Assembly: GCA_951406725.2 (NCBI GenBank)
Contig: OX597814.1
Coordinates: 201,686,001 to 201,750,000 of the forward strand
Reading direction: 5' to 3'
Length of the DNA stretch: 64,000 nucleotides
Source: Octopus vulgaris
Lineage: Eukaryota
Under the pieces are notes generated by a model. That model had not been told where the DNA came from and did not search any database. It worked only from the letters and a program-made list of their open reading frames with translations. Positions 1 through 64,000 of the stretch are shown here, one piece after another. Both the position numbers and the translations under genes were made by a program. Each line of letters opens with the position of its first letter. The first letter of the stretch is position 1.

Positions 1-409
1 GTACAGCCTTCTGGCTTGTCAGTCCTCAGTTAATCCGTCCAACCCATGCCAGCATGGAAAGCAGATATTAAACAATGATGATGATGTTGATGATGTTTTT
101 ATTGATATATTTACAATACATGTATATATCCCCAATGTTTAATGTAAAAACATTTTGAACTTTGTATAGGAATTTGTTGATTATTTTGTGGCTAGGAGCA
201 TACCAGAGGAATATATAATACTTTCTATCATTAAAGCTACAATAAAACAAATGGGTTTTGTTTAACATCATGTCAGTTAAGGACACGTTTCCAAAGCAAT
301 GTCTCTTAAGACATGTAAGTGTTTTCGCTGTTAACACCTTTTCAAATACAAACGTTACAGAGTAGTCTATATTGAGGAAGTTGTTTTTAGGAGTGATGTT
401 CACTGCTTC

Positions 410-1010
410 CAGTTTAATTTTAGATTTAGAATTCTTAGAAAGTATTCATCTTTTGCTTTTCCAAATTTATCATTTTCTTACTGTATTTTGAAAAAAGGTA
501 ATATTTTGAATTTTTCATTTGCAGTAATGTCTAAATGTTCATTCACTTCATGGAGTATTTCTAAGAGATGACTCTGATTTGTTGCTTATGTACTCTTACC
601 CGATACATTAATATTGATCCTGTTTGGCCAATATAATCCTCATTGCATTACAGGCATGAGATACAGTTAACAAGGTTTTTCTGTTTTGCAGTTCTTATTT
701 GCATTAACATTCAAATTATTTTCATTCTTGAACTTTTGGTTTGCTCTGTTCAATTATTTCACTCATCCCATAACGAAGATATTTTGTTAATTTCATTATT
801 TTTTCTGATGTGAATTTTGTCACTTTTAAGAGTCTTTTAAGATTTGGTAATTGTCTTTGGTTGACAGTGATTTGTGATTCTTTAATTATTTTCAAGTATT
901 TGATGATTGGTACAGGACTAGCAAAAAAAGTACAGTTTGGCTGATTGTAAGATGTCATGATTTTTAGGATTAGGGGTGACTACAATGGAATACTTATGTT
1001 GCTTTTCTCT
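410..1010 (-). pseudogene. Penelope-like element relic: linker plus GIY-YIG endonuclease, frameshifted and with stops
   Basis: Minus-strand translation gives ...QRQLPNLKRLLKVTKF..., then NLVNCISCL*CNEDYIGQTGSILMYRVRVHKQQIR and ...EHLD...FKILPFFKI...EYFLRILNLKLN. This matches the PLE GIY-YIG layout (CxxC between the GIY and YIG motifs, R..H, terminal LN). Confidence 0.8.
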
Positions 1011-1113
1011 TCACCCTTATTGTGAGAGTCTTCCAAAAGACAGTGGTTAGTTTCTCTTTTGTCCTGATGGTGGTGGGATTTACTACGTTTTTCCGGTAGA
1101 TTTGTTTCTTAAG

Positions 1114-1400
1114 GCATAGGAGTGGCTGTGTGGTAAGTAGCTTGCTTATGAACCACATGGTTCTGGGTTCAGTTCCACAGCATGGCACCTTGGGCAAAAA
1201 GTCTTGTGAGTGGATTTGGTAGACAGAAACTGAAAGACGCCCGTCGTATATATGTATATATATATATGTGTGTGTGTATGTGTGTATGTGTGTGTGTGTG
1301 TGTATGTTTGTATGTCTGTGTTTGTCCCCCTCAACATCGCTTGGCAACTGATGCTGGTGCGATTACGCCCCCGTAACTTAGCAGTTCGGCAAAAGAGACC
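1114..1400 (+). mobile_element. tRNA-derived SINE family A (CORE-like, internal (TA)/(TG) microsatellite), 3'-truncated
   Basis: tRNA-like head (tggctgtgtggtaag...ggttcagttcc), CORE-like ccttgggcaa motif; homologous to many copies in the window. Confidence 0.85.
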
Positions 1401-1419
1401 GTGCATGTGTGTGTATTCT

Positions 1420-1800
1420 TTTATTCTTTTATTTGTTTCAGTCATTTGACTGCAGCCATGCTGGAGCACTGCCTATAGTTGACTCAATCAACCCCAGGAC
1501 TTATTCTTTGTAAGCCTAATACTTATTCTATTGGTCTCTTTTGCTGAACCGCTAAGTTACAGGGATGTAAACACACCAACATTAGTTGTCAAGCGATGGT
1601 GCTGGGGACAAACACAGACACAGACACACACACACACACACATGATGGGCTTCTTTCAGTTTCCGTCTACCAAATCCACTCACAAGGCTTTGGTCGGCCT
1701 AAGGCTATAGTAGAAGACACTTGCCCAAGGTGCTATGCAGTGGGACAGAAACCAGAACTATGTGGTTGGTAAGCAAGCTACTTTCCACACAGCTACTCTT
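1420..1800 (-). mobile_element. SINE family A, near full length
   Basis: Reverse complement of family A, including the 3' tail (...gactgaaacaaataaaagaataaaagaata). Confidence 0.85.
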
Positions 1801-3456
1801 GCATTTATATATGTGTGTGTATACATATATATACACACACACACACAAAAACACACACATGCACAAACACACACACACATACACATGAAGGATTTCTTTC
1901 AGTTTCTGTCTGTCAAATCCACTTACAAAGCTTTTGTCAGCCTTGGGCTATTTATCATCATCATCATCATTGTTTAATGTCCGCTTTCCATGCTAGCATG
2001 GATTGGACGATTTGACCGAGGACTGGCTAACCAGATGGCTGCACCAGGCTCCAATCTGCTCTGGCAGAGTTTCTACAGCTGACTGCCACTGGCACGAGGG
2101 CCAGTCAGGCGGTACTAGCTACAGCCACACTCAAGTGGTGTTTTTTACATGCCACCTGCACAGGAGCCATTATAAAAGACGTTTACCTAAGTCAGTACAG
2201 TGGGACTGAACCCAAGACCTCACAGTTGGGAAGCAGGCTTCTTATCTGCATACCCATGTCTGTAACTATGCAATACAAAATACACAAAAACATTCAGTTT
2301 TGAATTTCAGCATTTTCTGCTGTTTTGTAGTCTTAATATTTCTTGTGTGACAAATAATCTAACATCTCAATATTCGGAAAAGACTTTGTACAGAATAAGT
2401 CGGATCTTTTATTTTGGTATTTCTGACAGAACTTGTATCTCTATTGAAGCTGATTTTATGATTTGCCAATACAAGATAATTTGAACTGCTTTTCACTTTC
2501 ATTCATTCATTTCGAGTATTATTTATTATCCAACACATTTACAGAACTATTCAAAAAAAGCTATGAACCTGGTGACATAAAAAAACGAAAGTTCTGAAGA
2601 AAGAAACTTTAATTTCCCTTGCTGAATGTCAGAGTTACGAAAATCTAAATAAATTTTCTGGTCAAAAGATTATTTTTTTCATGGATATTAGAGGTTGTAA
2701 TAAATACCAAGTTATACACGAAAATGGTTGTTCATGATAAAAAGAGTAACAATCATCTACTTTAAAGTTCACTAAGTCTTTATCTAATCTTAGAAATGTT
2801 TTATAAAGACTGGTAATGATAAAGTTTCTTAAAAGACAACATGGTAGTATCTGATGTAGTATAAGAACAAGTGAAAAGAAAACATGTTTATTATAAATGA
2901 TTTTTGTATCGAATAAATAGAATGACACAATATATCCATTAATAGTATTTAAATATAATACTTTAAACCATCGTCAGACAATAAATATTTTTATTATGGG
3001 TTCTTTACATTTATCAGGATGTTCAATATACTGAAAATTTACTTTGTAGATACAACGTTTTTCCTGTATTTAATTCATAGAAGAGATTTATAAATTGAAT
3101 GAGATTATATGGAATATATGTTAACTCTTTAGTTAACAGAAGTTTTCAGAGATGTACTAGCCAGACAAGTGATTTGACCTGAGAAGTGAAACTAAAGCCA
3201 TTATTCTGTGGAAGATACATTTCAACCATTCAAAAATTGCACAAAGACTGTCAGCTTCTCTTTAGTATTTTTTATTTGCTGTTAAAAGTTTTGTCTCACT
3301 AACTGTGACCAAGTCACTGACTTAGTTTCACTCCAACTTTAAAAGTATGTCTATATATATATATATATATGTAGGTCCCGGGTTGATTCGGGGTTAACCA
3401 CAGTAAATAAGGTACTCAATACATAGCAGAGTAAAATTAATTTATTATATAGAAGG

Positions 3457-3507
3457 AGCTTCTACAGGACTAGAACTGTTTCATTCAAGAGAAATCTTCA
3501 GGAAGCT
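3457..3507 (-). ncRNA. Type I hammerhead ribozyme motif (left arm)
   Basis: Exact reverse complement of the motif at 4066-4116. Confidence 0.7.
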
Positions 3508-4065
3508 AGTTAACAAGAATTGTATTGGCATTTATACATTTAGGCAGGTTTAAAGGGGTGTTGGTGGGGGACTTTTTGGGGGTAGGCATAGCACAAAATA
3601 TCATACTTGGGGGAGTGGTCAAGGAGTCAGTGTTAAATTAGATAGAAGAATAAATAAAAAAAAAAAATAAATAAATAAATAAATAAAAAAAATCTATATA
3701 TAAAAAAAGGGGAATAGGGTTTTAGGTAAATAATGAGATTCTCACTTATACCTATGTATGTATGTATACATGTGTGCATAGGTATAAGTGAGAATCTCCT
3801 TATTTACCTAAAACTCTATTCCCCTTTTTTTATATATATAGATTTTTTTTTTATTTATTAATTTTTTATTTTTTAATATTTTTTTTTATTTTTTATTTAT
3901 TTTATTTTTTTTTTTTTATTTATTCTTCTATCTAATTTAACACTGACTCCTTGACCACTCCCCCAAGTATGATATTTTGCGCTATGCCTACCCCCCAAAA
4001 GTCCCCCACCAACACCCCTTTAAACCTGCCTAAATGTATAAATGCCAATACAATTCTTGTTAACT

Positions 4066-4116
4066 AGCTTCCTGAAGATTTCTCTTGAATGAAACAGTTC
4101 TAGTCCTGTAGAAGCT
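4066..4116 (+). ncRNA. Type I hammerhead ribozyme motif (right arm)
   Basis: Stem I AGCUUC/GAAGCU; core CUGAAGA (4072-4078); stem II UUC-ucuu-GAA with a U.U at its base; GAAA; stem III ACAG/CUGU; GUA site (A4110). Confidence 0.7.
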
Positions 4117-4133
4117 CCTTCTATATAATAAAA

Positions 4134-4175
<42 letters not shown>

Positions 4176-4179
<4 letters not shown>

Positions 4180-4378
4180 GGGAGAATTCACGGAAAAAAC
4201 AAAATACGAAGACAGGTGGTGTACAAAACAAACAGATGTATTAGTATAATGCTCGGGAATTGAAAAAGTCTTTTACGTTTCAAGCCTACGCTCTTCTACA
4301 GAAAGGGACACAGAAAAAAACCAGGAGAGAAACAAGGAGAGAAAAATATGTGTATAGTGGCTACCGATCTATCATGGT
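4176..4378 (-). mobile_element. Probable PLE-type terminal repeat fragment with a degenerate HHR-like motif at 4268-4309
   Basis: Abuts (TA)n. Minus strand reads cuuu-CUGUAGA-a-GAGC-guag-GCUU-GAAAC-GUA-aaag; the core is non-canonical. Confidence 0.45.
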
Positions 4379-4384
4379 GATCTA

Positions 4385-4674
4385 TCCCCCGCTAAAAGTG
4401 GATGTTGGATTAGAATGCAGAATACTGAGTTATTCATGATGAGAGAACATTTCAGATGAATGTGTGGAGCACAAAAGAACTTGTGTTTCTATTGCTGACA
4501 GGTGATAACTGTCCGTTACAGCCACTGAAACTGACAGATCCTGTGATTTCTCCCTTCCTTGAGCTTATCAATGACAGACGTCCTGCACACAGTTCCTCTC
4601 ACCAGTGATATATAACTCTCAGTGTCTTGCCAGTGTCTATTCAACCACTAGTATCACAAATAGCTAGTGGCCTT
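4385..4674 (-). mobile_element. Diverged copy of the HHR-bearing non-coding repeat at 18610-19024 (retrozyme-like family 1)
   Basis: Collinear similarity with 18642-18925 (gtggatgttg..ttagaa, tgagagaac.tttca, cagatcc..tgatttc, tgacaga.gtcc, cagtgtctattc, tcacaaatagc). Degenerate HHR at 4531-4577 with core UUGAUAA. Confidence 0.75.
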
Positions 4675-5432
4675 CATCATCATCATCATCATCATTGTTT
4701 AATGTCCGTTTTCCATGCCGGCATGGGTTGGACGATTCAACCGGGGTCTGGGAAGCCAGGAGGCTGCACCAGGCTCCAGTCTGATCTGGCAGTGTTTCTA
4801 CAGCTGGATGCCCTTCCTAACGCCAACCACTCTGAGAGAGTCATGGGTGTTTCTTTATGTGCCACTGGCACAGGAGCCAGAGGGAGCTGGCAACGACCAT
4901 GATTCATTGGTGCTTTTTATGTGCCACTGGCACGGGAGCCTGTCAAGGCAGCACTGGTATCAGCCATATTGGTGCTTTTTACATGCCACCAGCACAGGGA
5001 TCACAACTACAATTTTCAGTTGATTTTTATTTTGATGTTGATGTTGATGTACTTGACTCAATAGGTCTCCTCAAGCACGGCATGTCGCCCTACGATCCAA
5101 GATACTTTTGAGTTGACTGGTTATGTGACACTGATGTAGGTTACAGCTGTGGACTCACTTTATTTGCTAGGTCTTCTCAGTCACAGCATATCTCTAGAGA
5201 TCTCGGTCTTTCATCATTGCCTCTGTGAGATCCAAAATTCGAAAGTCATGCTTCACCACCTCATCCCATGTCTTCCTGGGTCTCCTTCTATCCCGGATTC
5301 CTTCCACTGTTTCAGAGTGGAACTTCTTCACACAGCTCTCCTCATCCATTCATAGTACATGACTTTACCAATGCAAACATCTTTCTTGCACACCTCATCT
5401 GATGCTTCTTATGTCCAACATTTCTCTCAGGG
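4675..5432 (-). mobile_element. 5'-truncated RTE-clade LINE (ORF C-terminus, 3' UTR, (GAT)n tail)
   Basis: Homologous to 46234-47465; decayed ...MDEESCVKK...RPRKTWDEVVKHD... peptide. Confidence 0.85.
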
Positions 5433-6626
5433 CATTTATTACATAAATTTTTGTTCCAAAGAAGCGACACAAAGTTTTTCCAACTGCATCTCTCTGAAAT
5501 GGAACTGGACTAAAACATACCCTCAGAATTAGTTGAGCTGATATTAAGGCAACCAGGATGAATGGTTGCCACTTGGAACAAAATACTCAACTGCATTTCT
5601 TCCAAATCTTTACATTCTGAGCTCAAATCCAGTCAAAGCCAATTTTTCTTTCCATCGTTTTGAAGTTAATAAAATAAAGTATCGGTTAAATACTGGGGTC
5701 GATGTAATCCCCACCCCCATGCTTGCTGATGTTGTGCCAAAATTAGAAAGAATTATGCTGACAGGTAAGTTGTCTTTAATAATTTTAGTGTTCTATAAAG
5801 TTGAAATTGCTGGGGAGTCATTTGCATTTTTAGAAAACATGTATCAACTTTAAAATCTTGGAGATTTTATGATTTGGCAGAAGTGTTGGAAATTTCAGAA
5901 CTTTATTCATTTGGCAAACAACTGTGTATTGAAACTGAAGGAACTAAATGATGGAAAAGCCATTTAATGACACACTGACACACAGAAATTAGGCCACGAG
6001 GTATCAGAATTTTGTCACCCAACGGTCACTGACAAAACTCTATAGATGCAGTGGATCTGTCATCATCATCATCATTGTAATCATCCTCCTCCTCCTCATC
6101 ATCATCATCGTCTTCATCATCATCCTCATCATCATCATCGTCGTCATCATCATCATCATCATCATAATCTTCATCATCATCACCACCCCCTCCCCCCTCC
6201 TCCTCCTCCTCCTTATCATCATTGATTTAGCAGCCACTTTTCTTTACTTACCGCGACCTATCACCCTAGTGTGCTGCTGCTGCTGTCCTAAGACCTTATG
6301 AAAAAAAGTGTACAGAGTTTATGGAAGTAAATTATTTTTTCTGGCCAGATGCCCTTCCAGTCATCAACTGTCATTTGCTTCCAAGTAAGTTTACTATTTC
6401 TACTTGATCAGACACATCTCATGGAATGCTGAAAACGAACAACACTGCTAGTATGAGAGTGACACTTGTTTACAACTATTACACCACGTTGTGACAAGGA
6501 GAAACAATGATTTACAGACTCACATTCAGACACACAGACTCATGTGTATATATATATATATATGTGTGTGTATGCATACATACACACACACACAGGCACA
6601 CACACACACACATACACACACACACA

Positions 6627-7200
6627 CACACATGCAGGAAGTAAATAGACACCTTTAATTTTCGAACTTTCTGATCTAAGCGTCTTAATATGTTTACAGA
6701 AGTGTAGAATTTACAATGTAATTATTCTTTTTTATTTCAGGTGCCATTATATTAAACATTTGCGAAGAGCAACCATGCCACGCACAAAAAATTCAGCAGA
6801 ACTGTCAGATTTTCAAAGAGAGCATATTGTTGGGCAATCTGAGGCTTCTCTTAGCCAGCAAAGAATTGCTAAAAATCTTCAAATTCCTCTTGCTACTGTT
6901 AATAGAATTATAGTGCAATTCAAAAACCAAGGAAAAGAATCAACAGATTCTCATCCCAGTCGACCTGGGCCCTCGGAAAGGAAGCTTCACTGTTTGAAGA
7001 GAATTGTGGAAAACGAACCCTCGTTCGAAGGCTTCTGACATTGCAAAACAGCTAGAAGTTAGTCCAAGTACGTGTGTTACATATATGCATAAGCTTGGGT
7101 ATTATGGACGAGCGGCTTGAAGAAAACTTCTCCTTCAACCAATTAATATCAAATAAAAGATTTTGAAATTAATGGTGTTTATTTACTTCATGCATGTCTG
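6627..7200 (+). mobile_element. Internally deleted Tc1-family DNA transposon
   Basis: TIRs catgcaggaagtaaatagacacc and ggtgtttatttacttcatgcatg. [23 protein letters not shown]...[16 protein letters not shown] (paired-like HTH) through GYYGRAA*RK; the catalytic domain is missing. Confidence 0.85.
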
Positions 7201-7270
7201 TGCATATATTGCTATATTTTGGGCTGGTCATTTTATTTATTAATTTATCTTTTTGCCAAATAAACACACG

Positions 7271-7314
<44 letters not shown>

Positions 7315-7821
7315 TCTCTTTTACTCTTTTACTTGTTTCAGTCATGTGACTGCAGCCATGCTGGAGCACCGCCTTTAATTGAGCAACTCGACCCCGGGAC
7401 TTATTCTTTTGCAAGCCCAGTACTTATTCTATCGGTCTCTTTTGCTGAACCGCTAAGTAACGGGGATATAAACACACCAGCATCGGTTGTCAAGCAATGC
7501 TAGGGGGACAAACACAGACACACAAACACACACACACATATATATATATACATATATACGACGGGCTTCTTTCAGTTTCCGTCTACCAAATCCACTCACA
7601 AGGCTTTGGTCGGCCCGAGGCTATAGTAGAAGACACTTCATTCATTTATCACTGGTATCTTATTATTTTAACACATGTCCATTGTCCAGATATCTTTCAT
7701 CACACATCTGTGACATCTTTGGCAACACTTCTCATTTTCACATGTGTTCTTGCTCCGCTTACTCCATTCTGTTCTTCTAAGATGCGGATCTTAATGTGCA
7801 CTTGGATTTCTGTCCTTGTTT

Positions 7822-7853
<32 letters not shown>

Positions 7854-7854
7854 T

Positions 7855-7905
<51 letters not shown>

Positions 7906-8384
7906 ACATGCGTTTGGGTGTGTCTTAGTTTTTAGCAGCAGTGTGGCCAACCTCTCACCCCATTGTGCTGCTCCTGCTGTCCTGAGACCCAAGAAAAAAA
8001 ATAAGGGTACAGTTCCTGTATACCTCAGTGTATGTGTCTTCACCCTTCATCCACAGTGCTGCCATCATGGTAGTTGTTGTTGTTGTTATTACCCTCATCA
8101 GCACTACCACTGCTGTTGACCATATTAATTGTGTTGTTGACATCATATGGTCATCGATGAGGTTTCAATATGTGTGTGTTTGCGTGTGTATGGGTTCAAT
8201 ATATATGTATCCATGTCCTGTATATAGTTTTATTTATTTATATTATCTATCTCTGTCTTACATTTATCCAGTCCCCAGTCAAACCGTCCAACCCATGCCA
8301 GCATGGAAAGCAGACGTTAAACGACGATGATAATGATGATGATGTAAAGTGTGTGCATTTTCCTTCTTTAATTTCTCTTATATA

Positions 8385-8434
<50 letters not shown>

Positions 8435-9119
8435 TATACATATATATATGTATATATATACATATACATATATACATATATATATACATGTGTGTGTGTG
8501 TGTGTGTGTGAGTGCATATATGTGTATGTTTGTATATGTATGTGAAGCTCATACATACATACATACATACATATATATATGCATGTGTATGTGTATCAAC
8601 AAATAGCAATTATTGCACCAACTGCTAGTTCCAGATAAAACACATTTCGTTGTTTCATTTATCCTATTCTGACTCCATTGATTCCCTTAGTAAGCTTGAA
8701 TTCATTTACGTCTTCCTGTCCTAAGTGTATAACCTGAATATCCAATTCATAAATTCTTTCAATTCTACATATAACTAAACCTGTATATTAAAACTAAAAA
8801 CGGCTTCTCTGCTTCCATAACTTGCCCTGCCAAAACATGATCTGCTTATTAAGTGTAAATGATTTGTTAAGTGTTTTCAGTAGAAAACGATAAAAATAGT
8901 TCTGACTTCACTGTTTGTGGTAGCCTTTTTGATATTTAAACAATACTGGCATTGATATCTGGTTGTGAATTTTTCATCAATAGAAATGTTAAATTTTATT
9001 GATATAAATATGGCTGTATGGGTAAGACATTTGCTTCACAACCATGTAATTTGGGGTTTCTTTCCCATGACAGAGCACCAAGGAAAAGCCTCTTCTACTA
9101 TTGTCTTGGGCTGATATAT

Positions 9120-9222
9120 CTATCATCATCATCATCACCATCACCATCATCATCATCATCACCATCATCATCACCATCATCATCACCATCATCATCATCA
9201 TCACCATCATCATCACCATCAC

Positions 9223-9259
<37 letters not shown>

Positions 9260-9340
9260 GTCATCATCATCGTCATCATCATCATCATCGTCATCATCGT
9301 CATTGTCATCATCATCATCATCATCATCATCATCGTCATC

Positions 9341-9371
<31 letters not shown>

Positions 9372-9410
9372 TCATCATCATCATCGTTTAATGTCCACTC
9401 TCCAAGCTGA
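9120..9410 (-). repeat. Expanded (CAT/CAC)n microsatellite at an RTE 3'-tail remnant
   Basis: ~265-bp triplet array immediately followed by cgtttaatgtcc..., the reverse complement of the RTE 3' terminus. Confidence 0.8.
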
Positions 9411-10387
9411 TATGGGTTAATACATACATATATATTCATTCTTTTTTCTTTTTATTTATTTTAGTAATTTGACTATGGCCATGCTGGAGCAGTGCCTTTA
9501 GTTCAGCAAATCACCCCCAGGACTTATTCTTTGTAAGCTTGGTATTTATTCAGTTGGTCTGTTTTGCCGAACCGCTAAGTTATGAGGACTTAAACACACC
9601 AGCATCGGTTCAGCAAACGAGACCATTAGATTAAGTACTAGGTTTACAAAGAATAAGTTCTGGGCTCGATTTGCTCGACTAAAGGCCATGCTCCAGCATG
9701 GCCACAGTCAAATGACTGAAATAAGTAAGAGTAAAGAGTATGTGTAAAAGCTGACCAGACATAAATGTAGTCGTTGTTGACTTTTTAAACATTGTTAGAT
9801 TGAAATAAGAGTTTGTGTGTCATTTATGATCATCATCATCATCATCATCGTTTAGCGTCCGTTTCCCCTTCCTAACGCCAACCACTCCGTGAGTGTAGTG
9901 GGTGCTTTTTACGTGCCACCCATACACATATATAAACATAGAAAGACATCACCTGTAATGTTTAGTCTCAGAGAAGTTTCTCATGAGTTCTTGAGAAATT
10001 ATATACACTGCTATTTCAATATAATACAGCTTCAAGTGTGTATATTAATTAAATTCTAACTGAATCAGCTTTGGCGTGAATCAGTACATTTTGTTTACTT
10101 AGCTTTGTATTGGAACAAGTCTTTCAACTTTGCTCGGAATTTGCCATTTGTCACCGAGGAAACCAAATCTGGTTGAAACACTGTCTGACAATCCACTCTC
10201 TCCACTCTTTACTCTTTTACTTGCTTCAGTCATTTGACTTTGGTCATGCTGGAGCACCGCCTTATTCGAGCAAATCAACCCCAGGACTTATTCTTTGTAA
10301 GCCTAGTACATATTCTATCGGTCTCTTTTGCCGAACTGCTATGTTACGGGGACGTAAACACACCAGCATTGGTTGTCAAGCGATGTT

Positions 10388-10809
10388 GATGGAAGATGGA
10401 ATACATGAGAATTTATTATTAATCACAACAATTGTTTTGACACATTAAGCATTGAGGGCGTTTATATATCCACATTTCTTAACAGTTATTTTTAAAGCTT
10501 TCTGCACTAGATTGCATGTTCGTTTCTCTATGGCCATCTGTGATTTTATTTTTCATCTTCTATATAAATGAAGATATTTCCTCCATCTGGTTGCTTTTCT
10601 CTCCACAAAATGGTAAGTTACATTGCGGAACAGTCATTTTAATGAGATGTATTCATTTATTACCTGATGAAATACACCTGCTCTACCGGATGCTTCTGAA
10701 CCAGTTGTTGAGTGTTTTAGCCATGAGGAATCGATGCTGGATATGTCAAAACAATTGTCATAATTAATAATAAATTCTCAAATATTCCTTCTTTCGTCTT
10801 TCATTCATC

Positions 10810-10815
<6 letters not shown>
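10388..10815. mobile_element. PLE-type terminal repeat (plus strand, ~10490-10815) preceded by an inverted fragment of its own 3' end (10388-10452)
   Basis: aaaacaattgt..taataataaattctca occurs on both strands. Contains a decayed HHR at 10659-10764: CUGAUGA...(G>A)AAAC-AAUU-GUC. Confidence 0.7.
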
Positions 10816-10855
<40 letters not shown>

Positions 10856-10899
10856 TATCATAAAACGAATGGTTAACACCTGGTAGCTTACTAGTAAAG

Positions 10900-11112
10900 T
10901 ACTCTCTTTTACTCTTTTACTCTTTTACTTGTTTCAGTCATTTGACTGCGGCCATGCTGGAGCACCGCCTTTAGTCGAGCAAATCGACCCTGGGACTTAT
11001 TCTTTGTAAGCCCAGTACTTATTCTATCGGTCTCTTTTGCCGAACCGCTAAGTGACGGGGACGTAAACACACCAGCATCGGTTGTCAAGCAATGCTAGGG
11101 GGACAAACACAG

Positions 11113-11174
<62 letters not shown>

Positions 11175-11295
11175 GACAGGCTTCTTTCAGTTTCCGTCTA
11201 CCAAATCCACTCACAAGGCATTGGTCGGCCCGGGGCTATAGCAGAAGACACTTGCCCAAGATGCCATGCAGTGGGACTGAACCCGGAACCATACG
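10900..11295 (-). mobile_element. SINE family A, young copy
   Basis: CpG-rich, close to the copy at 56720-57140; (TAAAAGAG)n tail. Confidence 0.9.
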
Positions 11296-11299
11296 GTCA

Positions 11300-11630
11300 C
11301 TTTTTTTAATACTTTTCTTGCAGGATTGCATGTTCGTTTCTCTTTTTGCCATCTGTGATTTTATTTCTGATCTTCTACATAAATGAAGATATTTCCTCCA
11401 TCTGGCTGCTTTTCTCTGTACAAAACAGGAAGTTACATTACAGAACAGTTCTTTTAATGAGTTCATTATCATCATCATCATCATCGTTTAGCGTTCGTTT
11501 TCCATGCTATATTTATTTATCACCCGACGAGATATATCACAAGAGGAATTGATTCTAGATGCATCGAAACAATTGTCGTCATTAATAACAACTTCTCATA
11601 TATTCCATCTTTGGTCTTTCATTTGCCATA
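11300..11630 (+). mobile_element. Second direct copy of the 10490-10815 terminal repeat, with HHR motif at 11519-11583
   Basis: Aligns with 10490-10815. CCGACGA-GAUAUAUC...GAUGCAUC-GAAAC-AAUU-GUC, with palindromic stem III ACAAUUGU. Confidence 0.7.
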
Positions 11631-12424
11631 TATATATGTATGTATGTATGTATATGCATTTATAAACAATAGAGCAATAATATTTATACCCTATCTCATG
11701 TATTCATGGATGATAATGAAATTATATTTATGGCATATCAATGCATTCATGGACAATAGCATCATCATATTTATATTACATGTTATACCATGCACTCATG
11801 CAAACTAGTGTCAGTAATTACAGATCCCTAATGAACCAGTCATTGTTTCAATGAATATCCAAGGACAACAGTCATAAAGGAATGCTTATGAAAAATAATA
11901 TATACCACAAAATATTCTCTTTACTCTTTACTCTTTTACTTCTTTCAGTCATTTGACTGTGGCCATGCCAGAGCACTGCCTTTTAGTCGAGCAAATCGAC
12001 CCCAGGACTTATTCTTTGTAAGCCTAGTACTTATTCTATCGGTCTCTTTTGCTGAACTGCTAAGTTACAGGGATGTAAACACACCAGCATCGGTTGTCAA
12101 GCGATGTTGGGGGGACAAACACAGACACACAAACATATACACACACTATCATACATATATATATATATATATATATACATATATACGACAGGCTTCTTTC
12201 AGTTTCTGTCCACCAAATCCACTCACAAGGCTTTGGTCGTCCCGAGGCTATAGCAGAAGACAGTTGCCCAAGGTTCCACACAGTGGGACTAAACCTGGAA
12301 TCATGTGGTTGGTAAGCAAGCTACTTACCACACAGCCACTCCTACACCTAAATTCCTGTATGATGCTCCAATTTTTCTTGAATTTTTTTTCTCACCAAAG
12401 TTTATATCTTTCACTGATACTACC

Positions 12425-12730
12425 AAGCATGGCTTTGTGGTTAGGGCTTTTATCTCACGATTGCAAAGTCGTGAGTTCAGTTTCCAGCGACGCGTTGTGT
12501 CCTTGAGCAAGACACTTTATTTCCCGTTGCTCCAATCCACTCAACTGGCAAAAATGAGCAATACCTGTATTCCAAAGGGCCGGCCTTGTCATACTTTGTG
12601 TCATGCTGAATCTCTCTGATAACTACGTTAGGGGTTCAAGTGTCTGTGGAGTGCTCAGCCACTTGCATGTTAATTTCACGAGCAAGCTGTTCTGTTGATC
12701 GTATCAGCTGCGATCCTTACTGCAGCAACC
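12425..12730 (+). mobile_element. tRNA-derived SINE, distinct family with CORE-like segment
   Basis: A/B-box-like head followed by gttgtgtccttgagcaagacacttta; 3' part recurs at ~25345-25440. Confidence 0.7.
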
Positions 12731-12731
12731 C

Positions 12732-12970
12732 TTCCTCCTCCTCCTCCTCCTCCTCCTCCTCCTCCTACTACTACTACTACTACTACTGCTACTACTCCTA
12801 CTACAACTACTACTCTTACTGCTACTACTACTACTATTACTACTGCTACTGCTACTACTACTCCTACTACAATTACTACTCTTACTGCTACTACTACTAC
12901 TACTACTGTTACTACTAATACAACTCCTACTACTACTACTAATAATAATAATACTAACACCACCACCACC

Positions 12971-13038
<68 letters not shown>

Positions 13039-13059
13039 CACTACTACTACTACTACTAC
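12732..13059. repeat. Compound (CCT)n/(TAC)n/(CAC)n microsatellite
   Basis: Seen directly. Confidence 0.95.
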
Positions 13060-13939
13060 AGATGCACACAGATATTCCATCTCCTAAATTCCACACCAAA
13101 GTTCTTCTTAGTCAGTCTGTGGTTGTAGCAGAAAAAAAAAACCCTTTTTCTGAAGATGCAGCATAGACTGATCAGAGTGTGAACCACTTGTTTGTGCTGG
13201 CAATTTCATTGTGCTGAGTGAACGATGCTGCAACATCACCATAGAAACAAAACACCTGAGTATTAATGGAACATGAAGTGAATGTAATGTGCTTCAAAAA
13301 GCGCATGAACACGGACATGAAAGAGGAGATTAATATATCATAAAATTCAAATTATTGCTGTGATAATTCATCTCTGTAATAAATTAGCAACATGAAATAA
13401 ATCACTGGTTTAATGATTTCTGTGTCATTTCCTCTTGTTAGCATTTCATAAACACAGTTACTTACACACACTCATGGATATATCTTACATCATCATCATC
13501 ATCATTGTTTAAAGTCCGCTTTCCATGCTAGCATGTGTTAGACAGTTTGACTGAGGACTGGCGAACCAGATGGCTGCACCAGCCTCCAATCTGATCTGGC
13601 AGAGTTTCTACAGCTGGATGCCCTTCCTAATGCCAACCACTCTGAGTATGTAGTGGTTGCTTTTATGTGCCACAAGCACGAGGGCTAGTCAGGCGCTTCT
13701 GGCAACAACTATGCCCAAAAGGTGTTTTTTCGTGCCACCTGCATGGGATCCAATCCGGCAGCACTGGGAATGACCTCGCACAAATGTTGTTTTTCACATG
13801 CCACCGGCACAAGTGCCAGTAAGGCAACATACATAAATACATAGATCCATACAGTCATATAAGTATATATGCATGCATACATATATAATGTATGTATACA
13901 TAGATGTGTGTGTGTGCATGTATACACACACACACACAT

Positions 13940-13984
<45 letters not shown>

Positions 13985-14369
13985 CATACACACACGCACA
14001 CACACATACACATATGACAGGCTCTTTCAGTTTTCATCTACTAAATCCACTCTCAAAGCTTTGGTTGGCCTGAGGCTTTAATAGAAGATACTTGCCCAAG
14101 GTGGGATTGAGACTGGAACCATGTGGTTGGTAAGCAAGCTTCTTACCATATAGTCATGCCTGCACCTATATATGTATGCATGTATTTTTTGAGCAGTAAT
14201 AATATAGTTGTTGGTTATGGCTGGTCAGTGAGTTACCATTGGTTTCACACCTAAAATACTCTTAGTAATATCAGTAACTTGTTGGAGCAGCTGGGCAACA
14301 GATCTCATGAGGCACCTACATCGCTAAAAGCATTTAGGTGTGAAATGGATGGTAACACTGATCAGCCTG

Positions 14370-14632
14370 ACATCAATTTTAAAATTCATCCAAGACTTGA
14401 CCTCCGTGCTATCTGCCAACTACAAAAGTTGAACTTAAGATCATAACCACATTACGTCACAACTCCTTTACCTCAATGGGTCCAGCTCTCTTTAATACCA
14501 TACCAAAATATGTTGAAATGGAAATGGATCCCATAAGATTCAAAAGTTCACTGGACAAATTTCTTCAAAAAATCCCAGACCAACCTCGTACAACTGGATA
14601 TATCTCCAACAATAATAACTCTTTACTGGAAT
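14370..14632 (+). mobile_element. CR1-clade LINE ORF2 C-terminal fragment
   Basis: HNSFTSMGPALFNTIPK...FKSSLDKFLQKIPDQPRTTGY...NSL, the typical end of invertebrate CR1 ORF2. Confidence 0.75.
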
Positions 14633-14833
14633 GTGAGAAAATTTGTGAAATGGTACAAAAAAATTTTCTTGTCCATATTTGACATGTGTGTTGTGAAGGC
14701 TCATTTGATTTGGCAGATGATTGGCTGTGTGGAGGATGGATTGACATTTAGGAATCTATTATTTCATGAAATCATAGAAGTATCAGACCTGCTAAAGTAC
14801 AGAACATGAGGACATCCCAACGCCGGACTCTCT

Positions 14834-15034
14834 CCTCACCGCATGGTGAAGGGATATGAACATTTTCCACAACTGTTTCCCTCCATCGCCAAGAAGACAA
14901 ATGCTTCAAAGAGATGCACAGTGTTTAAAGCAAAAGGGAAATGTAAGGAAACTTGATTCCATTGTTCATGATGTGATATACCACTGTGTGTGGTGCCCTG
15001 TTTTGAACTCCACCACACTAATGTCAATTTTTGA
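14834..15034 (+). pseudogene. piggyBac transposase C-terminal cysteine-rich domain relic
   Basis: HFPQLFPSIAKKTNASKRCTVF...KET*FHCS*CDIPLCVVPCFELHH matches the piggyBac CRD pattern; two in-frame stops. Confidence 0.8.
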
Positions 15035-15830
15035 ATTCACGTGATTGTAAATACATGAAGTTGATCTGACCTGTGCTGTCGAGAGTTGAGGCAAATAAAC
15101 AGGACTTGGCCGTTGCCAGCCTCGTCTGGCGCCCTTGCTGGTGGCACATAAAAAGCACCATCCGGTCGTGGCCGTTTGCCAGCCTCGTCTGGTACCTGTG
15201 CAGGTGGCACGTAAAAAGCACCCACTACACTCACGGAGTGGTTGGCATTAGGAAGGGCATCCAGCTGTAGAAACACTGCCAGATCAGACTGGGCCTGGTG
15301 CAGCCTTCTGGCTTCCCAGACCCCAGTTGAACTGTCCAACCCATGCTAGCATGGAAAACGGACGTTAAACAATGCTGATGATGATGATGCTTGCATTAAG
15401 GCGGTTGATGTAAATATACCCCAAACGTCATCTCGCACTAAATGCTGACTTCAATATGTTCGATTACCATTACCGTGCTCAGGCAATTGAATGAATCACA
15501 GCTATAAACTGGTTAAAGCGGTTGATGTATATATACTCTGAACCATCATCTTGCACTAATTGCTGATCTTAGCTGAGATGATCACCATCAAGGCAAAATA
15601 GTTGCTTGATAAAAAAATTTTTTAAATTGTTGTGATGGGATTAACATCATACCAAGATACATAAGAGAAGAAGATGATTTCATAACATTCAAATAATTCT
15701 TCTATGAATATCTCCAACCAATTCCAGATAAACCACCTATACCTAGATGCATCTCTGCAAACAATGACTTTTCACTTGAATGAGTTATGGAGCTCAAAAA
15801 ATGACTTGTATTATGAAACACCCTCTAATG

Positions 15831-16477
15831 CAACATTTTCCAAACTTTGCTTCCGATGCCCCACTTAATAATAACAAATTTTCTGGTGCCCCACTTTTTA
15901 ATAACAGGTTTTCCAATGTTTTGCTTTTTAATAACAAAAACTCGGGTGCCTATCAGCATTGTTTATTTAATATAGAAACACTTTTTTAATTCAGTTATCT
16001 CTGGCTGACGGATACCTCAACTCATTTAGTGAGAACCCTGTGCCTGGTGCATACGGCACAGATCCTTGATTTGAGGAGACAATTTTGTTAACTTCAGTTG
16101 TACATCATGATGTTTAGTAATTTCAAGTTGGTTTCTCTTGGCTTCCAGCAAATTGTCAACTGCACTGAATCCCCATTTGACCAAATAAGACAAAGGAACA
16201 TGAATTAATAATTCTCTTGGACAAGAGATATTGAAACCAAGAAACAAATGCCTAACAAATGCAAATACCTCATTTGGAATGCTGATTGGTCGTAACTACC
16301 TTGATTCCCATGGTTTAAGTATAGATGCTGCATGGTGGTGTATTTCTTTCATGTCAATGTCTAAAGAGAGGCTTAGGGTCGACAAGTGTGCACTCAAGCC
16401 ACTTGCAAACATTTTCACAGCCCATGCTAACACATGCTCCACCCCAATTTTCCCATGCCCCACGTTGGGAAACACTT
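15831..16477 (-). mobile_element. Internally deleted hAT (Buster/Charlie-type) transposon
   Basis: ORF 16026-16247 SYLVKWGFSAV...KRNQLEI...HQAQGSH* is a Buster-type C-terminus. TIR-like ends caacattttccaaac / gttgggaaacactt; 8-bp TSD ctctaatg / ctcaaatg (7/8 match). Confidence 0.85.
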
Positions 16478-16563
16478 CTCAAATGTCTTTTCCAAGTGGT
16501 GCTATTTTGTAATGACTCAGGCCAGTTCTGGCTGAAATTTAACTAAGTGTATATATACATACA

Positions 16564-16599
<36 letters not shown>

Positions 16600-16902
16600 T
16601 ATGTATATTTTTATATATATATATACATACATGTTGTATATATATATGTGTGTGTGTTTGTCTCCCCATCATCACTTAACAATCAATGCAGGTGTGTTTA
16701 TATCCCCATAACTTAGTGGTTCAGCAAAAGAAACCAATAGAATAAGTACTAGGCTTACAGAGAATGAGTTCTGGGGTCGACTTGTTTGACTAAAGGTGGT
16801 GCTCCAGCATGGCCGCAGTCAAATGACTGAAACAAACAAAAGAGTAAAAGAGTACACATACAGATAAATGTGTGTGTTTGCTTGCACATGTGTGCATGTG
16901 TG

Positions 16903-16937
<35 letters not shown>

Positions 16938-18609
16938 GTAATTTATTGTGCTGTTAAGATATTGTCAAGAAAAAAACTTTTCCATCTAGTGGGAGATAAA
17001 TATCATTGAATGTGCACAATTTGAAGGTACAAGCAAGGTACAATGGTTTCTTGCATTAGAAACCCTGGTCTAGGCAGGTTTTTACTACATGCCTTGTCTC
17101 TCCATGCAATCTTGAGGCTCTGAAGATTTGCATGGAAACTGAAATCTGCAGAGGCCTTAATCTCTAATACAAGAAATCATTAGCAGCTCAAACCATTATA
17201 CAGTGTACATTGCATGAGGTGTGTGCGTGTGTGTGTGTGTGTATGTTTATATGCATAGACATACATACAGACACATACATACACACACACACACATACTA
17301 CTTATGTAATCATTCTGAGTGTATCACACATCCTCTAACTTCATTTAAAATATCATATTACAATTTTCTGTCAATGGATATTTTCTGTCCCCCTCTTAGC
17401 ACCAACCACAACCACTCTTCATGACTTCGTTAACAATTGCATCCCCTACACATCCATTCCACCCCCACCCCAAAAAAACCCTAGAAACTCATGATCCGTG
17501 ACAGGAATAATCCAAATCTCATTGATTTACGCAGGTCTGTCAAGCATTTCTTACCATTCAGTAACTTCCCGTGGATGCAGGATAAATCACCAACGAGAAA
17601 ATATCCTTGACGTAGAAACAGTTTGAGCAGAAACGCTTGTGATTGTACAATGGAATATTAAGTGGATTCTTCAAACATTAGGAAAACTTTAATAATAAAA
17701 TAAAGTGGACACATCAAGTATATATATGTGTGTGCGTGTGTGTGTGTGTGTGCGTGTGTGTGCGTGTGCGTGTGTGTGTGTTATGTATATATATGTGTAT
17801 GTGTGTATGCATTATGTATATATATGTGTGTGTGTGTTATGTATATACATATATATATGTATGTGTATGTGTGAGTTATGTATATATATATATATATATA
17901 TGATGATATATATATATGATGATGATATATATATATATATATATACACATACATATATATATGTGTGTGTGTGTATATATATATATATCTGCTTATGCTT
18001 CATATGATTAGAAACATTAAATTCTCTATGTATATATATATATACACACACACACATATATGTGTATGTATATATATATATGAATATATATATACATACA
18101 CACATACACACATGCATGTACGCATGTGCATGCACACACACACACACATACATACACAACCACACAAAGTTACATATATAATACATACAAAACTTTGAAT
18201 GAAGACACAAAGAAACTAGGGGGCGGGGAGGTGCCTAAAAAGGCAAGTTTGCCAGAAATTTCATTGAAGAACATGGATGAATTGAATTAAGGGAATAATA
18301 GTTTCTAAAAAAAAAATCCTTTCAATAAAATGGTAAAAGTAATGGAAGTCCCAAAGAGTAAATAAAATATGAGGAATAAGTTATTTTCAAGACAAAAAAA
18401 GGTGGAATGTATGGTTTAAATTTGGATAACATGTTCATACCATTTTAATGGGAAATGTCAAGTCGAGGAAAGAATGATTCCACTATTCGTAGCTGAAGTA
18501 ATTTTGTGGAAGAAATATTGCTCAATTTAGAAAAAATTGATATGAAAAGTCTATAAAATTTAGTTTAATCTCAGGTATCCATTATATATTACCAATAATC
18601 TCTCTATTA

Positions 18610-19024
18610 TAATAATACCAAAAAGGTAATCTTGATCTCAAACTAAATGTGGATGTTGCGTTAGAACATACAGTACTGTGTTATTTACCTTGAGAGAACC
18701 TTTCATAAAGGCTTGTGGGGCTTAAAAGCATGTGTAATTATTTGTTGACAGAAAATAATTATTTGCTATGACTACCAGTACTGCCAGATCCCATGATTTC
18801 ACCCTGCTATGGGTTCCTCAGTGACAGATGTCCAGCAGAAGCACAACAATCAAATATCCAGTCAACAATATAAAAAGATCTCAGTGTCTATTCGAGCACT
18901 GATGTCACAAATAGCCAAGGGGCTTATTAAAAAATTACTAATAGTGACAGAAACAGTAATAATAACAGAAGGTAATCTTGATCTGTAACTTAACATGGAT
19001 GTTGTGTTAGAACACACAATACTG
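18610..19024 (-). mobile_element. Retrozyme-like element family 1: ~346-bp non-coding monomer with ~68-bp terminal redundancy and one HHR
   Basis: Direct repeats at 18610-18678 and 18958-19024 (ggtaatcttgatct at 18625 and 18971); internal HHR; homologous copy at 4385-4674. Confidence 0.7.
18781..18827 (-). ncRNA. Type I hammerhead ribozyme with canonical core
   Basis: RNA: CUGUCA-CUGAGGA-ACCC-auagca-GGGU-GAA-AUC-augg-GAU-C^UGGCAG. All core nucleotides are present; AUC site, predicted cut between 18787 and 18786. Confidence 0.85.
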
Positions 19025-20671
19025 CATGTGAAGCTAGGAGTGTGCATTAAAGAACCTTTGAAAGGGGACCCATTGTGTACACCTTGCAGATAAAGATATC
19101 ATTATTGATAAGGAAAAAGGTGCATATATGTAGGAATACAGAGATGTTGGGATGCATTTTAGGGCTGAGAAAAATGTCTGAACATTGTAGGACTGGAAGG
19201 AATCTTTATTATACAACTGGGTGAAGAACAGAACATTTCAGAACTGGAAGAAAGGGGTGCACTTGTAGATGTGGGAAGAGTGCATGGGAATTTTAGGGAT
19301 GGGAGCAGGGGACTCACCTTATATAACACAAAGAAGAAATTATTATAGTATTAGGGAAAGGGGGAAATATTTAGGACTGGGAAGAGAAGTATGTATATTG
19401 TAGAACTAGAAGGGACCCACCATATATAGAACTGGAAAATGAAAAGGCTACTAATGGATTGGGAGAAGGGGAGTCACTTTTGAGATTGGAAGAGTGGATG
19501 TGCATTGTAACTAGTATGCTGTGGCGCGCTGGTGTGCCATGAGATGATGCTAGGTGTGCCACAGTGTAACCTGGATATAATTCTTTTCCTTGCAATTATA
19601 TTCTTAGTTTAGGTGTGTCACTGAATTTTGAGAAGAATTTAAGAATGAAGTGGAAAAAATGGGTGCAGAGCACTGCATTATATGACCAGGGGAAAGGCAG
19701 CGAATTGGCAGAATCATTAGCATGTTGGACGAAATGCTTAGGGTTATTTCATCTGTCACTACGTTTTGAGTTCAAATTCCGCTGAGGTCGACTTTGCCTT
19801 TCATCATTTTGGGGTTGATAAATTAAGTACCAGTGAAATACTGGGGTCAATGTAATCGGCTTAATCCCTTACCCCAAAATTTCAAGGTCTTTTGCCTTCA
19901 GTAGAAAGGATTATATGAGCAAAGGAAGGGGACTCATCTTTCACAAGTGGAAGAAGGGAACATGATCAGACTTATTAGAATGAGAGAATAGGGTGCTCTT
20001 CTCAAGGTGACAAAAGAAGGGGATTGACCTTGGAAGGAGAAGATAATATTTGTGAGAGTAGAATGCACATGCAAGATTGAGAAAAGTGGGGTAAAGATTA
20101 TTGAAATAGGGCAAGGGGACCCATATTATACACCTCAAAGCTGAAAATATTTTATGACTAGATAAATGGGTTGTACTTCTAGGAGGTTTGCGGCTATAGT
20201 AGAAGACACTTGCCCAAAATGACATGCAGTGGGACTGAACCCAGAAACCATGTGGTTGGTAAACAAGCTACTTACCACACAGCCACTCCTGCACCTATTT
20301 ATATATGTATATACACACACACATACACACACACACACACACGCACACACACACACATATATATCTATATATATATATACACTTTTTATCTTATATTAAA
20401 CTTTTTAATACTTTTTGATAGTTATATATATTTATAATTTTAAAAAAAATTTAAATAATAATAAAAATTAAAATAATAAAATATATATATATATATATAA
20501 ATTTATAAATACAAATTAATAATTTAAAAAATTTTTTAAATTTAAATAATTTAAATTTTGAATTTTATATTTTATATATTTGTATATTATATTAATTAAT
20601 TTTATTTCTATGTTTTGGTTTATGTTTTTCACTGTTTGATTTGCCTAATAGTGGTTTTATCTCTAATTTAA

Positions 20672-20710
<39 letters not shown>

Positions 20711-22669
20711 AATGGGTTCCTCTCAGTTTCTGTCTACCAAATCCACTCACAAGGCTTTGGTTGGTACGAGGCTATAGTAGAAGACACTTGCCCAAGGTGC
20801 CACACAGTGGGACTGAACCCAGAACCATGTAGTTGGTAAATAAGCTACTTACCACACAGCCATGTCTGTGCCTATATTCATAGAAATTCGTCACCTTTTC
20901 AAAAGTCATGATTGAAAGTCAGAATATGAATAAAAATGCCATAAATTAATCAATCGTGTCAAACTGAATTTATGATTGAAGAACTGAACGACATGATGGA
21001 CTCAGAGTACAAGATTTATAGTTTGTCATACTCACAATCACATTCAATTTGGCGCTCTCCGTATATTTCAATGACTTATAATATTTCTTTGAATATATTT
21101 GGTAATGATATATAATCAAGTCAGAGACCAAAGAAGAGAACTAAGAATTCTGTGATGCTTATCTCAGAGTAAGAATTAGCAGGTACTTCCTTCGGTTTTG
21201 ATCTTGTCAATTAGCCAAAAATTTCCAATTCAATTTATGGGAAAAAGTTTGAACAAAGGTAAAGAGGAATCGAAAACTTACCCAAAGTCTTCTTTTTTTT
21301 TATATTTCTTTTGGTTTATTTTTTGGTGTGTGTGTGTGTGTGGTGGGGGGTGTCTATTTTCATCCGTAAGAAAATCAGGAAAAAATTGATAGTGTCTGTT
21401 GATTTTCAAAAGAAAGTTTTCTTAATTAATATCAGCCTGCAGAAAGGCCATGAGACGAGGTAAAATAGTCTGTTGAATATAGAATTGTGCATTAATTCAT
21501 TGATCAGCAGCGTTCTATGGATTCTGCCTTCGAATGAAAAGAATGGTTTCTCTGTTCAGTTATTTTAGTCTCAAAGGGTGGAACTACCAGAATCATCAAT
21601 TTAACTGATAAATAAGCATATGGCTGGTACCGAAATACTAAAAGTTTTATCATTTCACACGGTATGAGTGAAGAAAAAGTGTTTTATATATATATATTCT
21701 ATTCAAATGATATTCTATTGGTTAATCTATTGGCCAAGCTGATTGGTTCATTGGGGTCACTGCTTTATGTCCTTGTGAAAGACACTTAATTCAATGTACA
21801 ACACTTAACTAATGAACGAGAATAGGTAACAGAAGCAAGATGGTAAGTTCACTTAGGATAGGTCAATATCCTATCTGTGTGCGAAGATCTTGTGTTTCTT
21901 GTATCCATAAAAGTTTGAAAACTAGACGAAATTTATTACGTTTATGAGTCATTGTGACTCGAGAAAAGATTTAGTTAACAAATCAAAACTGAAAATATCA
22001 CAGAATATGTTTAATGTATGTGTACAACCTCCTTCATATTGGTCAGCTTGTAATTCGCTTTACTTTGTCTTTTTTCTCTATGCTTAGATAAGATGGCGAA
22101 ACGAATAAATAGTAGTAGTAGTAGTAGCAGCAGCAGCAGTAGCAGTGTACTCATGCTTGCTTGCAGGACAAGAGTCCAAATCTAGTATTATTATTTTATT
22201 CTTTTATTCTTTTAATTGTTGCAGTCATTTGATTGTTGCCATGCTGGAGCACCGCCTTTACTCGAGCAAATCAACATCAGGACTTATTCTTTGTAAACCT
22301 AGTACTTATTCTATCGCTCTCTTTTGCTAAATGGCTAAGTGACAGAGACATAAACACACCAGCATCAGTTGTCAAGTGATGTTGGGGGACAAACACAAAC
22401 ATATACACACACATACATACATACATACATACATACATAAATACATATGTATATATATATATTTATATATACGACGGGCTTCTTTCAGTTTCCGTCTACC
22501 AAATCCACTCACAAGGCTTTGGTTAGCCCGAGGCTATAGTAGAAGGCACTTGCGCAAGGTAACATGCAGTGGGACTGAACCCAGAATCATGTGGTTGGTA
22601 AGCAAGCTACTTACCACACAGCCACTCCTATGCCTTTCAGGTCTTGTGACTATAGTAGAAAGGATTATT

Positions 22670-22952
22670 ATTTCTCTTTATTACAGGTTTTGTTGGAACT
22701 CCTGGGGTTTTGCATGCATAGCAGGCTTGCTACCTGCAGCCTATGGTACCATGCTATCTGTTCTTTTCAGCAATCTAATACTTTCCTGATTATTCCGGCT
22801 GTGCCAAGGAGGTAAACCTTTTGCTACAGTTCTACTGGAGACTCTTTTCTGATTTGCTCGATATTGCTTTTGATGCCTTCTGGTACCATCCCCAAGAATA
22901 ATTGGCACTATCTTCACCTTCTTCATTTTCCATAGCTAGGCTACTTTGTACA
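22670..22952 (-). mobile_element. R4/Dong-clade LINE 3' fragment next to (TAA)n
   Basis: WKMKKVKIVPIILG followed by a decayed LGTAxIIRKVL motif; a short duplicate of its 3' end lies at ~23295-23355. Confidence 0.7.
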
Positions 22953-22986
<34 letters not shown>

Positions 22987-23248
22987 GGAAAGGCAGTGAG
23001 CTGGCAGAAAAGGCGGTGCAATGGCAGAAATGTTAGCATACCAAGCGAAATGCTTCGAGATATTTCATCTGTCTTTATGTTCTGAGTTCAAATTCCACTG
23101 AGATTGATTATTCCTTTCATCCTTTCAGGGTTGATAAATTAAGTACCAGTTGTGTACTGGGGGTTGCTCTAATCAACTGGATCACCCCTCCCCCCAAATT
23201 TCAGGCCTTGTGCCTAGAGTAGAAAAGATTATTATTATTGTTGCTATT

Positions 23249-23290
<42 letters not shown>

Positions 23291-23355
23291 ATTATTATCT
23301 CTTTATCACAGATTTTGTTGGAGCTCCTGGAGTATTGTATGCATAGCAGGCTTAC

Positions 23356-23386
<31 letters not shown>

Positions 23387-23865
23387 TCTACTCTTTTCCT
23401 CCTTCTCCCCTCTTCCTCCTCCTCCTCCTCCTCCTCATCATCATCATCATCATCATCAGCAGCAGCAACAGCAGCAGCCTATATTCTCATTTTTATACAC
23501 AGTTATTAGGCATTGTAATTCTAATAGGTTTTACAAATTCCAAGATACCTCTTTCTTCGCATACTCTGTTTCATTCTTTGGCCTCTTAGCAACAACTTTC
23601 AATCCCAGATTAGGTTTAGACATTTTACAAGAACGATTCCTAACCTTTTAACAGAGCAAAACATTTTGACAAATCAATAATATTCTATGATCTTTTTTTT
23701 CCCAAATATTTATATATTTATATAGAAAAATCAATTTTCTAAAAATTTAATACTTTCATATTTGATAGTTTTCTGGAGGAAAGATTTCCCAATTTGTTTA
23801 TAGTAAAATGCTGTGTTTCACACATATGTGTTGTGTTTATAAATGTGTGTGTGAGTGTGTGTATG

Positions 23866-23907
<42 letters not shown>

Positions 23908-23909
23908 TA

Positions 23910-23947
<38 letters not shown>

Positions 23948-24169
23948 TTTATATATATATATATATTTATATGTATATAGACATATATATATATATATGC
24001 ACACACACCTACATGTATATGTATATAAAAAATATACACACACACATTATGTATGTATGATTGTGTGTGTATATGTGTGTATATATGCATATATATACAT
24101 ATATATATGTGCATGTACGTGTGTATACCCAAGCCAGCATGGAAAATGAATGTTAAATGAGGATGATGG

Positions 24170-24216
<47 letters not shown>

Positions 24217-26120
24217 TGTATATTTATGTGTGCATATGTATACGTGTGTGTATATATCTAGATATATATATATATATGTATGTATATATCTGGATATATA
24301 TATATATATATATGCATATGTATATATTCTTATATGAATCAACTGTTTGTATATATATATATATATACATATATTGCTATTATGTAGATCGTCTGAGTTA
24401 CATCATCAATTCACTTTGTAACGGAACAGAGCACACCAACAATGATCTCATCTGATTCCTAATATTTCTCCGCTTCATCTCAGTTCGTTATCATGTAGAC
24501 AGAGAAGATAAACATTTCAACTGTTAACGAATCTGTTTAAAGTAACACTAGACAATATTTATAGCGAAAATTTTGTCTGTCCTGTAAATATCACAATTTA
24601 TACAGAGTCTTGACATCGTTCAGGATTTCATTGTGTATATATTAGTTCTAGTGAGATAAAACAAGCAGCTTCTGGTATTAGATGCTATGCTAATGAAATT
24701 CTCGGCAAGTGGTGTCATCGCTGTGGTCATCGTCGTCGTCATTGCATCATCATCATCTTTGTTGTCGTCGTTGTCATTGTCATCATCATCATCATCATCG
24801 TCATCACTGCAATCATCATCAAGTCATCATCGTCCTCCTCCTCCTCATCATCATCATCACCACCACCACCAACACCACCACCACCACCACCACCATCATC
24901 ATCATCACCACCACCACCACCAACACCATCACCATCATCATCACCACCACCAACACCATTATCATCATCATCGTCATCACTGTCATGATCACCACCACCA
25001 CCACCACCACCATTATCATCATCACCACCACCACCACCACCACCACCATTATCATCATCGTCTTTATCACTGCCATCATCACCACCACTACTATCAGCAC
25101 CAGCATCACAATTGTCACCACCACCATCATCATCACTGGATGAAATGCTTATCGGTATTTTGTCTGTCTTTACGTTCTGAGTTCATATTCCACCAAGGTC
25201 GACTTTGCCTGTCATCCTTTTGGGGTCGATTAAATAAGTACCAGTTACGCACTGGGGTTGATATAATCGACTTAATCCGTTTGTCTGTCCTTGTTTGTCC
25301 CCTCTGTGTTTAGTCCCTTGTGGGTAGTAAAGAAATAGGTATTTGTGTCTGTGGAGTACTCAGCCACTTGCACGTTAACTTCACGAGCAATCTATTCTGT
25401 TGATTGGTTGAATTGTAACTTTTGTCATCATAACCGAATGAGTGCCAATAATTGTTTCAAATATATATACCCAAGGGTGCTGGCAGAATCATTAGTGTGC
25501 CGGGCAAAATGCTTAGCTGTATTTCATTTCCCGTTATATTCTGAATTCAAATCCCACTGAAGTCGACTTTGTCTTTCATACTTTCGGGGTCAATTAAATA
25601 AATACCAGTTGTGCTGGGTTGATGTAATTGACTTAATCTCTTTGTCTGTCATTGTTTGTCCCCTCTATTTTCAGCCTGCTGTGGGCAATAAAGAAATAAA
25701 TATATGTATATATATATGGCAAAGGGTGGCAAGCTGGTGTGTTGTCTGCCGTTACATTCTGAGTTCAAATTCTGCACAGGTCGACTTTGCCTTTCATCTT
25801 TCGGGGTTGTTTAAATAAGTACCACTTACGCACTGGGGTTGACATAATCGACTTAATCTCTTTGTCTGTCCTTGTTTGTCCCCTCTGTTTAGCCACCTGT
25901 GGGCAATAGAAAAATGATAATTGTTTCAGATATAGGGACAAAGCCCAAAATTTAGATGGCATGAAAAGTTGATTACATCAACCCTAGTACTTGACTGGTA
26001 CTGTATTTCATTAATCCAAGAAGGAAAAAAACCCCAAATCAACCTTGGTGGAATTGAAACTCAGAACATGAGGTTGTGGAAGAAATGCTATGAAAGTATT
26101 TGTCCAGCTTACCATTTTCT

Positions 26121-26761
26121 TTAATCCTTCTGTTACAATATTTCTGTTGAGATGCTCTGTATTTCTTTCAATTAATTTTAAATATAACAAAGAATTTTGT
26201 AAAATAACTTAGTTATCATTATGACATTTGTACTAGAGTCAGAGGCAGTTTCAGCTAGGTATCAAAAGGGTTGAATTAATCATTTGTTAACCCTTTTTTC
26301 ACCATATTTCTGTTGAGATGCTCTGTGTTTCTTTCAATTAATTTTAAATATAACAAAGAATTTAGTAAAATAACTTAGTTTTCATTAAGCTAGTGTTAGG
26401 ACCATAAATTATGACTAAGGCTTGGTAGAAAGGTTCTAATTCAGGACATTTGAAAACAAGAGATTTGTGCTACAGAGCCAGACACAGTTACAACCAGCTT
26501 GGTATTGAAAGGGTCATTTGTAATCATTTGTTAACCCTTTTTTCACCATATTTCTGTTGAGATGCTCTGTGTTTCTTTCAATTAATTTTAAATATAACAA
26601 AGAATTTAGTAAAATAACTTAGTTTTCATTAAGCTAGTGTTAGGACCATAAATTATGACTAAGGCTTGGTAGAAAGGTTCTAATTCAGGACATTTGAAAA
26701 CAAGAGATTTGTGCTACAGAGCCAGACACAGTTACAACCAGCTTGGTATTGAAAGGGTCAA
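26121..26761. mobile_element. Three tandem piggyBac-type MITE units (TTAA-CCCTTT...AAAGGG-TTAA)
   Basis: Units start at 26121 (internally deleted), 26287 and 26531; the last two are near-identical with a 244-bp period. Confidence 0.8.
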
Positions 26762-27216
26762 ATTTTAGCACAATCCCAACAAACTTTTATTGGGTGGAGA
26801 TTACATTACCCCCTTCCCTATTGCCTGGTATTTTATTTCATTGTCCCTGAAAGAATGAAAAGCAAACATAATCTTGGCAGGAAATGAACCCCTGCATTGC
26901 CTTACTGGCACTTGTGCTGGTGACATGTGAAAAAACATTCAAGTGAGGTCATTGCCAGTGCCGTTGGACTGGCTCCTGTGCTGGTGGCACATAAAAAGCA
27001 CCATTTGAGCGTGGCTGTTGTGAGTACCACTTCACTGGCCCTTGTGCCGGTGGCGCGTATAGCACCCACTACACTCTTGGAGTAGTTGGTGTTAGGAAGG
27101 GCATCCAGCTGTAGAAACTCTGCCAGATCAAGATTGGAGCCTGGTGCAGACATCTGGTTCACCAGACCTCAGTCAAATCGTCCAACCCATGCTAGCATGG
27201 AAAGCGGACGTTAAAC

Positions 27217-27261
<45 letters not shown>

Positions 27262-27653
27262 TGTTAAGAGACTGAACAAATACCACAAGCCATTTTTTTC
27301 TGACTCTCTAACAATTCTGCTTGGCTCATCACTTTAAATTGTTTAAAATAATCTCATTATTAAATTTGTTTTTCTCTTTCTGTTTACCGTTTGCAAACAT
27401 GTATTTATTTCCCCCATGTTTTGGTTGCTGTTTCTGCATTGAAGAACTTTTATTACTAATTCATGAGCGAAAAGAAGTTTTATTTCAAAAATCATTGCCT
27501 TTCCTGAAAACAAAAAATAACACCAGTCGTAAATTCCTACCTGTTTATGGTGAAAGTAGGCAATTGGTTTTTTTTTTAGATAATTTCACCTGATAAAAAT
27601 ATACAATAAAAAAAACACTGCAAGTGAATTGAAACCACATATAACCAAAAGAA

Positions 27654-27712
<59 letters not shown>

Positions 27713-27899
27713 CAACAACAACACCAATGATGATGATGATGATGATGTTGATACTAATAATGATGATGATGATGATGGTGGTGGTGGTAGTGGTGGTTGT
27801 GATGATGATGATGAGGAGGAGGAGGATAACCAAAACCACACAATAAAAAGGCCTCTTGGAATTAATGGAATATCCACTGATTCAGCCTCCTTAGAAGAG

Positions 27900-28845
27900 C
27901 AAAAGTTGGGGAGGGGAGGTATGAACGTAGAAGATGTAAAGATGTGCTCTCAGAAAAATCAAGCAAATGGAAATCTCCAGGAAAGGATAAAATTCTTAAC
28001 TTCTGGTTGACTGCTTTCTCAGGAAATCATGAACTACTGACAAGAATTTTACAACAATGTTTTGCAGCAACCGAATACGATTCCCTCTTCGCTAGTTATT
28101 GGTGTTAGTTTCTACTTTGAAAAAAATGAAGAAACAAATGAACCAAAAACTTATAGACCCATAACCTGCTTAACAACAATGTATTAGATATTAACATCTG
28201 TCTTGATTGAATACACTTATAACATCTTAATAGAAAATGGCATCTTCCCTAATGAGTAAAAATAATGTAAATGAGGGCCCTGTGGTGGCAAAGATCAGCT
28301 TCTCATCACTAAGATGAATTTGGAAGATTGTCACAAGAAGCTATTGCTTGGATAGACTATAAAAAGTACTTTTGATAGTCTCTACAGAGCTGGATTGAGA
28401 AATGTTTGGAAATTTATAAAATCGCCTCTACTCTATGAAACTACTTATCTGTAAGAATGAGAACATGGAAAACTACACTGACTTTGAATAAACAGAATGA
28501 ATCTTTGATGTAAGAATTTCATGTGGCATTTTCCAGGGTGACTCCCTATCACCAATCCTCTTTTGTCTAGCCTTAATACCTCTTTCCATATTGCTCGATG
28601 AAGTACAATGCAACTATAAAATGTCTGATAAAAATATAAATCCTCTCATTTACATGGATGATTTAAAGCTCTTTGCAAAAATGACCAGCAAATTCAGGGT
28701 TAACAAGCTATTGTAAAAGAGTTTAGTGATGACAGAATGGAATTTGGCCTCGATAAATGTGCAAAAGGAAAAATGGTAGAAACATCCAACGTTAAACTTG
28801 ACCAACAGAATGTCATAAAAGAGTTAGAACTAGCAGGGTGCTACA
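27900..28845 (+). pseudogene. R4/Dong-clade LINE reverse-transcriptase relic
   Basis: WKSPGKD, PKTYRPITCL, KDQLLI, AWIDYKK, CGIFQGDSLSPILFCLAL, YMDDLKLFA and MEFGLDKCA motifs across frameshifts. Confidence 0.9.
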
Positions 28846-28847
28846 AG

Positions 28848-29130
28848 GAGGCGGACTTGCGGTTGGAGGATCGCGGTTTTGATTCCCAGACCGGGCGTTG
28901 TATGTGTTTATTGAGCGAAAACACCTAAAAGTTCCAAGAGGCTCTGGCAGGAGGTGGTGGCGACCCCTGTTGTAATCTTTCGCCCCAACTTTCTCTCACT
29001 CTTTCTTCCTGTTTCTTGAGCAATGCTGCGATGGACTGGCGTCCCATCCAGCTGGGGTGGGGGGACACATACACCACAGAAACTGGGAAATCAGCCCATG
29101 AGCCTGGCTAGGCTTGAAAAGGGTGCATAA
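28848..29130 (+). mobile_element. tRNA-derived SINE (family also at 34655-34960 plus and 30145-30447 minus)
   Basis: B-box-like gattccc, tgtgtttattgagcgaaaacacctaaa and ctgcgatggactggc segments shared between copies. Confidence 0.7.
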
Positions 29131-29860
29131 AATTAAAAAAATAATATCACCAAAGATCTCAGTCACTTGCCACTGTCTCTGTGAAGCCCAGCATTCGAAG
29201 GGTGCTTTGACATTGGTCACAACTACAATTGGCATTGATAGAAGAACCACTGGTCTGTGGGAACAGCAGTAGGGACGGCAGTTATAGTTGCCTTGGTGAC
29301 TGAGAGAGAGAGAGAGAGAAAGAAAGAGAGAGGGAGAGAAAGAAAGAGAAAGAGAGAAAGAAAGAGAAAGAGAGAAAGAAAGAGAAAGAGAGAAAGACAG
29401 AGGAAAATTGTCTTCAGTGAAAGTTGCAAAACCGCTCTCCTTCCATGCACATTTCTCCTCTCACCATTCCTTTATTGGTCGCTGACAAATTCCTTGCTTA
29501 TATTTATTTCAATAAAAAATATTTTCAGCATGTGTGTATGCATATATACATATGTGTGTTTGTATATGAATGTATGTGTGTGTGTGTGTGAGTGTGTGTA
29601 TAAATGTACTGATAGGGGAACCCAACAGTCACAAATAAGTCTGAAATTTTAATAATTTTTCAATTTTTTTTTTGTGGGAGGGGATTTTTCATAAATGTTA
29701 TTAAATATTAAAAAGTCATGAAGAAGTTTCAACATTTAAGAAAATACAAAAATGGATTTTATAAAATATTAAAATTTCAAACTTTTTCATGACTTTTGAC
29801 TTACATTTTATGTGTGTGTGTGTGTATATATATATATATACAGTGATAATAATAATAATA

Positions 29861-29895
<35 letters not shown>

Positions 29896-30008
29896 GTGTA
29901 TGTATGTATGTATGTATGTATGGATATATCTATCTATCATCATCGCTAAACGATGATGATGATGATGATGATGATGATGTATGTATGTATATATATGTAT
30001 ATATATAT

Positions 30009-30069
<61 letters not shown>

Positions 30070-30447
30070 AACAGATAGATAGATAAATATATAATATATA
30101 TATGTGTATATTATATCCATATATATATATGAATATATATATCATGTGATCACATGACCGACCAGGCCATCAGATGTTGCTACACATCACTGGTCACAAT
30201 GCGCTTTGCATTGTTTTAACCTTGAATGACGCCACCCTGCTGGCTAAGCAAGCAGGCCAACAGAAGAAATAGTGAGAGAAAGTTGCAGTGAAAGAGTACA
30301 GCAGGGATTGCCACCAGCCCCTGCCAGATCCTCGTGGAGTTTTAGGTGTTTTTGCTCAATAAACACTCACAATGCCCTGTCTGGGAATGGAAACCACAAT
30401 CCTATGACCGCGAGTCCACTGCCCTAACCACTGGACCACTGCGCCTC

Positions 30448-30507
<60 letters not shown>

Positions 30508-30605
30508 CATACATATATATGTATATATATACACACACATACATGTGTGTGTGTGTATCAGATTAGTATAGTTTTCATGAAGCATTGTCTGATATACATA
30601 GATAC

Positions 30606-30674
<69 letters not shown>

Positions 30675-31681
30675 TGTATGTATGTATGTACATATATATA
30701 TATACAGACGTTTTTTGAATTTTTTAAAACCAATGGTTAGGTGAAATGGTTAGTACCTTTACCTGGTGTTTCAATACCTCAGAGTTAGGATCCCTTCTAC
30801 AGGAAATTTACATAGAAAAGGTGTTGATAGCTGATATTTCCATAAATTTCATGAAGAACGGCACCTGTGTCAGTGGAACGTTAAAAGAACCATTCAATTA
30901 TGATCATTGCCAGCACAGCTGACTGGCTCCCATGCCGGGGGCACATAAGAAAAAAAAAGCACCATTCAAGCATGGTCATTGCCAGTACTGCTAGACTGGC
31001 TGCTGTGCAGGTGGCATGTAAAAAAACACCATTTGAGCATGGCTAATGCCAGTTCTGCCTGACTGGCCCTCGTGCTGGTGGCACATAAAAGCACCCACTA
31101 CACTCTCAGAGTGGTTGGCGTTAGGAAGGGCATCCAGCTGTAGAAACTCTGCCAGATCAAGATTGGAGCCTGGTGCAGCCTTCTGGCTCGCCAGCCCACA
31201 ATCAAACCATCCAACCCATGCCAGCATGGAAAGCAGACGTTAAACGATGCTGCAGCTGCTGAGGATGGTGTGACAACGGTGATGATGATGGTGATGATGA
31301 TGATAAAGGGTCCTAACTCATTGACTCACATTATTTAATTTTTATAAATTGCAGTTTTTTGGCTTTAAAAAAAATATTCAAAACATTTATATCTTCATCA
31401 TCATCATCATGATTTAATGTCCATTTTCCATACTAGCATAGGTTGGAAAGCTTGTCAGAAACTGGCAAGTCAGAAGATGCACAAAGCTCTTCCATCAATC
31501 ATAGATAGGCCCAGAGGAAAAGAAATGATGGAATAATTTAGCTGCTTGGAAAGTGGTTGATTCTGCTGTAAAAGGGGACAAAAAAATTGATCAAAACAAA
31601 TTCTTAAAATGGAAGAAATATCAAACGATTCTTTTCAAAACTCATAGTGAATTGCAGCACATCTTATAAGGGTAGAACTAA

Positions 31682-31748
<67 letters not shown>

Positions 31749-31969
31749 CAATAATTATCATTATCAATATCATTATTAAAAAAAGCACCCACTACATTCA
31801 CGGAGTGGTTGGCGTTAGGAAGGGCATCCAGCCGTAGAAACACTGCCAGATCAGACTGGGCCTGATGCAGCCTTCTGGCTTCACAGACACCAGTTGAACC
31901 GTCCAACCCATGCTAGCATGGAAAGCGGACGCTAAATTATGATCATCATCTTCATCATTATCATTATTA

Positions 31970-32006
<37 letters not shown>

Positions 32007-32051
32007 GATAATAACAACACCAATGATAATTATGATAATAATAATAATAAT

Positions 32052-32887
32052 TTGGAATGGCCTGGAAAGAGAAAAATGTATGGTCAGTTTGCAAGAGATA
32101 CAAGCTCCAAGATAGATACTGAGAGCCAGTGGTTATGAATGCAGAGGAGTGAGTTAATGATAGAAACCGCAACATTTAATGTGCAGCACAAGAATAAGCA
32201 TTGTGGACTAACTATGTGATGTACAGAATTGATAATACAGCTGAGAGCAACAAATGCAGAATTTGTGGTAAGAAGGGTGAAACAGTATGGCACTTTGTTA
32301 ATGAATGCCTGAAATTGGCACAACGTGACAATATGGCAAGTATGATCTATGGGGAACTCTGTGGAAATTATGGCCTAAAACAATCATCGACATGGTATGA
32401 CCAGATCCCAGAAGGAGAATGAAGATTGCAAAATCTTGTGAGCTGCAACGATCCAGTGTAACTATCAGATTAGACATCGGAAATCTGACATTGTTGTAGA
32501 GAACAGTAAAAATGAAACATGTTTGATAATTGACAAAGCATGTGCAAGTGACAACAGGATCAAAGAGAAAGAAGAAAGAAAAGTGAACGACTATGATGAA
32601 TTGAAGTGGGAAATATGCAGGGTGTGGGCAACGAAGAGAGGGGACATGACAATGGTAGTGACTGCTGTGCTTGGAAGTATCAGCACTCAACTACCAACAT
32701 GGTTCAAAATGATTGCAACAAATGTAAAGATGGATCACCTGGAAAGATCATTGCTTGGAACTGCAAGAGTTTTCTGTTGGGTTCTTGAAACACAACTAGT
32801 AAACAAGTGTCATCTTAGTCTACTAGCTGTGACAGCCGATACTTACCATCATATCCAGCAAAATAAGCTGAGAGTTTTCATAAAATA
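32052..32887 (+). mobile_element. 5'-truncated R4/Dong LINE (CCHC knuckle plus restriction-like endonuclease) in an (AAT)n tract
   Basis: AAQE*AL, CRICGKKGETVWHFVNEC, RKSDIVV, LIID, KEERK..YDEL, LLGTAR; (AAT)n on both flanks. Confidence 0.9.
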
Positions 32888-32984
32888 ATAATAATAACAA
32901 CAACAACAACAACAACGATGACGACGACGACGCTGATGATGATAATAATAATAATGATGATGATGAATTCTTATCTTAACTGAT

Positions 32985-33530
32985 TAGCAGTGTTATCATG
33001 TACATTGTTTGGTCTTGGTATAAAAGATGGGCTACAGCAAACATTCTGCTCAATACCACAGATTTGCTTGTCAGTTCCTTGACCATAACCAGTTGAGCAT
33101 GTGCCTTAGTGGTTGATGATATGTGCATCTCTGATCACGAGCAGAAGTAGTGGGGGAGCATTATAACCATGTGTCGAGAGGAATTCTTTGGGGTTTGGAT
33201 AATTCACCTCTGGAAACATGGGTGTTTCGTTCATCATCCTTAAACAACCCTTATTCAGGGACCTTTTGAGTAGGATGGGCTACTCAACCTGAAGAAAATT
33301 CTAACTGGGCCCCACCTGCAAGGTCATGCAGTTTTAATCTTGATATGAGCTCACTGTGTTGCGCACATATGGTTGAGATGCATGTGCCTGGTGTACTCTT
33401 ATCAGACGAGTAGTCATGATGGGTATACTGGGCTTCGTATATTTTACTCCAGCATCACTTTGATGGCATGCACAGCTCTCTCACTCAATAACAATAATAA
33501 TAATAATAATAACAACAACAACAACAACAA
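32985..33530 (+). repeat. Unclassified ~500-bp interspersed repeat ending in (AAT)n, possibly a LINE 3' UTR
   Basis: GC-richer non-coding block bounded by triplet tracts; only one copy in the window. Confidence 0.35.
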
Positions 33531-33883
33531 CAAATGATAATTTGTTTTATTTGTCACCAGTGCATAAAATGAGGGAAACATTACAATGACAGTCTACAAT
33601 TTGTGTTGGGGTTTAGATAAACGATGAGGGGAAGAAAGGGAGTAAACAGAGAAATGAGATAAAAGTGTGCATAGAACAAAAAATCCCATCTATGACACAG
33701 CCCTCTTGATAGAGGGGAAAACAATCAAGGGACCCTGAAAATCCAATATCACTCTGACCACCAAGGGTACAAGTCTTGACCCATCTGTTGTTCTCCAATC
33801 TACAGGTGCATGCTAAGAGTTGCACTTTTCACCCTATTTTCGCTACACCTTTTGACCCTGAAAGGTTTTTCAATGATAATTCT

Positions 33884-34354
33884 TTAACCCTTTCATTGCT
33901 GTATTTATTTTGAGATGATCCGTGTTTCTTTCAATTAATTTTTAATATAACAAAGAATTTATTAAAATAACTTAGTTATCTTTAAGCTTGTGTTAGGAAC
34001 ATAAATTGTGACTAAGGTTTGGTGGAAGATTTTAATTCAAAACTTATGAAGACAAGACATTTGTACTCAGAGCCAGAGTTGGTTTCAGCCGGGTTGGTAA
34101 CAAAAGGGTTAAATTAATAATTTGTTAACCCTTTTGTTACCATATTTCTGTTGAGAAACTCTGTGTTTCTTTCAATTAATTTTAAATATAAGAAAGAATT
34201 TAGTAGAATATCTTAGTTATCATTCAGTTAGTGTTAGGAACATAAATTGTGACTAAGGTTTGGTGGAAGATTTTAATTCCAAACTTATGAAAACAAGACA
34301 TTTGTACTACAGAGTCAGAACTGGTTTCAGCCGGGTTGGTAATGAAGGGGTTAA
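33884..34354. mobile_element. Head-to-tail dimer of the piggyBac-type MITE
   Basis: TTAA at 33884, 34109, 34125 and 34351; terminal inverted motifs cccttttgttacc / ggtaacaaaaggg. Confidence 0.85.
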
Positions 34355-35304
34355 AAGAGAAAATGGCCTACAGTGTGCATGTTATTAAATGGAAAAACAG
34401 TTAGTATGAATCATCATAAGACATTTTTGTGTATAAATATATTGTTTATTCTGTGTTCACCATTTGTGGTGGGAGCAGGTAGTATGATACAAAAACGTGT
34501 GTTTATATACAAAGAAAGTTTTGATTTTTTTGCTTTTGTGCTGAAAGAAGTAACATATAATATTTGTATGTATGCATGTGTGTAATGAGAACAGTCATTT
34601 TGACAATGTGTGTGATAAAATAGCTTCGTTTACGAACCATATATCTTGTGTCATGGAGACACATGGCCTATGGGTTAGAGCAGTGAACTCGTGGTCGAGG
34701 GATCGCGAATTTGAATCTCATACCGGGCGATGTGTGTGTTTATGAGCGAAACACCTAAGCTCCATGTGGCTCCGGCAGAAGGTAATGGCGAATTTCTGCT
34801 GACTCTTTTGCCACAATTTTCTCTCACTTTTTCCTCCTGCATCTTTGCAGCTCACCTGCGATGGACTGGCATCCTGTCCAGGTGGGGAACCTATACGCCA
34901 AAGAAACTGGGAAGCCAGCCCTTATGAGCCAGGCATGACTCAAGAAGAAACAAACAAAACAATATCTTTTGTCGAGGTGAATAGACATGTGAATTGCACG
35001 TGGGAGATTATGCATGGAGCTGCAGAGAAGACATGTGTCTTTGACCAAAGCCTGACAGGAACTGAGAGTTCCTACCGTGTAGCTCAGAACGAGGCTAATG
35101 TCTCAGAACAAGGCCACTGTATCAAAGCAAGGCTAGTGTATCAAAGCAAGGCTAGATGCCACATCGATATATTCATCTGCTGTGCAGCTCAATTCACATA
35201 ATTCTATGTAATATGTAGCTCTTTGTTTTGAATTGCTGAGACACAACAAATTTCCCTTGATTTTTCTGAGCTGCCTAACTCACACATTTATTCCCTGCAT
35301 TTAC

Positions 35305-35565
35305 AAGTGGTTCTCAATCACTTTTTCCTAATGGACCCCTTTGAATTCTATTCTACGCTACTGGACCCTCATGGCTATTCGATGTATATAAACCAAAAAG
35401 AAAACCATGCTGTATTTTTAGAACCAAATATTATTAGGAACTGTAAAAAAAAAAATTTAATATTTTGTGTATTGTAAGAAGTGTAAGCAATTCATTGCTC
35501 ATAAATTTGAACAAAATCTTATACAGACCCTCATGGGTCATGCAGACCCTGATCGAGAATTGCTG
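35305..35565. mobile_element. hAT/Charlie-like MITE, decayed
   Basis: Ends agtggttctcaa / tcgagaattgctg; atttacaa is duplicated at both borders. Confidence 0.6.
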
Positions 35566-35819
35566 ATTTACAACAACTCCAGATTGGCTGGCTTATAAAT
35601 TCTTCTGATTTATCTATGAAATATGCAACACATATATACACACACAAACACATGTACCTCATACCATATACACACACACAAGGCTACAATAAATACTTAC
35701 TGTTTCCTTTATACTGAATATACTAACTCAGGGCGTAATAATAATAATAATATTTGTAACTCACCAGTCACAATGGGAAATGGAGAAAGAATAACATTGT
35801 TCATGGTGGATATATGAAC

Positions 35820-36367
35820 AAGGAGAGTGAAAAGAAGGCGAGGAGGATGAGGGAAAGGAAGAAGGAGGTGGAGGAGGAAGTGAAGGAAGAGGAAGAGAAG
35901 GAGGAGAAAGTGGAAGGGTAGTAGGAGGAGAGAAAGAAAGGGGAAAAGGAAGATGAAGAAGATGAAGGAGGAGGAGGAGGAGGAGGAGGAGGAGGAGGAG
36001 GAGGAGGAACAAAAGAAAGGGGAAAGGGGAAAAGAAAGGTGAGGAGAAGGAGGCAAAAGAGGAATGAGAGAAGAAGAAGGAGGGAGAGAGAATGGGGGAG
36101 AAGTGAAGGAGGAGGAAAAGAAAATGGAGAAAGAAGTGAAGAAGAAAATGGAGGAGGAGGAGAAGGAGAAGGAGGAAAAGAAAGTGGAGAAAGAAGTGAA
36201 GATAAAAGAGGAGTAGAAGCAAAAGAAAGGGAGAAGGGGGAAAAGGAGGAAATTAGAGATGAGGAGGAGGAAGAATGAGAGAAGATGAAGGCGGGAGAGA
36301 AAGGGGAGGAGGAGGAGGAGGAGGAGGAGGAGAATGAGAAGAAGAAGAAGAAGAAGAAGAAGAAGAA

Positions 36368-36410
<43 letters not shown>

Positions 36411-37025
36411 GAGAAGAAGAAGAAGAAGAAGAAGAAGGAGAAGAAGGAGAAGAAGGAGGAGAAGAAGAAGAAGAAGAAGAAGAAGAAGGAGAAGAAGAAG
36501 AAGAAGAAGAAGAAGGAGGAGAAGAAGAAGAAGAAGAAGAAGAAGAAGGAGAAGAAGAAGAAGAAGAAGGAGAAGAAGGAGAAGAAGGAGAAGAAGAAGA
36601 AGAAGAAGAAGAAGAAGAAGAAGAGAGAAGAAGAAGAAGAAGAAGAAGAAGAAGGAGAAGAAGAAGAAGAAGAAGAAGAAGAAGAAGGAGAAGAAGAAGA
36701 AGAAGAAGAAGAAGAAGAAGAAGGAGAAGAAGAAGAAGAAGAAGAAGAAGGAGAAGGAGAAGAAGAAGAAGAAGAAGAAGTAGAAAAAAAAGAAGAAAAA
36801 AGAAGAAGAAGAAGAAGAAGAGGAAGGAGAAGAAGAAGAAGGAGAAGAAGAAGAAGAAGAAGGAGAAGAAGGAAGAAGAAGAAGAAGGAGAAGAAGAAGA
36901 AGAAGGAGAAGAAGAAGAAGGAGATGATGGAGAAGAAGAAGAAGAAGAAGAAGAAGAAGAAGAAGAAGAAAGAAGAAGAAGAAGAAGAAGAAGAAGAAGA
37001 AGAAGCAACAAGAGAAGAAGAAAAT
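35820..37025. repeat. ~1.2-kb polypurine tract, (GAA/GGA)n
   Basis: Seen directly; source of the poly-K/E/R/L/F/S ORFs. Confidence 0.95.
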
Positions 37026-38095
37026 GTTTAGAGTAAAACAAACCTGAAAATAATATAAACCTGAAAATGTTGAGTAGAAGAAGAGATTAATTTTGTGTAT
37101 TTGCTTGTTTTTTTGTTTCATCTTGTTATTTTTTTTTTTAGGAAGCAAGATGGCAGAAATATATTCAGTGAAACATGATGTTAAAGCATTGAAATATATT
37201 TTATAATTCTGCCAGAGTCTCTTGTGGACCAGAAGTGATGAAGCTTAAATCAAAATGGATTCACACAAATAAAACTGTTATGATTGCATTACAAAAAATA
37301 TTCCTGTTAAACTCCTTCCACAGTGTATTCTTTGCTAACCGTGTACGATACTAAACTAACAGGACTAATGGTGGCGGATGAGGGGGGGGGGTTATATTTT
37401 CTTTTTCTTTTATTTTATCTTTTGCTTGTTTCAGTCATTGGACTGTGGCCATGCTGGAGCAATGCCGTGACGAATTCTTTTAGTTGAATGACTTGACCAT
37501 AACCCTCTTTTTCTTTTGAAGCTTGATATCTATTCTGTTGATCTCTTTTGCTGAACTGCTAAGTTATGGGGATGTAACCAAACTAACACTGTTTGCCAAG
37601 CAGTGGTGGTAAACAAAAACAGATACAGAGACACTCACGCACACACACACACACTATCCTGTACAATTATATGACTATCCGAATGTGACCACTGCCAGGC
37701 CCACCTGACTGGCTCCTGTGCCAGAGGCACGTAAAAAGGACTATCTGAATGTGATCGATGCCAGACCCACCTGACTGGCTCCTATGCTGGTGGCACATAA
37801 AATGCACCCAGTACATTCTAAGAGTGGTTGGCGTTAGGAAGGGCATCCAACTGTAGAAAGATTGCCAGATCAGATTGGAACCTGGTGCAGCCTCCTGGCT
37901 CTCTTGACCTCAGTCAAACATGGAAAACGGACGTTAAACAGTGATGACGATGAAGATGATTTGCACCACCTAATCAAACCATGGTTCAATTCCACGTCAT
38001 GGTACCTTGCCTTCAACTAAAGCCCCAGGCTGACCAAAACCCTGCGCATAGATTTCGTAGATGAAAACTGAAAGAAGCCTATGTGTTTGTGTGTG

Positions 38096-38147
<52 letters not shown>

Positions 38148-38384
38148 TGTGTATGTGTGTGTGTGTGTGTTGGGATCTTGGATTCTTGAAATTATGGAAC
38201 AGTCATAAAATAATTGCCACTGTCATAGAAGAAATATCATTCATTTCTAATATTCTGTGAAAAAATGCCTGGCAACAAGGGAAGTGTTGTTCTTTCATAG
38301 AAAGCAGGAAGAACATCCAGAAGAGGAAATCTACCTCAATAAACTCCATCCAACCCATTCATGCGTGGAGAAGTGGGTATTAAG

Positions 38385-38469
38385 ATGATGATGGTGATGA
38401 TAACAATGATGATGCTCATGCCGATCATGACCATGACAATGATGATGATGATGGTGTTGTGACAATGGA

Positions 38470-38509
<40 letters not shown>

Positions 38510-38625
38510 TGACGATGGTGATGATGATGATGATGGTGATTATGATTATGATGATGACAATGATTATGATGATGATGATGATGATGATGATGATTATGAT
38601 GATGATGATGATGATGATTATGATT

Positions 38626-38664
<39 letters not shown>

Positions 38665-39030
38665 ATGATGATGATGATGACAATGACGATGATGATCAGG
38701 AAGAGACTGATGACAATGATGATGATGATGTGACGACAGTGGTGATGATGATTATTATGTTCTGAATGCAATGATGACGATGATGCTGATGAAGACGATG
38801 ATGATAATGGTGATGCTTATGAAGAAGATGATGATGCTGATGCTGATCCTGATGATGATGAGGAGAAGGAGGATGGTGACAATGATGATAATGATGTGAC
38901 AATGGTGGTGATGATGACGATGACGATGACGATGAGGAGGAGGGGGAGGGGGAGGAGGAGGAAGAAGACGAGGAAGAAGAAGTGGAGAAGGAACAGGAGG
39001 ATGACGACGACGATGATGACAATGACGAGG
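38385..39030. repeat. Long degenerate (GAT)n array
   Basis: Seen directly. Confidence 0.9.
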
Positions 39031-39638
39031 GGATATAATTAAAGCAATTTTGGGGCACGAGTTAAGTGATTAAGAAGCTTCGTTCCCTTTTAAAAATATT
39101 CAAGCCAAGAAATTACCGATAGTCTTTGAAAGACATATTAAAAGATTTTCGTAAAAATCCCATCCATTTTATTCCTTATTCCAGTTCTTCAATTGTTCCT
39201 TTGTTAACATTAAAATAACTAAATATATTTTTTCTTCACTTCATGATTATGTATTGTGACATCAAAATAAAGTGAATTTAAATCAATTTTTCAAAAGTAG
39301 TTTTTCCTAAGACCATATAAATTATAAAATTGAATATATTTTTTTTTTTACCAAGAGAACACAAGCCTTGCCCGATACAGTTAAGTATGTAAATAACTTT
39401 TGTTATCAACGTACATACATACATACATTTTTGTTTTTTTTTAAATATATATACACATTTTTGTCCCTTTCTTCTTAATAACATTATTCTATAGCATTTA
39501 AAACATTGTTATATGGTTCATATATATATATATATATAATATATAAAATATGATATATACAATATATATATATATATATATATAATATATATATACATAA
39601 CATACATACATACATACATACATACATACATACATACA

Positions 39639-39726
<88 letters not shown>

Positions 39727-39921
39727 CATAAATATATATTTATATAAACATGCATATATATACATGTATATATATATTTATATGTATATATCTATATGTC
39801 TATATATATGTGTGTGTGTATACCTTTGTGCATGTATATGTGCTTCTTGTTGTTTGTGATGTTTCTCCTTTATTCTTGAAAGTTTGCTCTTTTAAGATTT
39901 AAAACATTACATTATACTGAG

Positions 39922-39972
<51 letters not shown>

Positions 39973-40498
39973 AATACATATATATACACACACACACATA
40001 TATATATACATAAATACATATATATACACACACACACATATATATATATACATAAATGCATATATATACACACACACACATATATATATACACATATCCA
40101 CGTATCCCTCATACATTCATATATGTGAGTCTTTATTTGTGATGTTTATTCCTTTCTTATATTCTTAACATAATTTCTTCTTATGAGATTTAAAACATTA
40201 AATTATAAAGGTTTTCTCTCAATTCTGTTTTTTCTTCTCTCAATTCTGTTTTTTTTTCTCTAACAAAATTGCTGTTTTCTCTTCCTAATTTTTTCTCTTT
40301 CATACATATTCATTTCTACCAGCTGCTGTGTTATTTTTTCTCGATTTCTTTAATTGAATTCTCAATCATAAAATTATAATCAACTTAATGTTAATCTAAG
40401 TTTCCTTCATATAATTTCTGCTGCGTGCAAGTGTGTATATCCCTGTATCTATCCAACTACCCACCTATCTTTCTATCTATCTATCTTTCTATCCATCA

Positions 40499-40582
<84 letters not shown>

Positions 40583-41116
40583 GTCTGTCTGTCTGTCTGT
40601 CTGTTTCTCTATCTGTCTCTCTGTCTATCTATCTATCTATCTATCATCATCATCATCATCATTGTTTAACGTCCGCTTTCCATGCTGGCATGGGTTGGAC
40701 GGTTTGAGGGCTGGCAAGCTAGATCGCTGCACCAGACTCCAATCCGATCTGGCAATGCTTCTACAGCTTGATACTCTTCCTAACGCAATCATTCCGATAG
40801 TGTAGTGGGTGCTTTCTACATGCCACTGGCACAGGAGCCAGTCAGGCAGGCCTGGCATTGGTCATGTTTGGATAGTGCTTTTGGTGTGCCAACAGCATGG
40901 GGAGCAGTCAGGGGGTACTGGTATCGGCTACTTTCGGATGGTGCTTTTTACATGCTACCAGCATGGTAGCCAGTCAGGTGGACCTGGTATCTATCTATCT
41001 ATCCAGCTATCTAGCTACACACACATACACATCTGTGTGTGTGTGTGCATAAATATACATAGACAAATGCACACACACATGAAGATTTTTATCTGATCTC
41101 TTGCTTTTCATATATG

Positions 41117-41167
<51 letters not shown>

Positions 41168-41334
41168 TGCAGTGGCTGTGTGGTGAGTAGCTTTCTTACC
41201 AACCAAATCGTTCAGGGTTCAGTCCTACTGTGTGGCACCTTGGGCAAGTGTCTTCTACTATAGCCTCAGGCCGACCAAAGCCCTGTGAGTGGATTTGGTA
41301 GATGGAAACTGAAAGAAGCCTGTTGTATATATAC

Positions 41335-41368
<34 letters not shown>

Positions 41369-41577
41369 GTTTGTGTGTCTGTGTTTGTCCCCTAACATCG
41401 CTTGACAACCGAAGCTGGTGTGTTTACATCCCTGTAACTTAGCGGTTTGGTGAAAGAGACTGATAGAATAAGTACTAGGCTTACAAAGAATAAGTCCTGG
41501 GGTCAATTTGTTTGACTAAAGGCAATGCTCCAGCATGGCCACAGTCAAATGACTGAAACAAGTAAAAGAATAAAAGA

Positions 41578-41580
<3 letters not shown>
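41168..41580 (+). mobile_element. SINE family A, full length
   Basis: Head, CORE-like segment, internal microsatellite and tail all present. Confidence 0.9.
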
Positions 41581-41622
<42 letters not shown>

Positions 41623-43257
41623 AATATACATATATACATAAATATACATATATACATAATTGTGTGTGTGTGTATATACTTATTTATTTACGTTGAGAAG
41701 AAATAGATTTTATATTTAGAAGTGATGTAATGATCTTGTAAATTTTATTCTCTTGGTTTTTGCTAATACATTTTGTACAGCATCCTCACTTGTATCTCTC
41801 TATACGGAATAACAATTTTTTCGCAAATACACAAATGTGCATTACTAAAGTTTCCATTCCTATGTTCTTTCGGGCTGGAGTTTTGTTGTAAGGAAACTAT
41901 TTAATCAATGTCTGCGTTGTTTGGCTATTAATATAAGAAAATATATATTATCAGCTACTAAAATGACCAGCCATGCAGAAGGCAAAAATACTATTGAAAA
42001 ATTCAACGATAAAAATGAAATTGACTGAAAAACCCGTCATTCCGCCTCCACCACCACCACCACCACTATTGCTGGCATCACCACCACCACCACTACCATC
42101 ACCACCATCATCGTCATCATCATTAGCAGCAGTTATAGCCTGTTGTATTTTTTCAATAGTTTCCTGTGTGTTTTTCTCTTTTTTGCTTTGTGTCTAATTC
42201 AGTTATATTCCAGTCCAATACTATAAAACCATATGCTTATGGCTGGTGATGTAAACGTGTTAATGGCATTTATAATGTCATTGCTATTGAAATGTGTTTT
42301 TATATCTGTTATTCTCCTAGTTAGAAGCCATCTCGGTACTTGTTCCAAGTGATTTAAGACAGTTTTTAAAAGCTGATGAAATCTGGTTTTGGAGTTTGTA
42401 TTTTTTTAAACAACACCCAACCTTTTCTCTTCTTTTATACTGTTTTTTTTCTTTTTTTTTGCTGAAACAAGTTTTAGATCATAAAGAGAAACAGTTTTGG
42501 AAGATGATAGTTTAAAGTTTACAATTTGTATTGTTGTCACCAACTTTACTAAACAATTTCTATTTTTTAAATATTTTATCAAATTTATTTTTCAAAAATA
42601 ATTTTTTAAATGATATTATTTTTTTGTCCTTATTATTTCACTATATTTTCTATAGAATATTTGGAAGTTATTTTCAGACACGTGGTTCTGAGTATGTCCA
42701 ATAATTCTCTGTTTATCACCTTCTTAAATCTATTCTATCATTACAGAGCTGCATAAAAGAACACCCAAGCTGGTGCCACATAAAATGCACCCAGTACACT
42801 CTGTACAGGGGGTTGGCATTAGAAAGGACATCCAGCTGTAGTAGCTATGCCAAAGCAGATGACTGAAGCTTGGTGTTGCTCTCTGGCTTGTCAGCTTCTC
42901 TCAACCCAACCAACCCATACCAGCATAGAAAATAGATGTTAAATGATGGTGATGCTGATGAGGATCAGTGGTTACACTAAGTTCAAATCTCGTTAAGGTG
43001 AACTACAGCTTTCTTCCTTCCGGGATTTTTTAAGAGAGTACTGCTTTGGTGTCAATAAGACGAAGTACCAGTTATGTACCAAGGTCAATTCATTCAAATC
43101 CACTCTTGTTATTTTTATGCCAAAATCAGAAATTGTTAGAGACGGATTGGTCCTATCATTAGAGCACAGAAAAAGATGTTTTACAGTACTGGTTCTGGGT
43201 CTTTACAATCTTAGTTCAAATCCCATTGTGATCAGCTTTGATTTTATTTCTTTAGAG

Positions 43258-43802
43258 CATGAATCACCAAAGTTATTTCATGGTGAGCCAGATAACTGAG
43301 AGAAAGATGAGCATGGGCTGCATAACCATTTTGCTGAATACAATACAGTGAATATACAAAACATAAAGACAACCAACATTATTTATTTACCCAAAAGGTT
43401 ATCAAAGAAGGCAACATTAGCAATAAGATCGTTATATCACACCCAGTGCACACATATCTGAATCTCACAAACTAAGCAGCAAGAAAAGATTAGTGAGGTT
43501 TGTGAAACTGGTGTGTTTAGCTTTTAAGATATCATCAATATTTGCTTTGGAATTGCTGCATCCAACCAAGAGAAATGCTTCCAAATGTTCATCAGTCAAC
43601 CTCGTTCGATGTGCTGACTTCACATTCTTCATTTTTGAAAATGTTTGCTCACAGACATAAGTTGTTCCAAACATTGATGCCATACCAGAGGCAAATGAAC
43701 TCTCATTGCAGGTACTTACAAAAATGTTAGTGCTGTTGCAGGCCAGATGAACTGACCTCGTGGGCTGGATCCACCCCACAAGCCATTGTTTGGTGATGCC
43801 TA
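43258..43802 (-). mobile_element. Internally deleted hAT (SPIN/Buster-like) transposon with perfect 8-bp TSD
   Basis: TSD ctttagag at 43250-43257 and 43803-43810; TIRs catgaatcaccaaa / tttggtgatgccta; peptide SMFGTTYVCEQTFSKMKNVKSAHRTRLTDEHL (hAT dimerisation domain). Inserted into a decayed SINE. Confidence 0.9.
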
Positions 43803-44114
43803 CTTTAGAGTAAATATAATAAAGTACCAATCTGCTCCTGGTGTCAGTATAACCAGCTAGTTCTCTTTTCTAAATTTCTGGGCATGCTCCTATATTTCAA
43901 ACAATTGTTAGAGGTGAATGGCAGAATATGGATAGAGCTGGACAAAATACCTGGGCTATTTATTTGCATAAAGTTAGATTGTGAGTCTAAATCCTTCCAA
44001 TCAATAAAACAAAACAAAAAATCCAACCAATTCCTCTGTTATTATAATTGTCTGTTTCTTCCAAATCAAATATATGGTCTTGGGTCTATGTTAGAAATCA
44101 ACATCATTATTATT

Positions 44115-44345
44115 ATTTTCTCTGCCTTTGTGAAGGCAGAGGTATTGTTTTCAGTCGCATTTGTTTGTTTGTCCATGAACAAGATATCTCAAGAACCGCT
44201 GGATGTATTTGGATGAAACTTTCAGGGATATTTGGCTTCATGACTGGCCCAAACGGATTAGATTTTGGGATCGATCAGGTACCGACCAAGAATTTTGGAT
44301 TATTTTTCCTGTTTTTTTTACTTAATTTTTGAGAGTGGTCAGGAG
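44115..44345 (+). mobile_element. Helentron-associated (HINE/DINE-1-like) element, 5' part
   Basis: 5' palindrome ctctgcctt-tgtg-aaggcagag, then (GTTT)n and a core homologous to 62786-62985. Confidence 0.7.
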
Positions 44346-44673
44346 GTGACACAATGCAAGCATGTTATTTACATATAAGTGTATGTACATACATGTGCAC
44401 GTGTATATACAAATAAAGTGAGGAAGAGATAGATGGGATCCCAATAACAACTCTCATGGGAACCCCACAAACAACTCATGAAATCATGATGCAACACAAC
44501 AAGGAAAAAATTAATGGTAAGAATGAAACCATAGCTGATCATGGTGAAGGTTTACTGCTCAGCACATCCAAAATGGCCCGCATCAGGGGCAGTGATCTGG
44601 CCTCGGACAGTCGTTATGTCATAACAGATCACATACACGGTGTGTGCAAAAACAGACATAAGTGGACGAAGGG

Positions 44674-44730
<57 letters not shown>

Positions 44731-44731
<1 letters not shown>

Positions 44732-45693
44732 TATGTTTGACTTTTGCTTTATGTCTGTACAAGTTGGCTCCAAGTCTCACCCAGAGACCTCAAGAGACAA
44801 CAGGTTGGAAGTTATGTGCCATATATTTGGGGGGGGGGGGGTTCCCTTTTTTTTTGGTGTTGTACTAGTGAATGTCTAATACATAAAAATAAAATTAAAA
44901 AAATAAAATAAAAATAAAAAAAGGTTGTTTTAAACCTTGGGATTACATAGAGAGTATTTTGCGTAGGATATGAGCAGTTCCCATGAGCACTATCTTTTGA
45001 ATTTCTGCCATTTTGGGGTTTCCTGGTATCTGAGTTAGGTAGCAATCAGTCCCTTTCGCTATCATTCCCAGGGCACCTGACAACAGGTATTGTTTTAGTC
45101 TTCAGCTTCCACATTTTGCTGATTTCTATTTCAAGATCTTTATATTTGCTCAGTTTTTGGTAGGTCTTGACAGATATGTTTATATCGATTGGGACAGTCA
45201 TATCAATGAGGAGGCATGTTCTTTGCCTGAAGTCTTTCAATATGATGTCTGGCCTATTTGCATCTATCTTCCTGTCAGTTTGAATGGTGAAGTTCCAGAG
45301 GAGTGAGATGTGGTCATTTTCAAGCACTGGAGGTGGATTGTGTTCCCACCAGTTTTTTTCATGGGGCAAATCCATGTTTTTGCAAATTACCCAGTGAATA
45401 TATTGTGCAGCTCTATCATGCCTACTGAGGTACTCTGTAGGCGCTAGAAGACTGCATTTGGAGACAACATGATCAATGGTTTCATTTTGTTGTCGGCATA
45501 CACGACACGTTGGACTGCTGCTGATCTTTAATATGTTGGCCTGGTAGTTTCTTGTTGGTAGGCATTGATCTTGAGCTGCTATGATAAACCCCTCTGTTTC
45601 AGATTTTAAGCCAGAGGCCATTAGCCATTGATGGGTCAGGGCTGTGTCGATATCTGCATTATTCACTCTCTTTGGGTATTTGCCATAGAGAGG

Positions 45694-45697
<4 letters not shown>
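44731..45697 (-). mobile_element. 5'-truncated R4/Dong LINE with well-preserved CCHC and RLE domains
   Basis: ORF 45046-45666: ETEGFIIAAQDQ, CRVC..ETIDHVVSKC, RHD, RPDII, LID, KLSKY.DL; (TAA)n arrays on both sides. Confidence 0.92.
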
Positions 45698-45787
<90 letters not shown>

Positions 45788-45831
45788 CATCATCATCATC
45801 ATTCTTATTATTATTATTATTATTATTATCA

Positions 45832-45874
<43 letters not shown>

Positions 45875-45966
45875 CATCATCATTATCATCATCATCATCA
45901 TCATCATTATTATTATTATTATTATTATTATCATCATCATCATTATCATCATCATCATCATCATCA

Positions 45967-46000
<34 letters not shown>

Positions 46001-46233
46001 CATTATTAAACTTTGGGGGAGAGGATCAGTTGATTAGATTAACTCCAATACACAACTGGTACTTAATTTATCGACCCTGAAAGGATGAAAGGCAAAGTCG
46101 ATCTTGGCAGAATTTAAACTCAGAATGTTTCAGCAAACAAAATACTGTTAAGCATTCTGCCCAGCATACTAACAGTTCTGCCAGCTTGCCACCTTGAGTT
46201 TTGCACCAATAATAGAAAGAATTATTCTTATCG

Positions 46234-47465
46234 GTGTTGTTGGACCTAAGAAGCATCAGTTGCGGTGTGCAAGAGAGACGTTTGCGCTGGTATGGCCATG
46301 TGGCGAGAATGGATGAAGATAGTTGTGTGAAAAAGTGCCACACCCTAGCTGTTGAGGGAACCTGTGGAAGAGGCAGACCCAGGAAAACCTGGGATGAGGT
46401 GGTGAAGCACGACCTTCGAACTTTAGGTCTCACCGAGGAGACTAGAGACCGAGACCTTTGGAAGTATGCTGTGCGTGAGAAGACCCGGCAGGACAAGTGA
46501 GACCATCACCCATGGCCTCAGTCCACTTATGCATACCTTTCCTTCTTGGGACACAAAACCCTACTTGTGAAGACCTGTTGAGGCAAGTGAAAATCAAAAA
46601 ATCAATGGAAATTGTAGCTGTGATACTAGTGCTAGTGGCACATAAGAGAACCATTCAGACGTGGCCGTTGCCAGTGCCGCCCTGACTGGCTTCCGTGCCG
46701 GTGGCACATAAAAAGCACCATCCGATCATGGCCATTGCCAGCCTGGCCTGGCCTCCATGCCGGTGGCACGTAAAAAGCACCATCTAATCGTGGCCGTTTG
46801 CCAGCCTTGCCTGGCCTCCATGCCGGTGGCACATAAAAAGCACCATCCAATCGTGGCCGTTTGCCAGCCTTGCCTGGCCTCCGTGCCGGTGGCACGTAAA
46901 AAGCACCATCCAACCGTGGCCGTTTGCCAGCCTTGCCTGGCCTCCATGCCGGTGGCACATAAAAAGCACCATCCAATCGTGGCCGTTTGCCAGCCTTGCC
47001 TGGCCTCCATGCCGGTGGCACATAAAAAGCACCATCCAATCGTGGCCGTTTGCCAGCCTTGCCTGGCCTCCATGCCGGTGGCACATAAAAAGCACCATCC
47101 GATCATGGCCATTGCCAGCCTGGCCTGGCCTCCATGCCGGTGGCACGTAAAAAGCACCATCCAACCGTGGCCGTTTTCCAGCCTCGCCTGGCCTCCATGC
47201 CGGTGGCACGTAAAAAGCACCATCCAACCGTGGCCGTTTTCCAGCCTCGTCTGGCACCTGTGCCGGTGGCACGTAAAAAGCACCCACTACACTCATGGAG
47301 TGGTTGGCATTAGGAAGGGCATCCAGCCATAGAAACATTGCCAGATCAGACTGGGCCTGGTGCAGCCTTCTGGCTTCCCAGACCCCAGTTGCACCGTCCA
47401 ACCCATGCCAGCATGGAAAGCGGACGCTAAACAATGATGATGATGATGATGATGATGATGATGTT
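46234..47465 (+). mobile_element. 5'-truncated RTE-clade LINE with minisatellite-bearing 3' UTR and (GAT)n tail
   Basis: RRLRWYGHVARM...GRGRPRKTW C-terminus. The 3' UTR end (ggcattaggaagggcatccag...aaacaatgatgat) recurs more than 12 times in the window. Confidence 0.92.
46631..47290 (+). repeat. 62-63-bp tandem repeat, 10 units plus one degenerate unit
   Basis: gccggtggcac at 46697, 46759, 46822, 46885, 46948, 47011, 47074, 47136, 47199 and 47262. Confidence 0.95.
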
Positions 47466-47552
47466 GTTGTTATTCCAATGATGTTGTTTTTATTAAATGG
47501 TTTTCCTATAAAATTGAACATTGTCTTTGTGTTTTGTTTATTTGCAGAGTTT

Positions 47553-47953
47553 TGCTGTAATTCTCTTTCAGAGATTTAGACATGCAATATTTCTAAATTT
47601 GTAGATCCGTGAATTTATTTCACTTGATATTCTATAAGTTTTCAACAGCGATTTAGCCCTGACAGCTAGCAAAGCCAAGCTACTCCAGATTAATGAAGGG
47701 CAACTATCCTGAAACTAGTCTCTGGGTGCTGGCTTTGTTGGGTGGAGGTGCTTATCTCCGCTGTTTGAAAGCTTAAGAATACAGAACACTTGTGTTGCAT
47801 AGCCAACTAGAAACAGTGCTCCTTGGGGCTAAATAACAGTAGCATTTTCCCCTTTCCTGGGACAGCCACATTAAGTTGGCAACAAACCATCACTTTATCA
47901 TGCTGCTACTGCATAACTCTCTCTGAGAGATTTAGAAATGCAATATTTCTAAT
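47553..47953 (+). mobile_element. Retrozyme-like element family 2: ~356-bp monomer with ~40-bp terminal redundancy and a decayed HHR
   Basis: gagatttaga.atgcaatatttctaa at 47571 and 47927; HHR fold lies between them. Confidence 0.6.
47668..47739 (+). ncRNA. Minimal type I HHR motif with mutated core
   Basis: CCAGA-UUAAUGA-AGG-gcaacuau-CCU-GAAAC-UA-GUC-UCUGG; stem I extends via agcaaagcc/ggcuuuguu; palindromic stem III ACUAGU. Confidence 0.65.
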
Positions 47954-48894
47954 TTCAAATTTTTTCTGTTGTCTTGAAAGCATTCTATATAATACGTGTG
48001 TTGCGGTGCCTTTTCTGTATGTTTTATGTATGTCACTCTCCTAAAGAGCTTCATCATGTGTTTGTATATTATTTATCTTTCCCAAGATACCCATTAATTC
48101 CTCCACTTCCTCCTCTTCATCATCATTATCATGATGATCATCATCATCACCTTCTTCTTCTTTCCCATCTTTCCCTTCTTTCCCTTCTTTCTCTTCTTCT
48201 TCTTCTTCTTCTTCTCTTCTTCTTCGTCTTCTTCTTCTTCTTCTTCTTCTTCTTCTTCTTCTTCTTCTTCTTCGTCTTCTTCTTCTTCTTCATCTTCTTC
48301 TTCTTCTTCTTCTTCTTCTTCTTCTTCTTCTTCTTCTTCTTCTTCTTCTTCTTCTCCTCGATGTTGCTATTCTTGTTGTTCTTCTTTTTCTTGTTGCTAT
48401 CATGATCATCATCATTATCATCATCCTCATCACCTTCTTCTTACCCTTCTTTCCCTTTTTCTCTTCTTCTTCTTCTTCTTCATCTTCTTCCTCATGTTGC
48501 TATTCTTGTTGTTCTTCTTTTTCTTGTTGCTATCATGATCATCATGATCATCATGATCATCATCATGATCATCATGATCATCATCATGATCATCATCATC
48601 ATTACCTTCTTCTTCTTTCCTTTCTTTTCCTTTTTCTTCTTCTTCTTCTTCTTCTTCTTGTTGCTATTCTTGTTGCTCTCCTTGTTGCTACTAAGCTGGC
48701 AGAATTATCAACACATCAGACAAGATGCCTCCTAACATTTCACCTGAAACTTTACATTCTAAGTTCAAATCCCACAGAGCTGAAGTTTGTCTTTCCTCCT
48801 TTTGGGCCCACTAAGAAAACATACCAATCAAGTCCTGGCGGGAGGGGGTCGATACATTTGACTAACTCCCTTCCTTGAAAAAACTGCTGAGCTG

Positions 48895-50245
48895 ATGCCA
48901 AAATTCATAGTATTCCGTTTGGTTCAGGTTCGGTCTTATTCCTGGTAGAATTTATGTGGGTAGCAGGTTGCTACCTGTAATTTTAAATATCCACAAGCTT
49001 TTCAATAACCTCTCAAGTGCTCAAAACCCCTCAAATAATCTTTCTTGCCCCCATGATGCAAACCTTCCATAGAAGCTCTAGAGGCCAATTTAATTCTTTT
49101 TAATTCTTTTACTTGTTTCAGTTATTTGACTGCAGCCATACTGGAGCACTGCCTTTAGTCAAACAAATCGACCTGCAGGACTTATTCTTTGTAAGCCCAG
49201 TACTTATTCTATTGGTCTCTTTTGTTAAACTGCTAAGTTACAAGGACATAAACACACCAACATCAGTTGTCAAGTGATGTTAGAGGGACACACACAAACA
49301 CATGCATATATATGCATATATATATATATATATATATATGACAGGTTTCTTTCAGTTTCTGTCTACCAAATCCACTTACAAGGCTTTGGTCAGCCAAAAA
49401 ATATAGTAGAAGACACTTGCCCAAGGTGCCATGTAGTATGACTGAACCCAGAACCACGTGGCGGGTAAGCAAGCTTCTTACCACACAGCTATGCCTATAC
49501 CTGTGCTATGCCTATTCCTATATTCCACTTTATTCCATTTCCTTCAGCTTTTTGTCTATATCTTTGCTTACAGTTCTCAATGCACGAATTATTACAGGCA
49601 CTACTTTTACAATTTTCATATTCCAAATTCCCATAATCTCAAATTTTAAGGGATTGTGTTTTTTTTTATTTTTTGTCATTTTTTTTTTTTACAATCTTGC
49701 TATGAAACAGATATAATGGATCAATTAATAGACAACTTCACTTTTCCTCGTCTATTATTGTTATATCCGGTTTACCATTTTCTAGATTCTTATCCGTCTG
49801 AATAGGAACATCCCATAAAATCTTGCATATCTCTGACTCAAGCATTCTTTTGACCCAATCATCATCATCATCATCATTATCGTTTAACACCTGCTTTCCA
49901 TGCTACCATGGGATGGACGATTTGACTGAGGTCTGGAGAACCAGATGGCTGCACCAGACTCCAATCTGATCTGGCAGAGTTTCTACATCTGGATGCCCTT
50001 CCTAATGCCAAGCACTCCAGTTTCAAATCCCCATTTGTAACGAAGTTTCCAGTGCAAAACTTTCACAATCTTAGCCACGCCTTTATTTCTTATATTCTCC
50101 CTGGGCTAAAACATTCTGCAACAATGTGTACCATTTTTTCATCCCAGATCCCTCACTACATTTTGCTGACACCTTCTCCCCGTACACATATTTTCTCAAG
50201 TTTGTTCGTTTTTAATGCTTGGTCTTGAAAATATATTTGGCCATA
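48895..50245 (-). mobile_element. Old R4/Dong LINE 3' portion, interrupted by a SINE A (49100-49500) and an RTE tail (49858-50020)
   Basis: Collinear pieces QDQALKTN, HIVAEC, KVLHWKL, KILWDVPIQTDK..KPDITII, LLID, KVVPVII and LELLWKVC. Confidence 0.75.
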
Positions 50246-50377
50246 GCTTACCAACCACATGGTTCCGGGTTCAGTCCCACTGCGTGACACCTTGGGCAAG
50301 TGTCTTCTACTATAGCCTCGGGTTGACCAGAGCCTTGTGAGTAGATTTGGTAGATGGAAACTGAAAGAAGCCCATCG

Positions 50378-50410
<33 letters not shown>

Positions 50411-50989
50411 GTATATATATATATGTATATATATATATGTATGTGTGTGTATATGTTGGTGTGTCTGTGATTCTCCCCCCAACATCGCTTGACAACCGAT
50501 ACTGGTGTGTTTATGTCCCTGTAACTTAGCAGTTCAGCAAAAGCGACTGATATAATAAGTACTAGGCTTCTAAAGAATAAGTCCTGGGGTCTATTTGCTC
50601 GACTAAAGGCGGTGTTCCAGCATGGCCACAGTCAAATGACTGAAACAAGTAATAGAGAATAATAGAGAATAGCTTGGAAATAGGTGAGGAATGATGACAG
50701 GAAGGACGTCTCGCTATAGAAAATCTACCTCAACAAATTTAATCTGAACCATGCAAGTATGGATATGGAATGGAAATGGTTAAACGTTGATGATGAGGGG
50801 GATGATATTGAAGTTGATGCTGATGAATTAAAAAGTGAAGTTAATCTAGCAAGCCAAGTGGCTGTAAATGTTGCTTAAGGCTTGAACAATGAAGAGAAGG
50901 AGAAATGCTATAAGTGTTATGTGTAGAGTGAACACTGAAATGCCACGAAATGTTAAGGGATATGGGCAAAGGGAAAGTAAGGAGAACCA

Positions 50990-51210
50990 CTGGGAAAACA
51001 AGTGGTGTTTGGGCTTGGCTAAAACAGAGAAAATCAGTGAAACAAACCAGTTAATCACATCTGCCGCTAGTGTTGTAGCTGGCATGATAGGATTACAAGC
51101 CGAAACCTGAAGAAAAGAAGGGAAATGAAAACAAAGAACCAACCTAGAGGAAGAGAATACAGATGAAGATGGAAGAGACATGGAAAGAGACTGGGGCAAT
51201 TGAATAGGAT
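50990..51210 (+). pseudogene. Possible R4/Dong ORF N-terminal relic
   Basis: ISETNQLITSAASVVAGMIG...KEPT*RKRI resembles the TNxLIYAAAxV...PxWKRR region; heavily decayed. Confidence 0.4.
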
Positions 51211-53268
51211 AATGAGAGGAGAGATCAAGAATGTGGTAGTAATCAGAAAATTGAATGGACAGTAAGGTTAGAACATACAAACATGGAAAAGTGGACAGGA
51301 AAAGGAAACTGATGATAATTATAAATACCATTGTCGTTTTTGCTGGTTCTTACCATGGCAAGACATAGTTTTGATAAGTTCCAAAGATTTTGGATTATTA
51401 CCATGTTCTTACTGAATGAGAATTATTTCTTTTCAGATTATTTCATAAAAAAATCATTCTAGAAAACCCAAATATGTGTTTTCCATATTGTTAGGCTCTT
51501 TAAGGTCTACATTTTATTTTGAATTTTGTTTTTTAGCGATTTATCTTTTGTGTCTCATTTGCGAACACTTATCAAAAATAACATTTACAAGGACGACTAC
51601 AACAAGAAGAAGAGGGAATGTTCTCAAAAGAAATAATGAACAGACCATATTTTACGAACAAAAAAATATAGGAAAAAAAGTTTAACTGTAATAAATGCAG
51701 AAACATGTACAGCTCAGTAAACAATTATTCCATGGATATTATTAATATTTTAACAAAATGTGCACAACACTGTTAATTGTAACAATAATAACAACAAAAA
51801 CATTCGTACAGCTGCCAAGCAAAAGTATAAATAAAAATATTTTTGGAAAAGTCAAATAACATTTATGTTGTCAGCACAACAGTAATGCTGACATAAATTT
51901 ATATAAAAGAAGTAGTTTGGTAGAATTACATGACAAGAGACAATACCTCCTTGCTTGAGGTCTCTATCCCAGGAATAGTAACAAGGGCAGTCACATATCT
52001 ATATAATTGAAAAGGCTTGTCAGCAGCTTAGGTGTTGGATTAAGCAAGAAAAGGCTCATAATTCTGTTATCAACCAAACTATAGCCCTCAAGGCATATGA
52101 TTGAGGGTTCAATTCTCAGACAGGTGTATGTTGTGTTCTTGAGCTAAACACATCATTTCACATTGCTCCAGTCCACTCAGCTGTAAACGGACCACCCTGC
52201 AACAGAATAGTCTTCCAGTCAGGAGGAATGTTGACCTGCTTAACTCGCCAGTGAGGTGGCATCATTTGAAAGCTAAAACAATGTGAAGTGCATTGTGACC
52301 AGCGATGTATATCCCAGAAATAGTAACGTGGGCAGTCACATATCTATGTAATTGAAAAGGCTTGTCAGCAGCTTAGGAGTTGGATTAAGCTAGAAAAGGC
52401 TCATATTTTCCATTATGATTTTCACTTTGTGAATCTCTGAAAATATATTAATGTGATTCAGAATTAACAAGTAATTTTATACGAGTATCTGTGTAACAAG
52501 AGACAATACCTCCCTGCTTGAGGTCTATAGTTTAGTTGATCACATGATACCATGTTTTACCATTGTGAATCATTGGCTGAATCATTGAAGCATCAAATTG
52601 ACACCTTGGTGACATTTATTCCAATTCTCTATATCCTGTCTTGAAATGTTGATGTGGATAGTTTTGCTTTTCATTCTTTTGGAGGTCCATAAAATTATTT
52701 CTTTACTACCCACACAGAAAGGACAAACAAGGACAGACAAAGGGACTAAGCTGATTATATCGACCCCAGTGCGTAACTGGTACTTAATTTATCGACCCCG
52801 AAAGGATGAAAGGCAAAGTCGACCTCGGTGGAATTTGAACTCAGAACATGATGGCAGATGAGATATGGCTACGCATTTCACCTGGCATGCTAACATTTCT
52901 GCCAGCTCACTGCCTAAGCATTCAAACCGATGCTCTGACGTCTGTCCATAAAATATTAACTATTCAAGGATGTTGGGTTGGTGGAATTGATGGAGTACCA
53001 GATGAAATGCCATGTTGAATCTGTTCATGTTCTTTTTGTCTCCTGAGTTCAAATCCCACCTTCTGTATCCATAAAAAAGAACATTAGCACTTCTGTTAAG
53101 AGATATTACCAACAGATATTAACAATAAAGAGATGAATGGAAATACGGTTTACTTGCTTATGCTGCAGCCATGCACACAAACACTCTGATATTCTATTGT
53201 AAAATTCAGCACCAGGGCACTTGACTTTATCCTTTTATATCAACCACTCTTTATATGCTCTTTATATA

Positions 53269-54543
53269 CAGGGGCTGGACAAAATAATGGAAACACCTAG
53301 CATCATAGCATCATAATTTTAAAGTATCTATAAAATCGTCAAACGCTTGTTTGTTTTTTGTTTTTTTATTTATTATTAGTGTTGCTTAATATGTTTTGCT
53401 AAAATTGCTGTTTCCTTTAAGATATCATCAGAAAAAGGTAATTAAAATTCATTAAAATAATAGATCTAGTGGGCTTTCAAAGAGGTCAAATTGTTGATGT
53501 TTGTATGGTAGATGCTAGTGTAATGAAAACAGCCAAAATATTTGGTGTATCAAGAAGTACTGTCTCGAAAGTAATGACAGCCTTTGAGAAAGACAGAAAA
53601 ACCTCCTCATCGAAACAAAACTCTGGAAGAAAACCAAAACTTTTAGATAGGGACCATCGGACTCTTACGTGAATTGTTAGAAAGGATCACAAAAGTACAG
53701 CTCCCAAAATTACTGCAGAGCTTAATGACCACCTCAAGAACCCAGTTTCCACAAAACTGTTTGCCAGAAGGTGCACAAAGCCAGATTTCACTGGAGGGCT
53801 GCAATCAGAAAACCACTACTTCCAAAAACAAACGTTGCAAAGCATTTAGAGTCGAGTAAAAACCTACAGAATTGGTCCCTAGAGCAATGGAAGAATGTTA
53901 TTTTCTTGAACAAGTCATCCTTTACCTTATTTCCGACCACTGGCTGAGTATACATGTGGAGACAACCAAAAGAAGCATTTGGCCCAAAATAACTTCTTCC
54001 AACTGTTACACATGGAGGAGGATCAGTGATGATCTGGGGTGGGGGCTATATTTTGGAAATACACCGGCCCAATGGTTTCCCTTCATGGCAGAATTAATAG
54101 TCAAGACTATTTAAGCATTTTATCTCATCAAATTCATCCTATGGTTGCAGAACCGTTTCTAGAGGGAAACGCAATCCTTCAGGATGATAATGCACCAATT
54201 CACATAGCTAAAGTTATTACTGAATGGCACAAGGAACATTCTAGTAAAGTTGAAAATCTTATCTGGCCACTACAGTCCCCAGATCTCAATATTATCGAAC
54301 ATTTATGATGCATTTCAGAAAAACAAGTAAGGAGTCAATATCCTCTACCATCATCACTACAAGAACTGGAGACTGTTTTAACCGAAGAATGGACAAAAAT
54401 TCCTTTGGAAATAATTCAAACTTTGTACAAGTCCATACCTCATAGAATTCAAGCTGTAATTACTGCCAAAGGCGGTCCTACACCATATTAAAATAAATTT
54501 GCTTCAAATTTTAAGGTATTTCCATTATTTTGTTCAATCCCTA
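53269..54543 (+). mobile_element. Full-length Tc1-family transposon, DD36E spacing, transposase pseudogenised (~53457-54491)
   Basis: TA flanks; TIRs caggggctggacaaaataatggaaacacct / aggtatttccattattttgttcaatcccta; SGRKPKL, VMIWG, QDDNAPIH...WPLQSPDLNIIE, KGGPTPY*; several stops and frameshifts. Confidence 0.93.
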
Positions 54544-54562
54544 TATGTATATATATATATAT

Positions 54563-55020
<458 letters not shown>

Positions 55021-56051
55021 CTAAGTGGATGAAAATATGTTTTTATTTCATATGTGTGTGTGTGTGTGGTGTGTATTACTCTTTTACTCCTTTACTTGTT
55101 TCAGTCATTTGACTGTGGCCATGCTGGAGCACCACCTTTAGTCGAGCAAATCAACCCCAGGACGTATTCTTTGTAACCCTAGTACTTATTCTATTGGTCT
55201 CTTTTGCCAAACTGCTACGTTACGGGGACGTAAACACACCAGCATCGGTTGTCAAGCAATGTTGAGGGTACAAACACATACACACAAACACATACACACA
55301 CACATATATATGACGGGCTTCTTTTCAGTTTCCGTCAATCAAATCCACTCACAAGGCTTTGGTTGGCCCGAAGCTATAGTCGAAGACACTTGCCCAAGGT
55401 GCCACACAGTGGGACTGAACCTGGAACCATGTGGTTGGTAAGCATGCTACTTACCACACAGTCACTCCTACAACAATTTTAGCACACACATAGATGATCT
55501 TCTTTCAGTTTCCATCTCCCAAATTCACTCATTAGTCTTTGGCCAGCCTGAAGCTATGGACAAACACACTTGCCCAAGGGGCAGCTGAATGGGACTGAAC
55601 CCAAGACCCCATGGTTGAAAGCACACTTCTTAACCACACAGCCATGCCTGAATGAACAATTTTCCAGATAAAAGATTGGCTGTCTTATACCGCCTACTCT
55701 TGATGAGTTCTTGCAGCAACCATTAGTCAGATTATCAGAGCAATTACCAGCAAAATGTCTAGCTCACACTTGTCAAATATCTTTTAGTTTTTCTGTCTGC
55801 AGGGAATTTAAAGAACTTATTTCCATTTCACTTTTTCTTTTATGTTTTTCCAGAAGAATTTTCCCCAGTCTCAAGAGCCTTTCACACTGTGTGAGAACAT
55901 CAAACATAATTAGACAAACTGATATGAAAATTGCATTTCCTTATAAGCAATTTTTATATCTGGCCGTATACAATAAATTGGAATTGACTTTTCATATATT
56001 GCTGGTTGATATCTATTTCTTGATCATTGTTAATATTATTATTATTATTGA

Positions 56052-56680
56052 GGCAACGAGCTGGCAGAAACATTAGCATGCCAGGCGAAATGCTTAGCGG
56101 TATTTCATCTGCCACTAAGTTCTGAGTTCCAATTCCGCCGAGGTCGACTTTGCCTTTCATCCTTTCGGGGTCGATTAAATAAGTACCAGTTGTACACTGG
56201 GGTCGATATAATCGACTTAATCCCTTTGTCTGTCCTTGTTTGTCCTCTCTGTGTTTAGCCCCTTGTGGGTAGTAAAGAAATAGGTATTTTGTCTGTCTTT
56301 ACATTCTGAGTTCAAATTCCGCCAAGGTCAACCTTGCCTTTCATCCTTTCGGGGTCAATAAATTAAGTACCAGTTGCATACTGGGGTCGATCTAATCGAC
56401 TGGCCCCTCTCCCCAAGAATTTCGAGCTTTCTGCCTAGAGTAGAAAAGAATATTTTGGTAACTTCAAGGTGGCGAGCTGGCAGAAGCATTAGCATGCCAG
56501 GCAAAATGCTTAGATGTATTTTGTCTGTCTTTACATTCTGAGATCAAATTCTGCCGAGGTTGACTTTGCCTTTCATCCTTTTGGGGTCAATAAATTAAGT
56601 ACCAGTTGCATACTGGGATTAATCTAATCGACTGGCCCCTCTCCCCAAGAATTTCGGGCCTTGTGCCAAGTGTTGAAAAG
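56052..56680 (+). mobile_element. tRNA-derived SINE family B cluster (dimeric-core copy plus a second copy)
   Basis: gagctggcagaa head, gagttcaaattcc B-box, core gcctttcatcctttcggggtcga..aagtaccag; more than 12 copies in the window. Confidence 0.85.
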
Positions 56681-56719
56681 ATTATTATTATTATTATTAT
56701 TATTATCAATAATATCAAT

Positions 56720-57140
56720 AGGCGCAGGAGTGGCTGTGTGGTAAGTAGCTTGCTAACCAACCACATGGTTCCGGGTTCAGTCCCACTGCGTGGCATTTTG
56801 GACAAGTGTCTTCTGCTATAGCCCCGGGCCGACCAATGCCTTGTGAGTGGATTTGGTAGACGGAAACTGAAAAGAAGCCCGTCGTATATATGTATATATA
56901 TATATATGCATGTGTGTGTTTGTGTGTCTGTGTTTGTCCCCCTAGCATTGCTTGACAACCGATGCTGGTGTGTTTACATCCCCGTCACTTAGTGGTTCGG
57001 CAAAAGAGACCGATAGAATAAGTACTGGGCTTACAAAGAATAAGTCCCGGGGTCGATTTGCTCGACTAAAAGGTGGTGCTCCAGCATGGCCGCAGTCAAA
57101 TGACTGAAACAAGTAAAAGAGTAAAAGAGTAAAGAGTAAA
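56720..57140 (+). mobile_element. SINE family A, full-length young copy
   Basis: Starts ggcgcaggagtggctgtgtgg, intact CpGs, ends in (gtaaaaga)n. Confidence 0.9.
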
Positions 57141-57348
57141 GTTGGCAAGCTGGCAGATTTGTTACCACGCCAGACAAAATGGCATTTCTTCTGACTCTAT
57201 GTTCTGAGTTCAAATACCACCAAGGTTGACTTTGCCTTTCTTCTTTCTAGGATCAAGAAAATGAGCATCAGTTGAGCACTGGGTTGATGTAATCGATTTA
57301 GTCCCTGTCATGAAATTGCTCACCCTGTGCCAAAATTTGAAACCATTA

Positions 57349-57405
<57 letters not shown>

Positions 57406-58007
57406 CCACTATCATCTTATCCTCTAATTCTTCATTGAAAACCTGAACAATTTCGCAATGATCATTTCCATCATTTTAATGCCACCTGTTCCACGTCTGC
57501 ATGGATCAGGCAAGATCTCATTGAAATAGAATTTTCCATGGTGACCAGATGCTTATCCATTTTCAAACAAGATCATAATTCCCCCCACTCTATTCAACAA
57601 AGAATAGCATGGACATGCTTTCGCAGAAGACTACAAAGAATCATTACTGATTATATGAATGATAATGTTCTTCCTTACATTCTGTGTACACATGTCAAGG
57701 TAGCTCCAGGAGAGTGGACCAGCTCTTGAAGTAGATTGCAAACAAATGGCAATGTTTATGGAAACAAGGAAGCGTTATTTCCAGTTAGCATACACATGTC
57801 AAGTCAATGGCAATACATCCTGACTTACACAAACATATACACACACTCACACAGATGTACACACAGATATACACATGCACACACATACAATGGGCTACTT
57901 TCACTTTCCATTTACCAAATTTGATTCACAAGGGGTTTGTCAGCTCATGGCTGTAGTGGAAGACACCAGCTGAGGGTGTTGATGCAGTGGGATTGAATCT
58001 CCAAAAC

Positions 58008-58232
58008 CAGAGGTTCTCAACCTTTTTAATATCCAGGGCCAGATCCAAAACCTGGATTTTTTAAGGACCACACCAAAAAAAACTCCAAAAAATCTCACAA
58101 GTCAATTAAATAAAAAATTTAGTATATTTATAGTGGGAAGACCGTAAGGGCCACCAGTAGGATGCTTGAGGGCCACCAGAAGGGTGCTTGAAGGATGCAT
58201 GCAGCTCTGGGAGCTGTGTTTCAGAACTACTG
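58008..58232. mobile_element. hAT/Charlie-like MITE, decayed
   Basis: Ends cagaggttctcaacc / gtttcagaactactg, with internal gggcca motifs. Confidence 0.55.
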
Positions 58233-59977
58233 CCTAAAATGCATAGCAGAGAAGTGAACTTCTTAATCGCATGTTATCATATTTGCACCTGTTTTCCAAT
58301 ATACATTGTGAACAGTATTAAACTAATTTCAAAGAACCATATAATTGATATACACATGTCCTATTTCCAAAATATACATTCATCACTCACTTGGATTTTT
58401 AAAACATATTTAATGTAAACATATTCTGAGAGGAGAAGGAACCAAGAGATTTCATTTTTGGAATTGAATTAATCTTTAATATCTGTAGAAATTCTATTCT
58501 CATTACTACAAAGCATTTCTGAGATACATGTTTGCACAAACTAAACCTTTGAAGATATCAATTATATCACCACAACTAAACAAAGAATAAGTTCTGTAAA
58601 CAACCTATACAAGAATAACATCAGAACCAGATTGGCAAACAGTGGGAATGAATACAGATTCTGGAAAGCTGGTTGTCATTAATTTATTACATGTTTAGGT
58701 TGCGGTGGATAAAGTTTGGTTCATTTCAGGCAGGATCCTAAAATTTTTATTTATCAGACAGATATCATCTGATATCTATTGATATTCATATAATATTGGT
58801 CTTCCCTTCATCTAAAATATCCAAGTCATACATCAGTAGTTGTTAAAATATTGCAAGAAACTTCTGTTTTTTATTATTTTTCACTGAATACCATATTTTT
58901 CAGCATAAAATGAACCCCTATTTTACAATTATGATTTGCAGAAAAAAAAAAGAGTTAAAAAAACTACATTATGGGATCACCATATCCCAGTTTTATGTTC
59001 TTTCAGGTTAAATATGTAATTCTTAATATTTTGTGGCAAGCAAAAGTGTCAGGCTCAGAATCATAAGCATCCTCAGAAAAATGCTTAGTGGCATTTTGTC
59101 TGATTTTGGTTTTAAGTTCAAATTCCGCTGAAGTCAGCTTTGCCTTACCTCCTTTCAGTGTTGAAAAAATAAGTAACAGTTATGCACTGGGGGCCAATGT
59201 AATCTATTTTCTCCCCTCCTCCTGAAATTGGTGGCCTTGTGCCAAAATATGAAACCGATATTTTGATCATAGGGATTATGATACATATGAAATTCATATT
59301 TCTGGTTATGATATTTTATGTAACAACAATCAAATAACAGGGTGGCACACCACTGCTATGATTTTGTTGTCATCTACTCATTGCATATAACTGACAGACA
59401 GATGAAATATTAACATTCCATTCATCTTTCTAGAAGAATTTCCATTTAAATAATGAATGTTTCCTAAAGATAAGACAGTCATTAAACAACATAAAATATG
59501 TGTCTGTGCTGTGGAAGGAGACAAAGGGACATGTCGTACCTTTCAAATTTACCTGCCAACATATCATAGGCAGTTGTTCATTTGTTTGGATTTGTTTGTG
59601 ATATTTTGAGTTGTCAGCCATGTCCTATTATCAGTACCAATTACTGTGCCTGGTGGACTTAGGCTTATCTGCCTCGCTAACATACAACCCTTGGTCTCCA
59701 ATGCATAACATAGCCACTTTAAATGCAGCACAAGTTTTTGATATCTTCTATTTTCTTTTGTTCCCTTCTGTCAGTCATTAGACTGTGGCCATGCTGGGGC
59801 ACAACCTTAAAGAATATATGGTCTATTAAATTAAATCCAGTACTTTTTTTTTTTTAAAGCCTGGTACTTCTTCTATTGGACTCTTTTGCTGAACTGCTAA
59901 ATCACATGGGTGTAAACACACCAACACCAGTTGTTGAGTGGTGGGTGGTGAGACAAACACAGACACAAAAACACACT

Positions 59978-60012
<35 letters not shown>

Positions 60013-60022
60013 CCTGTCGTCG

Positions 60023-60056
<34 letters not shown>

Positions 60057-60383
60057 TTAATGGGTGTTAAATGATGACGATGATGGTGGTGATGATGATG
60101 ATGATGACAATGGGCTTCTTTCAGTTTCCATCTCCCAAATCTCCTCACAAGGCTTTGATCAGTCTGAGGCTATGGTAGAAGATACTTGCTAAAGGAACTG
60201 AACCGAGAAACATGTGATTGAAAAACTTTTCTTTTCAAAATTAATATTCATTTCATTATTCTGAATAAGCTCCAAGAAATTTGATAAAATTTAAATTGTA
60301 ATTATTGTGTTGTATCTTGGGAGGGTCATTGCACCAATAGCAATAAATACAGGCACTGGTCCAGTATCAGAAACAAAGTATAA

Positions 60384-60800
60384 AGGTGGCAAGCTGGCAG
60401 AAACGTTGGCACGCCGGGCGAAATGATCAGCGGTATTTCGTCTGCCATTAAGTTCTGAGTTCAAATTCCGCCGAGGTCGACTTTGCCTTTCATCCTTTCG
60501 GGGTCGATTAAACAAGTACCAGTTATGCACTGGGGTCAATATAATCAACTTAATCCATTTATCTGTCCTTGTTTGTCCTCTCTGTGTTTAGCCCCTTGTG
60601 GGTAGTAAAGAAATAGGTATTTCGTTTGCCGCTACGTTCTGAGTTCAAATTCCACCGAGGTTGACTTTGCCTTTCATCCTTTCGGGGTTGATTAAATAAG
60701 TACCAGTTATGCACTGGGTTCAATATAATCGACTTAATCCCTTTGTCTGTCCTTGTTTGTCCTCTCTGTGTGTGGCCCCTTGTGGACAGTATAGAAATAA
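60384..60800 (+). mobile_element. SINE family B with tandemly duplicated core
   Basis: Head followed by two ~180-bp core units. Confidence 0.85.
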
Positions 60801-62084
60801 GAAACGAAGTATAATTACTGTATGTATGGCATGCTCTTTTTGTTATCCGTGGTGGCCAAAGCATACTTCCAAAGTCACCTGTCTGTCATATAACAGGCAA
60901 GCCTTAGTGTAGTTGTAATAATATTTTTGGATTTTAACTTTGTTACATCTGTTGTGCTGTAGAAAACTAGCAAAGGCCAAATCAGAATTTTAGATTTTAC
61001 CAAAATAATCTCTATTTTTAAGAATATTGCATTATATGCATTGATTGAAGAAGAACGCATTTTTAACTCCGTAGAGAAATTATTAGAAAAGAGTGCTGAT
61101 ATAAATTAAATACTAAATTTAAACAACCATTATTTACAAAATGTAGATAAAGGTCCTATATTAGAAACAGGTAAAATTAAATATTTGTAAATTCCAAGTT
61201 GGAAAATTTTTCAATGAAATCCTTCCAGTATATTAATAAATAAGAAAATATTTAGTCTATTCAAACTCTGATTAATCTCTCTCTATTTTTTCTTGAATTT
61301 CACCTATTTTTCTGGATTTGATTAAAATGTTTTCTAAAAATTTTGCAGATTGTTTGTTACGTAAAGTGTCTTCCATTTATAAAGTTTCTTATTTGAATTG
61401 AAAATTGAGAAATGAATCTTTTTCTGTTTATTGTTTCCCATTTCATTTAAAAAAAACCATAAAACTAATAAAATGAGATTAATTTTGCATTTTCTTTCTC
61501 TCTGACCCTCTTTGTTTCACTTTCACTTTTTGTTCTAATATTATTTGGTCTTCAAAAGAACATGGAGATATAAACTTTATCTGATCCTTTTGGTTGAATA
61601 AGTCAATGTTGTTCATGTCTACCATGAAATTTAGTTGGTGGTGCACATGAGCACTGCATACAATAATTTCATTATTATTATTATGATGTAACTGGAAACA
61701 TCTGGACTGGAAAGGAAGTCCAGAGGGAAAGTATTAAGTTGAATGTTTAGAATAAAGTTTCAGGATGAGATACAGAAAGGCTGATTAAGAGGAGGGGAAT
61801 TGTGTGTGTCAGATGGGCTTGGGATGAAGCAGTAAAAGAAAGACAGCAAAGGAACAATTCATGTGGATTATTAATTGTGCTATTTTTAATGTTGTTTAGC
61901 CCAGGTCATCATCATCATCACCATCATCATTTAACGTCCGTTTTTCATGCTAGAATGGGTTGGACGGTTCGACCGGGGTCTGGGAAGTCAGGAGGCTGCA
62001 CCAGGCTCCAGTCTGATCTGGCAGTGTTTCTACAGCTGGATACCCTTCCTAACGCTAACCACTCCTTGAGTGTAGTGGGTGCTA

Positions 62085-62250
62085 CCATTTTCCTCAACCG
62101 CAACTGCTTAACTTCCCAAGCTAACCTGTCATATCTCTTGACTTTTCTTTCTTCCTTATCACATACCTTGTTGTCAGCTGGGCATGCTATATCTATGATC
62201 CAGCATCGTTTTCTCTCTTTCTCAATTGAGATTGTGTCCAGCTTCATATT
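62085..62250 (-). mobile_element. R4/Dong RLE fragment
   Basis: KLDTISIEKERKRCWIIDIACPAD..KEERKVKRYDRL. Confidence 0.8.
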
Positions 62251-62253
62251 CTC

Positions 62254-62303
<50 letters not shown>

Positions 62304-62305
<2 letters not shown>

Positions 62306-62379
62306 CAGGTCACTGCCTGGAATCGAACTCGGAATTGTGAGGTTAGTAGACCGCGTACTTAACCACTATGTCATATGCC
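62304..62379 (-). mobile_element. Short tRNA-derived element with (TAA)n tail
   Basis: ggcatatgacatagtggttaag (A-box-like) ... gagttcgattcc (B-box), then ctgaataataat; no intact cloverleaf. Confidence 0.65.
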
Positions 62380-62785
62380 CGTAGGCATATATTAGATGTT
62401 ACCGATGTTGTACTAATTAACCCTTTTGTGACCATATTTCTGTTGAAATACATTGCACTTCTTTCATTTAGTTTTAAAATAAACGATAACTTTAGTAAAA
62501 CAATGGCCATTATTAAACTGGTGCTTAAGGAGGTGAGCAGGCAGAATTGTTAGCATGCTGGGCAAAACGTCTTGTGGTGTTTCATCCATCCTTTATATTC
62601 TGATCCCAAATTCTGCAAAGGCTGACTTTGCCTTGAATCCTTTTGGGGTTGACAAAAGAGTCTGATTGAATAAGTATGAGGCTTACAAAGAATAAATCCC
62701 GGGGAGATTTGTTTGACTAAAGTCAGTGCTCCAGCATGGCCGCTGTCAAATGACTGAAACAAATAAAAGAATATAGTAGAAAGAA

Positions 62786-63773
62786 TTACTACCTCTTCAT
62801 TAGCGAAGGTGGAGGTATTGTTTTTCAGTTGTGTTTGTTTGTTTATTTGCCCATGGATAAGATATCTCAAGAACTGGTGGATGGATTCAGATGAAACTTT
62901 CAGGGATGTTTGGCCTTGTGACTGACATGAACTGATTAGATTTTGGGATCAATCCAGTACCGGACAAGGATTCTGGATTATTTGTTATCTTTACTTTACA
63001 TGATTACGATCTTATGTTGACTTTCAAGTCTTTCTCAATTATCTCCCTTTAGGTTGTTTCCACAGTTTTATTTTTGTTTCTCTATTATTAATTTTACTCG
63101 TGTCTCTATCTTAGTAGAAACTGAGGGATAAAGAAATCAAACCACACAAACAAATGGCAGCAAAACCGTTCAGAAAATAAATAATACTAACGTATTCAGT
63201 AACAATAATAAATTTAATTTATTCTCAACAGTTTTTAGTTTTACCAATTTTGAATATATTGCTCCTGTTTAAAACCTCTTACCTACTTGACAATTGCATT
63301 TCTAGCTCTGCCTTGAAGGAAGCTTTACTTCTTGGACTCGCGTTTTTGTGCACAACAATGTTGTTAAACCTTCGTTAATCGCATTGTAAGTAGGTCCTCT
63401 CTGTTTTCTTTCATGCATGGATAAATTTTTTCACTATAGACCTTGATGGTCCTAGAGACACTATATCAGTGAATAGACTAAAAGAGGCCTTCATAGAGAA
63501 CATTGTCCCTGTTCTTGCTGCAGACAACACACGCACAGCATTACAAACAAAGCCTTCACACCCACCTTCACATTCCATGACAACCATTGGGATTAATCAG
63601 GTACCAGTCAAGGATTCTGGATTATTTTTTCAGTTTCATTTTTAGTATTCTCATTTGTAAGAGCAGTCGAGTTTATTTCAGATATTCTCATTTTAAAAAT
63701 CATCTCTGGTTAATCTTTGAAAGGAAGTTGGTGTTGCTTTGGTGGAGGTTTGCACTCTCTGAGTGCTCTTGTT
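62786..63773 (+). mobile_element. HINE/DINE-1-like element ends (62786-62985 and 63588-63773) bracketing ~600 bp of foreign sequence
   Basis: 5' acctc..ggtggaggt and (GTTT)n; 3' subTIR ggtggagg plus hairpin GCACTC-tct-GAGTGC (63752-63766), then a T-rich flank. Confidence 0.7.
63330..63505 (+). pseudogene. Ty3/Gypsy integrase C-terminal (GPY/F) relic
   Basis: WTRVFVHNNVVKPSLIAL*VGP...DKF/FTIDLDGPRDTISVNRLKEAF. Confidence 0.7.
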
Positions 63774-63780
63774 ATTATTG

Positions 63781-63922
<142 letters not shown>

Positions 63923-64000
63923 TCATCATTATTTTTATTATTATTATTATTAAGCTGCCTTGACTGGCTTCTCTGCTGGTGGCACGTAAAAAGCACCAAC

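What the first reader, a model, noticed from the sequence alone, without database searches (positions are those of the whole stretch)
47553..47953. Unrelated second retrozyme-like unit: 356-bp period with a minimal HHR
A ~40-bp direct repeat (47571 vs 47927) brackets an HHR fold with a long stem I, AGG/CCU stem II, GAAAC-UA-GUC and palindromic stem III (ACUAGU), the form known to cleave as a dimer. The core reads UUAAUGA (two transitions from CUGAUGA), so this copy is probably dead. It shares size class and architecture with family 1 but no evident sequence similarity, suggesting several independent ~350-nt circular-RNA families.
Basis: partly seen in the sequence, partly recalled or inferred. 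Interest (0 to 1): 0.72.

Follow-up and report, generated by a model that had tools for sequence, protein, structure and literature searches.

The report
Old hammerhead retrozyme, Penelope-type insertions
This is a decayed copy of an old, genome-wide family of 356-base repeats carrying a predicted self-cutting RNA; the family is a known kind, but its copies end at two fixed points in a way that suggests a Penelope-type enzyme pasted them in, and a second jumping gene lands again and again at their likely transcription start.

Summary
The 42-bp repeat, 356-bp period and hammerhead fold are real. The unit is one copy of a dispersed family (2539 first-look candidates; three subfamilies; about 7% from the consensus in the two measured). 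38 of 74 unselected cores are canonical; this copy has C3U, G5A and a damaged promoter motif, so it is probably dead. The repeat is not an LTR or target duplication but the 5'-truncated end of a preceding monomer. Copies end at two fixed sites 57 nt apart; 76 of 137 loci are head-to-head, and 52 of 53 classifiable ones use one site per end: the Penelope 'tail' footprint, often in TA repeats. The ribozyme is the canonical metazoan type I form, not the 'minimal' one. An ATCAGT motif shared with 23 of 24 U1/U2 genes predicts a start at 47664, where a Tx1-like LINE inserts (27 of 60 top LINE 3' ends). No long array, circular RNA or partner Penelope was found. Verdict: new member of the non-LTR retrozymes. 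The scan noted the same footprints earlier for other families in this genome.

The parts
47558..47599 (+). 5'-truncated remnant of the preceding monomer (last 42 nt of the tail); gives the apparent terminal repeat
   Evidence: 5' ends vary freely among 137 loci
47600..47955 (+). one full 356-nt retrozyme monomer, subfamily a, 24 substitutions in 356 from the subfamily consensus
47605..47617 (+). predicted snRNA-type proximal promoter element; family ATCAGTGAATTTA, here mutated to ATCCGT
   Evidence: ATCAGT at -57 to -61 in 23 of 24 U1/U2 genes of G000 and at -59 from 47664; intact in 54 of 72 arms
47664..47677 (+). predicted transcription start and target site (13-14 bp duplication) of a Tx1-like LINE in other copies; empty in this copy
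47630..47779 (+). predicted long hairpin that encloses the hammerhead
   Evidence: inner part 89.6% paired over 60 copies
47684..47726 (+). type I hammerhead: stem I 6 bp, core UUAAUGA (C3U, G5A), stem II with CAACUA loop, palindromic stem III ACUAGU, predicted cut after 47720
47894..47898 (+). fixed 3' end site B of family insertions (predicted reverse-transcription start without tail)
   Evidence: 86 of 226 segments end in the 22-nt bin around it, 44 exactly at 47898-equivalent
47899..47955 (+). 57-nt Penelope-type tail; its end (47953-47955) is fixed 3' site A, used by this copy
   Evidence: 97 of 226 segments end in the 22-nt bin around it

Best explanation
This is a probably inactive copy of an old non-coding retrozyme family whose copies end at two fixed sites 57 nt apart and were likely written into the genome by a Penelope-like reverse transcriptase/GIY-YIG endonuclease. 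Shown: dispersed family, fixed 3' ends, variable 5' truncation running back into a previous monomer, head-to-head arms pairing one site with the other, TA-repeat targets. Inferred life cycle: a source locus with more than one unit is transcribed from an snRNA-type Pol II promoter (start near 47664); hammerheads, probably pairing as dimers through the palindromic stem III, cut out a 356-nt monomer that a host ligase would circularise; a Penelope protein cuts AT-rich DNA and primes cDNA from both ends of the break, one end at site A (with tail), the other at site B, and the truncated cDNAs are joined. This copy is a single arm of 398 nt begun at site A; with one ribozyme only it could not release a monomer even before it decayed. 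A Tx1-like LINE inserts at the predicted start site of the family.
For: Family: 79 matches from 40 scored of 2539 candidates, 82-89% identical for full-length hits; 89, 148 and 153 exact motif matches with 0 in reversed controls. Ends: 183 of 226 segments end in two 22-nt bins; 76 of 137 loci head-to-head, 0 tail-to-tail, A+B in 52 of 53 classifiable (p 6e-15); TATATA within 16 nt of 29 of 62 A ends and 17 of 33 B ends against 5.1% background. The two arms of one locus are more alike than arms of other loci (0.870 vs 0.854, 42 of 55). These match PLE anatomy in PMC8557442 and two-site initiation in PMC11167929. Ribozyme: 38 of 74 unselected cores canonical; stem I keeps 6 pairs through different sequences in 4 of 6 sister copies and in family 1. 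Promoter; the same LINE family sits at +1 of a U2 gene (L230).
Against: No partner PLE identified: 16 loci of one PLE family share no sequence with the monomer. No circular RNA shown. Within-family covariation does not exceed shuffles (158 of 500). 23 of 76 head-to-head loci have at least one end off both sites. A pile-up of 5' ends at the cut site is weak (6 of 52, p 0.056; 10 of 63 with partner arms, p 0.03 against flanks, and another bin is as high). 101 of 213 arms run through a cut site, which a circle explains but so does an uncleaved linear RNA. The tail (57 nt) is longer than the 30-40 nt in the papers. Loci are top-scoring or exact-motif samples, and a few are segmental duplicates (L103/L116, probably L024/L102).
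Confidence: 0.8

Rival explanations
1. Same Penelope-driven element, but copied from uncleaved linear multimeric transcripts; the hammerhead and circles are not needed for insertion.
For: [quoted passage not shown] 101 of 213 arms cross a cut site. LINE-plus-retrozyme read-through RNA was copied in L171, which is not a monomer circle.
Against: Long arrays that could supply such RNA were not found (longest about 2.9 units); only 4 of 213 arms cross two cut sites; related retrozymes of coral, mussel and axolotl are circular (PMC7229834, passages).
Confidence: 0.3
2. The 356-nt unit is only the pseudo-LTR of an autonomous Penelope element, and this locus is a truncated PLE copy.
For: Same insertion anatomy; most PLE hammerheads occur as solitary truncated copies (PMC4209133); retrozymes resemble pLTRs in Xenopus (10.64898/2026.07.22.740005).
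Against: Monomers join head-to-tail with no ORF between; shared long inserts found in flank comparisons were LINE DNA with target duplications; the PLE family checked has its own minimal hammerhead and no similarity.
Confidence: 0.08
3. The hammerhead segment is the 3' tail of the LINE rather than its target.
For: 27 of 60 top LINE 3' ends run into it; several 5'-truncated LINE pieces lack upstream retrozyme DNA (L172, L174, L176, L177, L187).
Against: L149, L152, L154 and L179 have retrozyme DNA on both sides with a target duplication; tandem LINEs are separated by the 13-14 bp duplication only; most copies have no LINE (4 of 29 subfamily c loci); relatives sit at U2 +1 and in sister families.
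Confidence: 0.03
4. A small LTR-like or TSD-bounded element with a designed 42-bp terminal repeat.
For: The two 42-nt copies at this locus.
Against: Redundancy length varies from none to 479 nt among copies.
Confidence: 0.01

Closest known systems
Metazoan non-LTR retrozymes (PMC7229834; mussel 350-390 bp, axolotl 331/353 nt)
   Same: Canonical type I hammerhead, 356-nt non-coding monomer, low GC, strong self-pairing, head-to-tail junctions, PLEs in the same genome
   Different: Mostly 0.3-1.6 units in head-to-head arms rather than long arrays; old and decayed; circular RNA not shown; two fixed 3' ends not mentioned in the passages read
EN+ Penelope-like elements (PMC8557442; PAc in PMC11167929)
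   Same: 5' truncation, partial tandems, inverted 5' arm, tail at one end only, AT/TA targets
   Different: No ORF; canonical rather than minimal hammerhead; tail 57 nt; strict A+B pairing per locus, whereas the in vitro study saw no strand difference in start site
Vertebrate retrozymes as non-autonomous PLE derivatives (10.64898/2026.07.22.740005)
   Same: Same conclusion on the mobilising enzyme
   Different: That preprint argues from co-occurrence and pLTR homology; here the evidence is insertion anatomy, and no homologous pLTR was found
Target-specific Tx1-clade LINEs: Tx1 in Tx1D, Keno in U2 genes, Tx1-Mar (PMC4494074)
   Same: Fixed site in a multicopy repeat, tandem re-insertion, a relative in a U2 gene
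   Different: Target is the predicted start of a hammerhead retrozyme; clade not established by phylogeny here
Newt satellite 2 (recalled; snRNA-type promoter)
   Same: About 330-nt hammerhead repeat with an snRNA-type promoter
   Different: Recalled only; search listed two papers and none was read on this point

Membership tests
Metazoan non-LTR retrozyme | Canonical type I hammerhead (helix I 6 bp, helix II about 4 bp, short palindromic helix III) | tested here: met
   the family is canonical, this copy is mutated; stem II is 3 firm pairs plus a non-conserved closing pair
Metazoan non-LTR retrozyme | Monomer of 150-450 bp, non-coding, under 50% GC, no LTR | tested here: met
   356 nt; sequence; terminal overlap variable
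Metazoan non-LTR retrozyme | Tandem copies (dimers or more) | tested here: met
   54 arms longer than one unit, 4 crossing two cut sites; about 2.9 units at L281; no long arrays found
Metazoan non-LTR retrozyme | Self-cleavage of the RNA | not testable with these tools
   bench assay; genomic 5'-end pile-up is inconclusive
Metazoan non-LTR retrozyme | Expressed as circular RNA | tested here: inconclusive
   only assembled contigs of guessed RNA runs were available
Penelope-type insertion | 5' truncation, partial tandem, inverted 5' arm | tested here: met
Penelope-type insertion | Two fixed 3' ends with a tail at one end | tested here: met
   52 of 53; 57 nt
Penelope-type insertion | AT-rich or TA microsatellite target | tested here: met
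Autonomous PLE | RT plus GIY-YIG ORF between pLTRs | tested here: not met
   no such frame at a constant junction in the loci examined
Minimal PLE hammerhead | Long helix II (6-8 bp), short helix I, no helix III | tested here: not met
   against the definitions in PMC4209133
Tx1-clade target-specific LINE (inserts in other copies) | More than 20% of flanks in one repeat type | tested here: met
   27 of 60 directly in this family, including the 2 query loci
Tx1-clade target-specific LINE (inserts in other copies) | RT phylogeny within Tx1 | not tested
   only zf-RVT (E 1e-6) and a weak zf-CCHC hit; Tx1-like is an inference

The most novel reading that the evidence does not exclude
A three-layer parasite system: the retrozyme carries its own snRNA-type promoter; Penelope protein copies one RNA from both ends of a DNA break, each end obliged to use a different start site; and a Tx1-like LINE homes to the retrozyme's +1, borrows the promoter, and its read-through RNA is in turn carried by the Penelope machinery (L171 has LINE 3' ends on both head-to-head arms).
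Probability: 0.4. Interest if true: 0.7.

Novelty: new member of a known kind. Interest (0 to 1): 0.47.

Why it matters
That Penelope elements mobilise animal retrozymes has been argued from co-occurrence and pLTR similarity (PMC7229834; 10.64898/2026.07.22.740005). Here the insertion anatomy itself carries the Penelope footprint, and the near-strict pairing of two start sites per locus is a constraint that the published in vitro system (PMC11167929) can test directly with a 356-nt non-coding template. A LINE that reads the start of both U2 genes and retrozymes adds a target class; a search for 'retrozyme' with 'Tx1' found 0 papers. The copy in the window is itself an ordinary fossil.

Tried and rejected
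Rfam: no hammerhead hit at the locus (E up to 10) or in 10 family loci (E up to 0.001). RNA: no RNA holder listed; four guessed-RNA contig sets cover family-like DNA but not this locus's flanks, and the 'goes back 356' joint equals the genomic tandem junction, so it says nothing on circles. The deepest contig traced to one decayed fragment at L249 with AAAA for GAAA, not an active source. Covariation inside the family is at shuffle level; searches used mis-registered structure strings and were discarded. An unaligned promoter weight matrix was uninformative; the anchored motif comparison replaced it. The first subfamily split used a wrong column and was redone. LINE-adjacent copies seemed enriched for private variants, suggesting an amplified LINE-retrozyme chimera; this was sampling bias, since the variant is a free third subfamily. 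Partner PLE: one family (16 loci) checked, no shared sequence; other PLE families were not checked. The U3-A8 core variant of PMC4209133 does not explain UUAAUGA (here G8 is kept and G5 is changed). No earlier scan note matches this sequence or place.

Full report
Observation. The 42-nt direct repeat (47558-47599 / 47914-47955, 88%) and the 356-nt spacing are real. The monomer folds far better than shuffles (z -5.06; family consensus folded as a circle z -7.3). A type I hammerhead lies at 47684-47726 with core UUAAUGA, two transitions from CUGAUGA, and a predicted cut after C47720. G5A as a standard inactivating change is recalled knowledge. Rfam does not detect it. I use c for position in the family monomer, c1 = window 47600.

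Family. A search of the window's 2.8-Gb animal genome gave 2539 first-look candidates; 40 were scored, and full-length hits were 82-89% identical. Exact motif searches gave 89, 148 and 153 matches with 0 in reversed controls, for subfamilies a/b and a third subfamily c. Median substitution from the subfamily consensus is 7.4% in a (30 arms) and b (45 arms), minimum 2.9%; this copy is 6.7% from a. Among 74 cores not selected for the core, 38 keep CUGANGA, GAAA and UH. Inside the family, pairs are kept in 89.6% of cells but covariation is at shuffle level, as expected for decay after insertion. Across sister families found beside LINE ends, stem I keeps six pairs with different sequence in 4 of 6 copies, and in the window's other family. 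The closing A-U of stem II is not conserved (A.G, A.A, U.U in relatives). A subfamily c variant swaps ACUAGU for another palindrome, ACAUGU (2 of 28), in line with dimer action. By the definitions in PMC4209133 (parts 1-2 of 4 read) this is the canonical, not the minimal, metazoan form.

Insertion anatomy. I mapped 137 loci (148 fetched, 11 duplicate fetches dropped; a few segmental duplicates remain). Of 226 segments of 40 nt or more, 97 end near c354 (site A) and 86 near c299 (site B), 44 of them exactly at c299. 5' ends are spread over the monomer and often run back into a preceding unit; the window's 42-nt repeat is such a remnant. 76 loci are head-to-head, none tail-to-tail; 52 pair A with B, 1 pairs A with A, none B with B, and 23 have at least one end elsewhere (p 6e-15 for 52 of 53). 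Beyond the ends lies TA repeat in 29 of 62 A ends and 17 of 33 B ends that kept the anchor motif, against 5.1% background. Arms of one locus are more alike than arms of different loci (42 of 55, p 4e-5), which shows a shared source variant but not a single molecule. This is the Penelope pattern of 5' truncation, partial tandem, inverted arm and one-ended tail (PMC8557442, passages), which PMC11167929 (parts 1-2 of 4) traces to two internal reverse-transcription starts; that paper saw no difference between strands in vitro. The longest arms are 850 nt (L006) and about 1030 nt (L281, units 94% alike). A pile-up of 5' ends at the cut site is weak. One PLE family of the genome (1362 candidates, 16 loci fetched) has its own minimal hammerhead and no similarity to the monomer.

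A LINE at a fixed site. Flank comparison showed copies split by coding DNA. L149, L152, L154 and L179 have retrozyme DNA on both sides, with 3' junctions at c64-65 and 5' junctions at about c69-78. The inserts carry a zf-RVT domain (E 1e-6) and a weak CCHC knuckle. Of the 30 best matches to one LINE 3' end, 18 run into this family at c64 or its slightly deleted equivalent, 3 into the bare duplication followed by other DNA (more LINE in at least two), 6 into sister hammerhead families, and 3 are otherwise; of 30 matches to a second type, 9 run into this family and about a third have other targets (both counts include the query locus). In L171 both head-to-head arms carry a LINE 3' end followed by c64 to A or B, so a composite RNA was probably copied by the Penelope route (one clear case). 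Tx1-like is inferred from target behaviour (PMC4494074, passages), not from a tree.

Promoter. Earlier scan notes on other families suggested that such sites are transcription starts, and I tested that here. ATCAGT lies at -57 to -61 in 23 of 24 U1 and U2 genes fetched (12 best each, several near-identical paralogues) and at -59 from c65 in the monomer, matching the U1 element at 12 of 13 bases; the chance of the hexamer in a given 4-nt register is about 0.001. The one U2 gene without it has the same LINE family (79-81% identical) at +1. The window copy reads ATCCGT. The window's other hammerhead (18764-18840, minus, period 346) has the motif 82 nt before C3, against 85 here, without sequence similarity.

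Mechanism. Shown: family, fixed ends, A+B pairing, TA targets, LINE junctions, promoter-like motif. Inferred: Pol II snRNA-type transcription, dimer-assisted cleavage, circularisation by a host ligase as in PMC7229834 (passages), and priming from both ends of a break by a Penelope protein. A linear uncleaved template remains a live rival.

Comparison and novelty. The family fits the metazoan non-LTR retrozymes, and a 2026 preprint (parts 1-3 of 5 read; supplements closed) already calls these non-autonomous PLE derivatives. Searches for octopus with hammerhead listed no paper on such a family by title, and retrozyme with Tx1 gave 0 papers; the library lacks most subscription journals. The scan has reported the two-site footprint and LINE targeting for other families here, but no note matches this sequence. 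Verdict: a fossil copy of a new family of a known kind, with a useful mechanistic footprint; interest 0.47.

Noticed in passing
window 18560-19120 (minus): Other hammerhead family: weak Rfam HH9 hit 18764-18840 (31.9 bits, below cut-off), period 346, intact CUGAGGA core, ATCAGT promoter-like motif at 18903.
   Followed up: partly
L230:1-1500: U2 snRNA gene with a copy of the retrozyme-targeting LINE family ending at +1 and replacing its promoter.
   Followed up: partly
L180, L185, L188, L190, L191, L194 (just after the LINE 3' end): At least three sister hammerhead repeat families, homologous to this one at about 70%, hit by related LINEs at the same register; L191 has loop CAAAUA and a longer stem III.
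   Followed up: partly
L171:1011-2084 (orientation): Head-to-head insertion whose two arms both carry a LINE 3' end plus retrozyme, ending at sites A and B.
   Followed up: partly
L152, L153, L154: LINE copies of 1.7-2 kb with an ORF1-like frame and 3' end but no ORF2, probably a non-autonomous ORF1-only family.
   Followed up: partly
L250-L265; L149:5600-7000: Penelope-like family of about 2.5 kb with a minimal hammerhead near its end and inverted terminal arms; one copy is nested in a LINE inside a retrozyme.
   Followed up: partly
L249:1500-1700: Decayed family fragment matching the deepest contig in three guessed-RNA runs, probably part of a host transcript.
   Followed up: partly
window 46675-47284: 63-bp minisatellite, 9.7 copies, 92% matches; related units at 30953-31090 and 37673-37802.
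   Followed up: no
window 45046-45696 (minus): 216-aa frame resembling the C-terminal part of a non-LTR retrotransposon protein (recalled resemblance).
   Followed up: no
window 26277-26760, 33876-34355, 60432-60799: Two-copy tandems of 244, 241 and 184 bp; the first pair of units is 100% identical and the first two arrays are related.
   Followed up: no
L163:7160-7894 (minus): Intronless 245-aa frame resembling the ribosome-assembly factor PNO1 (recalled), near C2H2 zinc-finger frames; possible retrocopy.
   Followed up: no
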